From the NCBI GenBank assembly GCA_030704615.1, contig CM060733.1:18848001-18912000 (forward strand): a DNA stretch of 64,000 nucleotides, in the 5' to 3' direction. The DNA is from Takakia lepidozioides (lineage: Eukaryota; Plantae; Bryophyta). This document shows positions 1 to 64,000 of the stretch, in pieces. Position numbers and translations under genes: made by a program. The notes under the pieces are model-generated. The model ran no database searches and was not told where the DNA came from. It worked only from the letters and a program-made list of their open reading frames with translations. The stretch's first letter is position 1. The number at the start of each line of letters is the position of its first letter.

Positions 1-180
1 GTCATATATGTGAAGGCGATGCACCTCTTATGGTTGTATCTGAGTTATCAATATTACCTCTTCTGAGGTCTTCAAATATTTGGAGGTGCTCCCCACGAGT
101 TAGTTGTGTTCAGCGTGGGTAGCCTCTTGAAGTTATCTACGGGTCTTGTGTTATTGAGAGAGAGACACAGAGAGAGAGAG

Positions 181-300
181 AATGTACTCATAAGACGTTT
201 GTTTTGCCTTAGCCTTGTGGCCATTGACCCAGCGTCCACTTTGAGCTGAACACACAGGGACAGAAACTAACCTTTGTCAGGGGCTGACGGTAGTATGACA
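181..300 (-). mobile_element. 3' end of GA-microsatellite-associated LINE family (copy 1)
   Basis: aatgtactcataagacg...gccttgtggccattgaccc...cagggg ctgacg directly follows (GA)n at 155-180 and matches the 3' end of the LINE at 37178-37290. Confidence 0.8.
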
Positions 301-984
301 TAGTGAGAGTGTTACATAACATGTCAAAGCTAGACAAGGAAACACTAAACAGATTGTGCTGTGTTTGCCTTTATTTAACGACATCAGACAGTCTAATTTA
401 GGCCCCATGAAACTGTCCTCCATATCTCCCTTTACATATCCTTTCTGGAAAACCAGGTTTAAGGCCTACTAAGTGGCAATCACATGCACACTCTCCTCAC
501 TTCCGTAGCATAGGAAGCAACAGTAGAAGTAGGACGAGCACAAGTGTCTCCTTAAAAGTAACTCCTTTCCATGTCAGTACAAGCTCAGAGATCCATCAAA
601 CCAAACACAGCAAAAACAGCAGTATTATGTGTACATAATCAACACATACAAACAGATTTGAGGTTTGGGAGAGCTCAAAGCCTCACTCCCTTAGTCTCTT
701 GCCCTTAATAGCATTTCCTGCAACAAAAGAAGGTGAAGTGGCATCACCTGGATCCATCACAGCCAACCAACCAACCAACAGGTTAGTGTTCCCTGTGGAC
801 CCCCAGGCTTAAACCACTTTACATTTGTTATCAATGTCATCCCTGCAACAGGTCATATTAGCAAAGAGAGGAGAGGTAAGGGAGGTCCTTTCAGCCATTT
901 CAGTCAACATAGGTACAGAACTCAGTAGCACCTATTTCAGCCCTTAATCCAGAGGGAGGGGGGGGGTGGTCTCATGTCAGTAAG

Positions 985-1230
985 CACCCATTCCCAAAAG
1001 GAAGGTGTCACTAGAGCCAAGTACTCAAGCAAGGGGGCACATGGAGGTCTTTTGTTTGCAAAATTATTCATAGAGTCAAGAGTAGAGCGTAACCCAATCC
1101 ATGTAAGTAAGCATGACAACAAGCACCTATTCCCAAAAGGAAGACCAAGTACTCAAGCAAGGACACTGAAGCCCTTGGTTTTGCACAAGTATTCGTAGAT
1201 TCAGAGTAGAGCTTAGTCAAGTCCATGTAT
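985..1230. repeat. Two imperfect ~140-bp tandem units
   Basis: cacc(c/t)attcccaaaaggaag...ccaagtactcaagcaagg...agagtagagc...tccatgta occurs twice. Confidence 0.7.
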
Positions 1231-1661
1231 GTTCCTCATGGTGTCAACTCTCTTTGTGTTGCCATACTAAGCAGCCCATCCCAGTGTTGAAGGAGTCTGC
1301 ATGGCTACCTTGCTTGTAGCCATAGTTAACTAGTCAGCTCCTTCAGCTCTTGCCTGCTCCTCTTCCAAATATAAAGATCTTAGCAGCATTCAAGGAAAAA
1401 CAGAGAGAGAGAAAAAATCCTCAAGCCTCTCATTTTCAGGTTTCCTAATTCTGATAGAAGGCATTGGCTACAGTAGACTGGCCAAGAGAGCAATGTACAT
1501 TGACCGAATCAGGGTCAGCATTATGCTGCTGCTACAGGGCTTAGCACAAGCTATCATGTATTGGTTTGCTATTAAAATGTCCTGTATGTTCAAGGGTGGA
1601 GAAAGAGCCAGAGACATCAGGCAGCTCTTCAGTGTTGTTACAAAGAATGTATACCAAATCA

Positions 1662-1820
1662 AGGGAGAGAGGGAGAGGGAGAGAGGGAGAGGGAGAGCGG
1701 GAGAGGGAGAGGGAGAGGGAGAGGGAGAGAGGGAGAGAGAGAGCGAGAGAGGGAGAGAGGGAGGGAGGGAGGGAGGGAGGGAGGGAGGGAGGGAGGGAGC
1801 GAGGGAGGGGGGGAGGGGGG

Positions 1821-1875
<55 letters not shown>

Positions 1876-1933
1876 CTCATAAGACGTTGTTTGCCGTAGC
1901 CTTTTGGCCATTGACCCCGCGCCCAGTTTGAGC

Positions 1934-1975
<42 letters not shown>
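1662..1975. repeat. Long polypurine (GA)n/(GGA/GAGG)n microsatellite interrupted by a LINE remnant
   Basis: Directly visible in the sequence; it generates the low-complexity ORFs at 1468-1931. Confidence 0.95.
1871..1938 (-). mobile_element. ~68-bp 5'-truncated copy of the GA-associated LINE 3' end
   Basis: ttgtactcataagacgttgtttgccgtagccttttggccattgaccccgcgcccagtttgagc is flanked on both sides by (GA)n. Confidence 0.85.
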
Positions 1976-1977
<2 letters not shown>

Positions 1978-2152
1978 TTGTGGCCTGCTGGTATGAGGGA
2001 GCAGATTCTATGGAGAACTTTCAGTTAGTTTCATGGTCTCGTTTGTTTGGTATTTGAGAGGGGTGCGTGTGTGATGGATGGAATGTAGATGCTGAAGATG
2101 TAATGCAGTTCTAATGTACGGTGGTAATTGACTGTCTTTTTGTTGCAAACAG

Positions 2153-5100
2153 TATGCAGGCAAGGCCACTGCTAGCCTTGCACCGGGAAGGTCTTCACTT
2201 TTACCTTCTGTAAACCAGAGGAGCTCACTGAGGTCTGTGAGAGCTATCTCGGGTCGGACTTCAGGCCTTAATTTTCTGTTTGCACCCAGGCCTGTGGGCA
2301 ACTCCAAGTCCAGCTTGTCAAGCGTAAGATGTGAAGCAACCGTTGCTGAGAAGGAAGCTCCAGTTGAGAAGTTTGAGTATCAGGCTGAGGTGATGTGACT
2401 GAATTCTCTTGATTTAAAGAATGTTAGTGTTGTTTCAGTCTCTCTTTTATTCTACTGGTAGTCAGTGCAACAGATGTAGATGACAGTCACATTGTTCAAT
2501 GCTTGCTCTCTATGCTTGCAAGTACGGTTTTCAAATAGCAAACCTGAAGTATTTCAGAGTTGGAGTAGATCCCCTTGTTTTACCATGCTCACTTGCCCAA
2601 AGAAGTGAATTAAGGTTGGACCTGTGCGCTTGTCCAAGTTTGTGTGTACAGTGTTAGCAATTAGGAAATATGCTATTGGAGAGGGGCCTTAAATCTAAAG
2701 ATCCAGTTGCAAGGGAATAACAAGTTGATGTGGTTGGGGTGGATTTGGCAGGTGAGTCGATTGTTAAACCTTATTGTGCACAGTCTCTACAGCCACAAGG
2801 AAGTTTTCCTCAGGGAGCTTGTCAGGTATGCAGCCACTGGATTTTTGAGTAATACAGGATAACATGCCGATGAGTTACACAAGCCAATGCAAGATATCAA
2901 TCCAATGTGGGGCTGCTTAGACAGTAGTTCTCTCTGACATCTTATAGAATCTTGTCATGGATCCTGTGTCACAGTTGCAGTGGTACTTTTAGCTGGCACT
3001 TGAAACCAACGAGTGGGGAAATTGCTGCTGGTGTTCTATCTGTTGAACTTCACTTGAATCTTTTTATGCCATTGAAGTTGTGTGTCCATTTTGACCATAT
3101 GGTATCATGTGTTTGAATGTGTGTAATGACTCCATTTTGGTAGGCTGAATATAATCTGTGGGATTGGAGTTGAAAGGGTTGACATTTTGCATCTGGCTTC
3201 TGGTTGTGCGTCTGGAAGGAGCTAACTCTTAGGGGGATCGGTTTGTGGATGCCACAGCAACGCAAGTGATGCCCTGGACAAGCTGCGATTTCTGAGTGTG
3301 ACAGACCCCGGCTTGATAGAATCCGATACTGACCTGGAGATTCGCATTAAAGCTGATGCTGAGGCAGGCACTATCACATTATCGTGAGCTGTTCATCCCT
3401 TCCTAGGTGTCCTGCCTTGTGTTCATGACAAACATTCGAATTTATACTACTTTGGGGATTTTTTTCTCCTGGTTAAATCATTTACACACATGAGCTTATG
3501 CTTCAGTTTTACAGTTAGTCTGTGCTGAATTTTATATATTTAAAATTTTAGGGACACTGGTATTGGCATGACTCGAGAGGAGCTGGTGGGAACTCTGGGT
3601 ACCATTGCCCAGAGTGGGACAGCCAAATTTCTGCAAGCGATGAAGGTGAGTTTTACAGCTTCCTTGTCTGTCCACTTTGTGTGAGGAGTGAATTCTCGCG
3701 CAACATGTCATTTTCTTTCAAAATGTCATTTTCTTCCAGAGTTTCTAATGATTAGTGCTGTTTATTGATGAAGGTACAATTTGCACTCACGGTTTCAAGG
3801 TGCTAGGCACTTCTGTTGTGGTGGTTTGAGCTGTTTGATAGACCTGGGATTTTGGTCTGAAGTTCAGTCAGTCTGACCCATGCTACTGGGGCAATTTGTG
3901 TAGGATAACAAGGAGGGTAACAGTATGAATGACAACAACCTAATTGGTCAGTTTGGTGTGGGATTCTACTCTGCGTTTCTGGTGGCTGACAAGGTACATT
4001 TTGTTATTCTTTTAATTTTTTAATTTCTCAATTTGTGCCCGAGTTAAGTCTAATGTCCTTTTCAAAGAGTGACAGGGTATTGTTCAATGAAACATCAGCA
4101 TTTCATTTACTAAGCAAGCCTAATTTGACGCTTTTCAATGTCTTCAGTCCTCCGAAACTGAATGTTCATTTGTAGAAGTGGATGATGAACAGCATTATCC
4201 CTGAGTAAGCATATCCCCAACAAAGGATAATTGGTGAAGTGGAGAGGGGATCTCCCTTCTTGCTTTAGAGTTAGGAGCAGATTGGGGTGATTGATTTGTT
4301 GAGCCACCTGCTGTGGGGATTGACCCTATGGCCGCAAGGCTATGAGTCTCACTTTCTAACTTCTCATGGTTTCATTAGGTGACAGTCTCAACCAAGAGTC
4401 CAAAATCAGACAAGCAGTATGTATGGGAAGGGGAGGCTGACACAAGTGAGTTCACAGTTCGGGAGGAGACAGACCCAGAGAAACTCAAACCACGTGGCAC
4501 GACCATCACCCTGCGTCTCAAGGTATACTGAATCATTTTGCGATATCTTTGTTTGCTACATGATCTTGTATGGATGGAAATAAGCTATTTTTCATATCGA
4601 AAATAGGATTGGAACTTGAAAATTGGTCTTCCATAAAGGAAATAGGGAATGGAAAGATTGATGACTTGGCCATTCAGTATTTTCTCTTACAGAAGGCTTT
4701 GACTGCAAAGAAAAAACAATTTCTAAAACCAACGAGAGGGAAGGTAATGTCTAGTTAGCAAGCAATTATATTCTGGGTACTTTCCAACAGGGTTGAAGGC
4801 TATGGCTGGGTGTCCAGATGGAGGAGAAGACGGAGTATGCCGACCCCATCAGAATCCAGAATTTGGTGAAGAGTTATTCCCAGTTCATTTCTTTCCCAAT
4901 CTATGCGTGGCAGGAGAAGTCCCGGACCAAGGAGGTAAGGTGCCATCCATAGTTTGCCAATGTGTGGTCTAGATGTCGAACTTGTTCTTTGAGGTGCAGT
5001 TTGGAAAGGGAAAGGAGACTTGTGTTCTAGTCACCACAAATTGAACAAGGGACATAAATTTGACTGGCTGTTAAGTTAAGCCGGTATGAGTTTGCTGAAT

Positions 5101-8100
5101 CACATTTGTAATGTAAGTCTCTCATAAGGGTGTGGTCAACAGGTAGAGGAAGAGGCAACAGAAGAAGCCAAAACTGAAGCAGAAGGGGAGGACAAAGGCG
5201 AGGTATTTTTCACTTTGCTTTTTAGGATGTTTATTGATTGGCAGTCTTTGCAGGTTTTCCATGTGGTGGACTTGAGGTTGATGTGAAAAGGCAACTGCAT
5301 CACATGTACGACTTAGATCTGCTATTACTGAAAGTGGTGAATCGGTTTTTTGGGGTCAGTTGAGTGATCAAGTACTCATTTCTATTGTTAGAAAATGGTT
5401 CCCTCTGTGATGTACTTGCTTTAAGTTGGGGTGAAACATGGTGAATTAGGGCAGCGGCAAGGTTGGGTTGGTGCTGGAACTTGTTTAGAGTTTAATGTGC
5501 CTGATGTGTATGTTTTTTTCTGGATGTTAAACTTCCTGTACTTTCTTGCAGAAGAAAAAGAAGACTGTGACAGAGAAATACTGGGATTGGGAGTTGATCA
5601 ATGAAACCAAGCCAATTTGGGTGCGTTTTTCCACTGGGTTGTTCCAACAGAAAATACTCTATATGCTTCATATTGTTTGAGATGAGAGTTACTTTGGAGT
5701 AAAACCCTATCCAGTACATGTCACAGTTGGCTGCCTGATTTTGTATTAACTTTTGTCTAGCTGTATTGATGAAGAGTGTGAATATGTTGGCTTCTTATTG
5801 AGATATTTGTGGTGGCAGTTGCGGGCTCCAAAGGACATCCCCAAGGAGGAATATAGCGCTTTCTTTAAGAGTACATTTAAGGAGTTTACCGATCCTCTGG
5901 CTTACTCACACTTCACCACTGAGGTTTGTTCATGTCGATGAGTCTTTCCTCTTAAATGTCATGCAGCTGTCGATTGTAGATTCACCCGAACCTTCTTAGA
6001 CATCAAATCTCTGGTTTTGAAGATGAGAGTTTTAAAAACATGGACGGGAAGGCAGTTCAGCTGGACATGCAATGCCAGAGAGAACATTGGTTGGCACGTC
6101 TGTACATGTTACCTTGTCTGGTTGAGCAGATGTATTGGAAACATGCAGAAGGTAGAATCCTCCTAGATTTTTGTTACTGACTCGGGTGGGTTTCTGAGTG
6201 CAGGGTGAGATAGAGTTCCGGAGTCTGTTGTTCATTCCAGGTATTGCACCCTTCAATTCGGAGGACATGCTGGGTGCAAAAACAAAGAACATCCGACTGT
6301 ATGTGAAGCGAGTGTTCATCTCTGATGAGTTTGATGGAGAGCTAGTAAGTGGCTTTGGCAATATTATTCTCATAGTTGGCTTTCCCATTGTTATAGATGC
6401 AGGGTGGTCTGTGGGATGACACAAGGTTTGAAGAAGCTAGAGGTGGAGTATCTTGTACCAGTCTCTGTTGCTTAGTGTTCCAAACGGAAGGGGGTATGTT
6501 TGGGTCACATCAGGCAACTAATACCGATGAAAGGAGAGGGATTGTACTAAAAACAGAAGCATCTTTTGGTTCTAGAGAAGAAATTGCTCGCTGACATTAG
6601 ACCTCTCTGTCTTTCTTCCTCTTGGAAGCTACCCAATCTCACGACAAAGCTCCACTTCTATCGAGAGACATTCTTGGTGCTCCGAGATGATAGAATCTTG
6701 AGACCAAATTACCTTTCAGCATCCTTATCTCCTTCCCTCCTGAGGGCATTGGGGCGGTTCAGGGTGGGTTCCCACAACCTATGGATAGAGACTGGCAGGT
6801 GGGAAAACCTGCAACGGGAGGACCGCCTATGTCCAGCTTGCATAGGGCGCAGCCAGGAAATTGAAACTGAAGAACACTTCTTCTTCTACTGCCCTCTATA
6901 CTACGAGATCCGTGGGAGATTCCACTGTTTATTCAGTGGAACCCAATCTCTCACTGATGTCTTCCACTATGAGGATAAAAAATGCTTGGCAGCATACCTG
7001 CACAAGGCCTTCACCCTTAGACAATCGCTAGAACATTAGTTCTTATTCTTGGGTTCTGGTTTTGTTCCTCTCTCATGTTTTCTTCCATTTTGTCCCATAA
7101 GCTCTATGAGCTTTCCGCGGACGTTATAAATCACCATTTCATTTCATTTCATTTCTCTTTCTTCTTTCTTTCTTATGTACTGGTAGTAAAGATGCCTGAC
7201 CTCAACTGTCTGCCCAGAGCAGCGGCAGGGGGAGGCAAAAATATAAAGAGAAGGGGGGGTTAATCTGAAGCTGGTTGTGATGTGTGTTTGCAGTTCCCAC
7301 GCTATTTGGGCTTCGTTAAGGGTGTGGTGGACTCGAATGACCTTCCGTTGAATGTTTCTCGCGAGATTCTGCAAGAAAGCCGTATTGTAAGTTAGACTCC
7401 ATACTTCCCTAGCACTTGACCGTGGAAACACTTCAGGTTAACTTGCACTATTTCTTGCTTGGTTGGAAAGAACTCAGGTGTGGTGAGCAGTTAATTTATC
7501 TTTACTGTTGATGCAGGTTCGGGTAATGAAGAAGCGCCTGGTCCGGAAGACCTTCGATATGATCGATGAGGTTGCCAACCGTGAAAATAAGGAGGTTTGT
7601 GGTCTCCATCAGTTGCCTTTGTAGGCAAATGGATCTGGACTAAGGTGGACATGTGATGGGAGTTTCAAAAGGGTTACTAAGGTTTCAATATGATGTAGGA
7701 AAGACAAATGTATGGAGAGAGAGAGATAGTGTACTCATAAGACGTTGTTGGTTGTAGCCTTGGTGACCTTGTGCCCAGTTTGGGTGGAAACATATGCACA
7801 GAGAGAGAATGTACTCATCAGACTGTAGAGTGTTGTCCTGTCTCTTGCAGGATTACAAGACCTTTTGGACCAGCTTTGGGAAGAATCTGAAGCTGGGTGT
7901 CATTGAAGACTCAAACAATCACAATCGGCTAAAACCTCTGCTGAGATTCAACTCAAGCTATAGTGATGAGGATTTGGTTACTCTTGATGAATATGTGGAT
8001 CGTATGAAAGAAGACCAAAAAGACATCTACTATCTGGCTGCGGACACCCTGAAAAGTGCTAAGAGTGCACCGTTCTTGGAAGAACTCACGAAGAGAGATT

Positions 8101-10551
8101 TTGAGGTGGGTGGGGATTAATCAGTCTGTCCTTGACTTGAAATGACTACATACCAAGTATGTGAAGCATTTAGAGTGCATAGCAGTGGTTTGTTCAAATG
8201 GTTGATGAAGTGATGCATAGCTGTGTCAATTCCTAGCTGTATGTCGGTGTAATTCCAGGGAATAAGTATGAAGGTTGTACGGAGCATAATACTCTTGCAC
8301 TCCTTTTTTCATAGTATGAATTTTGAGCATATCAGAGGAGGATGTCAGGCAATTGGGGTGGGCGGATTATTTGACTCATGCCGAAAGCTTGTCTGTTGTG
8401 CAACATGTTGGCAGGTCCTATTTTTGGTAGAGCCGATTGATGAAGTTGCTATCACCAACCTACAGACACACAAGGAGAAGAAGTTTGTGGATATCAGCAA
8501 GGAAGATTTGGAACTTGGTAAGTTTGTGTTTTACCGAAAACTCACTTTGATAGCTAATTTATTGAGTTGATTTGATGTCAGTTTCTGGTTGTTGGTTGGT
8601 GTTTAGACTGTAATGGCATTCATAGGCGAAACTCAGTTTGTCTGCTTGTGATGTGGATTTCATGCTATACTGGCCCTTTTGAAATTTGCCTACAGTGACC
8701 TTAGAACTACTCTTCTTTAAGATGCAACAGCAATGCTGGACGATTGTCTTTGCAAGAATCCATTTTAAAGTAGATATCTTAAACAAATGTCTCAGCCTTC
8801 CATTCATGGTGTAATACTCAAGGTGGTCTAGCACCCATTGTGCCTACATTGTATCTGGGACTGTGTGTAATTGTTGTGGATATCACAAGAATATCATGAA
8901 ATTTCGTCCAGCTGCAGAGTCATATTTTTGATCTCATGACCATTTCCCTTGGTGACGGATAGGGGAAGGGGATGAGGAGAAGGAGAAGGAGATTGAGAAG
9001 GAATACCGGCTGCTCTGTGATTGGATGAAGCAAAACTTGGGTGACAATGTGGCAAAGGTTCAGGTCTCCAAACGCATTAGCTCTTCACCTTGTGTACTTG
9101 TCTCTGGCAAGTTCGGCTGGTCAGCGAACATGGAAAGGTACGAGGTCCTTTCCCTTGATATCTCTCCCGTCGAGACTCCAACCATTGTCCCACGAATGCC
9201 CACTTTGCCATTTTTTCCATCTATGTTTCTCTGTCGCAACAATGGTTTGTGTGCACTTTTCTTAGGCTTGGATTCAAAGAATACCGAAAGTGCGCTTCCA
9301 GGCAGTTTGGTATTTAATATATGGTGGGGAAAAAGCCCCACTCCCTGAAAAAAGCATGCTCAAGAGCCTTGAGTAGTTAATAAAGTGCTTGATTTTCCTG
9401 ATCATAGATGCTCTCAGATCTGAATCTTTCTCCAAATCCTCTTTTCCATGCTCTACTCATCTGTCAGGAGCCTGCCAAGAAAACCAATGAAGGAGCCTAC
9501 TTAATGGGTAGCATATTTTCAACAGGGACACAGCCAGCTTGGCAAATTTAATCTCATGGGATGCAAGTATGTGTGTGAGAAAGCAACAAGGTGGTTTGAT
9601 AAGTTTGACTTAATGTTTGTGAGACAGGGTAGACGAAGAACTTCCTAAAGATTTTGGATTTGTAGATATTTGTTTATCGTCCTCGATCTGATTTGGCCTC
9701 ATGGAGTCTCTGATGTAGGATAATGAAGGCACAAACGCTGGGAGACGTCTCAGCAATGGAATTTATGCGAGGGCGGCGAATTCTTGAAATCAACCCCAAG
9801 CATCCGATCATCCAGGATTTGAATGTATGGAATGGTTGGAATGTTTTCTTTAGATGAAGTGTGGTTGGCTTTTGGGTTTGTTGGGAGGTGAACCTTCCCC
9901 ATTGGTTTTGACTAGTCACTGCTAACACGCTTCCATTTTTACAGTTTGTATGCAAGGATACCCCCCGGAGCCCTCGAGCTAAGCAGATGGTGGAGCTGCT
10001 TTATGAAACTGCGCTGCTATCCAGTGGTTTCACGGTGAGTAATGGCCTTCAAATGCACAACTTACCTTGTGTTGGGTTGTTGCATAGGTTTTGTGTTTGT
10101 ATAGGATTAAGGTTGGCTGTCCTTTCTGTGTCCATCTCTGCCTATCTCTGTGGCTTACACATCAGATTATTTCTTGCCTTCAGTTAGGTAGCCAATCTGA
10201 ATCAACCTTCCCATCGATGCTTAAGAGTGGTTTGTCCAATTGATAGGGAGATTATCGTCCTTGGAAGACTGACAGTGTCTTGTGTCGTTACATTTGGTCA
10301 ATTGTAGATTATCTAAGATGATCATTTCTGTGCAGCCTGAGAGCCCTGGCGAGTATGGAGCAAAGGTGTATGAGATGATGGCACTTGCCCTTGCATCAAA
10401 ACGAAACAGTTCAGGTCCTGTTGTGGCTACCGAGGACACTATTACAGATGCATCGCCTTCGGAAGCCGAGTCTAACACTGAGGCTGATGTGGACGCTGAC
10501 TTAGTTGAGGCTTCAGAAGTTATCACAGAGAATGATCCCTGGAAGGTGTAA
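2153..10551 (+). CDS. HSP90-5: Plastid HSP90 (HSP90-5/HSP90C/CR88-like), ~19 exons visible; ATG-containing first exon not located
   Basis: Spliced GT-AG exons encode an S/R-rich transit-like segment, then [93 protein letters not shown] and RILEINP. The C-terminus ENDPWKV* (DPW motif) is typical of the plastid isoform. Confidence 0.95.
6560..7155 (+). mobile_element. 5'-truncated non-LTR retrotransposon (RTEX-like C-terminus) in an HSP90 intron
   Basis: ORF 6566-7039 has [16 protein letters not shown]...DRLCPAC...[11 protein letters not shown] (post-RT CCHC region). A short 3' UTR follows and ends in (CATTT)n. Confidence 0.85.
7727..7820 (-). mobile_element. Two degraded stubs of the GA-associated LINE 3' end
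   Basis: gagagagagatagtgtactcataagacgttgttggttgtagcc...gcccagtttg is followed by gagagagaatgtactcat. Confidence 0.7.
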
Positions 10552-10913
10552 GAAAAAGTATCTGGGTAGATGACATTATTCTTTCTCTCCATGTTACATG
10601 GTCCTTAAAAAGAGTTCCAGTTTTGACCTCTGAAGCGAAGGTGGGATGGGTGGGATGACCTAGTTTTTATTGTAGCCATTGTCACGAGGGATTTTGGTCT
10701 TGTAGTCAGTTGGTGGCTGTTGCTATGCACCCTGAGGGGATTCCTTGGTGACAAAAATTTGGTTTGTATACTGGGCATCAAGATATAAAAGTTTAGTTTC
10801 GATAGAATTTTGTACCGAATGGTGGCTAGGGTTTGTTGTGGACATGGTTGTAAGCTGTATTAAGCAATGACTTTCACATCTTTCTTGTCAGACAGTCAGC
10901 GTTGTGGTCAAGG

Positions 10914-13900
10914 TAGGGCGCCCTATTATGGATGGCTACATTTTAAACCTTTGTTACTTTAACATGTAGATGAGTTATACAGTAACATTTTAACCACATA
11001 TAAAAAAGTAAATTATTTCTCAACTCTCTTTTTTTTGGATTTTTTAATTTTATTACAAATGTAATATGAATTTTTGAAGATAATGAGCTACATTAGACCT
11101 ACAAAAGCTATAGTTTGGTTCTAAAAAATGTCTACTTTAAAATAATCCAAAACCCATAGGAGTTTTTTTTGTACCATGGTTAGGAGTTCCATGATTCAAG
11201 TGAAAGTCAGTAATAATACATTTGAGTGAAAAATAGTGTACAATAATAATAGTTTATAGACCAGACTGGCAGGGTTTGAGTAAAGGAGGGAAAGGTAGTG
11301 CAAGTTGGCCTTTGACCAATCCTATGTCACTCTATTATGACCTATTCCACATCCTATTTTGGAGTCTTTGTATCTCAGGAGACAAATTGAGGAGTTTCAA
11401 GCAGTTATAAACATGCGGGATGTCATTTTGCACAACAAGCTTTCTCTCTTGTGGTGTAGCATGTCTGCCAAGTATGATTTCATGGATTTTCTGGTGATTC
11501 TTGAGTTCAGTGAGCTCTAAGTTTGTGGCAAGTTGGTCCATCTTCACATTTGGTGGTGAAGTGTAGGCTGAGGTGGCTGCAGGGACAGTACATAGAGAGC
11601 CAAGACAATCTGGCAACATTGATGAAATCAGGCAATGATCTTGACTGCACCTTCTACAAGCACAGTTCAGCCTGTCTTACTCTCTTTTCAAAGTCGTCCA
11701 TGTCAAGTTTTATGTTTGATTCTGCAAGTGCAGCTCGTTGGGTGGATCCATAGTGGTTAGGACTAATATTGTGGTTAGACATCATTCAATTCTATCAATA
11801 TCATAGAGCACATTACAATATAGGTCAATACATTATCCTATAGGTCATTACACGATAGTCTGCCTGATAATGTGAACCTTACGGCAACTGGGAGATCACT
11901 ATATAGGTGACAAACTCTACTTCGCAACAATGAAGCTTTCCACATCCTAGAATTCCATATTTGGGAATGATGGTCTTTTATGTGGAGTTCACACAAAGAA
12001 GTATACTCACTACATATCTGAGTTTTGTGCTGAAAGTGGTTTAAGTAGTGGTGGCAAGGTGGACAAGTCTCCTCCATTTTTGAGAAGTCTTCTCCTCATA
12101 ACTTGTCTACGCTGATTTTGAATACACCATCCAGGAATAGTGCCACAGTATGGTGCATGGTACTCTGTAGGGAGAATTGGTCTTCCCTCTCTAATTGCAG
12201 CATGGAGCTTGTCTCCCACTTCCCTCACATTTTTTGCTGACCAGAATTTGTCAAATGTTTTTTTGGCCACCTTCTCCTTCACTCTCTGTTCTTGTGCAAG
12301 TTTGAGAGTTTCCTTTTCTAATGTAGCTTTAGCCCTTCTTTGCTCCTTTTGCTTTTTTTTTCTCATCTCTTTCTTTGTCTGACTGTTCTTTACGTCTAAT
12401 TTTCTCGTCCAATGCCGCCACATAATCCTCGGAAGTCATCACTATAGATTTGGAGTAATCAATGATAGGTTCTCTAGTTTTTGCCCGTTTAAAGGTAAAC
12501 ACTTGAGGGAGTGGCAAAAACTTGTTGATTCCTTCCAGTCGATGCATGTCTTCATTGTGTTGTTCATCTTCATCATTGTGCTGTTCCTCCTGACTTTTTG
12601 GGTCAGCAATGTCCACAAAGTAAAGGCAGGCGTAGCCATTTGCATTCTCATCTTCTTCTTCCCTAATGTCTTCAATAGTGATGTCTGGCTCATCGTCCTC
12701 TTCACTTTGAGAGTCACCCCCACTTTCTGTTTCAGAACCCTCATCAAGGCTTGGGGTTGATGCGAATGCTCTTGAAGGTCCATAATGCTTGTCCATTGCC
12801 CTTGCATTGTATGGCCAGATTCCAACTTTTGCAAATCTTTTTGTGATGTTGTGTTTTGTAAGTACTAACCTCAAGCCTTTGCTGGCCCACTCTGTCATTT
12901 CTGCGCATTGTCGCTTCATCTCGAGTTTTCCTGAATGCCTTCTTGAAGGGACCAAAGCATGCCACATCAAGGGGCTGGAGCACATGGCTTGTGTGAGCAG
13001 GTAATGTGACCATATCCAAACCTATTCTTTGTGCTTTCAAGACTGCTTCTTTTGAAACATGAGATCCATGCCCATCCAAAATCAGTAGATGTCGGTTGGT
13101 AGGTGAAATTCCTTATGCGTGCTTCTGGAAGTGGTCTAGCCAGCAAGTGAATAATGACTTGTTAATCCATGCTTTGTCTTGTATTGCCATAAGAGACCTC
13201 GACTCACATTTTGCAATGTAATTCTTCCTTTTTTGTCTGCCTTTGAAGATATAAAAGTTCGGTATGGAGAGACCTGTTGCGTTTACGCATACAAGTACAT
13301 ACATCCATTCTCTGCTTTGAGGTATGATACCATACACATAATGTGTGCCCTTCTTTGCCAATACCTTTGCTCCACTTTGCGACAAGCTTGCACTCTCGTT
13401 TCATCACAATTCCAAATTTGTGATGGGGGATACTTATGGAGATCATACATGCCTTGTAGGTTGGCATAGAAAGATTGACAATTTTCAACATTTACAGCTT
13501 TTGCTCTACGTACCTCCAAACCTTGAGCAGAGCACAAAGATATATCAAGATGACGTCGCTTGAACCATCTCCACCACGAGTTCTCAGGTATACCCTCAAC
13601 AAATGGTGTTGCGCACTCTTGTGTGATTTCAGCAACTTTCAATTTCAGTTGTCCGACATTGATGCCATGTCCCAATTCTTGCATATCGAAAATCCATTGA
13701 CAATGATATCCTCCTCATCTTTGGATAGCACTGTTGGACCTCCTTGCTTGCGACCATACACCCACCCATAAAGATGATTTCTAAGAGAAGCTGGAGGAAT
13801 GTTCCATTGGCGAGCAGCAACGTTGATTGGGCAGCCATCATCAACAACATTTATGGCTGCCTTCAGGTCTTCATCAGTCCATTCAACTCTCTTTCTTTTT

Positions 13901-14807
13901 TTGCTCCTGATGCTTGGAACTTGGAATTGAGAATGAAGAGGTCGTCTATCTCTATTGATAGGTTGTGTGTTTGAGGGAGGTTGACATGCTAGTTGTGGAG
14001 AGGGACAAGGATGTTGAGATTCTGTTGGCTGAAAATGATGAGGGTTGAACCTTGCAGGTTGAGGACGCAAAGGTTGGGAACAAGTAGAGATAAGTGATCT
14101 AGTAGTAAAAGGAGAGAAATGTGATCTCACATGAACATTGGGAGAAGCATTGGGCAAGTTGGTAATGTCTTGCAAAGGAATATGAGAGGGGTTTTGAGAT
14201 TGAGCAAACTGAAATGTGTTTATGTCAAACTCTTGGCTGTCCTCTTGACTATCTTGGAATGTGTAATGTGGATCAGATGGCATGGAAGAGAAGCATGACC
14301 AATGTGTCCACTCAATATTGTTGCACACTAACCTTTTAGTGAATGATAGCAACACAAGTATAATTCAGTTCAGATTTGCAAATATGCAAAAGGCAGATTA
14401 TAGTGCAGCATTGACAAGTTAAATACAAAAGAGCAACCAAAAAGCAAGAGAGTTTAGTGAAGCTTGTACCTCAAAGTATTGTCTAATGTTGAAAATCCAA
14501 TGCATGTCTCCAGCAAAGATTGTTTGTACGTAGAGGACTAGAGAATGGTGGAAGAACACCTTGCTGATCCATTTGGAACCTAAGGAATATCTATTTTTCA
14601 CCTCAAGGAGGTTCTGAAAGGTTCTAGAACCTATTTTGAATTTGAGATGTCCTTGTTCGGAATACGCTCTGGGCGACACGTCGCATGGATGGTAATAATT
14701 TCTTTGGATGATAAAATATGTTCTTGAGAATGTCATCCAAAAAACATTTTATTGATAATATTTTTATCCATTTATGACACTTACGTGCCCTATTTTGGAG
14801 GGGAGTA
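10914..14807 (-). mobile_element. Degraded pogo/Fot1-like (Tc1/mariner superfamily) DNA transposon; ends uncertain
   Basis: Contains a transposase pseudogene and AT-rich subtermini. The candidate right end is gccctattttggaggggag+TA at 14788-14807. The left TIR is not convincingly matched. Confidence 0.6.
12010..14355 (-). pseudogene. Frameshifted pogo/Tigger-type transposase (HTH_psq + CENP-B-like HTH + DDE_1)
   Basis: KRVEWTDEDLKAAI..AARQWNIP, SWWRWFKRRH, QIWNCDET, LLILDGHGSH and LPAHTSHVLQPLDVACFGPFK are spread over several frames. Confidence 0.9.
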
Positions 14808-14926
14808 GAAACTGACATGTCCAGGTTAAGGAGAACTTAGAGAACCCTATGGTTCACGTGTTCTATAAAGCTCCATATCAAGACAACCCCACACCATGAC
14901 CCAACCAGCTCACCATATCAGGGCAA

Positions 14927-15217
14927 GCCAAGCATTAGATGGGGCCCTGGAGTTGAATGCGAGGGGCCCGGTTCCGCCAGCGTGGACCCCCCCCCCCCAC
15001 CCATGCCCACCCCCTGCTCCAATGCCTACACACTGCGCGGCAACAACCGTGCGGCACGCCCTCCGCGCCTCATGTTCCCGCTGCCAGGACATGAGACGTG
15101 CCCTTTCCCGCATCCCCATCCCTCCTCCCACCATGCCCTCATGCATGGCATCACCCTCCATCCCCCCTGCATGCCTTCATCCTCCCCATGTTACATGGCA
15201 TCCCAAGTATACATCAT
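14927..15217 (+). repeat. Left long TIR (GC-rich, poly-C/G tracts)
   Basis: Closely matches the reverse complement of 21598-21889 along its length. Confidence 0.9.
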
Positions 15218-15649
15218 GCCCTCTTTCAAAAATCGTGTCCCCAAAGACTGGCGCTGCTCAGCTGCTCCTGCTCGTTTTCAGAGACCACTCCAAAATCTCC
15301 ACACTGCAGACATAATCTGGTTTAACATCTGTGTACATTTGGACATGTTCGTATGTCCTCGTTGTGGAGAGTCCAATGGAGCCCAAAGCGACCAGCATGA
15401 ATGTTGTTGAAAGCTCATTAACACCCCTCCGTAAAAGAACTTGGCAAAATGTTGATGCTGCCGGATTTTCGGGCACAAAAGTCTACCTTGGAGCACGGAG
15501 CGGAGCTGGCATGAGTTCTTTAAAGATCCTTCACGATGGTGGGACAACCGTAATCGCAATCCGTGTGGCTTTCTCTTAATGTATGAGGTGAAGAAGTTTG
15601 GCTCTTCCTATTAGTATCACGATTTGGTATTTTTCTTTGGTGTTTACAA

Positions 15650-17857
15650 GGTGCTTAGGAGGGTCAACTTGGTCTTAGGAGGTCGTGTTTCAATCTATGG
15701 CTGCTTAGCTGCACCGTGGTGGCTCTTACAGACCAATTGTACATTACCCCACCATGGACACAAGCAACATATACAAGAGGTCCTTTTGGGTTGATGGTCG
15801 GTTGAATCCTCCATCAGTCATGACACAAAGTCAAGGACAATGTGGTGAGGGAACCTTCTTGTTCAATCTATTTCAGCCTGATTTGCCCTCTCATCAGACT
15901 GATCGCAAGATATGGATATGCAGAGTAGGGGCGTGGTATCGAGGCTTTGGAGACATATGAACAAATGATGGAGGAAGAGATGAAGCCCAACCACATCACG
16001 TTTGTTTGCGTTTGCAATGCGTGTGCGAGCCTGGCAGCCTTGGAAAAGGGCAAAGAGGTCCATGGTGACATTGTCAGATCTGGAATGGTACCATATGTCA
16101 TTCTGAACACTGCCTTGCTAGATATGTATGCCAAATGTGGGAGTATTGAAGATGCAAAGGGAGTGTTCGACAACATGGCTGAACGAAATGTGGTGTCATG
16201 GAACGCAATGATCGTAGGATATGCACAACACGGGTGTGGGATGGAGGCTTTGGAGACCTATGAGCAAATGATGCGCGGAGGGGTGAAGCCCAACCATATC
16301 ACGTTTGTTTGTGTTTGCAATGCGTGTGCGAGCCTGGAAGCCTTGGAAAAGGGCAAAGAGGTCCATGGTGATATTGTCAAAGCTGGAATAGTACCAGACG
16401 TCATTCTGAACACTTCCCTGGTGGACATGTATGCCAAATGTGGGAGCATTGAAGATGCACAGGGGTTGTTCGACAATATGGCTGAACAAAATGTGGTGTC
16501 ATGGAACACGATGATTGCAGGATATGCAAGGACGCAGGATGGAGGCTTTGGAGACCTTTGAGCAGATGGTGTGGGAAGGGGTGAAGTCTGACCGCATCAT
16601 GTTTGTTTGTGTTTGCAAGGCATGTGCAAGCTTGGCAGCTCTCGACATGTATGCCAAATGTGGGAGCATTGAAGATTCAAATGGAGTGTTCGACACTATG
16701 GCTGAACGTGAGGTGGTGTCGAGGAATGCAATGATTGCAGGATATGCACAGCAAGGGCGCGGGACCGAGGCTTTGCAGACATATGAGCAAATGATGCAGG
16801 AAGAGGTGAAGCCCAACCACATCACGTTTGTTTGTGTTTGCAATGCATGTGCAAGCCTGCCAGCCTTGGAAAAGGACAAAGAGGTCCATGGTGACATCGT
16901 CAGAGCTGGTATTGTACCAAATGTCACTTTGAACAATGCCCTCGTGGACATGTATGCCAAATGTGGGAGCATGGAGGAGGCAAAGGGAGTGTTCAACAAT
17001 ATGGTCGAACGAGATGTGGCGTCCTGGAATGCTATCATTGCAGGAATGCCCAGCATGGTTATCATAGGGAAGCCCTGCAACTATTTGAAAGAATGCAAAG
17101 ATCATGATGTCATTCCGACAGTAAAGCACTTTGGCTGCATGGTGGACCTTCTTGGACATATAAGGAATTGGATGAGGCAGAGGAGCTCATTAACAAAATG
17201 CCAATGAAACCAAATGCTATGGTTTGGAGGGCCTTGCTTAGTGCCTGCAGAATCCATGGCAATGTGGAGATGGCTGAACGTGCTGCAACATCTATTCTCA
17301 AGTGGGATGAACAAGATGCCGCGACTTATGTGTTGCTATCAAACATCTATGTTGCAGCTGGCATGTGGGATGATAGTGAAAAGGTGAGAAAAATGATGAA
17401 GGTCAGAGGGGTTAGGAAGGAGCCAGGTCGCTGCTGCATTGAGGTTGGCAACAGTGCGCACACCTTTGTTGTAGATGACAAACTGCATCCCAGAATTAAG
17501 GAAATCCATACGTAGCTGAGAAGATTGTTTGGGCAGATGAAGGAGGCGGGGATGATAGTGCAAAGGTGAAAAATGATGAAGGTCAGAGGGGTTAGGAAGG
17601 AGCCAGGTTGCTGCTGCATTGAGGTTGGCAACAGGGCGCACACCTTTGTTGTAGATAACAAACTGCATCCCAGAATTAAGGAAATTCATGCTTAGCTGAG
17701 AAGATTGTCTGGGCAGGTGAAGGAGGCGGGGTATGTGCCTGACACACGCTTTGTACTGCATGATGTGGTGGAGGAGCAAAAGGAATTTTCTCTCTATCAC
17801 CAGAGTGAGAAGCTGGCCATTGATTTTGGGATCATCAGCACCCCTAGGACGCCCTAG
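15650..17857 (+). pseudogene. PLS-class PPR editing-factor pseudogene with E/E+ and truncated DYW
   Basis: Repeated VVSWNAMI.GY / PNHITFVCV.NAC / LVDMYAKCGS motifs, then VWRALLSACRIHG, a KEPG..IEV box, GYVPDT and HQSEKLA, ending before CxxC. Multiple frameshifts and in-frame TAG stops. Confidence 0.9.
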
Positions 17858-18534
17858 AAATTTCATGAATGCAACAGAGTGCATATCCATATTTTCTTCA
17901 AAGTGGGTCCAACTTCCATCTCAAACCTTGCATGCATGCATTCCTCCCATTCGGGATGGGAATGGTATTACACTCTTATGGTTTCATGATACCATTCATG
18001 ACTAATGGAATCATTCCCTTGTACAGGCACTTAGTCTATATGCACATATGCACTCATACTTTCTGTATGTGTTTTCATTCATAGCATGATAACTTTTAAC
18101 CTTCATCCATGACGGTTCATTCATCCCAAAGTTGCTCCAACGTGCATGAAAAAGCAATCATGCATGCATCCATCCCAAAGTGTACACGTGTTGTGTAGGA
18201 AGGGATGGGGCTGCACACGTGTCCTTGTCACTTGATTGGGTGGCTCATGAATAGGAACGGTTCGGGCAGCCGGCGGAAGAGGGTATATGGAACTTCAAAA
18301 CGCAAACTGGAACATGGTACATGACTATATTACTAGAATGTCGGTTCTGTTATCAATTCTGGGCATTTTTTCAGATGCGGGCAACAAAAAGGAAATGACG
18401 TTTTACATTCAACAATTAGGAATGTGTGCGTTTGCATCCTCAAAGATTTTGTGATCCCATTGTTCAACATTTTTTGGTAAAAGAACTTTCAACTCCATAA
18501 CATGTTTCCTGTGGAAGCTGGTTACACCTGGCTT

Positions 18535-18900
18535 CCACGAATTCAGTACTCCAGCTGTTGACTGATGTACGCGGATGGTGATCATCACCATGAATAAATC
18601 AATACTTTGCCCCAATAAGACTTTCCGCGAATTTGGTGCTCCAGCTGTTTGAAGATGTACATAGATGGTGACTATCACCATGATGGACTAACACACCCTG
18701 CAATCCAATACTTCAGCTGTTTGGTGATTCATTCTCCCCTGCAATGAAGCTTCCCGTCAGTTTGGTACCCCATCTGTTCAATAATGTCTATGATTGTGAT
18801 TGTTGGCATGGATGAATCAACACTGCTTTGTAATAAGGCCTACCATAAATATGGCACTTCAATGTTGCACGTGGATGACAATATTCACCATGAATGAATC
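18535..18900. repeat. Diverged ~90-bp tandem repeat (~4 units) between the two PPR 3' ends
   Basis: Recurring tggt(g/a)ctccagctgtt...gatgtac...gatggtga..atcaccatgaa..aatca. Confidence 0.6.
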
Positions 18901-19016
18901 ACTTTAAAGTTTTTGGTGGCAAAGAGATCATACGGGTAGCTCACACGGACAGTTGAGATGTTTTCAATGAAACACTTGTTTATTACCTGCTTGAGGCAAC
19001 ATATTTGCTGCTTTTT

Positions 19017-21240
19017 TCACCAGTAATCCACACAAGAGCAATCCCCATCTTGGAAGTGGTGAAAGCGGTTGGTATCCCGCCCAACAATTGTACGACCAAT
19101 AATCTTTGATATGAATTTGGTAGCGGTGTGGCAGTCACCACACATCCGTAGGTTTTTTATGACACGGATGGGCATCCCAGGGGGGATGCTCATGAGCCCA
19201 AAAGCAATCGTCAGCTTCTCATTGTGGTGACAAAGATAAACTTCTTTTTGCTCCACCTCCACATCATGCAATACAAACTGTGTGTCAGGTACATACCCAA
19301 CCTCTTTCATGCACATAGACAATCTCTTCAGCTCAGCATGGATTTCCTCAATTTGTGGATGCGAATTCTCTTCTTCAACGAATGTGTGCACCCGGTTGTC
19401 CACCTTAATGTAGTTGTGCCCTGGTTCTTTTCTCACACCTTTGTCCTGCATCAGTTTTCTCACTTTTGCTGAATCGTCCCACCTGCCAGCTGCAACATAG
19501 ATGTTTGATAGCAGCACATTTGTCACAGCCTCCTGCGGATTCAACTGCAGGAGGCATTTTGCCACACGTTCGGCTACCTCCACATTGCCATGAATTCTGC
19601 AGGCACCAAGCAAGGCCCCCCACACTGAAGCACCTGATTTGATAGGCATTCTGTTGGCAAACTCCTCCGCATCAAGCAATATTCCCACACGTGCAAAAAG
19701 GTCCACCATGCGGCCAGAATGCTCCACTGTAGGAGCAAGGCCATGAACTTGATTCATGTAATCAAAGTAGTGACAACCCTCATCCACTCGGCTTACATGG
19801 CTACATGCAGAGAGAACACAAATAAAGGTGACACTATTTGGCTTCAACTCTTTCTCTTGCATTTGTTCAAATAGTTGAAGGGCCTCTCTGGCACAACCAT
19901 ACTGACCACATCCTGCAATCACCGCATTCCATGAAACCACATTCCATTGAGCTATATTGTCAAACAAATGAATGGCATCCTCCATGCTCCCACATTTTGC
20001 ATAATGTTATCAAGGGCAGTGTCCAGAATGACATCTGCTGGGATTCCAACTTTGATTATCTCAGCATGCAGTTCTTTGCCCTTTTCCAGGCTTGCAAGGC
20101 TGGCACAAGCATTGAGAAGATATATGTGACTTGTTTGGTGCCACGCCTTCCTTGATCATGTGGTCATAGATGCCAAAAGCCTCCCTACCACAGTGATTCT
20201 GAGCATATCCTGCAATCATAGTGCTCCATGACACAACATCACGCTCAGCCATGTTGTCAAACACTTCAAGCGCATCCTTCATGTTCCCACATTTGGCGTA
20301 CATGTTTGTGAGGGCAGTCTCCAGGATGATATCTCGTGGAATTCCACATTTGATAATGTTAGCATGAACCTCTTTGCACTTCTCCAGGGCTGCCAGGCTG
20401 CCACACGCCCTGAAAACGCAAATGAAAACTATTTTGTCCGGAGTCACCTCTTCCTGTATCATTTGCTCATACATCTCAAAAGCCTCCATACAACACCCAT
20501 GATGAGTATAATTATCGAACACTTGACGCGCATACTGCATGCTCCCACATTCGGCATACATGTCAACAAGGGTAGTCTCCAGAATCACATCTGGTGCAAT
20601 CCCAGCTCTGATAATGTCGGCATGGACCCCTTTGCCCTTCTCCAGGGATGCTAGACAGGCACATGCTTTGCCAATGCATATGAATGTCACCTTATTGGGT
20701 GTCGTCCCTTCCTGCATCATTTGCTCATACATCTCAATTGCCTCCCTCCCGCACCCATAATTGGCATATCCTGCTATCATTATATTCTAGGTAAATATCA
20801 CGCGTTTAGGCATGTTGTCAAACACTTGCCGTGCATTCAGCATGCTCCTGCATTTGGCGTACATGTTCATAAGGGTGTTAAGTAAGAAGACTTTTGGCTT
20901 GAACCCAGTTCGGATAATGTGGGCATGCACCTGCTTTCCTTCTTCTAGGCCTTGCATGTTGATGCACTCCTGCAAGAGACGGACGTAAGTGTCGGAGTCT
21001 GCCGAAATGTCTTGGCCGGTTCAAAATGTGCACTGCGTCTTTCAGTCGCCCTGCCATACATAGTGTCCTTGCATCACCACATTGTGCTAGACCTTGTATC
21101 ATGGCAGCCAGCTCTGCTTTCACCCAAGGAGGGTTCAACCAACCTGCTATCCAACGTGCCTCCTTTGCGCACTTATGTCTGAAGTCTAGTGATCTTGGAC
21201 TTCTCTGTGAAAACCACCAGTGAGCCCCTGGGCAGCCATA
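19017..21240 (-). pseudogene. PLS-class PPR-DYW gene; N-terminal array disrupted, C-terminal 322-aa ORF (19017-19985) intact
   Basis: PLS motifs are spread over ORFs 20878-21138, 20787-20975 and 20061-20780. The C-terminal ORF has a KEPG box, HHNEKL, KNLRMCGDCH and RFHHFQDGDCSCVDYW*. Confidence 0.9.
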
Positions 21241-21597
21241 GATTCAACCACATGGTGCTGGCAGATTGTGGGCATGTATAGCTGCAATGGAAATTCATGC
21301 ATCAGACAACAAATTGGACCCTATGCAAGCACAAACTTCTTCATGTGGGCCAGACATCCACACGATTGCAACTTACAATGCAATGCAACATGTTCATGTG
21401 GGCAACATTATACAAACACAATTCAATATGGAAGGTGAACGCAGAGTGCCAGGGTGGGGACGCGTTTGTACAAGGAAATGCGCGATGAGGGTAGCAGAAC
21501 CCTGGATTAGGGTTGGAGTGTATGTGACGATATGGCATATATCCCAACGTCCATTCTTTCTTCAGATTTGCCATTTGAAATTTGAATAGATGTCAGA

Positions 21598-21889
21598 ATG
21601 ATGCCATAAACTTGGGATGCCATGTAGCATGGGGAAGATGAAGGCATGCAGGGGGGATGGAGGGCGATGCCATACATAGGGCAGGATGGGAGGAGGGATG
21701 GGAATGCGGGAGAGGGCACGTCTCATGTCCTGGAAGCGGGAACATGAGGCGCGGGAGGGAGTGCCGCGCGCGGCAGCAGCCCCGCGGTGTGTAGGCGTTG
21801 GAGGGGGGGTGGGCATGGGTGGGGGGGGGTCCACGCTGGCGGGACCGGGGCCCCTCGCATTCAACCCCAGGGCCCATCTAATGCTTGGC
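21598..21889 (-). repeat. Right long TIR
   Basis: Closely matches the reverse complement of 14927-15217. Confidence 0.9.
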
Positions 21890-22207
21890 TCAGGGCAGCC
21901 TACCTTACTATCACACACCCATCAAGTTGTATCTCAGCACGCTTGGGGAGTGAAGTGGCAGAAATATCCCCAAAGCTGGGGTTGGTGGAAGGGTGTATCT
22001 CTCCAGTTTCCTCGTCAGACTGAGATCCATCTTTTTGCCCTTCATTGTGGTAACAAATGCAAGCTGGAAAGAACCAGACCTGCTCCCAGGTGTCAAGAAG
22101 TGTTCACGCGGATTCTCCCATGGAAGAGGCACTATGGAACCTCTTCGATGAGGGTCACCACAGGTATGGGTGTCTTTATTGACTATGAGATGGAGGGGAG
22201 TTATTAC

Positions 22208-23136
22208 CAGTGCTGTGCGGGTTCTGCCTTTTTAAGGAACCCGCCGGGTCTGGGTGCGGGTTTTTTTCGGAGTCAAGTCCGGGTCCGGATCCGGAAATTT
22301 GGAAAATCCGGGTCCGGGTTCGGGTCCGGGTTTGTCAACACGGACTCGGGTTAGGGTCCGGGTAGTTGTTGGGAAATATTAGCGAGTTCACGGGTTCGGA
22401 TCCGGGTCCTAATTTATTGATTAAATAAATTAGAAAAATAAGATTAATTAGGGATAAAATTATTTTTGGCTGGAAAAAACTTTAAATCCTAATAATGAAT
22501 TTTATTTTAAGAGAAATTCCTTCAAAATATACCATGAATATGAATATGTATACCACGAATAAGAATTAAAATAGAAGTTTGAGTTCCATTTTCTATTTTT
22601 CAATATCAATTCTTTAAACATGTTAAGAATAGTAATATGCCTCAAGGGTAGATCACTATAGCATGGATGTGTGGGATCTGGCCTAATAATAATATATGAC
22701 GCCTCCTTTGGGAAGGTGTAAATTATAGTCCCATAGGGCACAACTTTGTGACACCACTCCCTGGATTGAACCCACAACCGCTTTTGAGGTGGTGTGTGGG
22801 CATTACCACTGGGCTATAGCGTGGTGGGGCTGGCAGCTGCAGTGGCCTATTGCTGCTGGTCCCCTCCACACATATGACAAAACCTACCAAATCTAAGGTG
22901 GACCCCACATGCCCCATTTAAAATTAAGACCCCGACCCTGACCCGCTACATTGGCCCGCGGGTAGCGGGTTTAAGGGGTTCTGGACCCAGCAGGCGGGTG
23001 CGGGTCCGGTTCCGGGTTCATTTTTAGAAATGAACCCGGGTCCGGGTTTTTTGTGATAGCACGGGTGCGGGTGCGGGTAACCCGGATCCTAACCCGCCGG
23101 GTACCCGCCTTCAAAACCCGGACCCGCACAACACTG
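22208..23136. mobile_element. Non-autonomous hAT element (MITE)
   Basis: TIRs CAGTGCTGTGCGGG / CCCGCACAACACTG, with a perfect 8-bp TSD GTTATTAC (22200-22207 and 23137-23144). Many subterminal CGGGTC/ACCCG repeats surround an AT-rich core. Confidence 0.92.
22750..22828 (-). mobile_element. tRNA-derived SINE head or tRNA pseudogene nested in the hAT MITE
   Basis: Minus strand has an A box TAGCCCAGTGG, a B box GGTTCAATCC and caccac/gtggtg stem-like ends. Confidence 0.55.
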
Positions 23137-23338
23137 GTTATTACTCTCTTAAACAAGCTGCATTTGAGGGGGGTTTGTGTTTTGTGCTCTTTGACGGTGT
23201 TTTCTATTTGTTCTATGCTCCCCTTGAACCCCTCTACCCCCGTCTGCCTCAGGGATTCTATACAGTTAGTTCTTTCTTCTCGCCAAAAAGATGCACTGAA
23301 CTTTACAAGCAGCAAATCCACGCCATACTGCAGTTCAA

Positions 23339-23515
23339 CTACGTCACTACACGTCATGCATCCACGTCATACTGCAATAAAACCACTTTACTACACGTCA
23401 TGAATCCACGTCACGCTGCCCCTAAGCCACTCAGTACACGTCATGCATCCACGTCATAATGCAGATAAACCACTCTAGCCACGTATAGACACGCCACTTT
23501 ACTACACGTCATCAT
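23339..23515. repeat. ~45-bp tandem repeat rich in (C)ACGTCA
   Basis: tacacgtcatg(c/a)atccacgtca occurs three times plus partial units. Confidence 0.85.
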
Positions 23516-24048
23516 CATCTGTCCCCTCTGTTTTACTGTCACATTTCACTGTCAGATGTCAGAACCTGGCACCTGGATTCGACGCAGTATACTGTCAGAA
23601 TGGGAATCTTGTAAGAAAGCCAAGTATGCAGCATGCCCAGAAAATGTGTAGAGTATTTAGAGTGTCTGCACATAGTAGGAATCGAGGAAAGTGGAAGGTG
23701 AATACGAGAGTGAATGAAGCACCTCACCCCTTGGTGTTTTGCAGGGGGTGGAACAACAATGACACAATGTCAATTGCAGAACCAGCACTGCATGCTTGGA
23801 GAGTCACCAGGTAGAAGTGTGCCAGTGTCTCTTCAATCCCAGGGCAGTTTCTCGATTTCCGAGGTTTGCACACAGTGCCTGTCGTCAGGTGTAGAAGACA
23901 GCATTTTCTTTCTGTGTGAAGGTCGAAAGTGCATGGGTTCAAAAGGTTGAAGCAGTATTGCTCCCACATGGGCGGCAGGAAATCTTTTTCAGGCAACCGA
24001 TGCGCATATGTTCAACAAGATATGTAACGCTCACCAAGCCGCCTGGTC

Positions 24049-26075
24049 TTAATCCAAGCCTGACGGCGCGTGGAAGCTATGCAGACAAGCTTCGGACCTT
24101 ATGGACGAAATGTGAGAAGAAGCTCCATACAGGTTCATGTACTCTGGATGCCCTTCGAGCACCGCCCACTCGCTGGCGCCATACCTTCGAAACATTTGGA
24201 AGAGCTTCGGCAAGGTCACTCCATATTTATGCCAAACAATAGCTTGTGGTGCACGCTTCGTTAAGATTCCACACTCGTTAGCGCGGACACAGTAGTCAAG
24301 CTGCCTTAGGGAAACTCTCATCAAAACCACCAACTTCAGAAACCAGCTTCTGACAAACTTGAATCGAGAGATTGCAAGACGGTCCGTAGAGAAGTCCCTC
24401 ACCATTCATTTTGATTCGCCCATTTAATGTTCCGAAGTGGTCATGGAACTTGCCGACCATGCTCTTTCCGTAGGCATATGTTAGACCGGAGAAAATAACT
24501 CCATCTGACCCTTCCCTGTTTTGCTTCAACTCTTGGAAGTGCATGTCCACCATGGCTTCAACCCAGTGCCTGTCTGCTTCACAGTCTGAATCTATGAAGT
24601 TGACAATCTGGTTCACTCTCACAGGGAGTGCTGCGAGTCAGAAGAGATACAGCAACCGGGCACAATTACAGAGAGGAGAGATAAGGTAGCCATTTGAACA
24701 TGACTAATAAATGAACCTGTTCACATGGGCCAGCATTCTTAGTTCTTGGTGACAGAGTCTAAACTTACCTGGGCATGATATTCATTCATAGCAATGCTGA
24801 ATCCTAGGTTGCGAGCTGCTGCTGGACCTTGATTTTTGCTGCACTTGATCAATTGGAATCCTTCAGGAAGCTTGAAAAACTCATGTTCTCCTTCGGCAAC
24901 TGCACTTCCATACCACAGCAGAGGGGAACCATCATCGACAAGAAGCACTTGTGCTGGGTAGAAGCTTTGATCGGTGAGGCTAGCGACTAAATGCATCACT
25001 TCATTTCGTTGTTGAGAGGACCTCACATACACCGGAACCACCACCACCACTGTGGGCCGAAAATCTCTGGACAACAGGATTGCGTATCCAAGGATAAGAA
25101 GCTGGAAAAACCAATGTCTGCCTGACATGCCCTCCAGGGAATATTATAGACATTTGCATCTGGCAAGGCCGATTGTTTACATAGATAGAATCTTAGTATC
25201 CATCATGAGGTACTAGACCTACAGAGCAAAGGAACTCACAGCGCACACCAGCAGATCATGTACAAAACTACAAGCATCTTAAGACATATGAAGTCCTACT
25301 TAAATAACAACGTCTTCTCGGATGCTGCGATCTTAGCTATGGCATTTCGCACACCATATGATTTGTGCGGCACTAACGAAAGCAGCCAACTCTTCTCCTG
25401 AAGGTCGACAAGTACTTGCACATGTGATGCATGACAGGATTACAAGCGTAGGCTGCTGTGTACCCAATTCTGTCAAGATGAATACCCTGGCCGAGCCGAA
25501 AAGCACGTTGCAGGCTATCGCACAATCATCAGATTAGGAATATATTGGCTCGGACATGATCCAGATGATGTACGTCTGTACTTAGGCACGAAGTATAACC
25601 TAGACCTGTAGTGATTTGTGGGGTTAGATAGGTGGGAACATCTCTTTCATTTTGACCTGAGCTACGGTTTCCTTGAGATTCTCTTCGTCCAGGCTCATGA
25701 GTGTGTATCCAACCTTCTCTCAGTGGCGCCATTGATACTTAATTCCTGGAAGTCCCTGGGATTAACTTTCTCGCTTTCGTTTGACTCTGAAACGTTGAAC
25801 CCTGCATTTTCAGCTTGGCTAGTCATCTCGACATTGCTTGCTGACGTACGTCCATTGTTACGTCTGGCATATGAATAAAGACTTTGAACAGGTACTGCCG
25901 TCAGCTTTCGATCCTGGGGATGTATTCTTCCAAAGTGGAAACCAGACACGCAGACAATTTTAAGAACGGAGAAGACCATCTTGTAGTAGACAGACAAGGT
26001 GGTATCTGCCATCACCTGTCGAATCTCATGCAATATGCTAGTTATAAGAGAATGCAGTCTCATCGTCCCTGTCAT
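24049..26075 (-). pseudogene. GT2 glycosyltransferase tandem copy A, frameshifted
   Basis: Same three-exon layout as 28007-29794. An 11-bp deletion near 24300 removes FEDV and shifts frame; the exon 1 frame stops at 25695. Confidence 0.85.
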
Positions 26076-26926
26076 GGTACCGACTTGTCAACAAGTTCCT
26101 GGATGAGCAATCCTGGTGCCCAACAACTCCGATATGCTGCCTGCACTGTCATATGATCCCTTCCCCACAATCCTGTTCCACTGCCTGTAGACTGCCCATG
26201 CGTGCTAGCTCAGTCAGTGGCCTGGTCGGTACATGTTACCTTCATAACCTCGAGCTATAATATATATGTCATATTAACACTTGAGAGGCTATTCATATTG
26301 CACAGAACTCGTTTTCGGAGTCCAGCAAACATCAATGCACTAGAAATGCGTTGTTTTTGGGTGGGTGGTCCGACCACGATCTTGTTCATAGATTGCTTTT
26401 GGTCCTAGAACTTAGCTCAAGTCAGCTCCTCATGAGTCCAACCCCGGCATAGAAATCAAAGAATGCAGTGCAATGCATATGTTAGTTCAACTGATAGATC
26501 TAGGAACCCGAAAAGGAAGGCACATAAGTCGGTGGAGATAGTAAGATTGGTCCACAGTGGCAGGCCTGTTTAGGCAAGGCACCTGTGTTCCAAGGTGAAG
26601 AGCTTGTGATCGGTTATGGTGAGCTCTACTGTGGTCTTCCACGCGTTGTGGCTGGTGGGTGGCAGCATCGTCAGCCTCGCTCGATTGCTGGCATGCAGGG
26701 CAGCCCAGCTCACTCCCATCCGACTGCTCCCGAGCGCTGCTCATCTGGCAGATAGCAACCCGGGCAGCCCCTCTGCCCTAAATCTGGCTCTCATTGTCTA
26801 CTGCTGCCCTTTCCTTTCTTTTCTCTACTTTCCTCAACTACATTACTACAGTGACATCAAGTACATACTGAAAAAGATGAAACGAAAAGGCCGTTGTACA
26901 GAAAAGTTGATCATATAAAGAACACA

Positions 26927-27085
26927 CTAGGGTAGCCTGTGCCGTTGGCCCAAGTGTCCAATGTCACCTCATAAGCCCAAATACAAGATCTCCTATGTAT
27001 CAAAGTGCGTTTCCTATGTCGAGGCCCAAATGCAACCTCTAGGGTAGCCTGCGCTGTTGGCCCAAGTGGCCAATGTCATCTATGT
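26927..27085. promoter_or_regulatory. Duplicated ~45-bp unit with site II (GGCCCA/AGCCCA) motifs upstream of GT2 copy A
   Basis: ctagggtagcctg.gc.gttggcccaagtg.ccaatgtca occurs twice, with aagcccaaat and aggcccaaat between. Confidence 0.45.
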
Positions 27086-28006
27086 CATTTAAGTCTAATC
27101 ATTCAGACTATTTTGGCTTACTCGGAAGACGTCTGATCAGTCTGATTAACTCTGTTCAATGCATTACTCTCCTGATTAAGGCTTCTGTAAATTACCATTT
27201 CCTAGTCACGGACCTCACCCACGCTAAGAAAATTATTGTCAACGGCTCTGAGCTTGGGGTTAATTTTTCGGAAGTGAAGGGCTACAATCAGGGTTGACAA
27301 TCAGCTGGCCTGTCTCGGCCTGTGCTTGATCTGGCCATTTAAGTAACACCAGTGCAAAGGAGGAGGGGGACAGTTTCAGACACTCATCCTACAAGAGTCC
27401 AATGCATACATGTAAAGACCAGTGCCCGAAATGGAGCCGAAATGTTGAACAGCTTCAATGGCATTGCGAGGAGTTTGAACACTTGCACCGGTCTTGGGGC
27501 CAGATCCTGAGATAGATGTATGTTCAGATCAAACCTTATTCCTTATTCAAATAAAATCTTACAGATCACGCACTGACGTTTGTGAATAGATTGATCAGTG
27601 CCCAAGTTGCTGCATGAGCGCACGCCTATCTAGACAAGAACATCTGATCTACTTGTTTTGATTTCTGAACCATTTTCAAGATCTATAGGCTTCAATCTAT
27701 GCACTGCTGTGTCCCAGAGTTGAAATGTGCAAACCGTTCTCACTCTCTTCCTCCCTCTCTTCTCTATAGTACACCTTCTCAGCCACCTCTTGCATATCTG
27801 CACGAGTGGTCTTTCAGGAGTGTACTGGTCATATACACCAACAAATTTTAATCAACCACCTCAAAATGAATGGAGCTCAATGTCAAGATCTCAGAGAGCT
27901 GAATTGACGAGTAATGACTTTATCAAGTCTACAGCTGACCTCTGCAATTCAATTTTCGCGTGTAATTTGAGGTATGGCTGATAAGCTCAACACACGAGTC
28001 AGTGTT

Positions 28007-29794
28007 TTATGCCATCTTGGGAGCTTTGGAAGGAATATGGTACGAGGCTCCATACATGTTCATGTACTCGGGATGCCTTTCGAGCACTGCCCATTCGCTT
28101 GCGCCATACCTTTGAAACATTCGGAAGAGTTGGGGGAAGGACACTCCATATTTATGCCACACCTTGGCATTTGGTACACATTGGGTTAAGAGTCCACACT
28201 TGCTAGCGCGGACACAGTAGTCAACATCTTCGAAAGCTGCCTTAGGGAAACTCTCATCAAAACCTCCAACTTCAGAGAGCAACTTCTGGCAAATGCGGAG
28301 TGAGAGATTGCACGAGGGCCCGTAGAGGAGTCCCTCCCCATTCATTTTGATCCGCCCATTCAGTGTTCCAAAATGGTCATGGAATTTCCCGACCATGCTG
28401 TTTCCGTAGGCATACGTAACACCGGAAAGAATAGCTCCATCTGAGCCCTCGGTTTTTTTCTTGAGCTCCTGGAAGTGGGCATGCACCATCGCCTCAACCC
28501 AGTGGCTGTCTGCTTCACAATCTGAATCTACGAAGTTGACGATCTGGTTCAAGTAATCCACAACGTAAATGTCAGACAGAAATGTACATACTCATGTATA
28601 AGAGGTTGTTTGCCGTACGTAGCCCTGTGGCCATAGACCCAGCGTCCAGTTTGGGAGGAACAAAAGGAACAGACTCTACCTTTGCGAGGGGCTCACTCCG
28701 GTTTGAGAAATCTAACGAGAGATCATGTGGTATATAGATCTCCTGGATTATTCAAGCACGGTGCTAGGGCTGCGAAGAGTTTAGTTACCTTGGCATGATA
28801 TTCATTCATTGCTATGCCTAGTCCCAAGGTCCGAGCAGCTGCAGGTCCGCGATTCTTTGGACACTTGATTAGTCTGAACCCTTCAGGAAGCTTGAGATCC
28901 TCTTCCTTGTTTCCATCTGCCGATATCTTGTACCATTGTAGAGGGGAACCATCGTCAACAAGAAGCACTTTCTCTGGGTTGAAGGTTTGGTTTGCGAGGC
29001 TAGTGACCAGTTCCATGACTTCTTTGCGTTGCTGGAGGGACCTCACATACACGGGTATCACCACCACAACTGTGGGCCGGAAATCTCTGTATGAAAGAAA
29101 TTCAAAAGGATGATCAAGAGATTAAGGAACAAGATGGTAGATATGATTATATATATCCGCTAGCCTGGTTTGGGTGACTTAATTCAGATTTTCACTGTAA
29201 ATTTGTTCTAGAAAACTGCACTTGTAAGCTATAGATATGAAGCAGATACGGAGGATCCTAAGCTTGAACATGAACACGCTAGTTAGACGAATCACTCCAC
29301 GGACCCAAATGTATTTTTGAACACTGACATTCTCATCTCAACCTGCCGATATCTAAGGTCTCTCTGTCAGTCATATTGAATTCTAGGTCCATGCAGAGAT
29401 TCATTGTTTCTACGGAGTGTGAAATTTGCAACCTTTGTTCAACCTCGCCCTCGACGCTTAACTCTTGGAGGCCAGCATAAGCCGGGCTTGAATTCTGGCT
29501 ATCTTGTTTGCAATCTGTCTCTGCGCTGGGCTCACTGCGCAGCACCTTGTCCGCCTCGCCATTTTCACTTTGCTTCTCGTTTGACGAAAAGGTTGGTATT
29601 GGTGGCGGCAACCTTGGCATTTGAGTTCTGATGTCCGGATACTCTCTCCCCAAGTTGAAACCACAGACACAGATAATCTTGAGGATGGAGAAGACGATCT
29701 TGTAGTATAACGAGAGTGTTGTATCCGCCATTACCGTTTTAATCTCATACTTGATGCTTGTGATGAGAGATTGCAGCTGCTGTGTCCCCGTCAT
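28007..29794 (-). CDS. Family 2 glycosyltransferase (GT-A fold), exons 29794-29343, 29086-28789 and 28543-28007
   Basis: In-frame GT-AG splicing gives VVIPVY, LLVDDGS, GPAAAR, FVDSDC, SCNL and GGFDESFPKAAFEDVDYCVR. Confidence 0.85.
28581..28700 (-). mobile_element. Older copy of the GA-associated LINE 3' end in GT2 intron 2
   Basis: aatgtaca..ctcat...gttgtttgccgta..agccctgtggccatagacccagcgtccagtttg...aggggct; the adjacent GA tract is degraded (cagacaga). Confidence 0.75.
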
Positions 29795-31777
29795 GGTGCC
29801 TCCGGTCCAGCACTTATGCCTCTCTGGCTTCTCTAGCACCAAATTTCTGACTTGTATAGTCTCCTATCTACTCTATGCTCTCCACTAATCTCCCTGTCTC
29901 CTAGTAGATCGGTCCTTCTTTCTGCAACCTGCACGTGACTTGAGAATTATATCACTCAAACAGGAAAATTCTCCTCTCTCTCCCAAGTACCTACTTTACC
30001 GATATCGAAGTGATTAGATCTATCTAGAGTCTACAGGTGCCAGCTAATAAAAATCTGGCCTTTAAAGTCACAGCTGCATCCTTACTCTACAGACGAGTCA
30101 TATCATGGCTAACCTGTTCACAATCGTACATAGTCAAGATTTCGCAGGAGAAATCGTGATGTTCTAATCTTCAATTGATGAAACACAAAAATTTATGATA
30201 CTGGTGTAACCGTGCACACTTGAAGTAATGCAATATAGATCTCCCGAAACCCCCTAGTTTAAAAAAATTACTTGCACACGAATGCCTTGTACGTAGTCCA
30301 GATCATATGAGTACTGTGAATTCCAGTTTTTTTGCAAATTTTTGAGACCTGGCAATCAAAACACACACACAGGCCTGCACACTCGTGAACACAGACAGTA
30401 CGCACACAAGATTTGGTCTAAGTTTCTAGCTTAAAACATGGTGACATACACCAGTCCTGAGTGAAGAACTGCGAATCAGAGAAAATGTCTGCACTGTCCT
30501 TGTAGTCGGTTCTTTTGGCCAGCGCAGAACAATTCAAAAGACTTGCATCATGGGATTTAATCCATAAGCACAGTACAGGTGAGAGACGCAATCTTATATA
30601 TAACACAAAATTGAATTAAAATTTCATCAGAAGCAGAGCAGCTGAAGTTCTTCGTCCGCAATGACAGGGACAATGAAATTTGAAGAAAATCCTTCAACAC
30701 AAACATTCACTGGAGTACTTAATGGTCCAGTTCTAGAGCTCACCTAACTTCCCTTACAGTATACGGTCTAACATTCTGTCTAAGCTCAACTTACCTTTTC
30801 AAAAAAACTCACGCGGGAAACTGATAAGCACGTTGGGAGAAAGAAGGAGAAAGGGAATAAAGCACAACAAATCAGTTCTCCAGCAGAGAACCGAAATGTT
30901 CAATATGGGAGGTCCTGAAGCAACACGTTACCGGAACAGCAGCCTGCGAATCAACCTGTCACAACGATCTCAGGGATTTGAAGATGAGAGAGGAGATAGG
31001 GAGCAAGAGCAGAAGAAACACATATATAGATCGAGAGAGAGAAAGAGGGAGAGAGAGGAGGGGACGTTTGCTCTGGCAATACTAGTGGGAGAGGGTGAAT
31101 TCTGTAGTAGTAACATCAACCGCGGGCCCACTACAGGAAACTACAGCCATGAAAGTTGGCGTGCAGGTGACAGCTAGACTTGGGCCCCAGTTTACTTAGA
31201 TCATGGACGTGTAGACCTCTGGCCTCCAACTTAGGTTACTGCTAAGAGCACACTAGTCGGCCCATAGTGGGGTCAGGCGAAGCAATATGTAGCAATCAAG
31301 CATGGGCACTTTAGAATGTCATCATGGTGGATGCCCCCACACCGCTCCGGTACACTTGGGCACCTCTCTGTCGTCTTGCAGGCCCAGTCTTGCAAGAGTA
31401 AAAGTGAACTGGTTTTGTACGCCGGACGCCATGGCCTTGCGCACATGAGCAGCTCACCCCAGGCTGCAGTTCTTGCACGAACCCTGTGCAGTCTGTGTCG
31501 TAAGGTGCAGATTGAAGACGGTGGGCAGGGATATTATCTTCTATCTAGAGCCCAGAATTGGCCAGACTGTCCTTTGAACAAGTCTCTCACAGACCATCAC
31601 ATGTCTCCTTTCTTCTTTATCTCCTCTTGCCTGATGGCTTCTATTTTATATACGAGCTTAGTACACCCATATCAGCAAAGTTCTCCGCCCTGAGATTGTT
31701 TTCATTAGCTCACTGGAATGTGGAGTCAAAGCATCCCCACCACCAACAATCACTGCAAGAATTGGTCACCTCTCTGA

Positions 31778-32143
31778 TCAATAGTGGTGATTCGAGACTC
31801 CGGATGAGTGCAGCCTCAAGATCAAGGCAGACCTGTTGAATTTTTGGAGGACCAAAACACTTGGCGGCCCAAAAAGCTTGGCTGGTGGTAGGACCCCTTC
31901 AACTGCAAACTGGGTTTTCACTGCCATCAACAAATCTTTGACCCTTTCTCTCTTTCTCTCTTTTTCTTCCTTCCCAAGACTGTGTCGCTCTTTCGCAACG
32001 TGGCTCTCTACAAATCGCTCCTTCGGATGCGAATCTGACGCCTCACAAACAGTATCAAAAAAATCTCCGACGATCGGACGGCGCCAGTCCGACCCTGCAG
32101 AGACGACACTGCAATACTTTATAATGAGATGCTTTACCTCCAT
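31778..32143 (-). CDS. Unidentified ORF, possibly the first exon of a small gene
   Basis: ATG-started 121-aa ORF with a plausible donor (ttcaacag/gtctg near 31832). No family recognised. Confidence 0.3.
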   Translation of the reverse strand: MEVKHLIIKYCSVVSAGSDWRRPIVGDFFDTVCEASDSHPKERFVESHVAKERHSLGKEEKERKRERVKDLLMAVKTQFAVEGVLPPAKLFGPPSVLVLQKFNRSALILRLHSSGVSNHHY

Positions 32144-32902
32144 GTTGGTAAATCTTCTGTTTTGTCTCTTTTTCTTAGATTAGGGTATTGGGGCTAGATT
32201 GATTTATTACCGCAAGCTGCCAAAGTAGATCAGAGATTCCATGGCTCCAAGATTCATACCTTACGTGAGTAATTACATCACCCATGAAAACCCCTACTAA
32301 CATTGAAGCGGACCGAGTGGACCGAGTCGCACAAATTCGTGGAATGCTCGGAAAGAGAATCCGGCAATCAAACGCTTGGCCAAACTAAGTAGTGAGGGAT
32401 GCGAGTTTGCTGTCGTAAATGCAAATGCAAGCACGTCCGGGGGTGGAAGGGAGGGGATCTTGGTCGGCCTCAACCAACAAGTGCAAGTGCACTACAAGAA
32501 TATTTCTGTTAGTTTCGGTTACGTCCTTACACTCGGAATGTTAGTAAAGTAAATACCTGTGTGAGCCATTGTGAGCCAGTCTCACACTCCACTGAGGAGT
32601 GGGCCCTTGTCGCTGATTCCAATGTACCATTGTTGGGCGGGTATTATTATTTTTTATACCACAGTTGTCCTCATGTTGAAATATCCTTTTCTACCATAAT
32701 TTTTTTTTAAATTTTAATATCCATTGGTTCTCAATAAAAGCAAAAAAAAAGCATGTTTTGTAATTTGCAAACATAGGAGGAAGTTGAATACAAGCCCGGG
32801 AGCCCCCGCGTATAATATTTTACGAAACAGCCTTGTGCTGGGTGCCTCACGGCAAGGTTACTCTTAAAGAGGTTATTTTCTCCCAATTAGTAGCTCCCAC
32901 TA

Positions 32903-33070
32903 GTCAATAGCTCAGTTGGATAGAACACTTCGTGGCACCCACGTGAATCTGGGTTCAAATCCTGATGCCTTGTCGGGTGTGGTATACTCTTCTTCCTTGT
33001 GCTCGGTGCCTCATGGCGAAATAACCTCTCACTATAACTAAAGGGGCCTGATTTGTGAGATGTTGCTCCG
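32903..33070 (+). mobile_element. tRNA-derived SINE
   Basis: A box TAGCTCAGTTGG (32908) and B box GGTTCAAATCC (32952). The body shares aaggggcctgatttgtg with the next copy. Confidence 0.65.
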
Positions 33071-33514
33071 GGAAAGAAAAGAAACAAGAGGTTATTGTCT
33101 CCTCTCACTACACTTACATGATTAGGTATTTGAAAGAACCATACAAGTATTGGGCAGTTATTTGATTTTTTTCATAACCGGTGGCTTCAAATTTTAGGAA
33201 ATCAGTAGCCTGCCGTTCTGTTACTAGTCGACGATTTTCATCAAATAACTGCAGGTATTAGGCGGTTCTTTAAGAGGTTTCCTTGCCAGGTTATTTAAAT
33301 GTCCGACCTCAGCCGGTTCCTAATTAGACGGGCTACCTCATTTTTCCATCTCTGGTGGTTAAAAGTCCTGTTTGGGGAAGAAGGGTTTCTACGGCCAGAG
33401 CCCAGAACTCCCGTTATTAGAGAGGAAAAAGAATAACCACCCGGTTTCTTAACCCTAGTATTACAAAACTGATACCAGCCTGGTTGTTTTTTTAATTTCC
33501 TGTCTGATACTCCT

Positions 33515-33706
33515 ACCATGGTAGCTCAGTTGGATAGTGCACTCTGAGGTGATTCTGCGCTCGAATCCTGCTACCATATTGGGTGGTATTATATTCTCCT
33601 CCTTCCCTGGGCTGTGCCCTTGAGCCTTGTGCTTGGTTACTTGGAAAGAGGTTAGTTTTTTCCTCTCCCAGTAATTAAGGGGCCTGATTTGTGGGTGGTG
33701 GCTCCC
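33515..33706 (+). mobile_element. tRNA-derived SINE, related copy
   Basis: GTAGCTCAGTTGGATAG head, degenerate B box gctcgaatcc and shared 3' body. Confidence 0.6.
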
Positions 33707-33902
33707 GTAGGTGTTATCAGTGGAGTGGAATCCATGAACATTCATTTACCGCCAGATACCATTTGTATCCAACATCCTTTTCGTTAAGACGGGCAGCAAT
33801 ACACTCATCCTCATTAGATTTCACTAAAGAAGAGACTTAAAATCACAGAACTGAACCCGACCAGATCGCAATTGGAAGATAGAAAACTGTCCTCCAGCTT
33901 AC

Positions 33903-34236
33903 CAAGATCAATCCCAACGACCTTCTCAGAAACAACGCGTACAGGCCCCACACTCGGGGATCGCCTTGCCTTGCGGCCACTTTCATTTTTCGAAATCTGC
34001 GCATCCCCTCCGAAGAAAGATCTCTGCGTATTCCACTGCTCGAGGAGGGAGCAATTCCTATGGTTGACGATACCGCAAGGAGAAGCATTCTCATTGAAAG
34101 AGACACTACCAGATCTTGGAAGGTGACTCTGAAGTAACCCAACACAATGACAGGCCCAAGACCACTCCGATGCAGCTTGTAGGGCGTAGACCATAAACAG
34201 CTTGTAGAAAGTGTCCATGCCCCAGTAATCAGCCAC
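33903..34236 (-). pseudogene. Isolated first exon of plastid Hsp70 (cpHsc70)
   Basis: A transit-like peptide and GPVRVVSEKVVGIDLG are followed by a GTAAG donor. No downstream Hsp70 exons are visible in the window. Confidence 0.8.
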
Positions 34237-34539
34237 TGGAAAGAGCGGGAAAGAGACGATTCATTCACTTAAAGTTCGACAGAATGGGCAAGAAAAATCC
34301 ATTAGGTTGCATGGGTGTATCTTTCAAGTCAATCTAGATTTTATCATGAATTGTTTACCCAAACAATCTTGGAGTCCACAGTGACTAGGGTTCCCACAAA
34401 TCTATCCACATTTGTCAGAGAAAGGTTAAAGGTCTGCCACCACATTGTTGTTTGGCGAGCACACCTACTGGTGATTATCATCATGTGCAGCTCATAGAAA
34501 GTGGTCACAGAAAACTTTGCAAATGAACTTTTTGACCCT

Positions 34540-35525
34540 CACTTACCTTCATCCATGTTGGCTGTGTTTGATAAGGTGTAGAGTGCTGTGGATCACACTT
34601 GAGAAGGCCTTTAACCGCACGTTCTGCATGCTCAATGGATTCTGTAGGCACCAAGCAAGGCTCCCCACTCAACAACATCTGGTTCAATTGGCATTTTGGC
34701 AATGAAGTCCTCTGCCTCATCCAATCACCCTGCACGCCCAAGAAGGTCCACCATGCAACCAAAATGCAACCAAACCAGAAAGAGCTTCAAGCCTTCCTGT
34801 TGCATTTGTTCAACAGTTGCAGGGCCACCCTACCACACCCATGCTAAGCATATCCTGCGATCATCATACTCCATGAGACAATGTTTCATTGATGCATCTT
34901 ATCAAACACATGACACACACGATTCATGTCCTCGCATTTGCCACACATGAACAAGGGCAGTTTCCAAAATAATATCAAGGGTAGTTTCAGCGTTGATAAT
35001 GATAGCATGGACCTCTTTGCCTTCTTCCAGGGCTGCCAAACTGGCACATGCAGTGAGAGTGCAAGTGAAGTGACCTTGTTGGGTATCACCCCTTCCTGTA
35101 TCATTTGCTCATACATTTCAAAACCTCCCTACCTGACAATATCCTGCAATCATCGCATTCCCGCAGAACTTATCACACTTAGCCATAGTGTTAAACACTT
35201 GACATGCATCTACCATGCTCCCCAATTTGGCATACATGTCAACAAGAGCTATGTCCAAAATCATATCCCGTTGTAGCTTAGCCTTGAGGATGTCAGCATG
35301 AACCTCTTTGCCTCTTTCCTGGGCTGAAAGGCTCAAACATGCATTAAAAATGCAAATGAATGTGACCCTGTCAGGTGTGACATCTTCCTGTTTCATTTGC
35401 TCATACATCTTGAATGCCTCCATACCACATCCCATGCTGAGCATATCCTGCAATCATGGTCTTCCATGAAACCAAAGTTGGTTTAGTCATAGTGGTAAAC
35501 ACTTGTTGGGCATCTTTCATGAGAA
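34540..35525 (-). pseudogene. Degraded PLS-PPR fragment with E domain
   Basis: YEQMKQEDVTPDRVTFICIFNAC, ALVDMYAK and FGCMVDLLGRAG motifs occur in broken frames. Confidence 0.85.
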
Positions 35526-36251
35526 TTTGCTTTCCAATTACCTCAATCTAAATTAAGAACTCTCTTGCAGCTTCTAATCGCCTTTTGTCTGATAGATGAA
35601 GGCTATTATAGACTTTCCTTCAGATTCATCCCTCGATCTTCTGTGTACATTGGGCCTATGGATTTCTATTTCTTGGCATTGCAATCACATGCTAGGTCTG
35701 TTTTGGATTGCTACAGCTGGAGCAGCAGTGCTCTTCTCTCCATTCGTAACAGAGAGATCACTAAGCTCACCTATAGGTCCTGTGGGATAGGACATGTCCA
35801 CTCTTCCCCATATTTCTCAGAAAATGTATTTCAGAGGTTGACAGTGAGAGTCCCCCATACAGAAGCAGCACTGCCAGCTGACAATTTATAGATACCAATC
35901 ACAATTTGCAAAACTTCACACTCACTCCTACAAATATCATGGTGAAGCAGGTTTTACCCTTGACAACTCACTCTATTTTAGCCTGGAAATCTGAAGGCAG
36001 GTAAATCCTCCCTCACTTGCCAGGCATGAGTCACTAAAACAACTGGGCAGGTCAATGAGAAGGGTGGAGGGATGCAAATAAGATCAAACCATGCTCAGGC
36101 AAACCAGCACTGCCAGCTGACAACTCATATATACAAATCACAGTTTGCAAAACTTGACAGTCAATCCTTCTACAAACATCATGATGAAGCGGGTTTTAGC
36201 CTTGACAACTCACTCTATTTTATACCTGTCTAAAGACAGGTAAATCCTCCC

Positions 36252-39200
36252 TCACTGGTTATGACAGCTGAGAGCTGTTTCCAAATCTGCGGCTTCCTTG
36301 CGCTCCAACAGCTTGATGAAATTCCCCACAATTTGCATGCCATTTTCAGTACGAATACTCTCAGGGAGGAACTGTACTCCCTGCATTCCCGAACAAGAAA
36401 CTTCCCTTAAGCTTGACCTCAGACAAAGCAGAAAAAGCTTCCTACTAACGGAGAGGAAAAAAAGGGGTCAGTGTGAATGACAACTGGTCTAATATCCCAA
36501 TAAAGCTTGTAGCTGTTGTTGGAGTCATTACTGATGGGTATTTGTGGTCATGATTCCCAAGCAAATAACGTTTGTCATGTTGAAGGCTGGCATATCAAGT
36601 ATCACCACAGCAAGAGAGATTTTTTTGACAAAATACCAAATTGCTCGGAGTGTTACCCACTGGACAATGGCTGAGGCTGGACACCCCTTTTGTGCCAAGG
36701 ATGTGGAGTGGGGAGTATTGAGACTTAGCTTGCCATCTGTTCAAGGTTTTTGTGTTCATGGACTTTGATTCCTCCTTTCATCACAAAAAAAGAGAGTGAG
36801 CGATACATACTTGAATGTGCTGGTAGGTACGATGGCAAACACCCATGACAAGTCCATCCTCAGTCCATGCTGTGATTTTGAGTTGGTCACAAGGGAAGGT
36901 CTCTCTGTCGATCACCAAGCTATGATATCGGCAAGCAGTGAAGGGGTTGTGAGCATAAGAAAAAAGGTGGTGACATCAGTACTGGACATCCTCCCTATTT
37001 ACCTCAATTAAACTGCTTTTGCAAGTCCCGAATTGCTTTTTGGCTGAAAATACTTTTTGGGAGATTACAATGGTTGCCTTAAACATGTATGCAGGAAGTC
37101 TTACTGACAGGCCCAGAGGTAGGGAGAGAAAGAAAGTTCTGTCCCCCAGGAACGCCCAAGAGAGAGAGCGAGAGAGAATGTACTCATTGTTTGCCGTAGC
37201 CTTGTGGCCATTGACCCCGCGCCCAGTTTGAGCAGAAACAAAAGGGACAGAACCTACCTCGGTCAGGGGCTGACGTTGGTAGTAAGACTTACCTTCATAT
37301 ATGGAATTAATCTGGGGTTTCCAGATATCCTCTAGAAATCCCTTCACACAAGCATCAATCTGATGTGTGTGATTTGCCCAAAAACTAGGCCTCAGAAGGG
37401 CCTGGGCTTTTGGCTCAGCCTCAAGACTTTCAAAGTTAGTAAACAGGGGTACAGGCACAATTCCCTTGATAGATTTGAAGAGAGCGTCTCTTTGGTGAGA
37501 GAACCCCGGACAGTGTAACAGAAAATGAATACTGTCTTCAGGTTGCCCACACAACGGACAATTGCACTCTCCCTTTCCTCTCTGCTTCTGTTTGCTTTTC
37601 CAAAGGTAAGCTTCCTGCCCTGAGTTTAAATTTCAGTCTATGTCCTCCCCCATGTCACAGACTGGAAACAAGTTCAGGGAAGTTTTCTGCCTAACTTCAT
37701 TTTCATCAGACAATCTCATGGCAACAGACATGGCTTTGGACACTACAGCCTCTAAGTCAGATTTATCCAGCAGGGTCAAGACTTGCGGTTCCAGGTCCAG
37801 GTCCTTGAGAATCTCTTCTACTCTCTTCTGCCAGGACTTAGCCTGTTTGACAGGACGGTCCTGTTTCCAAGATATAGAGTCGATTAACTTAGGATATCTG
37901 GTGTTGGACATATGTTGCAGCTGACCCCACCATCTGACCTTGAATTCATCTCGTCGGGAGCTTAAGGACGGAATGCCAAACTCACCCCGAACAGCCACAT
38001 TGGCTGTTTTGGAGCATGCTGACATACACTCCTTAAGCACCCCCACTTGAATGGATTCTAGAGACTTAGCCTGGTTGGAGTTTTCAACCCATATTGCAGA
38101 TCCGTACTCCAAGGCAAGTCTAATAACGCGACAAAGCATGGTTTTCTTAACCTCAGAGTTGACCCTCTGCAGTGGAAAAATTTAGTGAGCCCCAGAGCTT
38201 TGCCCCAGAGTTGTTCAACCTGGCAAGAGAGAGAGAGAGAGAGAGAGAGGGAGGGAGGAGAGAGGAGGAGGGAGGGAGAGATTCACTTGGGAAGATCAGC
38301 AAGGAGGCCGGCTTCACCCTTCTCATCATAAAATACCGAGGAGGTCTTTCCATGCATCACTCCATTGGGAGCACGCACAATATTTCCTGCAATCACCCAG
38401 ATATCACTTTTACTGTCTGAAAATGCACTTCAAACCCAGCATCCCAGACACATCCGACTTGGCAAGACAAGACTAAGGATGCACAAACCACCTGAATAAT
38501 CATTCCATTTCTAAACCTCTGGAAAACAGTAATGGTTAGGAGAACACCTAGCTCAAAATATAACTGTGTAGAGGGAGAGATGTAGAAAGAAGAGAGACAA
38601 GAACTTCATTGATTCATTAATTGATTCTACAGGAGGCCCAAGGGAATAAATCCAAGACAGAAATCTTTTATGTCCCCAGAAGGCCAAAGGACCCAATGAC
38701 ACAAACTCGAATCGGGCAGAAACTATGTGTACACTCTGATTCAAGCTTGAATGTGGTTACCCAGACAATTAAACACTGATGCTAAAGAGCGTGAAAAAAT
38801 GATCAACAATTTAGGGATAGAAGGTATACCCCCGAAAGCCTCCCCCATGCACTGAAGGCCCATGCAAACCCCAAACAAGGGCACAGTGGGTCCCAGCTTT
38901 AGGACTGTCTCCAGCGAAATTCGTGAATCATGTGGTGTGCCTGTCCTCCAAATTCCCACATGTGAAGACATGTTTAAGGCTCTAGCCAAATCAAATTTTA
39001 CCCAAAGACTATTCCAGATTATGTTCCAGAGAGTTTATGATGGGAGAGGTACTAAGGAAAGGCTCTGCTTCAACAGCCTCCGGCCACAGACCCAACACAC
39101 CTGGTTAAGGAGAACAGAACCAGGCTCATACAAGGTTCACCCCATTGGTAGCATCTGCAATAGAAGTGAAATCAGGGAGATTGAAGAGATAACGCATGCC

Positions 39201-40122
39201 AACTTGGTAGGGATATCTTGGTAGAGGTCATGTACAAGGTTTTGGCATGTATTAGAAAGAAAAGAAAGGCGCACAAACCAGGCCCAGGAGAGATCAAGAT
39301 GCCTCGGGGGTTCTTCCTGCACCGCCAGTCAAAACGTTATATAATATTAGTTCACTCATGGGGCTGTCGTGTCAAACATAAGGATGGCCTCAAAGCAATA
39401 TAATATCAGGAACGGAAGAGAAGAAGCAAGACAGACGTGTAGACCTTACCAAATCATTTACTCTTGGTAAGACTGTGACAAAGAAACCTAAACCCTGAAT
39501 GAACCAGGCACAGAATGTACACTTTCCAACAAGAAAATTTATAAGGAGCTTACAGCCCGAGCTCTTCAACTGTGAGTTCATCATTGCAATACACTTCAAT
39601 CTTGCACCCCAGGTCTCCCAAGTACTGCAAGCAGATTACACATTTGTTTGTCAAACAACCAGTAAAAATATACAACTATACCCAGTTTAGGAATAGTGGT
39701 AGACTACAAATATACTTGCCCTGCAGGCAACAGAGAGGAAGCAGAAATTCAAAATCAGCCAAACACCAGTGGATATGCAGTTGGGTAGCAGTTCTCCATT
39801 CGGCTTCGACACAGAAATGAGGGCCCAGTATGTCCGACTCAAGATAGAGGCCATGCTCATCATCGAGGTACATGCCATTCTCACTATCCACCCCTATACT
39901 CCTCATGCTTGCAGGCCATCCATCAAGCAAACACACCGTCAACACCCCCAACAACCAAAATTCGTGTAAGAAAAATGCACAAAACATAGTATTGATGAGC
40001 TTTCACAATGCCTTACTGGCAGCAGATTGCTTTACTGGCTGAGCAACCTTCGAGCCGCCACACAAACAAGTCACTCTCGTTGCTGTCGCAGCGCCCACAA
40101 GACCCATCAGTGCACCCGCCAT
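36252..40122 (-). pseudogene. ASB: Anthranilate synthase beta subunit (TrpG-type glutamine amidotransferase), degraded multi-exon copy
   Basis: Exons encode [82 protein letters not shown] and GVQFLPES. The DNYDSFTYNL exon is degenerate and the catalytic His is replaced. Confidence 0.85.
37178..38223 (-). mobile_element. 5'-truncated RTEX-like LINE inserted in a GA tract of an ASB intron
   Basis: Encodes RLALEYGSAIW, LESIQ..LK, VAVRGEFG and CPLCGQPEDSIHFLLHCP. Candidate ~20-bp TSD caagagagagag(c/a)gagagag at 37157 and 38224. Absent from the paralogous site at ~43150-43200. Confidence 0.9.
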
Positions 40123-40508
40123 CACCAATTCTCACAATCTCCCACACTTCCCTCACGTCTCCCACACGGTACCTATCCGCAAGCATGTCCCTCGATGCTG
40201 ACTTGAAGCATACTTTATACAACTCCGCTTCCGCTCCTGCCGAGATGGCGCTATCAGGACCCATCTGTACAACTTCACCACCCGAGGAGATTTAAGTATT
40301 CCATTGGTAATATGGTCTTTCGCGGGAAGATGAAGAAAGATTTCACCTTCACGTTTCTCGTCAAGTTGTGAATAGCTTGGTCCCGTGTTGTGACCCTTCT
40401 GTATCTGAGAAATGAACCCGAGCCCATTACACAAGTTCAATTCCTCATCCTCTCTGATCTTCTCCAACCTCAACAGAGAGAACTGTAGTGACAACCTACC
40501 CATGAATG

Positions 40509-40982
40509 ATGGAGCCTGGAGATTTGTTAGGCTGAATAAGCCTTTCTACACTCTGGCTCAGCAGCACTTCAGGTGCTTGGAGTCGAACTTTGTATGTGGC
40601 ATCCAAGAGAATCCTTTCCCTGTGAATTGCAAAATATTGGACAAGTGTTTGAGGCATTTTGCAGAATGACATTATTGTAATCTCTTGTTTACTTCTCTAC
40701 CCATGCCAATCCGGACAGGGAAAAGAATGAAAGGAAGGAAAAAAAAACTTCATATCTTTCTTGGAAGGCTCTGCAAAGAGAGAACTAAACAATGCCCACT
40801 ACTCTGTTACTCTGTTGTTACTCATTAGCTTGCTTACCATAGCACAGAACCAGGGACCATATGCCACTGGAGCCTGGAGATTTGTTAGGCTGAATAAGCC
40901 TTTCTACAGTCTGGCTCAGTAGCACTTCAGGTGCTTGGAGTCGAACTTTGTCTCTGGCATCTAAGAGAATCCTTTCCCTGTG
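40509..40982. repeat. ~115-bp direct repeat (40509-40624 and 40868-40982)
   Basis: tggagcctggagatttgttaggctgaataagcc...gagaatcctttccctgtg occurs twice. Confidence 0.9.
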
Positions 40983-42229
40983 GATTGTAAAATCCTTTCC
41001 TTGTGGACCTCATTTCCTTCATCGAGGGCTGCCAAACTGGCACATGCATTGAGACATGCAGTGAATGTGACCTTGTTGGGTATCACCCCTACTTGTATAC
41101 ATTTCAAGACCTCCCTACCTGACAATATCCTGCAGTCATCACATTCCAGCAGACCTTATCCCGCTTAGCCATAGTGTCAAACACTTGACGTGCATCTACC
41201 ATGCTCCCACATTTGGCATATATGTCAACAAGAGCTGTATTCAAAAATTGGTATCCCGTGGTAGTTTACCGTTGAGGATGTGAGCATGAACCTCTTTGCC
41301 TCTTTCCTGGGCTGACAGGCTCAAACGTGCACTAAAAATGCAAATGAATGTGACCCTGTCAGGTGTGGCACCCTCCTGTTTCATTTGCTCATACATCTTG
41401 AATGCCTCCATACCGCATCCATGCTGAGCATATCCTACAATCATGGCATTCCATGAGACCAAAGTTGGTTGGTAAGCACTTGTTGGGCATCTTTCATGAG
41501 AACTTTGCCTTCCAATTACCTCAATCTAAATTAAGAACTTTCTTGCAGCTCCTAATCGCCTTTTGTCTGATAGATGAAGGCTATTATAGACTTCACTTCA
41601 AATTCATCCCTCAATCTTCGGCTTCTGTGTACAAGGGGTCTATGGATTTCTATTTTTTTGGCATTACAATCACATGCCAGGTCTGTTTTGGATTGCTAGA
41701 GCTCGAGCAGCAGTGCTCTTCTCTCCATTCATAACAGAGAGATCACTAAGCTCACCTATAGGTCCTGTGGGATAGGACATGTCCACTCTTTCCCATATTT
41801 CTCAGAAAATGTATTTCAGAGGTTGACAGTGAGAGACCCCCATACAGAAGCAGCACTGCCAGCTGACAATTTATATATACCAATCACAATTTGCAAAACT
41901 TGACACTCACTCCTACAAATATCATGGTGAAGCGGGTTTTACCCTTGACAACTCACTCTATTTTAGCCTGGAAATCTAAAGGCAGGTAAATCCTCCCTCA
42001 CTTGCCAGGCATGAGTCACAAACAACTGGGCAGGTCAATGAGAAGGGTGGAGGGATGCAAATAAGATCAAACCATGCTCAGATAAACCATCAATGTTGAA
42101 TACTTGGAACAGGAAACATAAACTAATCTACTAGGCTGAAATTTACACTCAGGGCCAATTGTTCCCATAAGAGTGCTTAGGCATCACCGACCTCCATTTT
42201 GGGCCCCACTACGAGTATAGGAAGCTAAT

Positions 42230-43310
42230 GGTTATGACAGCTGAGCTGTTTCCAAATCTGCGGCTTCCTTGCACTCCAACAGCTTGATGAAATTCCCCAC
42301 AATTTGCATGCCATTTTCAGTACGAATACTCTCAGGGTGGAACTGTACTCCCTGCATTCCCGAACAAGAAACTTCCCTTAGGCTTGCCCTCAGACAAAGC
42401 AGAAAAAGTTTCCTTCTAACGGAGAGAGAAAACAGGGGTCTAAGTGAAAAACAACTGGGCTAATATCCCAACAAAGCTTGTAGCTGTTGATTTGAGTCAT
42501 TACTGATGGCTATTTGTGGTCATGGTTCCCAAGCAAATAATGTTTGTCATGTCGACGGTTGGCATATCAAGTATCGCCACAGCAAGAGAGATTTCTTTGA
42601 CAAAATACCAAATTGCTCGGAGTGTTACCCGCTGGACATGGCTGAGGCTGCACACCCCTTTTGTGCCAAGGATGTGGAGTGGGCAGTATTGAGACTTAGC
42701 TTGCCATCTGTTCAAGGTTTCTGTGTTCATGGACTTTGATTCCTCCTTTCATCACAAAAAGAGAGAGTGAGCAATACATACTTGAATGTGCTAGTAGGTA
42801 CGATGGCGAACACCCATGACAAGTCCATCCTCAGTCCATGCTGTGATTTTGAGTTGGTCACAAGGGAAGGTCTCTCTATCGATCACCAAGCTATGATATC
42901 AGCAAGCAGTGAAGCGGCTGTGAGCATAACTAAAAAGGTAGTAACATCAGTACTGGACATCCTCCCCATTTACCTCCATTAAACTGCTTTTGCAAGTCCC
43001 GAATTGCTTTTTGGCTGAAAATCCATTTTGGAGATTATGGTGGTTACTGAAATAAGTATGCAGGAAATCTTACTGAGAGGCCCAGAGGTAGGGAGAAATG
43101 AAATGGTGCTTTATAACGTCCGCGGCAAGCTCACAGGGAGTTCTGTCCCCAGGAACACCCACAGAGCGAGAGAGGGAGAGGGGGAAGGAGACAGGGAGGG
43201 AGGGAGATTCACTTGGGAAGACCGGCAAGGAGGCCGGCTTCACTCTTCTCATCATAAAATACCGGTGAGGTCTTTCCATGCATCACTCCATTGGGAGCAC
43301 GCACAATATT
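42230..43310 (-). pseudogene. ASB: Partial second ASB copy (last three exons)
   Basis: [20 protein letters not shown] and GVQFHPES are present; the 5' exons are missing. Confidence 0.8.
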
Positions 43311-43503
43311 ACCTCTTACGAAATTACAGCAGTCTGAGAGAAAAAAACTTTTACATCTGGATGATGAACTCCATAAGTGTGTTGTTGGACAAGATCCAGT
43401 TGTGAAATCTATTGCCGAAGCAATCCAACGGTCAAGGGCAGAAATCTCTGATCCGAATCGGCCAATTGCTAGCTTCATGTTTATGGGTCCTACTGGAGTG
43501 GGT
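43311..43503 (+). pseudogene. ClpB: Organellar ClpB (Hsp100) NBD2 fragment
   Basis: [53 protein letters not shown], truncated inside Walker A. Confidence 0.88.
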
Positions 43504-43659
43504 ACCCAGATATCGCTTTTACTGTCTGGAAAATGCACTCCAAACCCAGCATCCCAGATACATCCGACTTGGCAAGACAAGACTGACTCTTAAGAGGATA
43601 TCTGAACATTACCCAGGAAAGATCGTTTGCTTACTAGGACGGATTTTAGTACCTGAATC

Positions 43660-44270
43660 GCAAGCTCTCGTGTGAGGCACACGCACAAGGCTTGGGGGGC
43701 TTTCAGCATCGGATCCAGGCGGCTGAGCATACCTAGCACAAAACAAGTGGTCTTGCCACAGCCGTTGTGCGCTTGTGCAATGAGGTTTTGAGGCCTGACG
43801 AGGAGGCGACACGATCATGGGTAGTGTTGCCGCCTGAATTTTGCTCGGTCTTTCAAACTTCATCTCCGAATAGAGACCTCGCAATAGCTCCGGTGTCAGA
43901 TGTGTAAGGTGTATCTCTAACCTGATTTCTGTGAAAGCTCAGTGACATTTCCTATACACTCCCGGGAGGTATGTGCGACATATGAGAACAAACTCACGAC
44001 ATTTGCAAACTTTGTAAAGAAGTGATATGCACCATTTTAATCTCTTTTCTTCGGCAGCATCAGCAAGCTTCTCTGGCTTGATCAAGATTTCGGGCTTGCT
44101 CGACATATGCCCCTGCTCGGAGATTCCCAACTTCCTCATTTCCTCCTACAAAAAGTCCTTGTCAGCCCACAATTTCCTGGGAACAGTTTTCTCCTTGCCA
44201 GCATCTCGCTCGCCCTTGGGCGCTGCAAGAGTAATCGGCATAGATCTTTTGCAAGCGCAGCGTATGCCAA
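43660..44270 (-). pseudogene. LOS4: 5' fragment of DEAD-box helicase LOS4/DBP5 (RH38)
   Basis: DTPYT..LTPELLRGLYSEMKFERPSKIQAATLPMIVSPP, IAQAHNG, GKTTCFVLGMLSR and PQALCVC, with frameshifts and deletions. Confidence 0.85.
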
Positions 44271-44610
44271 CGCTAGCGATGGAGAGAGGCTAGCGATGGA
44301 GAGAGGAATAGAGGGAGAGAAACTTTGCGAAGTGCTGCAGTCCTATGAACGTGTTGCGACAACAAAAATCGTGGCTATATCAACCACGCTAAGTTTGGAT
44401 CTTCTCTCCCTCTTCTGTTCCTCTTTCCCTCGTCCGTGGTGGCATTGGTATGAGGTGCTCTTGCAAAGGATCTATGCCGATAACTCCTGCAACGCCCAAA
44501 GGAGAGCGGGATGAGTACTCCGTAAAGGGAGAAACTGTTCCAGGGTTGTGACGAGGACTTTTTTGGAGGAGAAAATGAGGAAGTTGGGAATCTCCGAGTC
44601 GGGCAGATCT
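44100..44610. repeat. Inverted repeat (arms ~44100-44270 and ~44440-44610) derived from the LOS4 5' end
   Basis: cttgcaaa(a/g)gatctatgccgat...gaaactgttcc...aggactttttg...aaatgaggaagttgggaatctccgag is present on both strands. Confidence 0.85.
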
Positions 44611-45059
44611 TGATCGAGGGAGAGCGATGCGAAAGAGCGAAGACTGGAGCGCAAGAAACACATGAGCATCCTTGTGGGTTCCTGTCGGGTGGCAGGCGCC
44701 GGACTGTGCAACACGTGCGGCGATATCCCAGGTGTGGTGGTGGGCCCACATCTGGATTTGTGCTTATCCATGTCGCGACCTCTCATCCGAAGCCATGCCG
44801 CGACCTCTCCTCCCTATGCGTTTTCCATTATTCATTCGTTACAGTTATCCGGTCGGGACATAACTCTCCCGGCGGCGCCGGTAATGCGGCGGTGTCGGTA
44901 AGCTTGTGGGACGTATGAAAGTTGTGGGAAAACCTCATCCATAATCTGTCCATCCTCACCTGGAACTTGGTCCACGTAAATGTATACGTAGAAGATGATT
45001 GAAGAATCGATACATATAAGGCCATTGCTTAAACCCTCATTTCAAGGTCAGGATGCCTC

Positions 45060-45140
45060 CCACAAGGGGACAGAATTTGAACCCAGACTCACCTGGGTGG
45101 CACATGCACTGCACTATCCAACTGAGCTACCGAGTGGTGA
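45060..45140 (-). mobile_element. tRNA-derived SINE head, same family as 32903
   Basis: Minus strand reads gtagctcagttggatag...caccca.gtga.tctgggttcaaatt. Confidence 0.6.
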
Positions 45141-45948
45141 CCAGTGAGGGTTAGGGTTAGGGCTAGGATGGATCAACGAGGAGTGAATGCTATAACGGTA
45201 TTAGGTCAAAGCTGTGTAGGGGCCGACACGTGGTGGCATGTAGGAGCTCTTTCTTCTTGTTTGGCTTTGCGGACTGCCCTCCATTTCCACTTTCCACAGC
45301 GTTCTCCAACTGGATTGCTCGATCTGCCCCGGTTGTGTGGAGGGATCTGGGAGGAGAGACTTTCCTGATCTCTGAATGCATCTCTTGAGGCCATGGGAGT
45401 GTAGTGATATATGTTAGCTTCTGCCTGCAGATGTAGGTTCTGGCCAGTCCGTTGAAGCATACTTGGATACGTCCTGACTTACTGCCATTCTTGCGGAAGA
45501 TTAGTCAGGTGACAGACTATGGACTACGCATTTCGGATGGGGCTTCTGAGGAGTCCTTACAGTGTGACTGTTTCAATCTTAGGGTTTGAGATTACGCTGG
45601 GGGTTTTGGTGCTGCCACAGACTCGAGATGGAGTGAAGTACATCGACAAGGATATGAATTTCGTCCGTACCTGAGAAAGGACCAGCTGACGGTGTCGAAG
45701 GAGGACCTTACCGGAACTTTTATGACTGAAACTATTTGAGAGTGTGACTTTCCACTCTTTCAGAAATAAGGCCTATAAGTAGTTCGATACACTCCGGGGG
45801 ATGATGCAGGGGGTCCGGATTTGACATGTCGAACTTCTGGACCACATGTTAGTACTGCTACAACTGAAGAATTGTTCAGGTCTGTGGCAGCTGTGCATTT
45901 CTTTGTACTTGGTACAGAAGAGGGAGAGGGAGGCTGATCATCCTCGCC

Positions 45949-48900
45949 ATGGCGTTCGTGCCCTTCAGCAGAAAGACAGCAAGGACTGCCGCGGAACCAG
46001 TTTTCCAGCCTGGTAGCCCACCAGTGGGGGGGAATGATGAGGGATCAGCACTGCATCGACTGGGTGAAACTCCACTTGGGGATCTACAAGAGGGGGCCTA
46101 CAGCGAAAACAACATCCAGCAAGTGCTAGATCACAATGTGTCTCTTCGTCGCAATTTCGATAATGTTCGTCTGCCTACCTGAGAAGCCCCACGATATGTC
46201 AGACTTTCGGTCTGCTGCGTTGGCTTGTATTGTTAGCTTCTAAATGTCAACTTCTAAAAGAACTTCCCATGAGGTTTGCTAAGTGTGCTCTAATGTTCTA
46301 GCTTGATTGGCGCAGGAAGCAACCATGTATTCGACTATGTCTCGTCGGTCAGTAAGAAGAAGTTTGAGTTCCCTCAGCCGAGATGGGTCTGAGAGTGTCC
46401 CCCCACTGAGGGCAATTGCGGAAGAAACTACCAACCTAAAAAATACCTAACGTTGTGCCCGATTCCCCTGAAGATACAGCCACCCTTGGATGGAATATTC
46501 CTTTTCAACTAACAAAATCCGCTCAGGACAGTGGAGCAGGAGGCAGATGGTCAAAGACTTGCAAACTGTCACTGTCCTAAAATTATCTATCAGCATACTG
46601 TCTTGAGGAAGTACATGTGCATTAAAAGCCAAGCACCATGAGACAAAATCCTCAAGGTGGAGTTTGCTACATATTTCATTGACGTAGCTGACTGTGTGGT
46701 GGTGTTGTGAATGTGTCAGTTGAAGCAATTACATTTGCAGCTCACTGAGTCCAATATGCAGCTACAGGAAGCCTGCTTGCGGCTTCAGGAAGAAAAAGTG
46801 GGCCCTCAACCTTCTCTCTCACACTTCCCCACAGATGCACTGATTTTTTCTCTCTCTGTTATTTACCCACAGAGACACGCATCCCGGCATCCGAAGTTTT
46901 GCCTGTTCTTTTCAACATTTGTGAAATTAACACGAGCACTTGAATGAGTTGGAGATACAATGTCTGGGTATATGACATTACTGGATGTGTACCTGCTTGG
47001 TTAACTCACAAGCTCTGCTGGTTGTATTTTCAAACCATAATCTTGCAAATTCATTGGGGGGCTTTGCTGTGGTTGTGGCCCTAGGAAGCATTAGAGAAAG
47101 CGACAATTGAGACTGGTGACTTTAAGCGAGAAAAGGAAATGCTCCGGACAGATATGGAAGAGCTGGTACTTCCTTTCTTTTATCATTATGTGCACTACTC
47201 CCATACTCGGTTCCACTAGCCATTCTGATTAGTATAGCCCTTGATAGAGCGCAGAACAAATGAGAGATGCATGTTGGTTTGGGTGACTCTGACTCAGACA
47301 GGATATGATTCACATCAAGAGTTCATTGGTCCTTTCTTGGGATAGAGAGAATCGGGTCTTGCATGGGGTGGCTTAGATGTCAAAATTGGTCAAGACTGTC
47401 TCTGATCAAGATATTTAGGTACAACTCGCAAGGTTTGACATATTAGGAGGGAAACTCTTGAAATTGCAGAGAAAAAGCCAGGATAAGGAGATCCGGCTGG
47501 TGAAATGCGAGCGTGTTGAAGCTGCAGGTACCATCTGTGTAATGATCGCGTAATTACTGGACTTGCAACCCACATCTATTTTGGGGACTTTTGCTAGTAT
47601 CACTCACACAGTTTTTGTAATGTTGAGATTTTTATTTTGTCACTTATGAAGTGTCATACTGGTTTAATGTGGAGCATTCCTGCCTAAACCAAGTATTTTA
47701 GTTGATCTCTAACTATTGCGGTCATTGCTGCAGCCAATGCAGGGGAGATGGAACTGCGAATTCGAAGCCTGGAGAAGAAAGTGTCATCATATAAGACTGA
47801 GAACAAAGAGCTCTTACATAAGATAGAAGTCATGAGGTACACTTATCCATCTCATTTTCTTATGGGCCAGAGTAACTCCTCGTCTGGCACATTCTCATCT
47901 ATTTTTGGTTCATTGAAATTGGTTATAAATGTTTTTGTGATTTTGAGTTGTTCCGACTTTGTGGTTTTGGTCCCCACACAATATTCAAACTGATGGATTT
48001 GAGGCTGAGTTGTGCACTGGACTTGACAGCAACCTCTTTACTTACGAGGACATGTTGGCCTGCACTTTTGTATATCAAACCTAGGGAGGGTACAAGAAGT
48101 ACCAAAATATTGAAAACTAGAGGATCGAGCTCATTACAGTGACCCAGACAAGTATTTCGTTTCTTGACATTTTCCATTTCTGCCGGCAGGCATGTGAACA
48201 TGTTGAGTGTGTGTTGTTTGAAGGATGGAAAAGGAGCAAGCAATGGTGGGAAGGCACTGTGCTGAGCTGGAGTATTCACGGGAGCTCTCAGCCTTGAAGG
48301 TTGAGGACAATTCATGTCGTCAGCAAGCAGGTGACCTGGCTCACAAGGTGCCTCTCACTCTCTCACTGCTTCAAGGCTTACCATCACAAGGCACTCCTTC
48401 AGCCGTTTATGCCTGGATTACTTTCCATGGATTTGTAAAAATTCCTTTGTAAATTTTTCTTTCCTTTCCTCACTCTCTCTCTCTGTGTCAGCATGAATAC
48501 ATTCTCTCTGTCTTTCTTCTTCAACCCCAATGGCCAGAGCCTGAACCTGATCCCTTCAACTTGTTATCAAGTCCTTCAATGATGTGTTATACGCACGCTT
48601 CTGAGATATCATATCAGCATACATTATCTAGTTACAATTATGAATCAACGTAATTTTGATGATGGTACGAGAATTACAGTTGCAAAAACTGAAGTTGATA
48701 GATTTTCCAGTTGAAGCATATTGTAGTTGACTAAATTCATTTCCACACTGAAAACTTCCAACAAAGGACTAGGGTTCGGGACTTGTAAGTGGTGTTGGCT
48801 CAAATGGCAGAAATTTACATAAAATCAAATGTGAGTTTTTGTTAATATCCTTTGGTGGAGCCTAAAAATAGATGGTCCACCCAACTATTGGGAAAAAGGA

Positions 48901-51900
48901 TCGTCTTGTGAAATCGGGCTCCTTGGGTCTTCTGAGGCTCCAGGGGAAGTACTCAGCGAGAATACCCTGGTGCCCCACTGTATCAGCCATATAAAACATG
49001 CCCACCTCCTCACAGGAGCCAATAGTGAAGTTGCAATCTTCCATTATCGCAAATTTGTTGGTGATAATTGACCATACAATCATCTAACACAATGAATTGA
49101 AGTAACCTGTGTCAGCACAGCTTTGATCATCATACCAAAGCATTTTTCCCTTTCTGCCAAAGGAGAAAAAAGCATTGTCAAATCGATAGTGATGTTCTAC
49201 GTGGGTGATGATGTTTAGTGCAAGCATCTGGAATTGGACTTAGAGAAGGCGATAGGGGCAGGCGAAGCTGTGCACCAGCAGTTGTTAGCAGTGACTTATG
49301 AGAAGGATGCTGTCATCGTGGACCTGGAACGAGCCTTGCGGAGACTCGAGTGAGTTATAAAGTATAGATTGACTTAACATATTTATCACCAAACAGATCA
49401 AGAAAACAAGGGAATTGTGACCGCATTTAAAGATTTGTTGAAACATGTTGGATGGACTGTTGATCGAAATTATGTCTTGGAATGACTAATCCCCAACTAT
49501 AACACTGAGAAGTATACTCGGACAAGTCCTCTCTGTGTAGAGGACCACTTAAACTATGTTGCATGAGAATAGGGACAAGACGTGAGTTGAAATGGACTAC
49601 ATTATCATCTGCAATGATCTACTGGTAAACTTTTAAAATGTGCATGTGAAATAGAAATAGAGATTGACAGATGCAATGGGACTACAGGGAGGAAATGTAC
49701 GCTGTTCAAGAAACCTGCAAAGCGACAGAAAAGGATTGGGAACTTGAACAAAAAAAAATTCAAGCCAGCATTGAAAGCAATGACAGGTTTGCTCTGCTGC
49801 TGGCCTGCTCTATTGGAGACCTTCGCATCACAAATTTTTTAGTAAGGCAATTAATGGAGAGAATTGCAAATCAATAGTTCGCCATTTCATAGTTCATGTC
49901 TTTCCAGGGGCATGAGGAGCCGTGAATTCCTTCAAAGCTCGAAGCTATTTGGAATGAAGATGGTGGTGGCAGTACTGTTATATTATCATTAGTATAGCAC
50001 TGGTGGTACTGTCATACCTTTTAATCGTTGTTCTACTGAGTTCAAGCCATTGTAGTGCTGCCTTTGGAGCAGTTCAAGCCTCACAGATCAATTACTGTTG
50101 CTAGAGCTCTATGGCTATCCTGCAGTACCTTTCCTCTCAACTGCGAGGAGCTATATCCTACAGAGTCTCCAGCCACAAGGCCAATACTGTGAGAAAGCCT
50201 ATGGTGACAGGCAGAATAAGCAGATGGAGCGCATGAAGGAGGAAACAGGTTGTAGAATAAGGGAAGAATTAGAGCTACGCATAAGGCAGCTGCAACGTGA
50301 GAAGGATGAATCAGAGCATCGGTGTAAGGAGGAATCAGAGCTACGCATGAAGGAGGTCTTTATGGAGATGCGTTTTGAAGAGGAACAGCAGCGCGAGTTG
50401 CGAAGGACTCTAGAAGGGGAGGCAGCTGACCTGCGGGCAATGCTGGCAGCAATGGAGCAAGCCAGCACTGATGCAGAGCTCCGGCACACAGAGTGTACGA
50501 AAGTCCTCACCAAGGTTCTTGCCATATACAGATTATCCCCTCACTTTCCTTTTTTGGATATAATGTGGAAAGTCGGCAGCATCGCGCAACTTAACTCCGT
50601 GACCTCTGAATGCTTCTGTGTGGCATCAAAATTCATTGTTGGAGACTACAGATTCTAGCAAGGGTCTAATGCCAATCAGTGGTTTGTATGTGTAGGAGTG
50701 TGAGGCATTGCGGAACGAACTGGGGGATGTGAAGAGCAGATACATAGATGCCACCAACACTTTGGCAGTATCCCTGAAGGAAAATGCAGAGCTGGTAACT
50801 GAAATTGATGGTCTTCATGCACAGCTAAATGATATACTCACCAAAAATCATGAGGCTTTCAGTCAGATAGCAGAGTACAGGTCACTTCCTACTCACTGAG
50901 TCCTCTTTCAATACCCATGGCTTTAGCTAAATTCTTGGTCGCCTGCAACAGCAGCAGGAAAGCCAGAGCCCAAAATGCAATCACAGGCACATTTGTGTGC
51001 TTTTTCAATTTAGACCATTGCTTGGAAAGTGACATCTTTCTGTGCTCTCTGTTCTCACAATACTGCCCTGTCTCAAACAGTGTGGCTAAGAACATATGTA
51101 AAGCATTGGATGTTCAAAGTGATATCTGTTGTTTCTAGCAACCGAACCCTACTTCAAAGGTTGACAACACTAATGGTGAGAAGCTCACTGCTCTACCATG
51201 TCTTGTGAACCAGGAAGACACAGGATGAGTATGAAAAGCAGGTACAGCATTTGAAAGCTGAAGTTCGTGAGCTGAAAACATTGCACGAAAGAGAACACCT
51301 TGATGATACACGTCGCTTGGAGGATGCCAAGGTTTTGGACACCCTCTCTACTCCCCTCCCCTTCAGCACAGTACCTAGACACCATCATGCACCTGAGATT
51401 CAAAAACTGGTTTCCCTGGTCTTTCCTTAAGTCCTGGCTTTTCAACAAAAGAAGCATGCACCATTGAGGTTTGAATAGTGAATGACTTCTTGATCCTGAA
51501 CAAACCACTCTTAGAGTCTTAGGATCTTTCAAGTTTCAACCCCACCTCCTTAAAAAAGCAGAGTACACCATGTTCCAGGTTGGCCTGCTGCCTTCATGCA
51601 TAAAAGTGAATCCTCGACCCATGGAAAATGAGCAGTCATTTGCATGGGTCCAAGTCTCCTAACATGTGAAGCAATGCACAGTGGCCACACTGCTCTTGAA
51701 CACTTGCCTGTGTTAAAAGGATTCAATTGTACAGTGCATGTAGTTCAGGAAAGTAAGTTGTCTTCCTGCAATATATGGACCTGCATAATAAGACCATTGG
51801 AAAGTCTGAACAAAAGAGATTCAACGATGGTGGGAGGGCAGCGGAACTGGGAAGCTGAGAAGGAAGCAATAATGCGGAGGGTCGCAAAGGTGGCAGAAGT

Positions 51901-53961
51901 GCAGAGAAGGGAGCTTTGCCATAAAAACCATTCCTTGAAAAAAGTAAGTGCCAGTGCCTGCTGTGTTGTCCATTTAGTCAGTCCAGCTCTGACAGCCTAT
52001 CATGCAAAACAACCTTGGATGCAAGTTGGCTTTTCAACTGGGTGGCAAAGGTTAACATGCAGATTGAAGAGACAAATGTGGAGATATTTGGTGTCCTGAG
52101 TGGGTATGGGTAGTCTTCAAATTAGGAGAGAAGGCCTCACCATGTTACTCACAAGGAATAAATGTCACCAAACCTGTACCTATGAACACCCCAGGTTATA
52201 ACAGAGGATATGTGAACATCAACCATGAATCCCAGTGTCATCATATCTCCTCAACGCGCTTGGATCACGATTGAAGTTCATTAGCAATCTCACATTGGCA
52301 AACGAGCTACATGAGCAGGTCCTAACTAGAGCTAAGATATTCTCCTTCCTCATATATTGCCCTGACCAGACCATTAAATAACATGGAATACAACGTGCAA
52401 GGGCTATGGTCCCCATAATACTTGACTTCAAATGCTGGGACAAAGATTCCTGCTTACACTGGCCCAGCACCTCATATGTAGCCAGATCTAGGCATTTGAC
52501 CAGATGAGTAACTCTGTCAGAGGACATGGACCATGTGCAGTACTCACTATGTCCCGAATGGCAGAGTCGCAAAAAGAGGACTCCTTATCCTGGATTGATT
52601 GACCATCATACATTCAATGAGGATCTTTGCATCCCTCTTTGTTGATGTTCTGCAGAAACTGAAGGACGACGCCAAGCTATTGGCAAGTATGACCATTGAT
52701 CATAACCACCTCTTACTTCGCCAACGGGAGATTGAAGCCCAACTCAGCCTGGCTCAAACCACTACGATGGTAGGCCGTCTGTGAGCTCTTCAGATTTGTC
52801 ATGATGCCGGTGGTATACCTTCCACCACGTTACTACACTGAAGGTCAGAAATATTTGAACCCAAGGAATGTATACTACAATGCAGAGCATGATAATGAAA
52901 GAAAGGAGTCAAGTATGACATGATCATTGACATTACCTGTGACTATCATACCCTTCAATCCCCACAGGATATCTCTCAGGGGCCAGCCATGGGTTTCAAG
53001 CCGACATCGCTCCTGTGCTCATGCACAGCTTAAGACAATGGGGGGGTTGCAGGGCTGGCTTGACAAAGTCAAACGGAGGGGGAGATACAAAGCCAGGGAG
53101 GTGAAGAGTCAAAACGATGAATTAGAATCTCTTGGGTACATGACAAAAGACAATGTGCTGATTTTGCAGCATGAAAACTAGCCGCTTTTCAACAGCTGAG
53201 CATTTCTAGGTTTTAACCTTGTGTGTTTGGGGAGATGGGGAATATACTCAATGTGTAGTGGGAGGGTTTTACTGGACAGTAGGTTGCCCACAGATTGTGG
53301 ACAGCCTCATCATTGCAAATTTTCCCAACCATCAATATAAGCTGTGCAGCCAAGGCTCTTGTTATCAAACAGCTTATTGGGGACTTACCAAGAAAAGGCC
53401 CTTATTCGTTCTCAAGGACAGAATTTGTGTCAGTATCTGTGCTAAATGGTTCAGTGTAGTTGAAATCTCTACTATGTTATCAAGCTGTGATAAAAATAGC
53501 TGGTAGAATTGACAGGATCTAACAGGTTTGTCCGTATACACGTCTCCAGAGTAGTTGTCTGTAAAATAAGTGCAATAAGGACGGGCCTGCTGCAGGTCCA
53601 TGTATCAACTCCAACAGGCTTGTTGACTCCAAGGTTTACTAGAGTATTTGGGCGAAACAATACGAATACTGCATGGTTGAAGGCAGAAATGGCACAGTTG
53701 AAAAAACGGCAATCCCACTATCCTCCTTTTCAAGTGGACAGAGGTGAAGAAAGGTTGAACATTCCACAGTTGGAACAGCAGCAGTCCCATCATCCTCCTT
53801 ATCAAAGAGATGAATCTGATATAAGTGAAGAGAAATTGAAGGGTACGCGGTTCGAAAAGCGGCAGTCCCAGTACCTTCCTAGACAAAGAGACATGCCAGA
53901 GAAAGTTGATGGAGAGGAAAGAAAGGGTGAAGAGATTATTGGTAGTGTCACAACAACATAA
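45949..53961 (+). CDS. Multi-exon long coiled-coil protein of unknown function; exon structure approximate
   Basis: Short GT-AG-bounded exons are rich in E/K/L/Q/R heptads (e.g. 46720-46797, 47733-47835, 48224-48347, 49655-49785, 50162-50513, 50696-50879, 52655-52768). The last exon has three Q-L-x-K/Q-x-Q-S-H-x-P-P-x-Q-like repeats. Confidence 0.65.
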
Positions 53962-55367
53962 CGCATGTAAGACCTAGGGTAAGTTGAATGTTGGAGCTCA
54001 TTACTTGATTTGCAATGCTATATATTACATTCCCAGCTATCTCTAAAAGCACATCCCCTCAGGTTGAAAACTAGTGCTCAACAAGCTCACTGCAGTGCTC
54101 AGGGTTGCCAAGTAGGGTAAAACACACACCATAAATAGTAAGGCTTCCAATGTCTTGTAATGCTAGTAAAGATACTTCTAGTATACATTCATGTACACTT
54201 CCATACGGTTGTGTAACTTGACAATCAGTAAGAAAGGCATTCTTAGGGGTGTCCTTGCATTTCTGGGAAGTATCCACTCTGTCTAGGCACCCGGGATAGA
54301 GTCCATTTCCCTTACTTAGGTGGTGTGCAAATACATTGACATGGCAGAACCAGGTCCAACCTGCACATGTGAATTGGCTAAGCATCTTCCATAGAAGTCT
54401 GACCACTCTATCTCACCTAAAATGTCATTACCAATGTACTTTCATGCCAGAGCAGGGCTGAACCGTGAGTGCCACTCAAGGCACTTGTCAGTCTGCAAAT
54501 GCAAAGAGGTTCTTTGCGCACAATGCTGAGCTTCGATCTTTTTCCCCAATTACTCCTCAGTAGTATACCCTGATGATCTATCAATAAAAGCGAGTGTCAA
54601 CAGCTAGATGTGAAAACACAACCATGCAGTCATACACGCCACTAAAAACTATACATGTTCTAAAACATTCTCCTCCGAAAGAACATTGCCAACCTTAGGA
54701 GGCACTAACCTCAAGCTGAAAGACTGCTTGAGCTTTGACACCAGTGGGAGGGCACCTGGTTGTGGAGATGACAGAACTAATAATCTTGTGGTGCAAAGTA
54801 CATGTAAGCCCATTCCATAGGACTCACAGTGTGCCAAATTAAGAAGACATCTCAAGCTCGAGAACTTTAAGGTCCAAAAACTAATTATGTTTGCAAGTTT
54901 ACATCCAAATACAGATGTAATCAAGGCTTGCCAACAACGACCGAGAATTGCAGCAAGGCAGCAACCCTAAGCATGTGAAACTTACATTTCTCGCACACAG
55001 AAGACAGCCTGAAGCCATCAATTCCTCTAGCTCAATCACATTGATGATAGAAAGCCGAAACCAACCGAGAAGAGTAGCAAAGATTGCCCCTGCTGATTAT
55101 CCAATATGTGATCCAATTCAACTCTCAAACACTCAAAGAGATCTGCCACATTTGAGCCAAACGGCACCAAATTCTCAGCTGCCAGCCACATTGTGCTACT
55201 TACGGGGCAGCCTCAGTGCAAGACTTCTGGACACTGGACATAGTCCTTCAAGTACTGACATTAGCTAAAAATGAGTGAATGATCCAATGAATCGCACTTC
55301 CAATCGTCCACCCCTAAGATCAAGCCCAATCTATAATACCAGTAGCACAGAGGAGAGGCAGCATAGA

Positions 55368-55616
55368 TCAGAGTGGAGCAGGCTGCGTAAGCGGCTCGTG
55401 AACAGTTTGCGCCTTCTTCACACGCTCTAGAAACAATTCGTACTCACACTTCTCGTAGCTATGGCGCTCATCCTCGCACTTCCAAGGCAGGTAAAAAGAC
55501 TTCACCCTGCACTTGTTCAAAGGAATCAACAGCTTTGAACACGCATCTCTTGATCCCATAGACAACCTCGCCTCCATCATATCTTCCTGTGAAGCACAAT
55601 TACTCCGACGCTCCAT
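55368..55616 (-). CDS. NDUFB7: Complex I subunit NDUFB7 (B18), intronless; start codon uncertain
   Basis: SQEDMMEARL..GSRDACSKLLIPLNKCR..FYLPWKCEDERHSYEKCEYE (twin CX9C). Confidence 0.88.
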   Translation of the reverse strand: MERRSNCASQEDMMEARLSMGSRDACSKLLIPLNKCRVKSFYLPWKCEDERHSYEKCEYELFLERVKKAQTVHEPLTQPAPL

Positions 55617-55689
55617 CGCACGATCCTTCCACTCGTCCCCCTTCTTCACCTCCACCTCCACCTTCACCTTCTGAGGAGACTTCACTCAT

Positions 55690-55985
55690 CCACTGTTTCC
55701 CATACACTTGCTTCATAGAAATAATTTAATTACTTTCATCAGTCTGAAAAGCCAGATTAGGGTTTAGGTCGTCACTACTCACTACTTGGGAGTATTCTAC
55801 CACGCCCGTCCTTCCTTCTCTGTTGGTTCAGTCATACGTTGGGCTTGTTGTGGAGGGTGTTTGCTTGAATCCGGCCCCTGTCTTGGTCAGCTTCTGGCAT
55901 CACCTTAGTTGATGCTTGAAACTGTCATCTTTGTGGTGAGTGGGTTTGGTCATTTGAGTGTGGACTCTTGACTGTTTTCTCAGGT
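55690..55985. promoter_or_regulatory. Putative bidirectional promoter between NDUFB7 and uL23m
   Basis: Short head-to-head interval with a telo-box TAGGGTTT (55758) and a site II TGGGCT (~55840). Confidence 0.5.
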
Positions 55986-56040
55986 GCAGTTCCTGCTTCC
56001 ATTGCACTCGGTGTTCTCGGCGGTGTCGCAAGCATTTAGA

Positions 56041-57373
56041 ATGTCAAAGAAATTGGGAAGGATCATCCATTTTGCGAATTTGCCGTTGCGGCTGCTTCTA
56101 CCCAGTTCCAGAGAGAATATCACGGAAGTGGCTTTCAAGACTGTCCCAAGTGCCTCTAAGGTGTGTTCCCCTTGGTGTCATACCTTATGTCGCACGAATT
56201 CGAGCAAGGTCTATATGCCTGAGTTGTCTGCCTGCATCATCCCTAGTCAGGTTCGCATGTTTAAATGCTAACTTAGTGTGAAGTACACGAAATGTTTGCC
56301 ATGCTCGCTTCACCCTGCTTATGCCTGAGCTGGTCGGTGGTAAGACCACACTTGTGCTCCTTTACAGTAGTTTCTAAGCAGTGCCTGGGGTATAACATAC
56401 TCTTGACAGTCGCAGTTTTAATAGGGTTTCAACACAGAATTCAACCCTTAAGCACAGCTGACTTCAATCCTGTATCAGGGTTGATGGCGTGTTGACTTGG
56501 ACCTGTTGTTCATGTCATGTTAGCAGACATGAAATTAATTCATTGACTGCTACCATTTATCACAAGGTGAAGAATCGCCGCGCACCACAGCCAGTCAAAC
56601 TATGTGGAAAATGGGCAGACCTCCTAGGGAAAGAGGGGATCCAAAGGAGGCAATTATGTGGGGGTTACATTTTACACTTCTTTTATTTTTCTCCCGACAC
56701 AGTTGGAGAGTGACGATATCAGAAGGAACCAAAAAAGAAATTAGAATGGATCATACACAAGGCAATTACTGTATATGCAGGCTGAGCATATCCTTTTTTT
56801 CTTTTGGTTTAGATCTTTTGATCCTTTCGTCAGTTGTTGCAAGCAGATCTGCACCACGGCCGTAGGGACCTCCACCATAGCAACCACTCTTCAAGCCGAG
56901 TGCAGTTTGATATGCTTGGATGACTTAACCTGCTTAGCATTCCAGCCCTGGTATCTGTGAAGTCCTTTGATAACCCTACCTTCTGCTCCCTGGTTCTCTT
57001 CTCGCAGAGGGGGGAAGAAAGTAAGTACTTCTCTTACATGACTAAAAATTGAAGATACACTTTCATCGTCAGTCTCATGCAGTTTTGCTGTTCATCTAAC
57101 AGTTTTGTGGGGTTGCAGATAGAGATAAAGAGAGTGCTGGAGGCGGTCTATGGACTGCAAGTAGCCAAAGTGAATACACTGAACATGGAGGGCAAGAAGA
57201 AGCGCAATAGGGGCCATACGACATACTATCGCAGGCCTGACTACAAGAAAGCTTATGTCACTCTCAAGCACCCCTTGTCATTGCCTGCTGATCTTTTCCC
57301 ATTGAATGCCATGGAGGGAAATTCACCACCAGACAAGCAAAAGGAACAAGCTTCATCGGCCCGCAAAAAATAG
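56041..57373 (+). CDS. RPL23: Mitochondrial ribosomal protein uL23, exons 56041-56160 and 57119-57373
   Basis: LGRIIHFANLPLRLL..FKTVPSASK|IEIKRVLEAVYG..VNTLNMEGKKK..DYKKAYVTL. Confidence 0.9.
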
Positions 57374-59256
57374 ACACTGCCACCTTCTTCATCATAGCAG
57401 CTCTCTGCCTGTACCCGGTACTTGGTTTTCCAAGCTAGCCAATTGAGACTGGTCGGTGTAGCATTTCTTGATGCCAAGCTTTGCCAGCGTCGGTTCTTGA
57501 CAGAAGAGCTACAACCTCCGTGGACTGTTCTTCCTCGCCGCTGGAGAAAGTCCTACAGCTGATGAATCAGGAGTACCTTCCTTCCAGCAAACATGTTCAT
57601 TGTAGCCTTGCTGGTCTGTTGTGATATTGTCTATCTCATTGTCTTTCTCGCCACAGAAACGTGAGTTGAGAGTTTACTAGGCTCTCACATTAATGTATGA
57701 TGTTGAGCAGTGGAAGGAGCATCAACTACCAGAGAACATCGAACCTTGTATGCACGTCAATGTCTGATAGCCAAGTAACTATTCTTGCCAATAATGCAGA
57801 CGGTGTACAGGAGAGATGGAGTTTTGATGTAGCGAATCTGATATATTCTTGACTTGGACATTTTTCCCAGTCGAGACTTTTACTTCCTATTTCATTGCCA
57901 AGGCCCATTCACCTATAAATGCAGAAATCAACATCTCATCACTTGTAAGATAAGAGTGCTGGTTGTGATTTGATCAGAGTGTGGAGAGGTAAATGCTGTT
58001 GAAGTTGAGGGATCATTCAAGCATATAACCTTAGCATAAAACCTTGCAAAGGAATCCCCCATCACTGAGGGCAGCCAAATGTAGTGGTGCTGTTTTGTGC
58101 TTACAAAAGCAGCAGCAGGTGGACTTTTTCTATTCTAGAATGAAATCTTCACTCCGACCAAGACTGACACATGTGTGTCCAGGCTGTGCTCAGAGAAGAT
58201 AATGTCGCCACATGTCTGATTAGAATTGCAGTGTGCATATCTCGCAACTTTGCAAAGCCGCAAGCGCCTCCTCCGGATCCTTTCTCTGCCGACTGCACTT
58301 TCCACGGTTGGGCAGCCATGGAGTGGCAACGCTTTTTTAGAACAAAGCAATGAGCTCTCTCTTTTTGGCAACATAGAGGGGAGGTGAGAGTAAGGGGCAT
58401 GACTCAGCACAACACACCAATCGGAGCCTTGACACGGTGTAAGGTCCTTTGACCACATTTTCTCCATTGCCTTAAACATGTTGCATAGTCTCTCTTCTGC
58501 AGAAGAGAGCCAATAAAGAAGTGTGAAGGGCTGCCAATCTGAGCCTTAAGAGAGGAATATCCATAACGGTGTTGGGAGAATCCGTGAGCTGCCCGCTTTG
58601 CTTTTGAATACACATTGCAGTGAATTGTGCGACAGAACGGATGGATGGGCATGTGAGGCATAGCCACAGCAGGAGACAGAGCAAGGGTGGCCTTTCAATG
58701 CTCATCGCTCATATCTATGGTCCTCCTTTCTTCTCCTTTCAAGGAATTACGGGCCTGCAGCCATTTGAAGACGTGACAGAAAAACCTTCCCTACTTGATC
58801 GGATCATCGTCATCGTCATCGTCAACAAGTTTAGCCTCCAAAAGTGGCCACGACAAGGAAAGCAGCTCGCATATTAGCAACCATTCAGGCTGGCATCGTC
58901 TCATTGTTCTCTCATCTTCTTCTTTGGGTGATTCTTCGTGTCCGAGAAACTGTGGGTAATGCTGAATGTAAGAGTACCAGCAATTCAATACGACCCAAGA
59001 TAAAAAGAAGCAAAGAATATGATGGAATCTTGAATGCATCCTGATTAGGAGCAGTAACAGAGTGTTATACAAGGTGAAAAGTGTTAAGAGACAAGGAAGG
59101 GATAGCAGACGGCAATAGGGTCATCTTCCTTCTCCAGGAAGAGTGGTGGTGTGTGGTGGGTGCTGCTCTGCAAGTTGTAGCCTGGCCTTTATCCTTGCCC
59201 CTCTACCTCCCGGCACTTTCCTGTTGTGTGCCTCAAGCTGGGCCGGTGAAGAAGCT

Positions 59257-62685
<3,429 letters not shown>

Positions 62686-63785
62686 TGGTCTAACATAGTT
62701 TCTAGTGTTTAGATCGTCGTCTTCTCATTTTATAGCTGGCAACCTCTATCTCAAGCTGCCTGCACGCCATTCTTGTTCCACTGTTTTGGTAAACCATTCC
62801 ACCTTTACGAGTTGTAACAAAATTGCGAGGTTGACAACTTTGCTGGTGATCAGTTGCCAACAATTTAGAGAGGGTTAAAGGCTCTACATTGATCGTAGCA
62901 TGGCCATTCATCTGGCAAAGCCATTATGTAAATTTCTCAAATTGTCAAGATGTGGCCTTTTTACGGCAATAACATGCGAAATCGGTTGGGCTATGAAGCA
63001 AATGCTCGCCATCACTTCTGGGACTTGGGCGCTTTAAGTCCTATCTTTTTGAGCCAGTTCAAGAGGATTGCTAAAAGTACTTGGAGGCCAGTGATGGGCA
63101 TACCTAAGGTTGTGGTGACTGAATTGAATACTCAGGCCCCAGAACAGCATGCTCAACTTACCCAGCAGGAAGAGAGGCCAAGGAATGCAATGGTAGTTCT
63201 TGACCTTGTAGAGATCAATTTTATGCATCTGTTGTCAGACATTTTGTAGGGTGTTGGCATTTCTACTGCCTCATCGATGTTGCCACCCGCATTTCGGCGA
63301 TCTCTCAAACTTAAGTTTGCACTCACTTTGGTGCTCTCACTTCTGTGCTGGAGGAAGTAACAGACTAGAGAGACTCTCTCTTAGCCCCCTCCTTCGGAAA
63401 TCAGTGTCTTAACTGATCCAGTTTCAAAACTAGTGCTGCATATCAACAACCTGGTTTTCCCCCGAGTCCAATTCTTCCCCTCAACTCTATATCTATGACG
63501 AAACGCCCAGCGCCTTGAAGCGTTTTGCAATTCGTGTTCTTTTCATAAGAAACGAAGGAATTCGCATCTGAATCTCGCAAGCCACGCATCCGTGTATTTC
63601 AGGCTGCAAAATCTGCATGTCTTACCTCACAAAATAGCATGTGCAGCATTCTTGTAAACTTCAACATCTCCATAACCCTGAGAGAATGAACAGACCATGA
63701 AGCAGCGTTCACACAAGCGCGAAAGACTAATAAAACACACTCTACATCTCAGTGCCAGGCCACACGCTCCTACCACCGTTCAGCT

Positions 63786-63840
63786 CATGCCTTCCGCTTG
63801 AAAGCTCTAGTAAACCTCCTCCTCAACCCTTGCCCACTCT
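63786..63840 (-). other. Possible terminal exon of a gene lying beyond the window end
   Basis: An acceptor-like ctgtag is followed by SGQGLRRRFTRAFKRKA*, with GTAAG at the window edge. Confidence 0.2.
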
Positions 63841-64000
63841 ACAGCGCGGAGGTGCAGTTCCATAGAGATAACTAGCGCTATCTACTCGAAACTCCAGTCA
63901 AGGAACTGTTTTTTATCAACGGTGGTGGATATCATGTTGGGAGTTGCTGGAGTGAAGATGCCCCCAAATCAAATTCACTTCCACTGAACTGCAGGCTTAC

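Follow-up and report, generated by a model that had tools for sequence, protein, structure and literature searches.

A probable Pack-MULE-type element with two decayed PPR-DYW genes as cargo in the bryophyte Takakia

PPR-DYW genes are the specificity factors of C-to-U editing in plant organelles, and a retroposition model of PPR expansion was reportedly put forward by O'Toole et al. in 2008. The closest described systems to the locus analyzed here are the Pack-MULEs of rice, maize, tomato, and Arabidopsis (Jiang et al. 2004; Ferguson and Jiang 2012, PMC3310237; Zhao et al. 2018, PMC5861414), which have long GC-rich arms, a 9-bp duplication, no transposase, and host-gene cargo that lies between the arms and adjoins them. 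MULEs and Pack-MULEs are recognized by inverted repeats of at least 100 bp (typically 100 to 500 bp) with at least 80% identity and less than 20 kb apart, a duplication of 9 to 11 bp with at most two mismatches, host-gene cargo, and the lack of a transposase (PMC3310237). Some of them, PM-ZIBP and type 2-46, were amplified to 10 to 30 copies with the same cargo (PMC3310237). In maize MuDR, the order is arm, inward-reading gene, spacer, inward-reading gene, and arm, where the two convergent genes, mudrA for the transposase and mudrB, each have a promoter in their arm that drives inward transcription (PMC3310237). As for PPR sequence in a cut-and-paste transposon, the searched literature yielded only a partial fragment in a grapevine CACTA: Cactavine-5, an autonomous angiosperm element with two copies, carries a transduplicated portion of PPR coding sequence together with 3′ UTR sequence (Benjak et al. 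2008, PMC2528002). PPR expansion in Takakia (~2,000 PPR genes), hornworts, and lycophytes has been ascribed for the most part to dispersed duplication that bears signs of retroposition (PMC13386178).

Here, we describe a locus in the window (the whole 64-kb stretch of Takakia lepidozioides DNA that was analyzed) where positions 14927-21889 probably represent, with a likelihood of about 60%, a dead copy of a non-autonomous Mutator-like family of the Pack-MULE type that has some tens of copies and a fixed pair of PPR-DYW genes as cargo. The original prediction had described GC-rich inverted repeats of ~290 bp that start with G and enclose a ~7-kb segment, which alignment confirmed: A left terminal inverted repeat at 14927-15217 (+ strand, 291 bp, 64% GC) pairs with a right one at 21598-21889 (− strand, 292 bp, 66% GC), in a window with a GC content of 45%. 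The left arm is C-rich on the + strand, and in both arms the C-rich strand faces inward. The alignment (14926/7-15217 versus 21890/89-21598) displayed 88.3% identity over 299 aligned columns (E = 1e-101), with 256 matches, 21 transitions, 9 transversions, and 10 gap columns, yielding a K2P distance of 0.114. The first base of the arms is G (GCCAAGCATTAGATGGG...), within the tip GCCAAGC, and the left arm contains a short 26-nt tandem motif at 15127-15185. No second pair of arm sequence was present anywhere in the 64-kb window.

The predicted 9-bp flanking duplication with one mismatch was found directly outside the arms, as TCAGGGCAA at 14918-14926 and TCAGGGCAG at 21890-21898. These match at 8/9 positions, the first eight being identical; in an alternative reading, the duplication is a perfect 8-mer, TCAGGGCA. 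When pairs of positions were drawn at random from the window, with ±2 registers allowed per side, 0.3% of the trials gave a match of at least 8/9 and 0.06% a perfect 8-mer. Among the same-organism contigs, one spanned 21813-22099 without mismatch, covering the edge of the right arm and the adjoining flank. On the left flank, we observed an ORF at 13645-14355 with no Pfam family and no homologue.

The interior consists of two convergent PLS-E-DYW PPR genes that start near the arms and read inward, with a 1.1-kb spacer between them. Its Pfam matches were confined to PPR, E, E+, and DYW, while ORFs other than PPR had no Pfam family; no transposase domain was detected in any ORF tested, inside the element or nearby in the window, in line with the predicted lack of a recognizable transposase. 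Two near-gene-length PLS-PPR/E/DYW paralogues had also been predicted, and the paralogues are indeed present, but both are pseudogenes with frameshifts, stops, and truncation. Gene 1 (15697-17905, + strand), of the PLS-E-E+-DYW type, has a possible ATG remnant at 15697 that is followed by a stop, a PPR array that becomes recognizable from ~15851-15914, two frameshifts near 16560 and 17045, and a DYW domain that ends after ~17855 and is missing its CxDC part. Stops are brought in by a 180-bp tandem duplication in its E+/DYW start (17367-17731, + strand; two copies, 94%). Gene 2 (19017-21239, − strand) is a near full-length PLS-E-DYW pseudogene with a single main frame and a possible start codon at 21239, and is disrupted by a frameshift at ~21040, a stop at ~20787, an in-frame deletion at ~20510, and a frameshifted stretch at 20130-20010. 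Its open frame is limited to the last 322 codons (19017-19985, − strand), which comprise one PPR, an E motif (E_motif, 8e-16), and a complete DYW deaminase (DYW_deaminase, 4.6e-40, profile positions 1-93 of 93) that has the HxE and CxDC motifs and terminates in DYW. The best matches of this 322-amino acid E-DYW ORF in a protein search were plant PPR-DYW proteins with 52-59% identity (Ginkgo, Sphagnum, and metagenomes). Neither gene has the uninterrupted frame from array to deaminase of a functional PLS-DYW editing factor, and both are intronless across the aligned length. The remaining interior consists of a left sub-terminal non-coding stretch (15218-15696, + strand), a right one (21240-21597, − strand) that is unrelated to it, and the spacer between the two 3′ ends (17906-19016), which has neither a protein match nor a poly(A) run and contains three direct repeats of 44-61 nt at 18533-18901.

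The two halves of the element are collinear homologues, with arm, start-codon region, PPR array, E, and DYW in the same order. The homology of the start-codon region links 15253-15315 and 15685-15732 to 21173-21251; because the corresponding region of gene 2 (21173-21236) is 77% homologous to 15253-15315, the left half contains this region twice. Identity between the halves is uneven, with 88% in the arms and 68-77% in the start region, PPR array, and E/DYW (74-77% in the coding parts), and on each side the arm is separated from the gene by ~350-700 bp of unrelated DNA. This combination is in keeping with transposon termini but not with a simple inverted duplication made in one step. The collinear halves point to an ancient inverted duplication of one arm and one gene, as opposed to two separate captures.

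To what extent the arm sequence recurs in the organism is apparent from the summed depth of Logan contigs matched at 80% likeness, which is not a copy number and which, in the arms, could be inflated by unrelated contigs drawn in by C-rich low-complexity parts. In the DNA run X1, the right flank had a summed depth of 49.5, the arm bins 3811 and 4973 (77-100× the flank), a sub-terminal bin 2197 (44×), and the spacer 432-1413 (9-29×). In run X2, the corresponding values relative to the single-copy right flank were 27-51× for the arms, 30× for the sub-terminal DNA, and 4-21× for the spacer. The right sub-terminal stretch (30-44× flank) thus had about half of the arm depth, as expected if each element consists of two arms and one such stretch. 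At the arm tip, the depth dropped to single copy, from 1800 at 21851 to 49.5 in the 21900-22099 bin.

A contig of 509 nt in run X2 (contig 16) matched 21682-21889 with 9 mismatches and 8 gaps, compared to 22 mismatches and 9 gap columns for the left arm over the same part, after which the match ended exactly at 21889 and a further 278 nt were unlike the flank in the window. As the right arm is matched more closely by this contig than by the left arm, the mismatch counts suggest that the contig represents a third arm copy. Restriction of the arms to this locus, which had been named as an outcome that would speak against the prediction, hence does not hold: Arm depth is 27-100× that of the flank, which is single copy, and the additional arm copy stops at the same tip. 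The family to which the element seems to belong would comprise some tens of copies. In neither the same-organism contigs nor the window did we see a further complete copy flanked by a duplication of its own, and no paralogues of the flanks, the spacer, or the sub-terminal DNA, which could have revealed a repeat-borne empty site, were present in the window. The non-source run X5 had no contig on the right flank. PPR depth in the same-organism contigs amounted to 1e4-1e6, with many paralogues at ≥80% likeness. Beyond the organism, a protein search with the ORF crossing the right arm gave 124 word-sharing candidates, none of them significant, and a metagenome scan with a 23-base arm-tip pattern gave 0 matches. 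The 33 metagenome matches to a 17-base arm-tip pattern were all due to chance (at most 23 matching bases), and the sole match of a profile of both arm ORFs among 1.84 billion representatives, P0121, was a translated tandem repeat unrelated to the arm.

Compared with the described systems, the element is of a known kind, with a new cargo and in a new lineage. Arms of 291/292 bp with 88.3% identity and a 9-bp duplication with one mismatch (or, in the other reading, 8 perfect bp) lie in the range given for MULEs or, for the latter reading, just below it, and an interior that is homologous to ordinary host genes (PPR, E, E+, and DYW) and lacks a transposase is that of a Pack-MULE. The Mutator vehicle of the original prediction is supported in part, by the agreement with the published structure and by the multi-copy arms; the assignment to Mutator itself is putative, being drawn from two lengths, that of the arms and that of the duplication, and neither an empty site nor a transposase partner sharing these arms was seen in the material covered. 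In contrast to the patchwork of fragments in known Pack-MULEs, we find two near gene-length, convergent PPR-DYW copies, here in a bryophyte lineage, with decayed cargo and with arms that are only 88% alike. The layout is the same as in MuDR, but PPR-DYW genes occupy both places that are held there by mudrA and mudrB. By analogy with MuDR, the arms may have given inward-facing promoters to both genes; unlike in MuDR, these promoters are only putative, and the arms were almost absent from one putative RNA run (X6, where the RNA label is the tool's guess), which had a depth of 0-7 in the arms versus 8618 in the N-terminal part of the gene. In the DNA run X1, the ratio of the two was ~0.08.

The family would have originated in a founder that, to go by the homology of its halves, was probably formed by inverted duplication of one arm and the adjacent PPR-DYW gene. 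A MURA-type transposase from an autonomous MULE would have acted in trans, binding the arm ends and making a 9-bp staggered cut at the target, and the cassette may then have multiplied as one block, reaching some tens of copies. Judging from the divergence of its arms (K2P 0.114) and from its two pseudogenes, the present copy is old and dead.

Inverted gene duplication would likewise give collinear homologous halves, and the locus could thus be a fixed palindromic segmental duplication of one PPR-DYW gene with its upstream region that was never mobile. Its arms would then be upstream or promoter sequence conserved across a PPR subfamily of ~100 genes, such sequence could be multi-copy too given how extremely numerous PPR genes are in this organism, and the match of the flanks would be due to chance. 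We consider this unlikely, as the arms are more alike (88%) than the genes (74-77%) with unrelated DNA in between, and since both genes are dead, selection on a promoter cannot explain the better-kept arms. Moreover, a flanking match of this quality has a chance level of 0.06-0.3%, the DNA is single copy exactly beyond the arm tip, where the third copy ends at the same base, and the spacer between the 3′ ends is itself multi-copy (4-29× flank). A different doubt concerns the superfamily: The same cargo could sit in a non-autonomous cut-and-paste element that is hAT-like, with an 8-bp duplication, or of an undescribed kind. Elements of the hAT type have 8-bp duplications and short arms (~5-30 bp), and the tip GCCAAGC is unlike their usual tips. 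The perfect 8-mer TCAGGGCA in the flanks, shorter than the 9-11 bp given for MULEs, would suit such an element, and the link to Mutator is not made via any transposase. Arms of ~290 bp, however, are typical of MULEs and far longer than those usual for hAT (the 8-bp reading is possible, the arms are 291 bp), the tip does not look hAT-like, and the match of the third copy ending at 21889 fits the 9-bp reading, which makes another superfamily distinctly improbable.

Most improbable of the explanations considered is that related PPR genes were copied independently, by retroposition or as DNA, and that the two copies came to lie tail to tail, with a conserved 5′ UTR (the arm, GCCAAGCATTAG...) in common. 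Such an origin would agree with the published retroposition view of PPR expansion, which likewise accounts for dispersed, intronless PPR-DYW paralogues (PMC13386178), and both genes here are intronless over their aligned length. Retroposition, as in LINE-mediated retrocopies, should leave a poly(A) tail and a separate duplication at each gene but no inverted arms, and the locus agrees with none of these expectations: There is no poly(A), with no run of A or T longer than 6 at either 3′ end, and the only direct repeat encloses both genes, whereas each retrocopy would carry its own duplication and the outer flanks of independent copies should not match. Because the arms are nearly absent from the putative RNA run X6, retroposition could not have carried them along as a 5′ UTR, and the spacer was co-amplified. 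On the same grounds, we rejected twin-priming and other retrocopy readings. A Mutator-like, Pack-MULE-type cassette hence remains the preferred reading.

For such a cassette, the multi-copy Pack-MULE-like structure agrees with the DNA-transposon route to PPR-DYW expansion that had been proposed; the cargo examined here, by contrast, consists of two dead genes, and the route itself would still be conjectural. The data hint that DNA transposons helped to scatter the PPR-DYW family. A Mutator-type element that carries whole PPR-DYW genes and was amplified together with them would provide a second, DNA-based route, and a countable family on which this can be tested. It is doubtful that the family is, now or recently, a working DNA-level amplifier of complete PPR-DYW genes driven by arm promoters, with some copies intact and expressed; if it were, a measurable share of the PPR genes would derive from Mutator transposition and not from retroposition. 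With the present copy being dead, the significance lies in genome evolution rather than in any function today. In number, tens of element copies compare with ~2,000 PPR genes.

The segment 14927-21889, hereafter the element, is bounded by a single inverted-repeat pair (14926/7-15217 and 21598-21889/90), as found both by self-comparison of 13.5-23.5 kb and by BLAST of each arm against the window; these BLAST searches found no further arm copy within the 64 kb. The two arms align over 299 columns with 88.3% identity (E = 1e-101; K2P 0.114; counts of 256 matches, 21 transitions, 9 transversions and 10 gap columns), and they are rich in G+C (64% and 66%, versus 45% for the window), with an inward-reading strand that is strongly C-rich in both. 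Their outer boundary is sharp: GCCAAGCATTAGATGGG... is common to both tips, and the sequences beyond it are unrelated apart from a direct repeat, TCAGGGCAA at 14918-14926 on the left and TCAGGGCAG at 21890-21898 on the right. The original prediction of GC-rich inverted repeats of ~290 bp around a ~7-kb segment, flanked by a 9-bp duplication with one mismatch, is borne out by these data. We estimated the chance level of the flank match from 400,000 random position pairs from the window, allowing ±2 registers on each side, and obtained a match of 8/9 or better in 0.3% and a perfect 8-mer in 0.06% of the trials.

The element lies within all of the operational search rules for Mutator-like elements (MULEs) of Ferguson and Jiang, namely, inverted repeats of ≥100 bp with ≥80% identity, a duplication of 9 to 11 bp with ≤2 mismatches, and arms <20 kb apart (PMC3310237). 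We consider it probable (roughly 0.6) that the element represents one defunct copy of a non-autonomous family, Mutator-like and of the Pack-MULE type, whose fixed cargo is a convergent pair of PPR-DYW genes; that the same inverted arms belong to a TIR element of a different superfamily appears quite unlikely. Maize MuDR has two convergent genes that are transcribed from promoters in the arms, and some fixed-cargo Pack-MULEs have amplified to 13-29 copies (both PMC3310237). The layout of MuDR is the same as that of the element, except that PPR-DYW genes occupy both gene places in the latter. In our literature search, PPR sequence in a cut-and-paste element came up in one published case only, a CACTA family of grapevine (PMC2528002). 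The kind of element is known, and its cargo and lineage are new. Given how numerous the PPR genes of Takakia are, capture by a transposon is in itself not very surprising.

Pfam matches in the interior of the element are limited to PPR, E, E+, and DYW domains, which upholds the expectation that it carries no recognisable transposase; the leftover ORFs of the spacer and of the sub-terminal stretches matched no Pfam family. Gene 1 (about 15697-17905, + strand) starts with a possible ATG remnant and a stop directly behind it, and its PPR array is recognisable from near 15851-15914. It contains frameshifts near 16560 and 17045 and a 180-bp tandem duplication (17367-17731) that introduces stops, and its DYW domain ends prematurely after about 17855, ahead of the CxDC motif. 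Gene 2 (21239-19017, - strand) follows one main frame; its lesions are a frameshift (near 21040), a stop (near 20787), an in-frame deletion (near 20510), and a stretch in shifted frame (20130-20010). Because of these lesions, both genes are pseudogenes; the two homologous PLS-PPR/E/DYW copies that had been predicted as cargo are therefore present, but disabled. The C-terminal 322 codons of gene 2 (19017-19985, - strand) are nevertheless open from an ATG and encode one PPR, an E domain, and a DYW deaminase domain of full length (E = 4.6e-40), in which the terminal DYW and both motifs, HxE and CxDC, are preserved. With about four disabling lesions in the 1.2 kb upstream, an open stretch of this length would arise by chance in roughly 3% of cases, and the open end may reflect either luck or a short E-DYW protein that was retained for a while. 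In collections without the source species, the closest proteins to this ORF were only 52-59% identical. The wider claim, namely that elements of this kind supplied functional editing factors, appears unlikely to us.

The two genes converge on a 1.1-kb spacer (17906-19016), and neither has a poly(A) run at its 3′ end. In the putative RNA run X6, a contig of 812 nt fits 18387-19071 at about 80%, covering the 3′ end of gene 2 plus roughly 630 nt downstream of it. Transcription of a paralogue whose 3′ region is related is thus probable, and for this reason the spacer's right part resembles a former 3′ UTR.

The element appears to be repeated in the organism. We searched four runs from one sample, probably the source organism, together with a plant metagenome and the putative RNA run, and summed the depth of contigs aligned to 16100-22099 at 80% likeness. 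Summed contig depths cannot be equated with copy number, and unrelated contigs may be drawn in by C-rich stretches; we therefore read the following figures as "tens of copies" only. In the DNA run X1, the right flank (21900-22099) had a summed depth of 49.5, with one contig (21813-22099) matching without mismatch; the right flank was taken as 1x here and in a further run, X2. The two arm bins reached 3811 and 4973 (77-100x flank; 27-51x in X2), the sub-terminal bin 21300-21499 reached 2197 (44x; 30x in X2), and the spacer bins 432-1413 (9-29x; 4-21x in X2). The one-sided sub-terminal stretch thus has about half the depth of the arms, as expected for a family of complete elements. Single-position depth inside the arm was 757-2902 in X1 and still 1800 at 21851, so that the drop to single copy occurs no more than about 50 bases from the tip. 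A 509-nt contig of X2 aligns to 21682-21889 with 9 mismatches and 8 gaps, where the left arm has 22 mismatches and 9 gap columns, and accordingly represents a third arm copy. Its match stops exactly at 21889, and the contig then extends for 278 nt unlike the flank in the window; among these data, this comes closest to a second insertion site. Some members of the family may have a shortened arm: a single contig in X1 (depth 298) and a single one in the plant metagenome X5 connect 21599 directly with 21678, so that 78 bases at the right arm's inner end are missing.

The two halves of the element are collinear homologues in arm, start-codon region (15253-15315 and 15685-15732 versus 21173-21251), PPR array, E, and DYW; on either side, arm and gene are separated by roughly 350-700 bp of unrelated sequence. 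This collinearity is shared with a fixed inverted gene duplication whose flank match arose by chance, a reading that we find unlikely. A one-step inverted duplication would predict even identity between the halves, whereas we observed 88% in the arms and 68-77% in all other parts. Transposon termini that stayed similar during the active period of the family, enclosing an older inverted duplication of one arm and one gene, are the better fit. Expansion of PPR genes, including the 2,016 of Takakia, has been attributed to retroposition and LTR flanks only (PMC13386178), and the arms could correspondingly be the common 5′ UTR of two retrocopies, which we judge very improbable. In X6, the arm bins had a depth of 0-7 versus 8618 for the N-terminal coding part, at an arm to N-terminal coding depth ratio of about 0.08 in X1. 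If X6 is RNA, then the arms are not included in stable transcripts and could not have been moved by retroposition. In collections and metagenome contigs without the source species, protein searches with the arm ORFs found no homologue and the arm-tip pattern had no genuine match.

The PPR arrays reached summed depths of 1e4-1e6 in X1, and same-organism contigs (≥80% likeness) summed to this range on PPR, E, and DYW across 16100-17900 and 19000-21100, versus 50 for single-copy sequence: the organism has an enormous, fairly young PPR-DYW family. Two further PLS-PPR pseudogene fragments in the window (34635-35520 and 40955-41513, both - strand) are frameshifted over all three frames, and have neither surrounding inverted repeats of ≥40 bp nor an arm copy. 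Directly left of the insertion, a chain of ORFs of 137, 218, 133, and 236 amino acids (12010-14355, - strand) matched no Pfam family and had no homologue among 5.8 billion proteins; the last of these, of 236 amino acids, contains a helix-turn-helix-like stretch as judged by eye. At 1.4 kb to the right of the element, 23300-23484 holds a 43-44-nt tandem repeat in three to four copies of about 75% identity, with the core ATCCACGTCATACTGCA.
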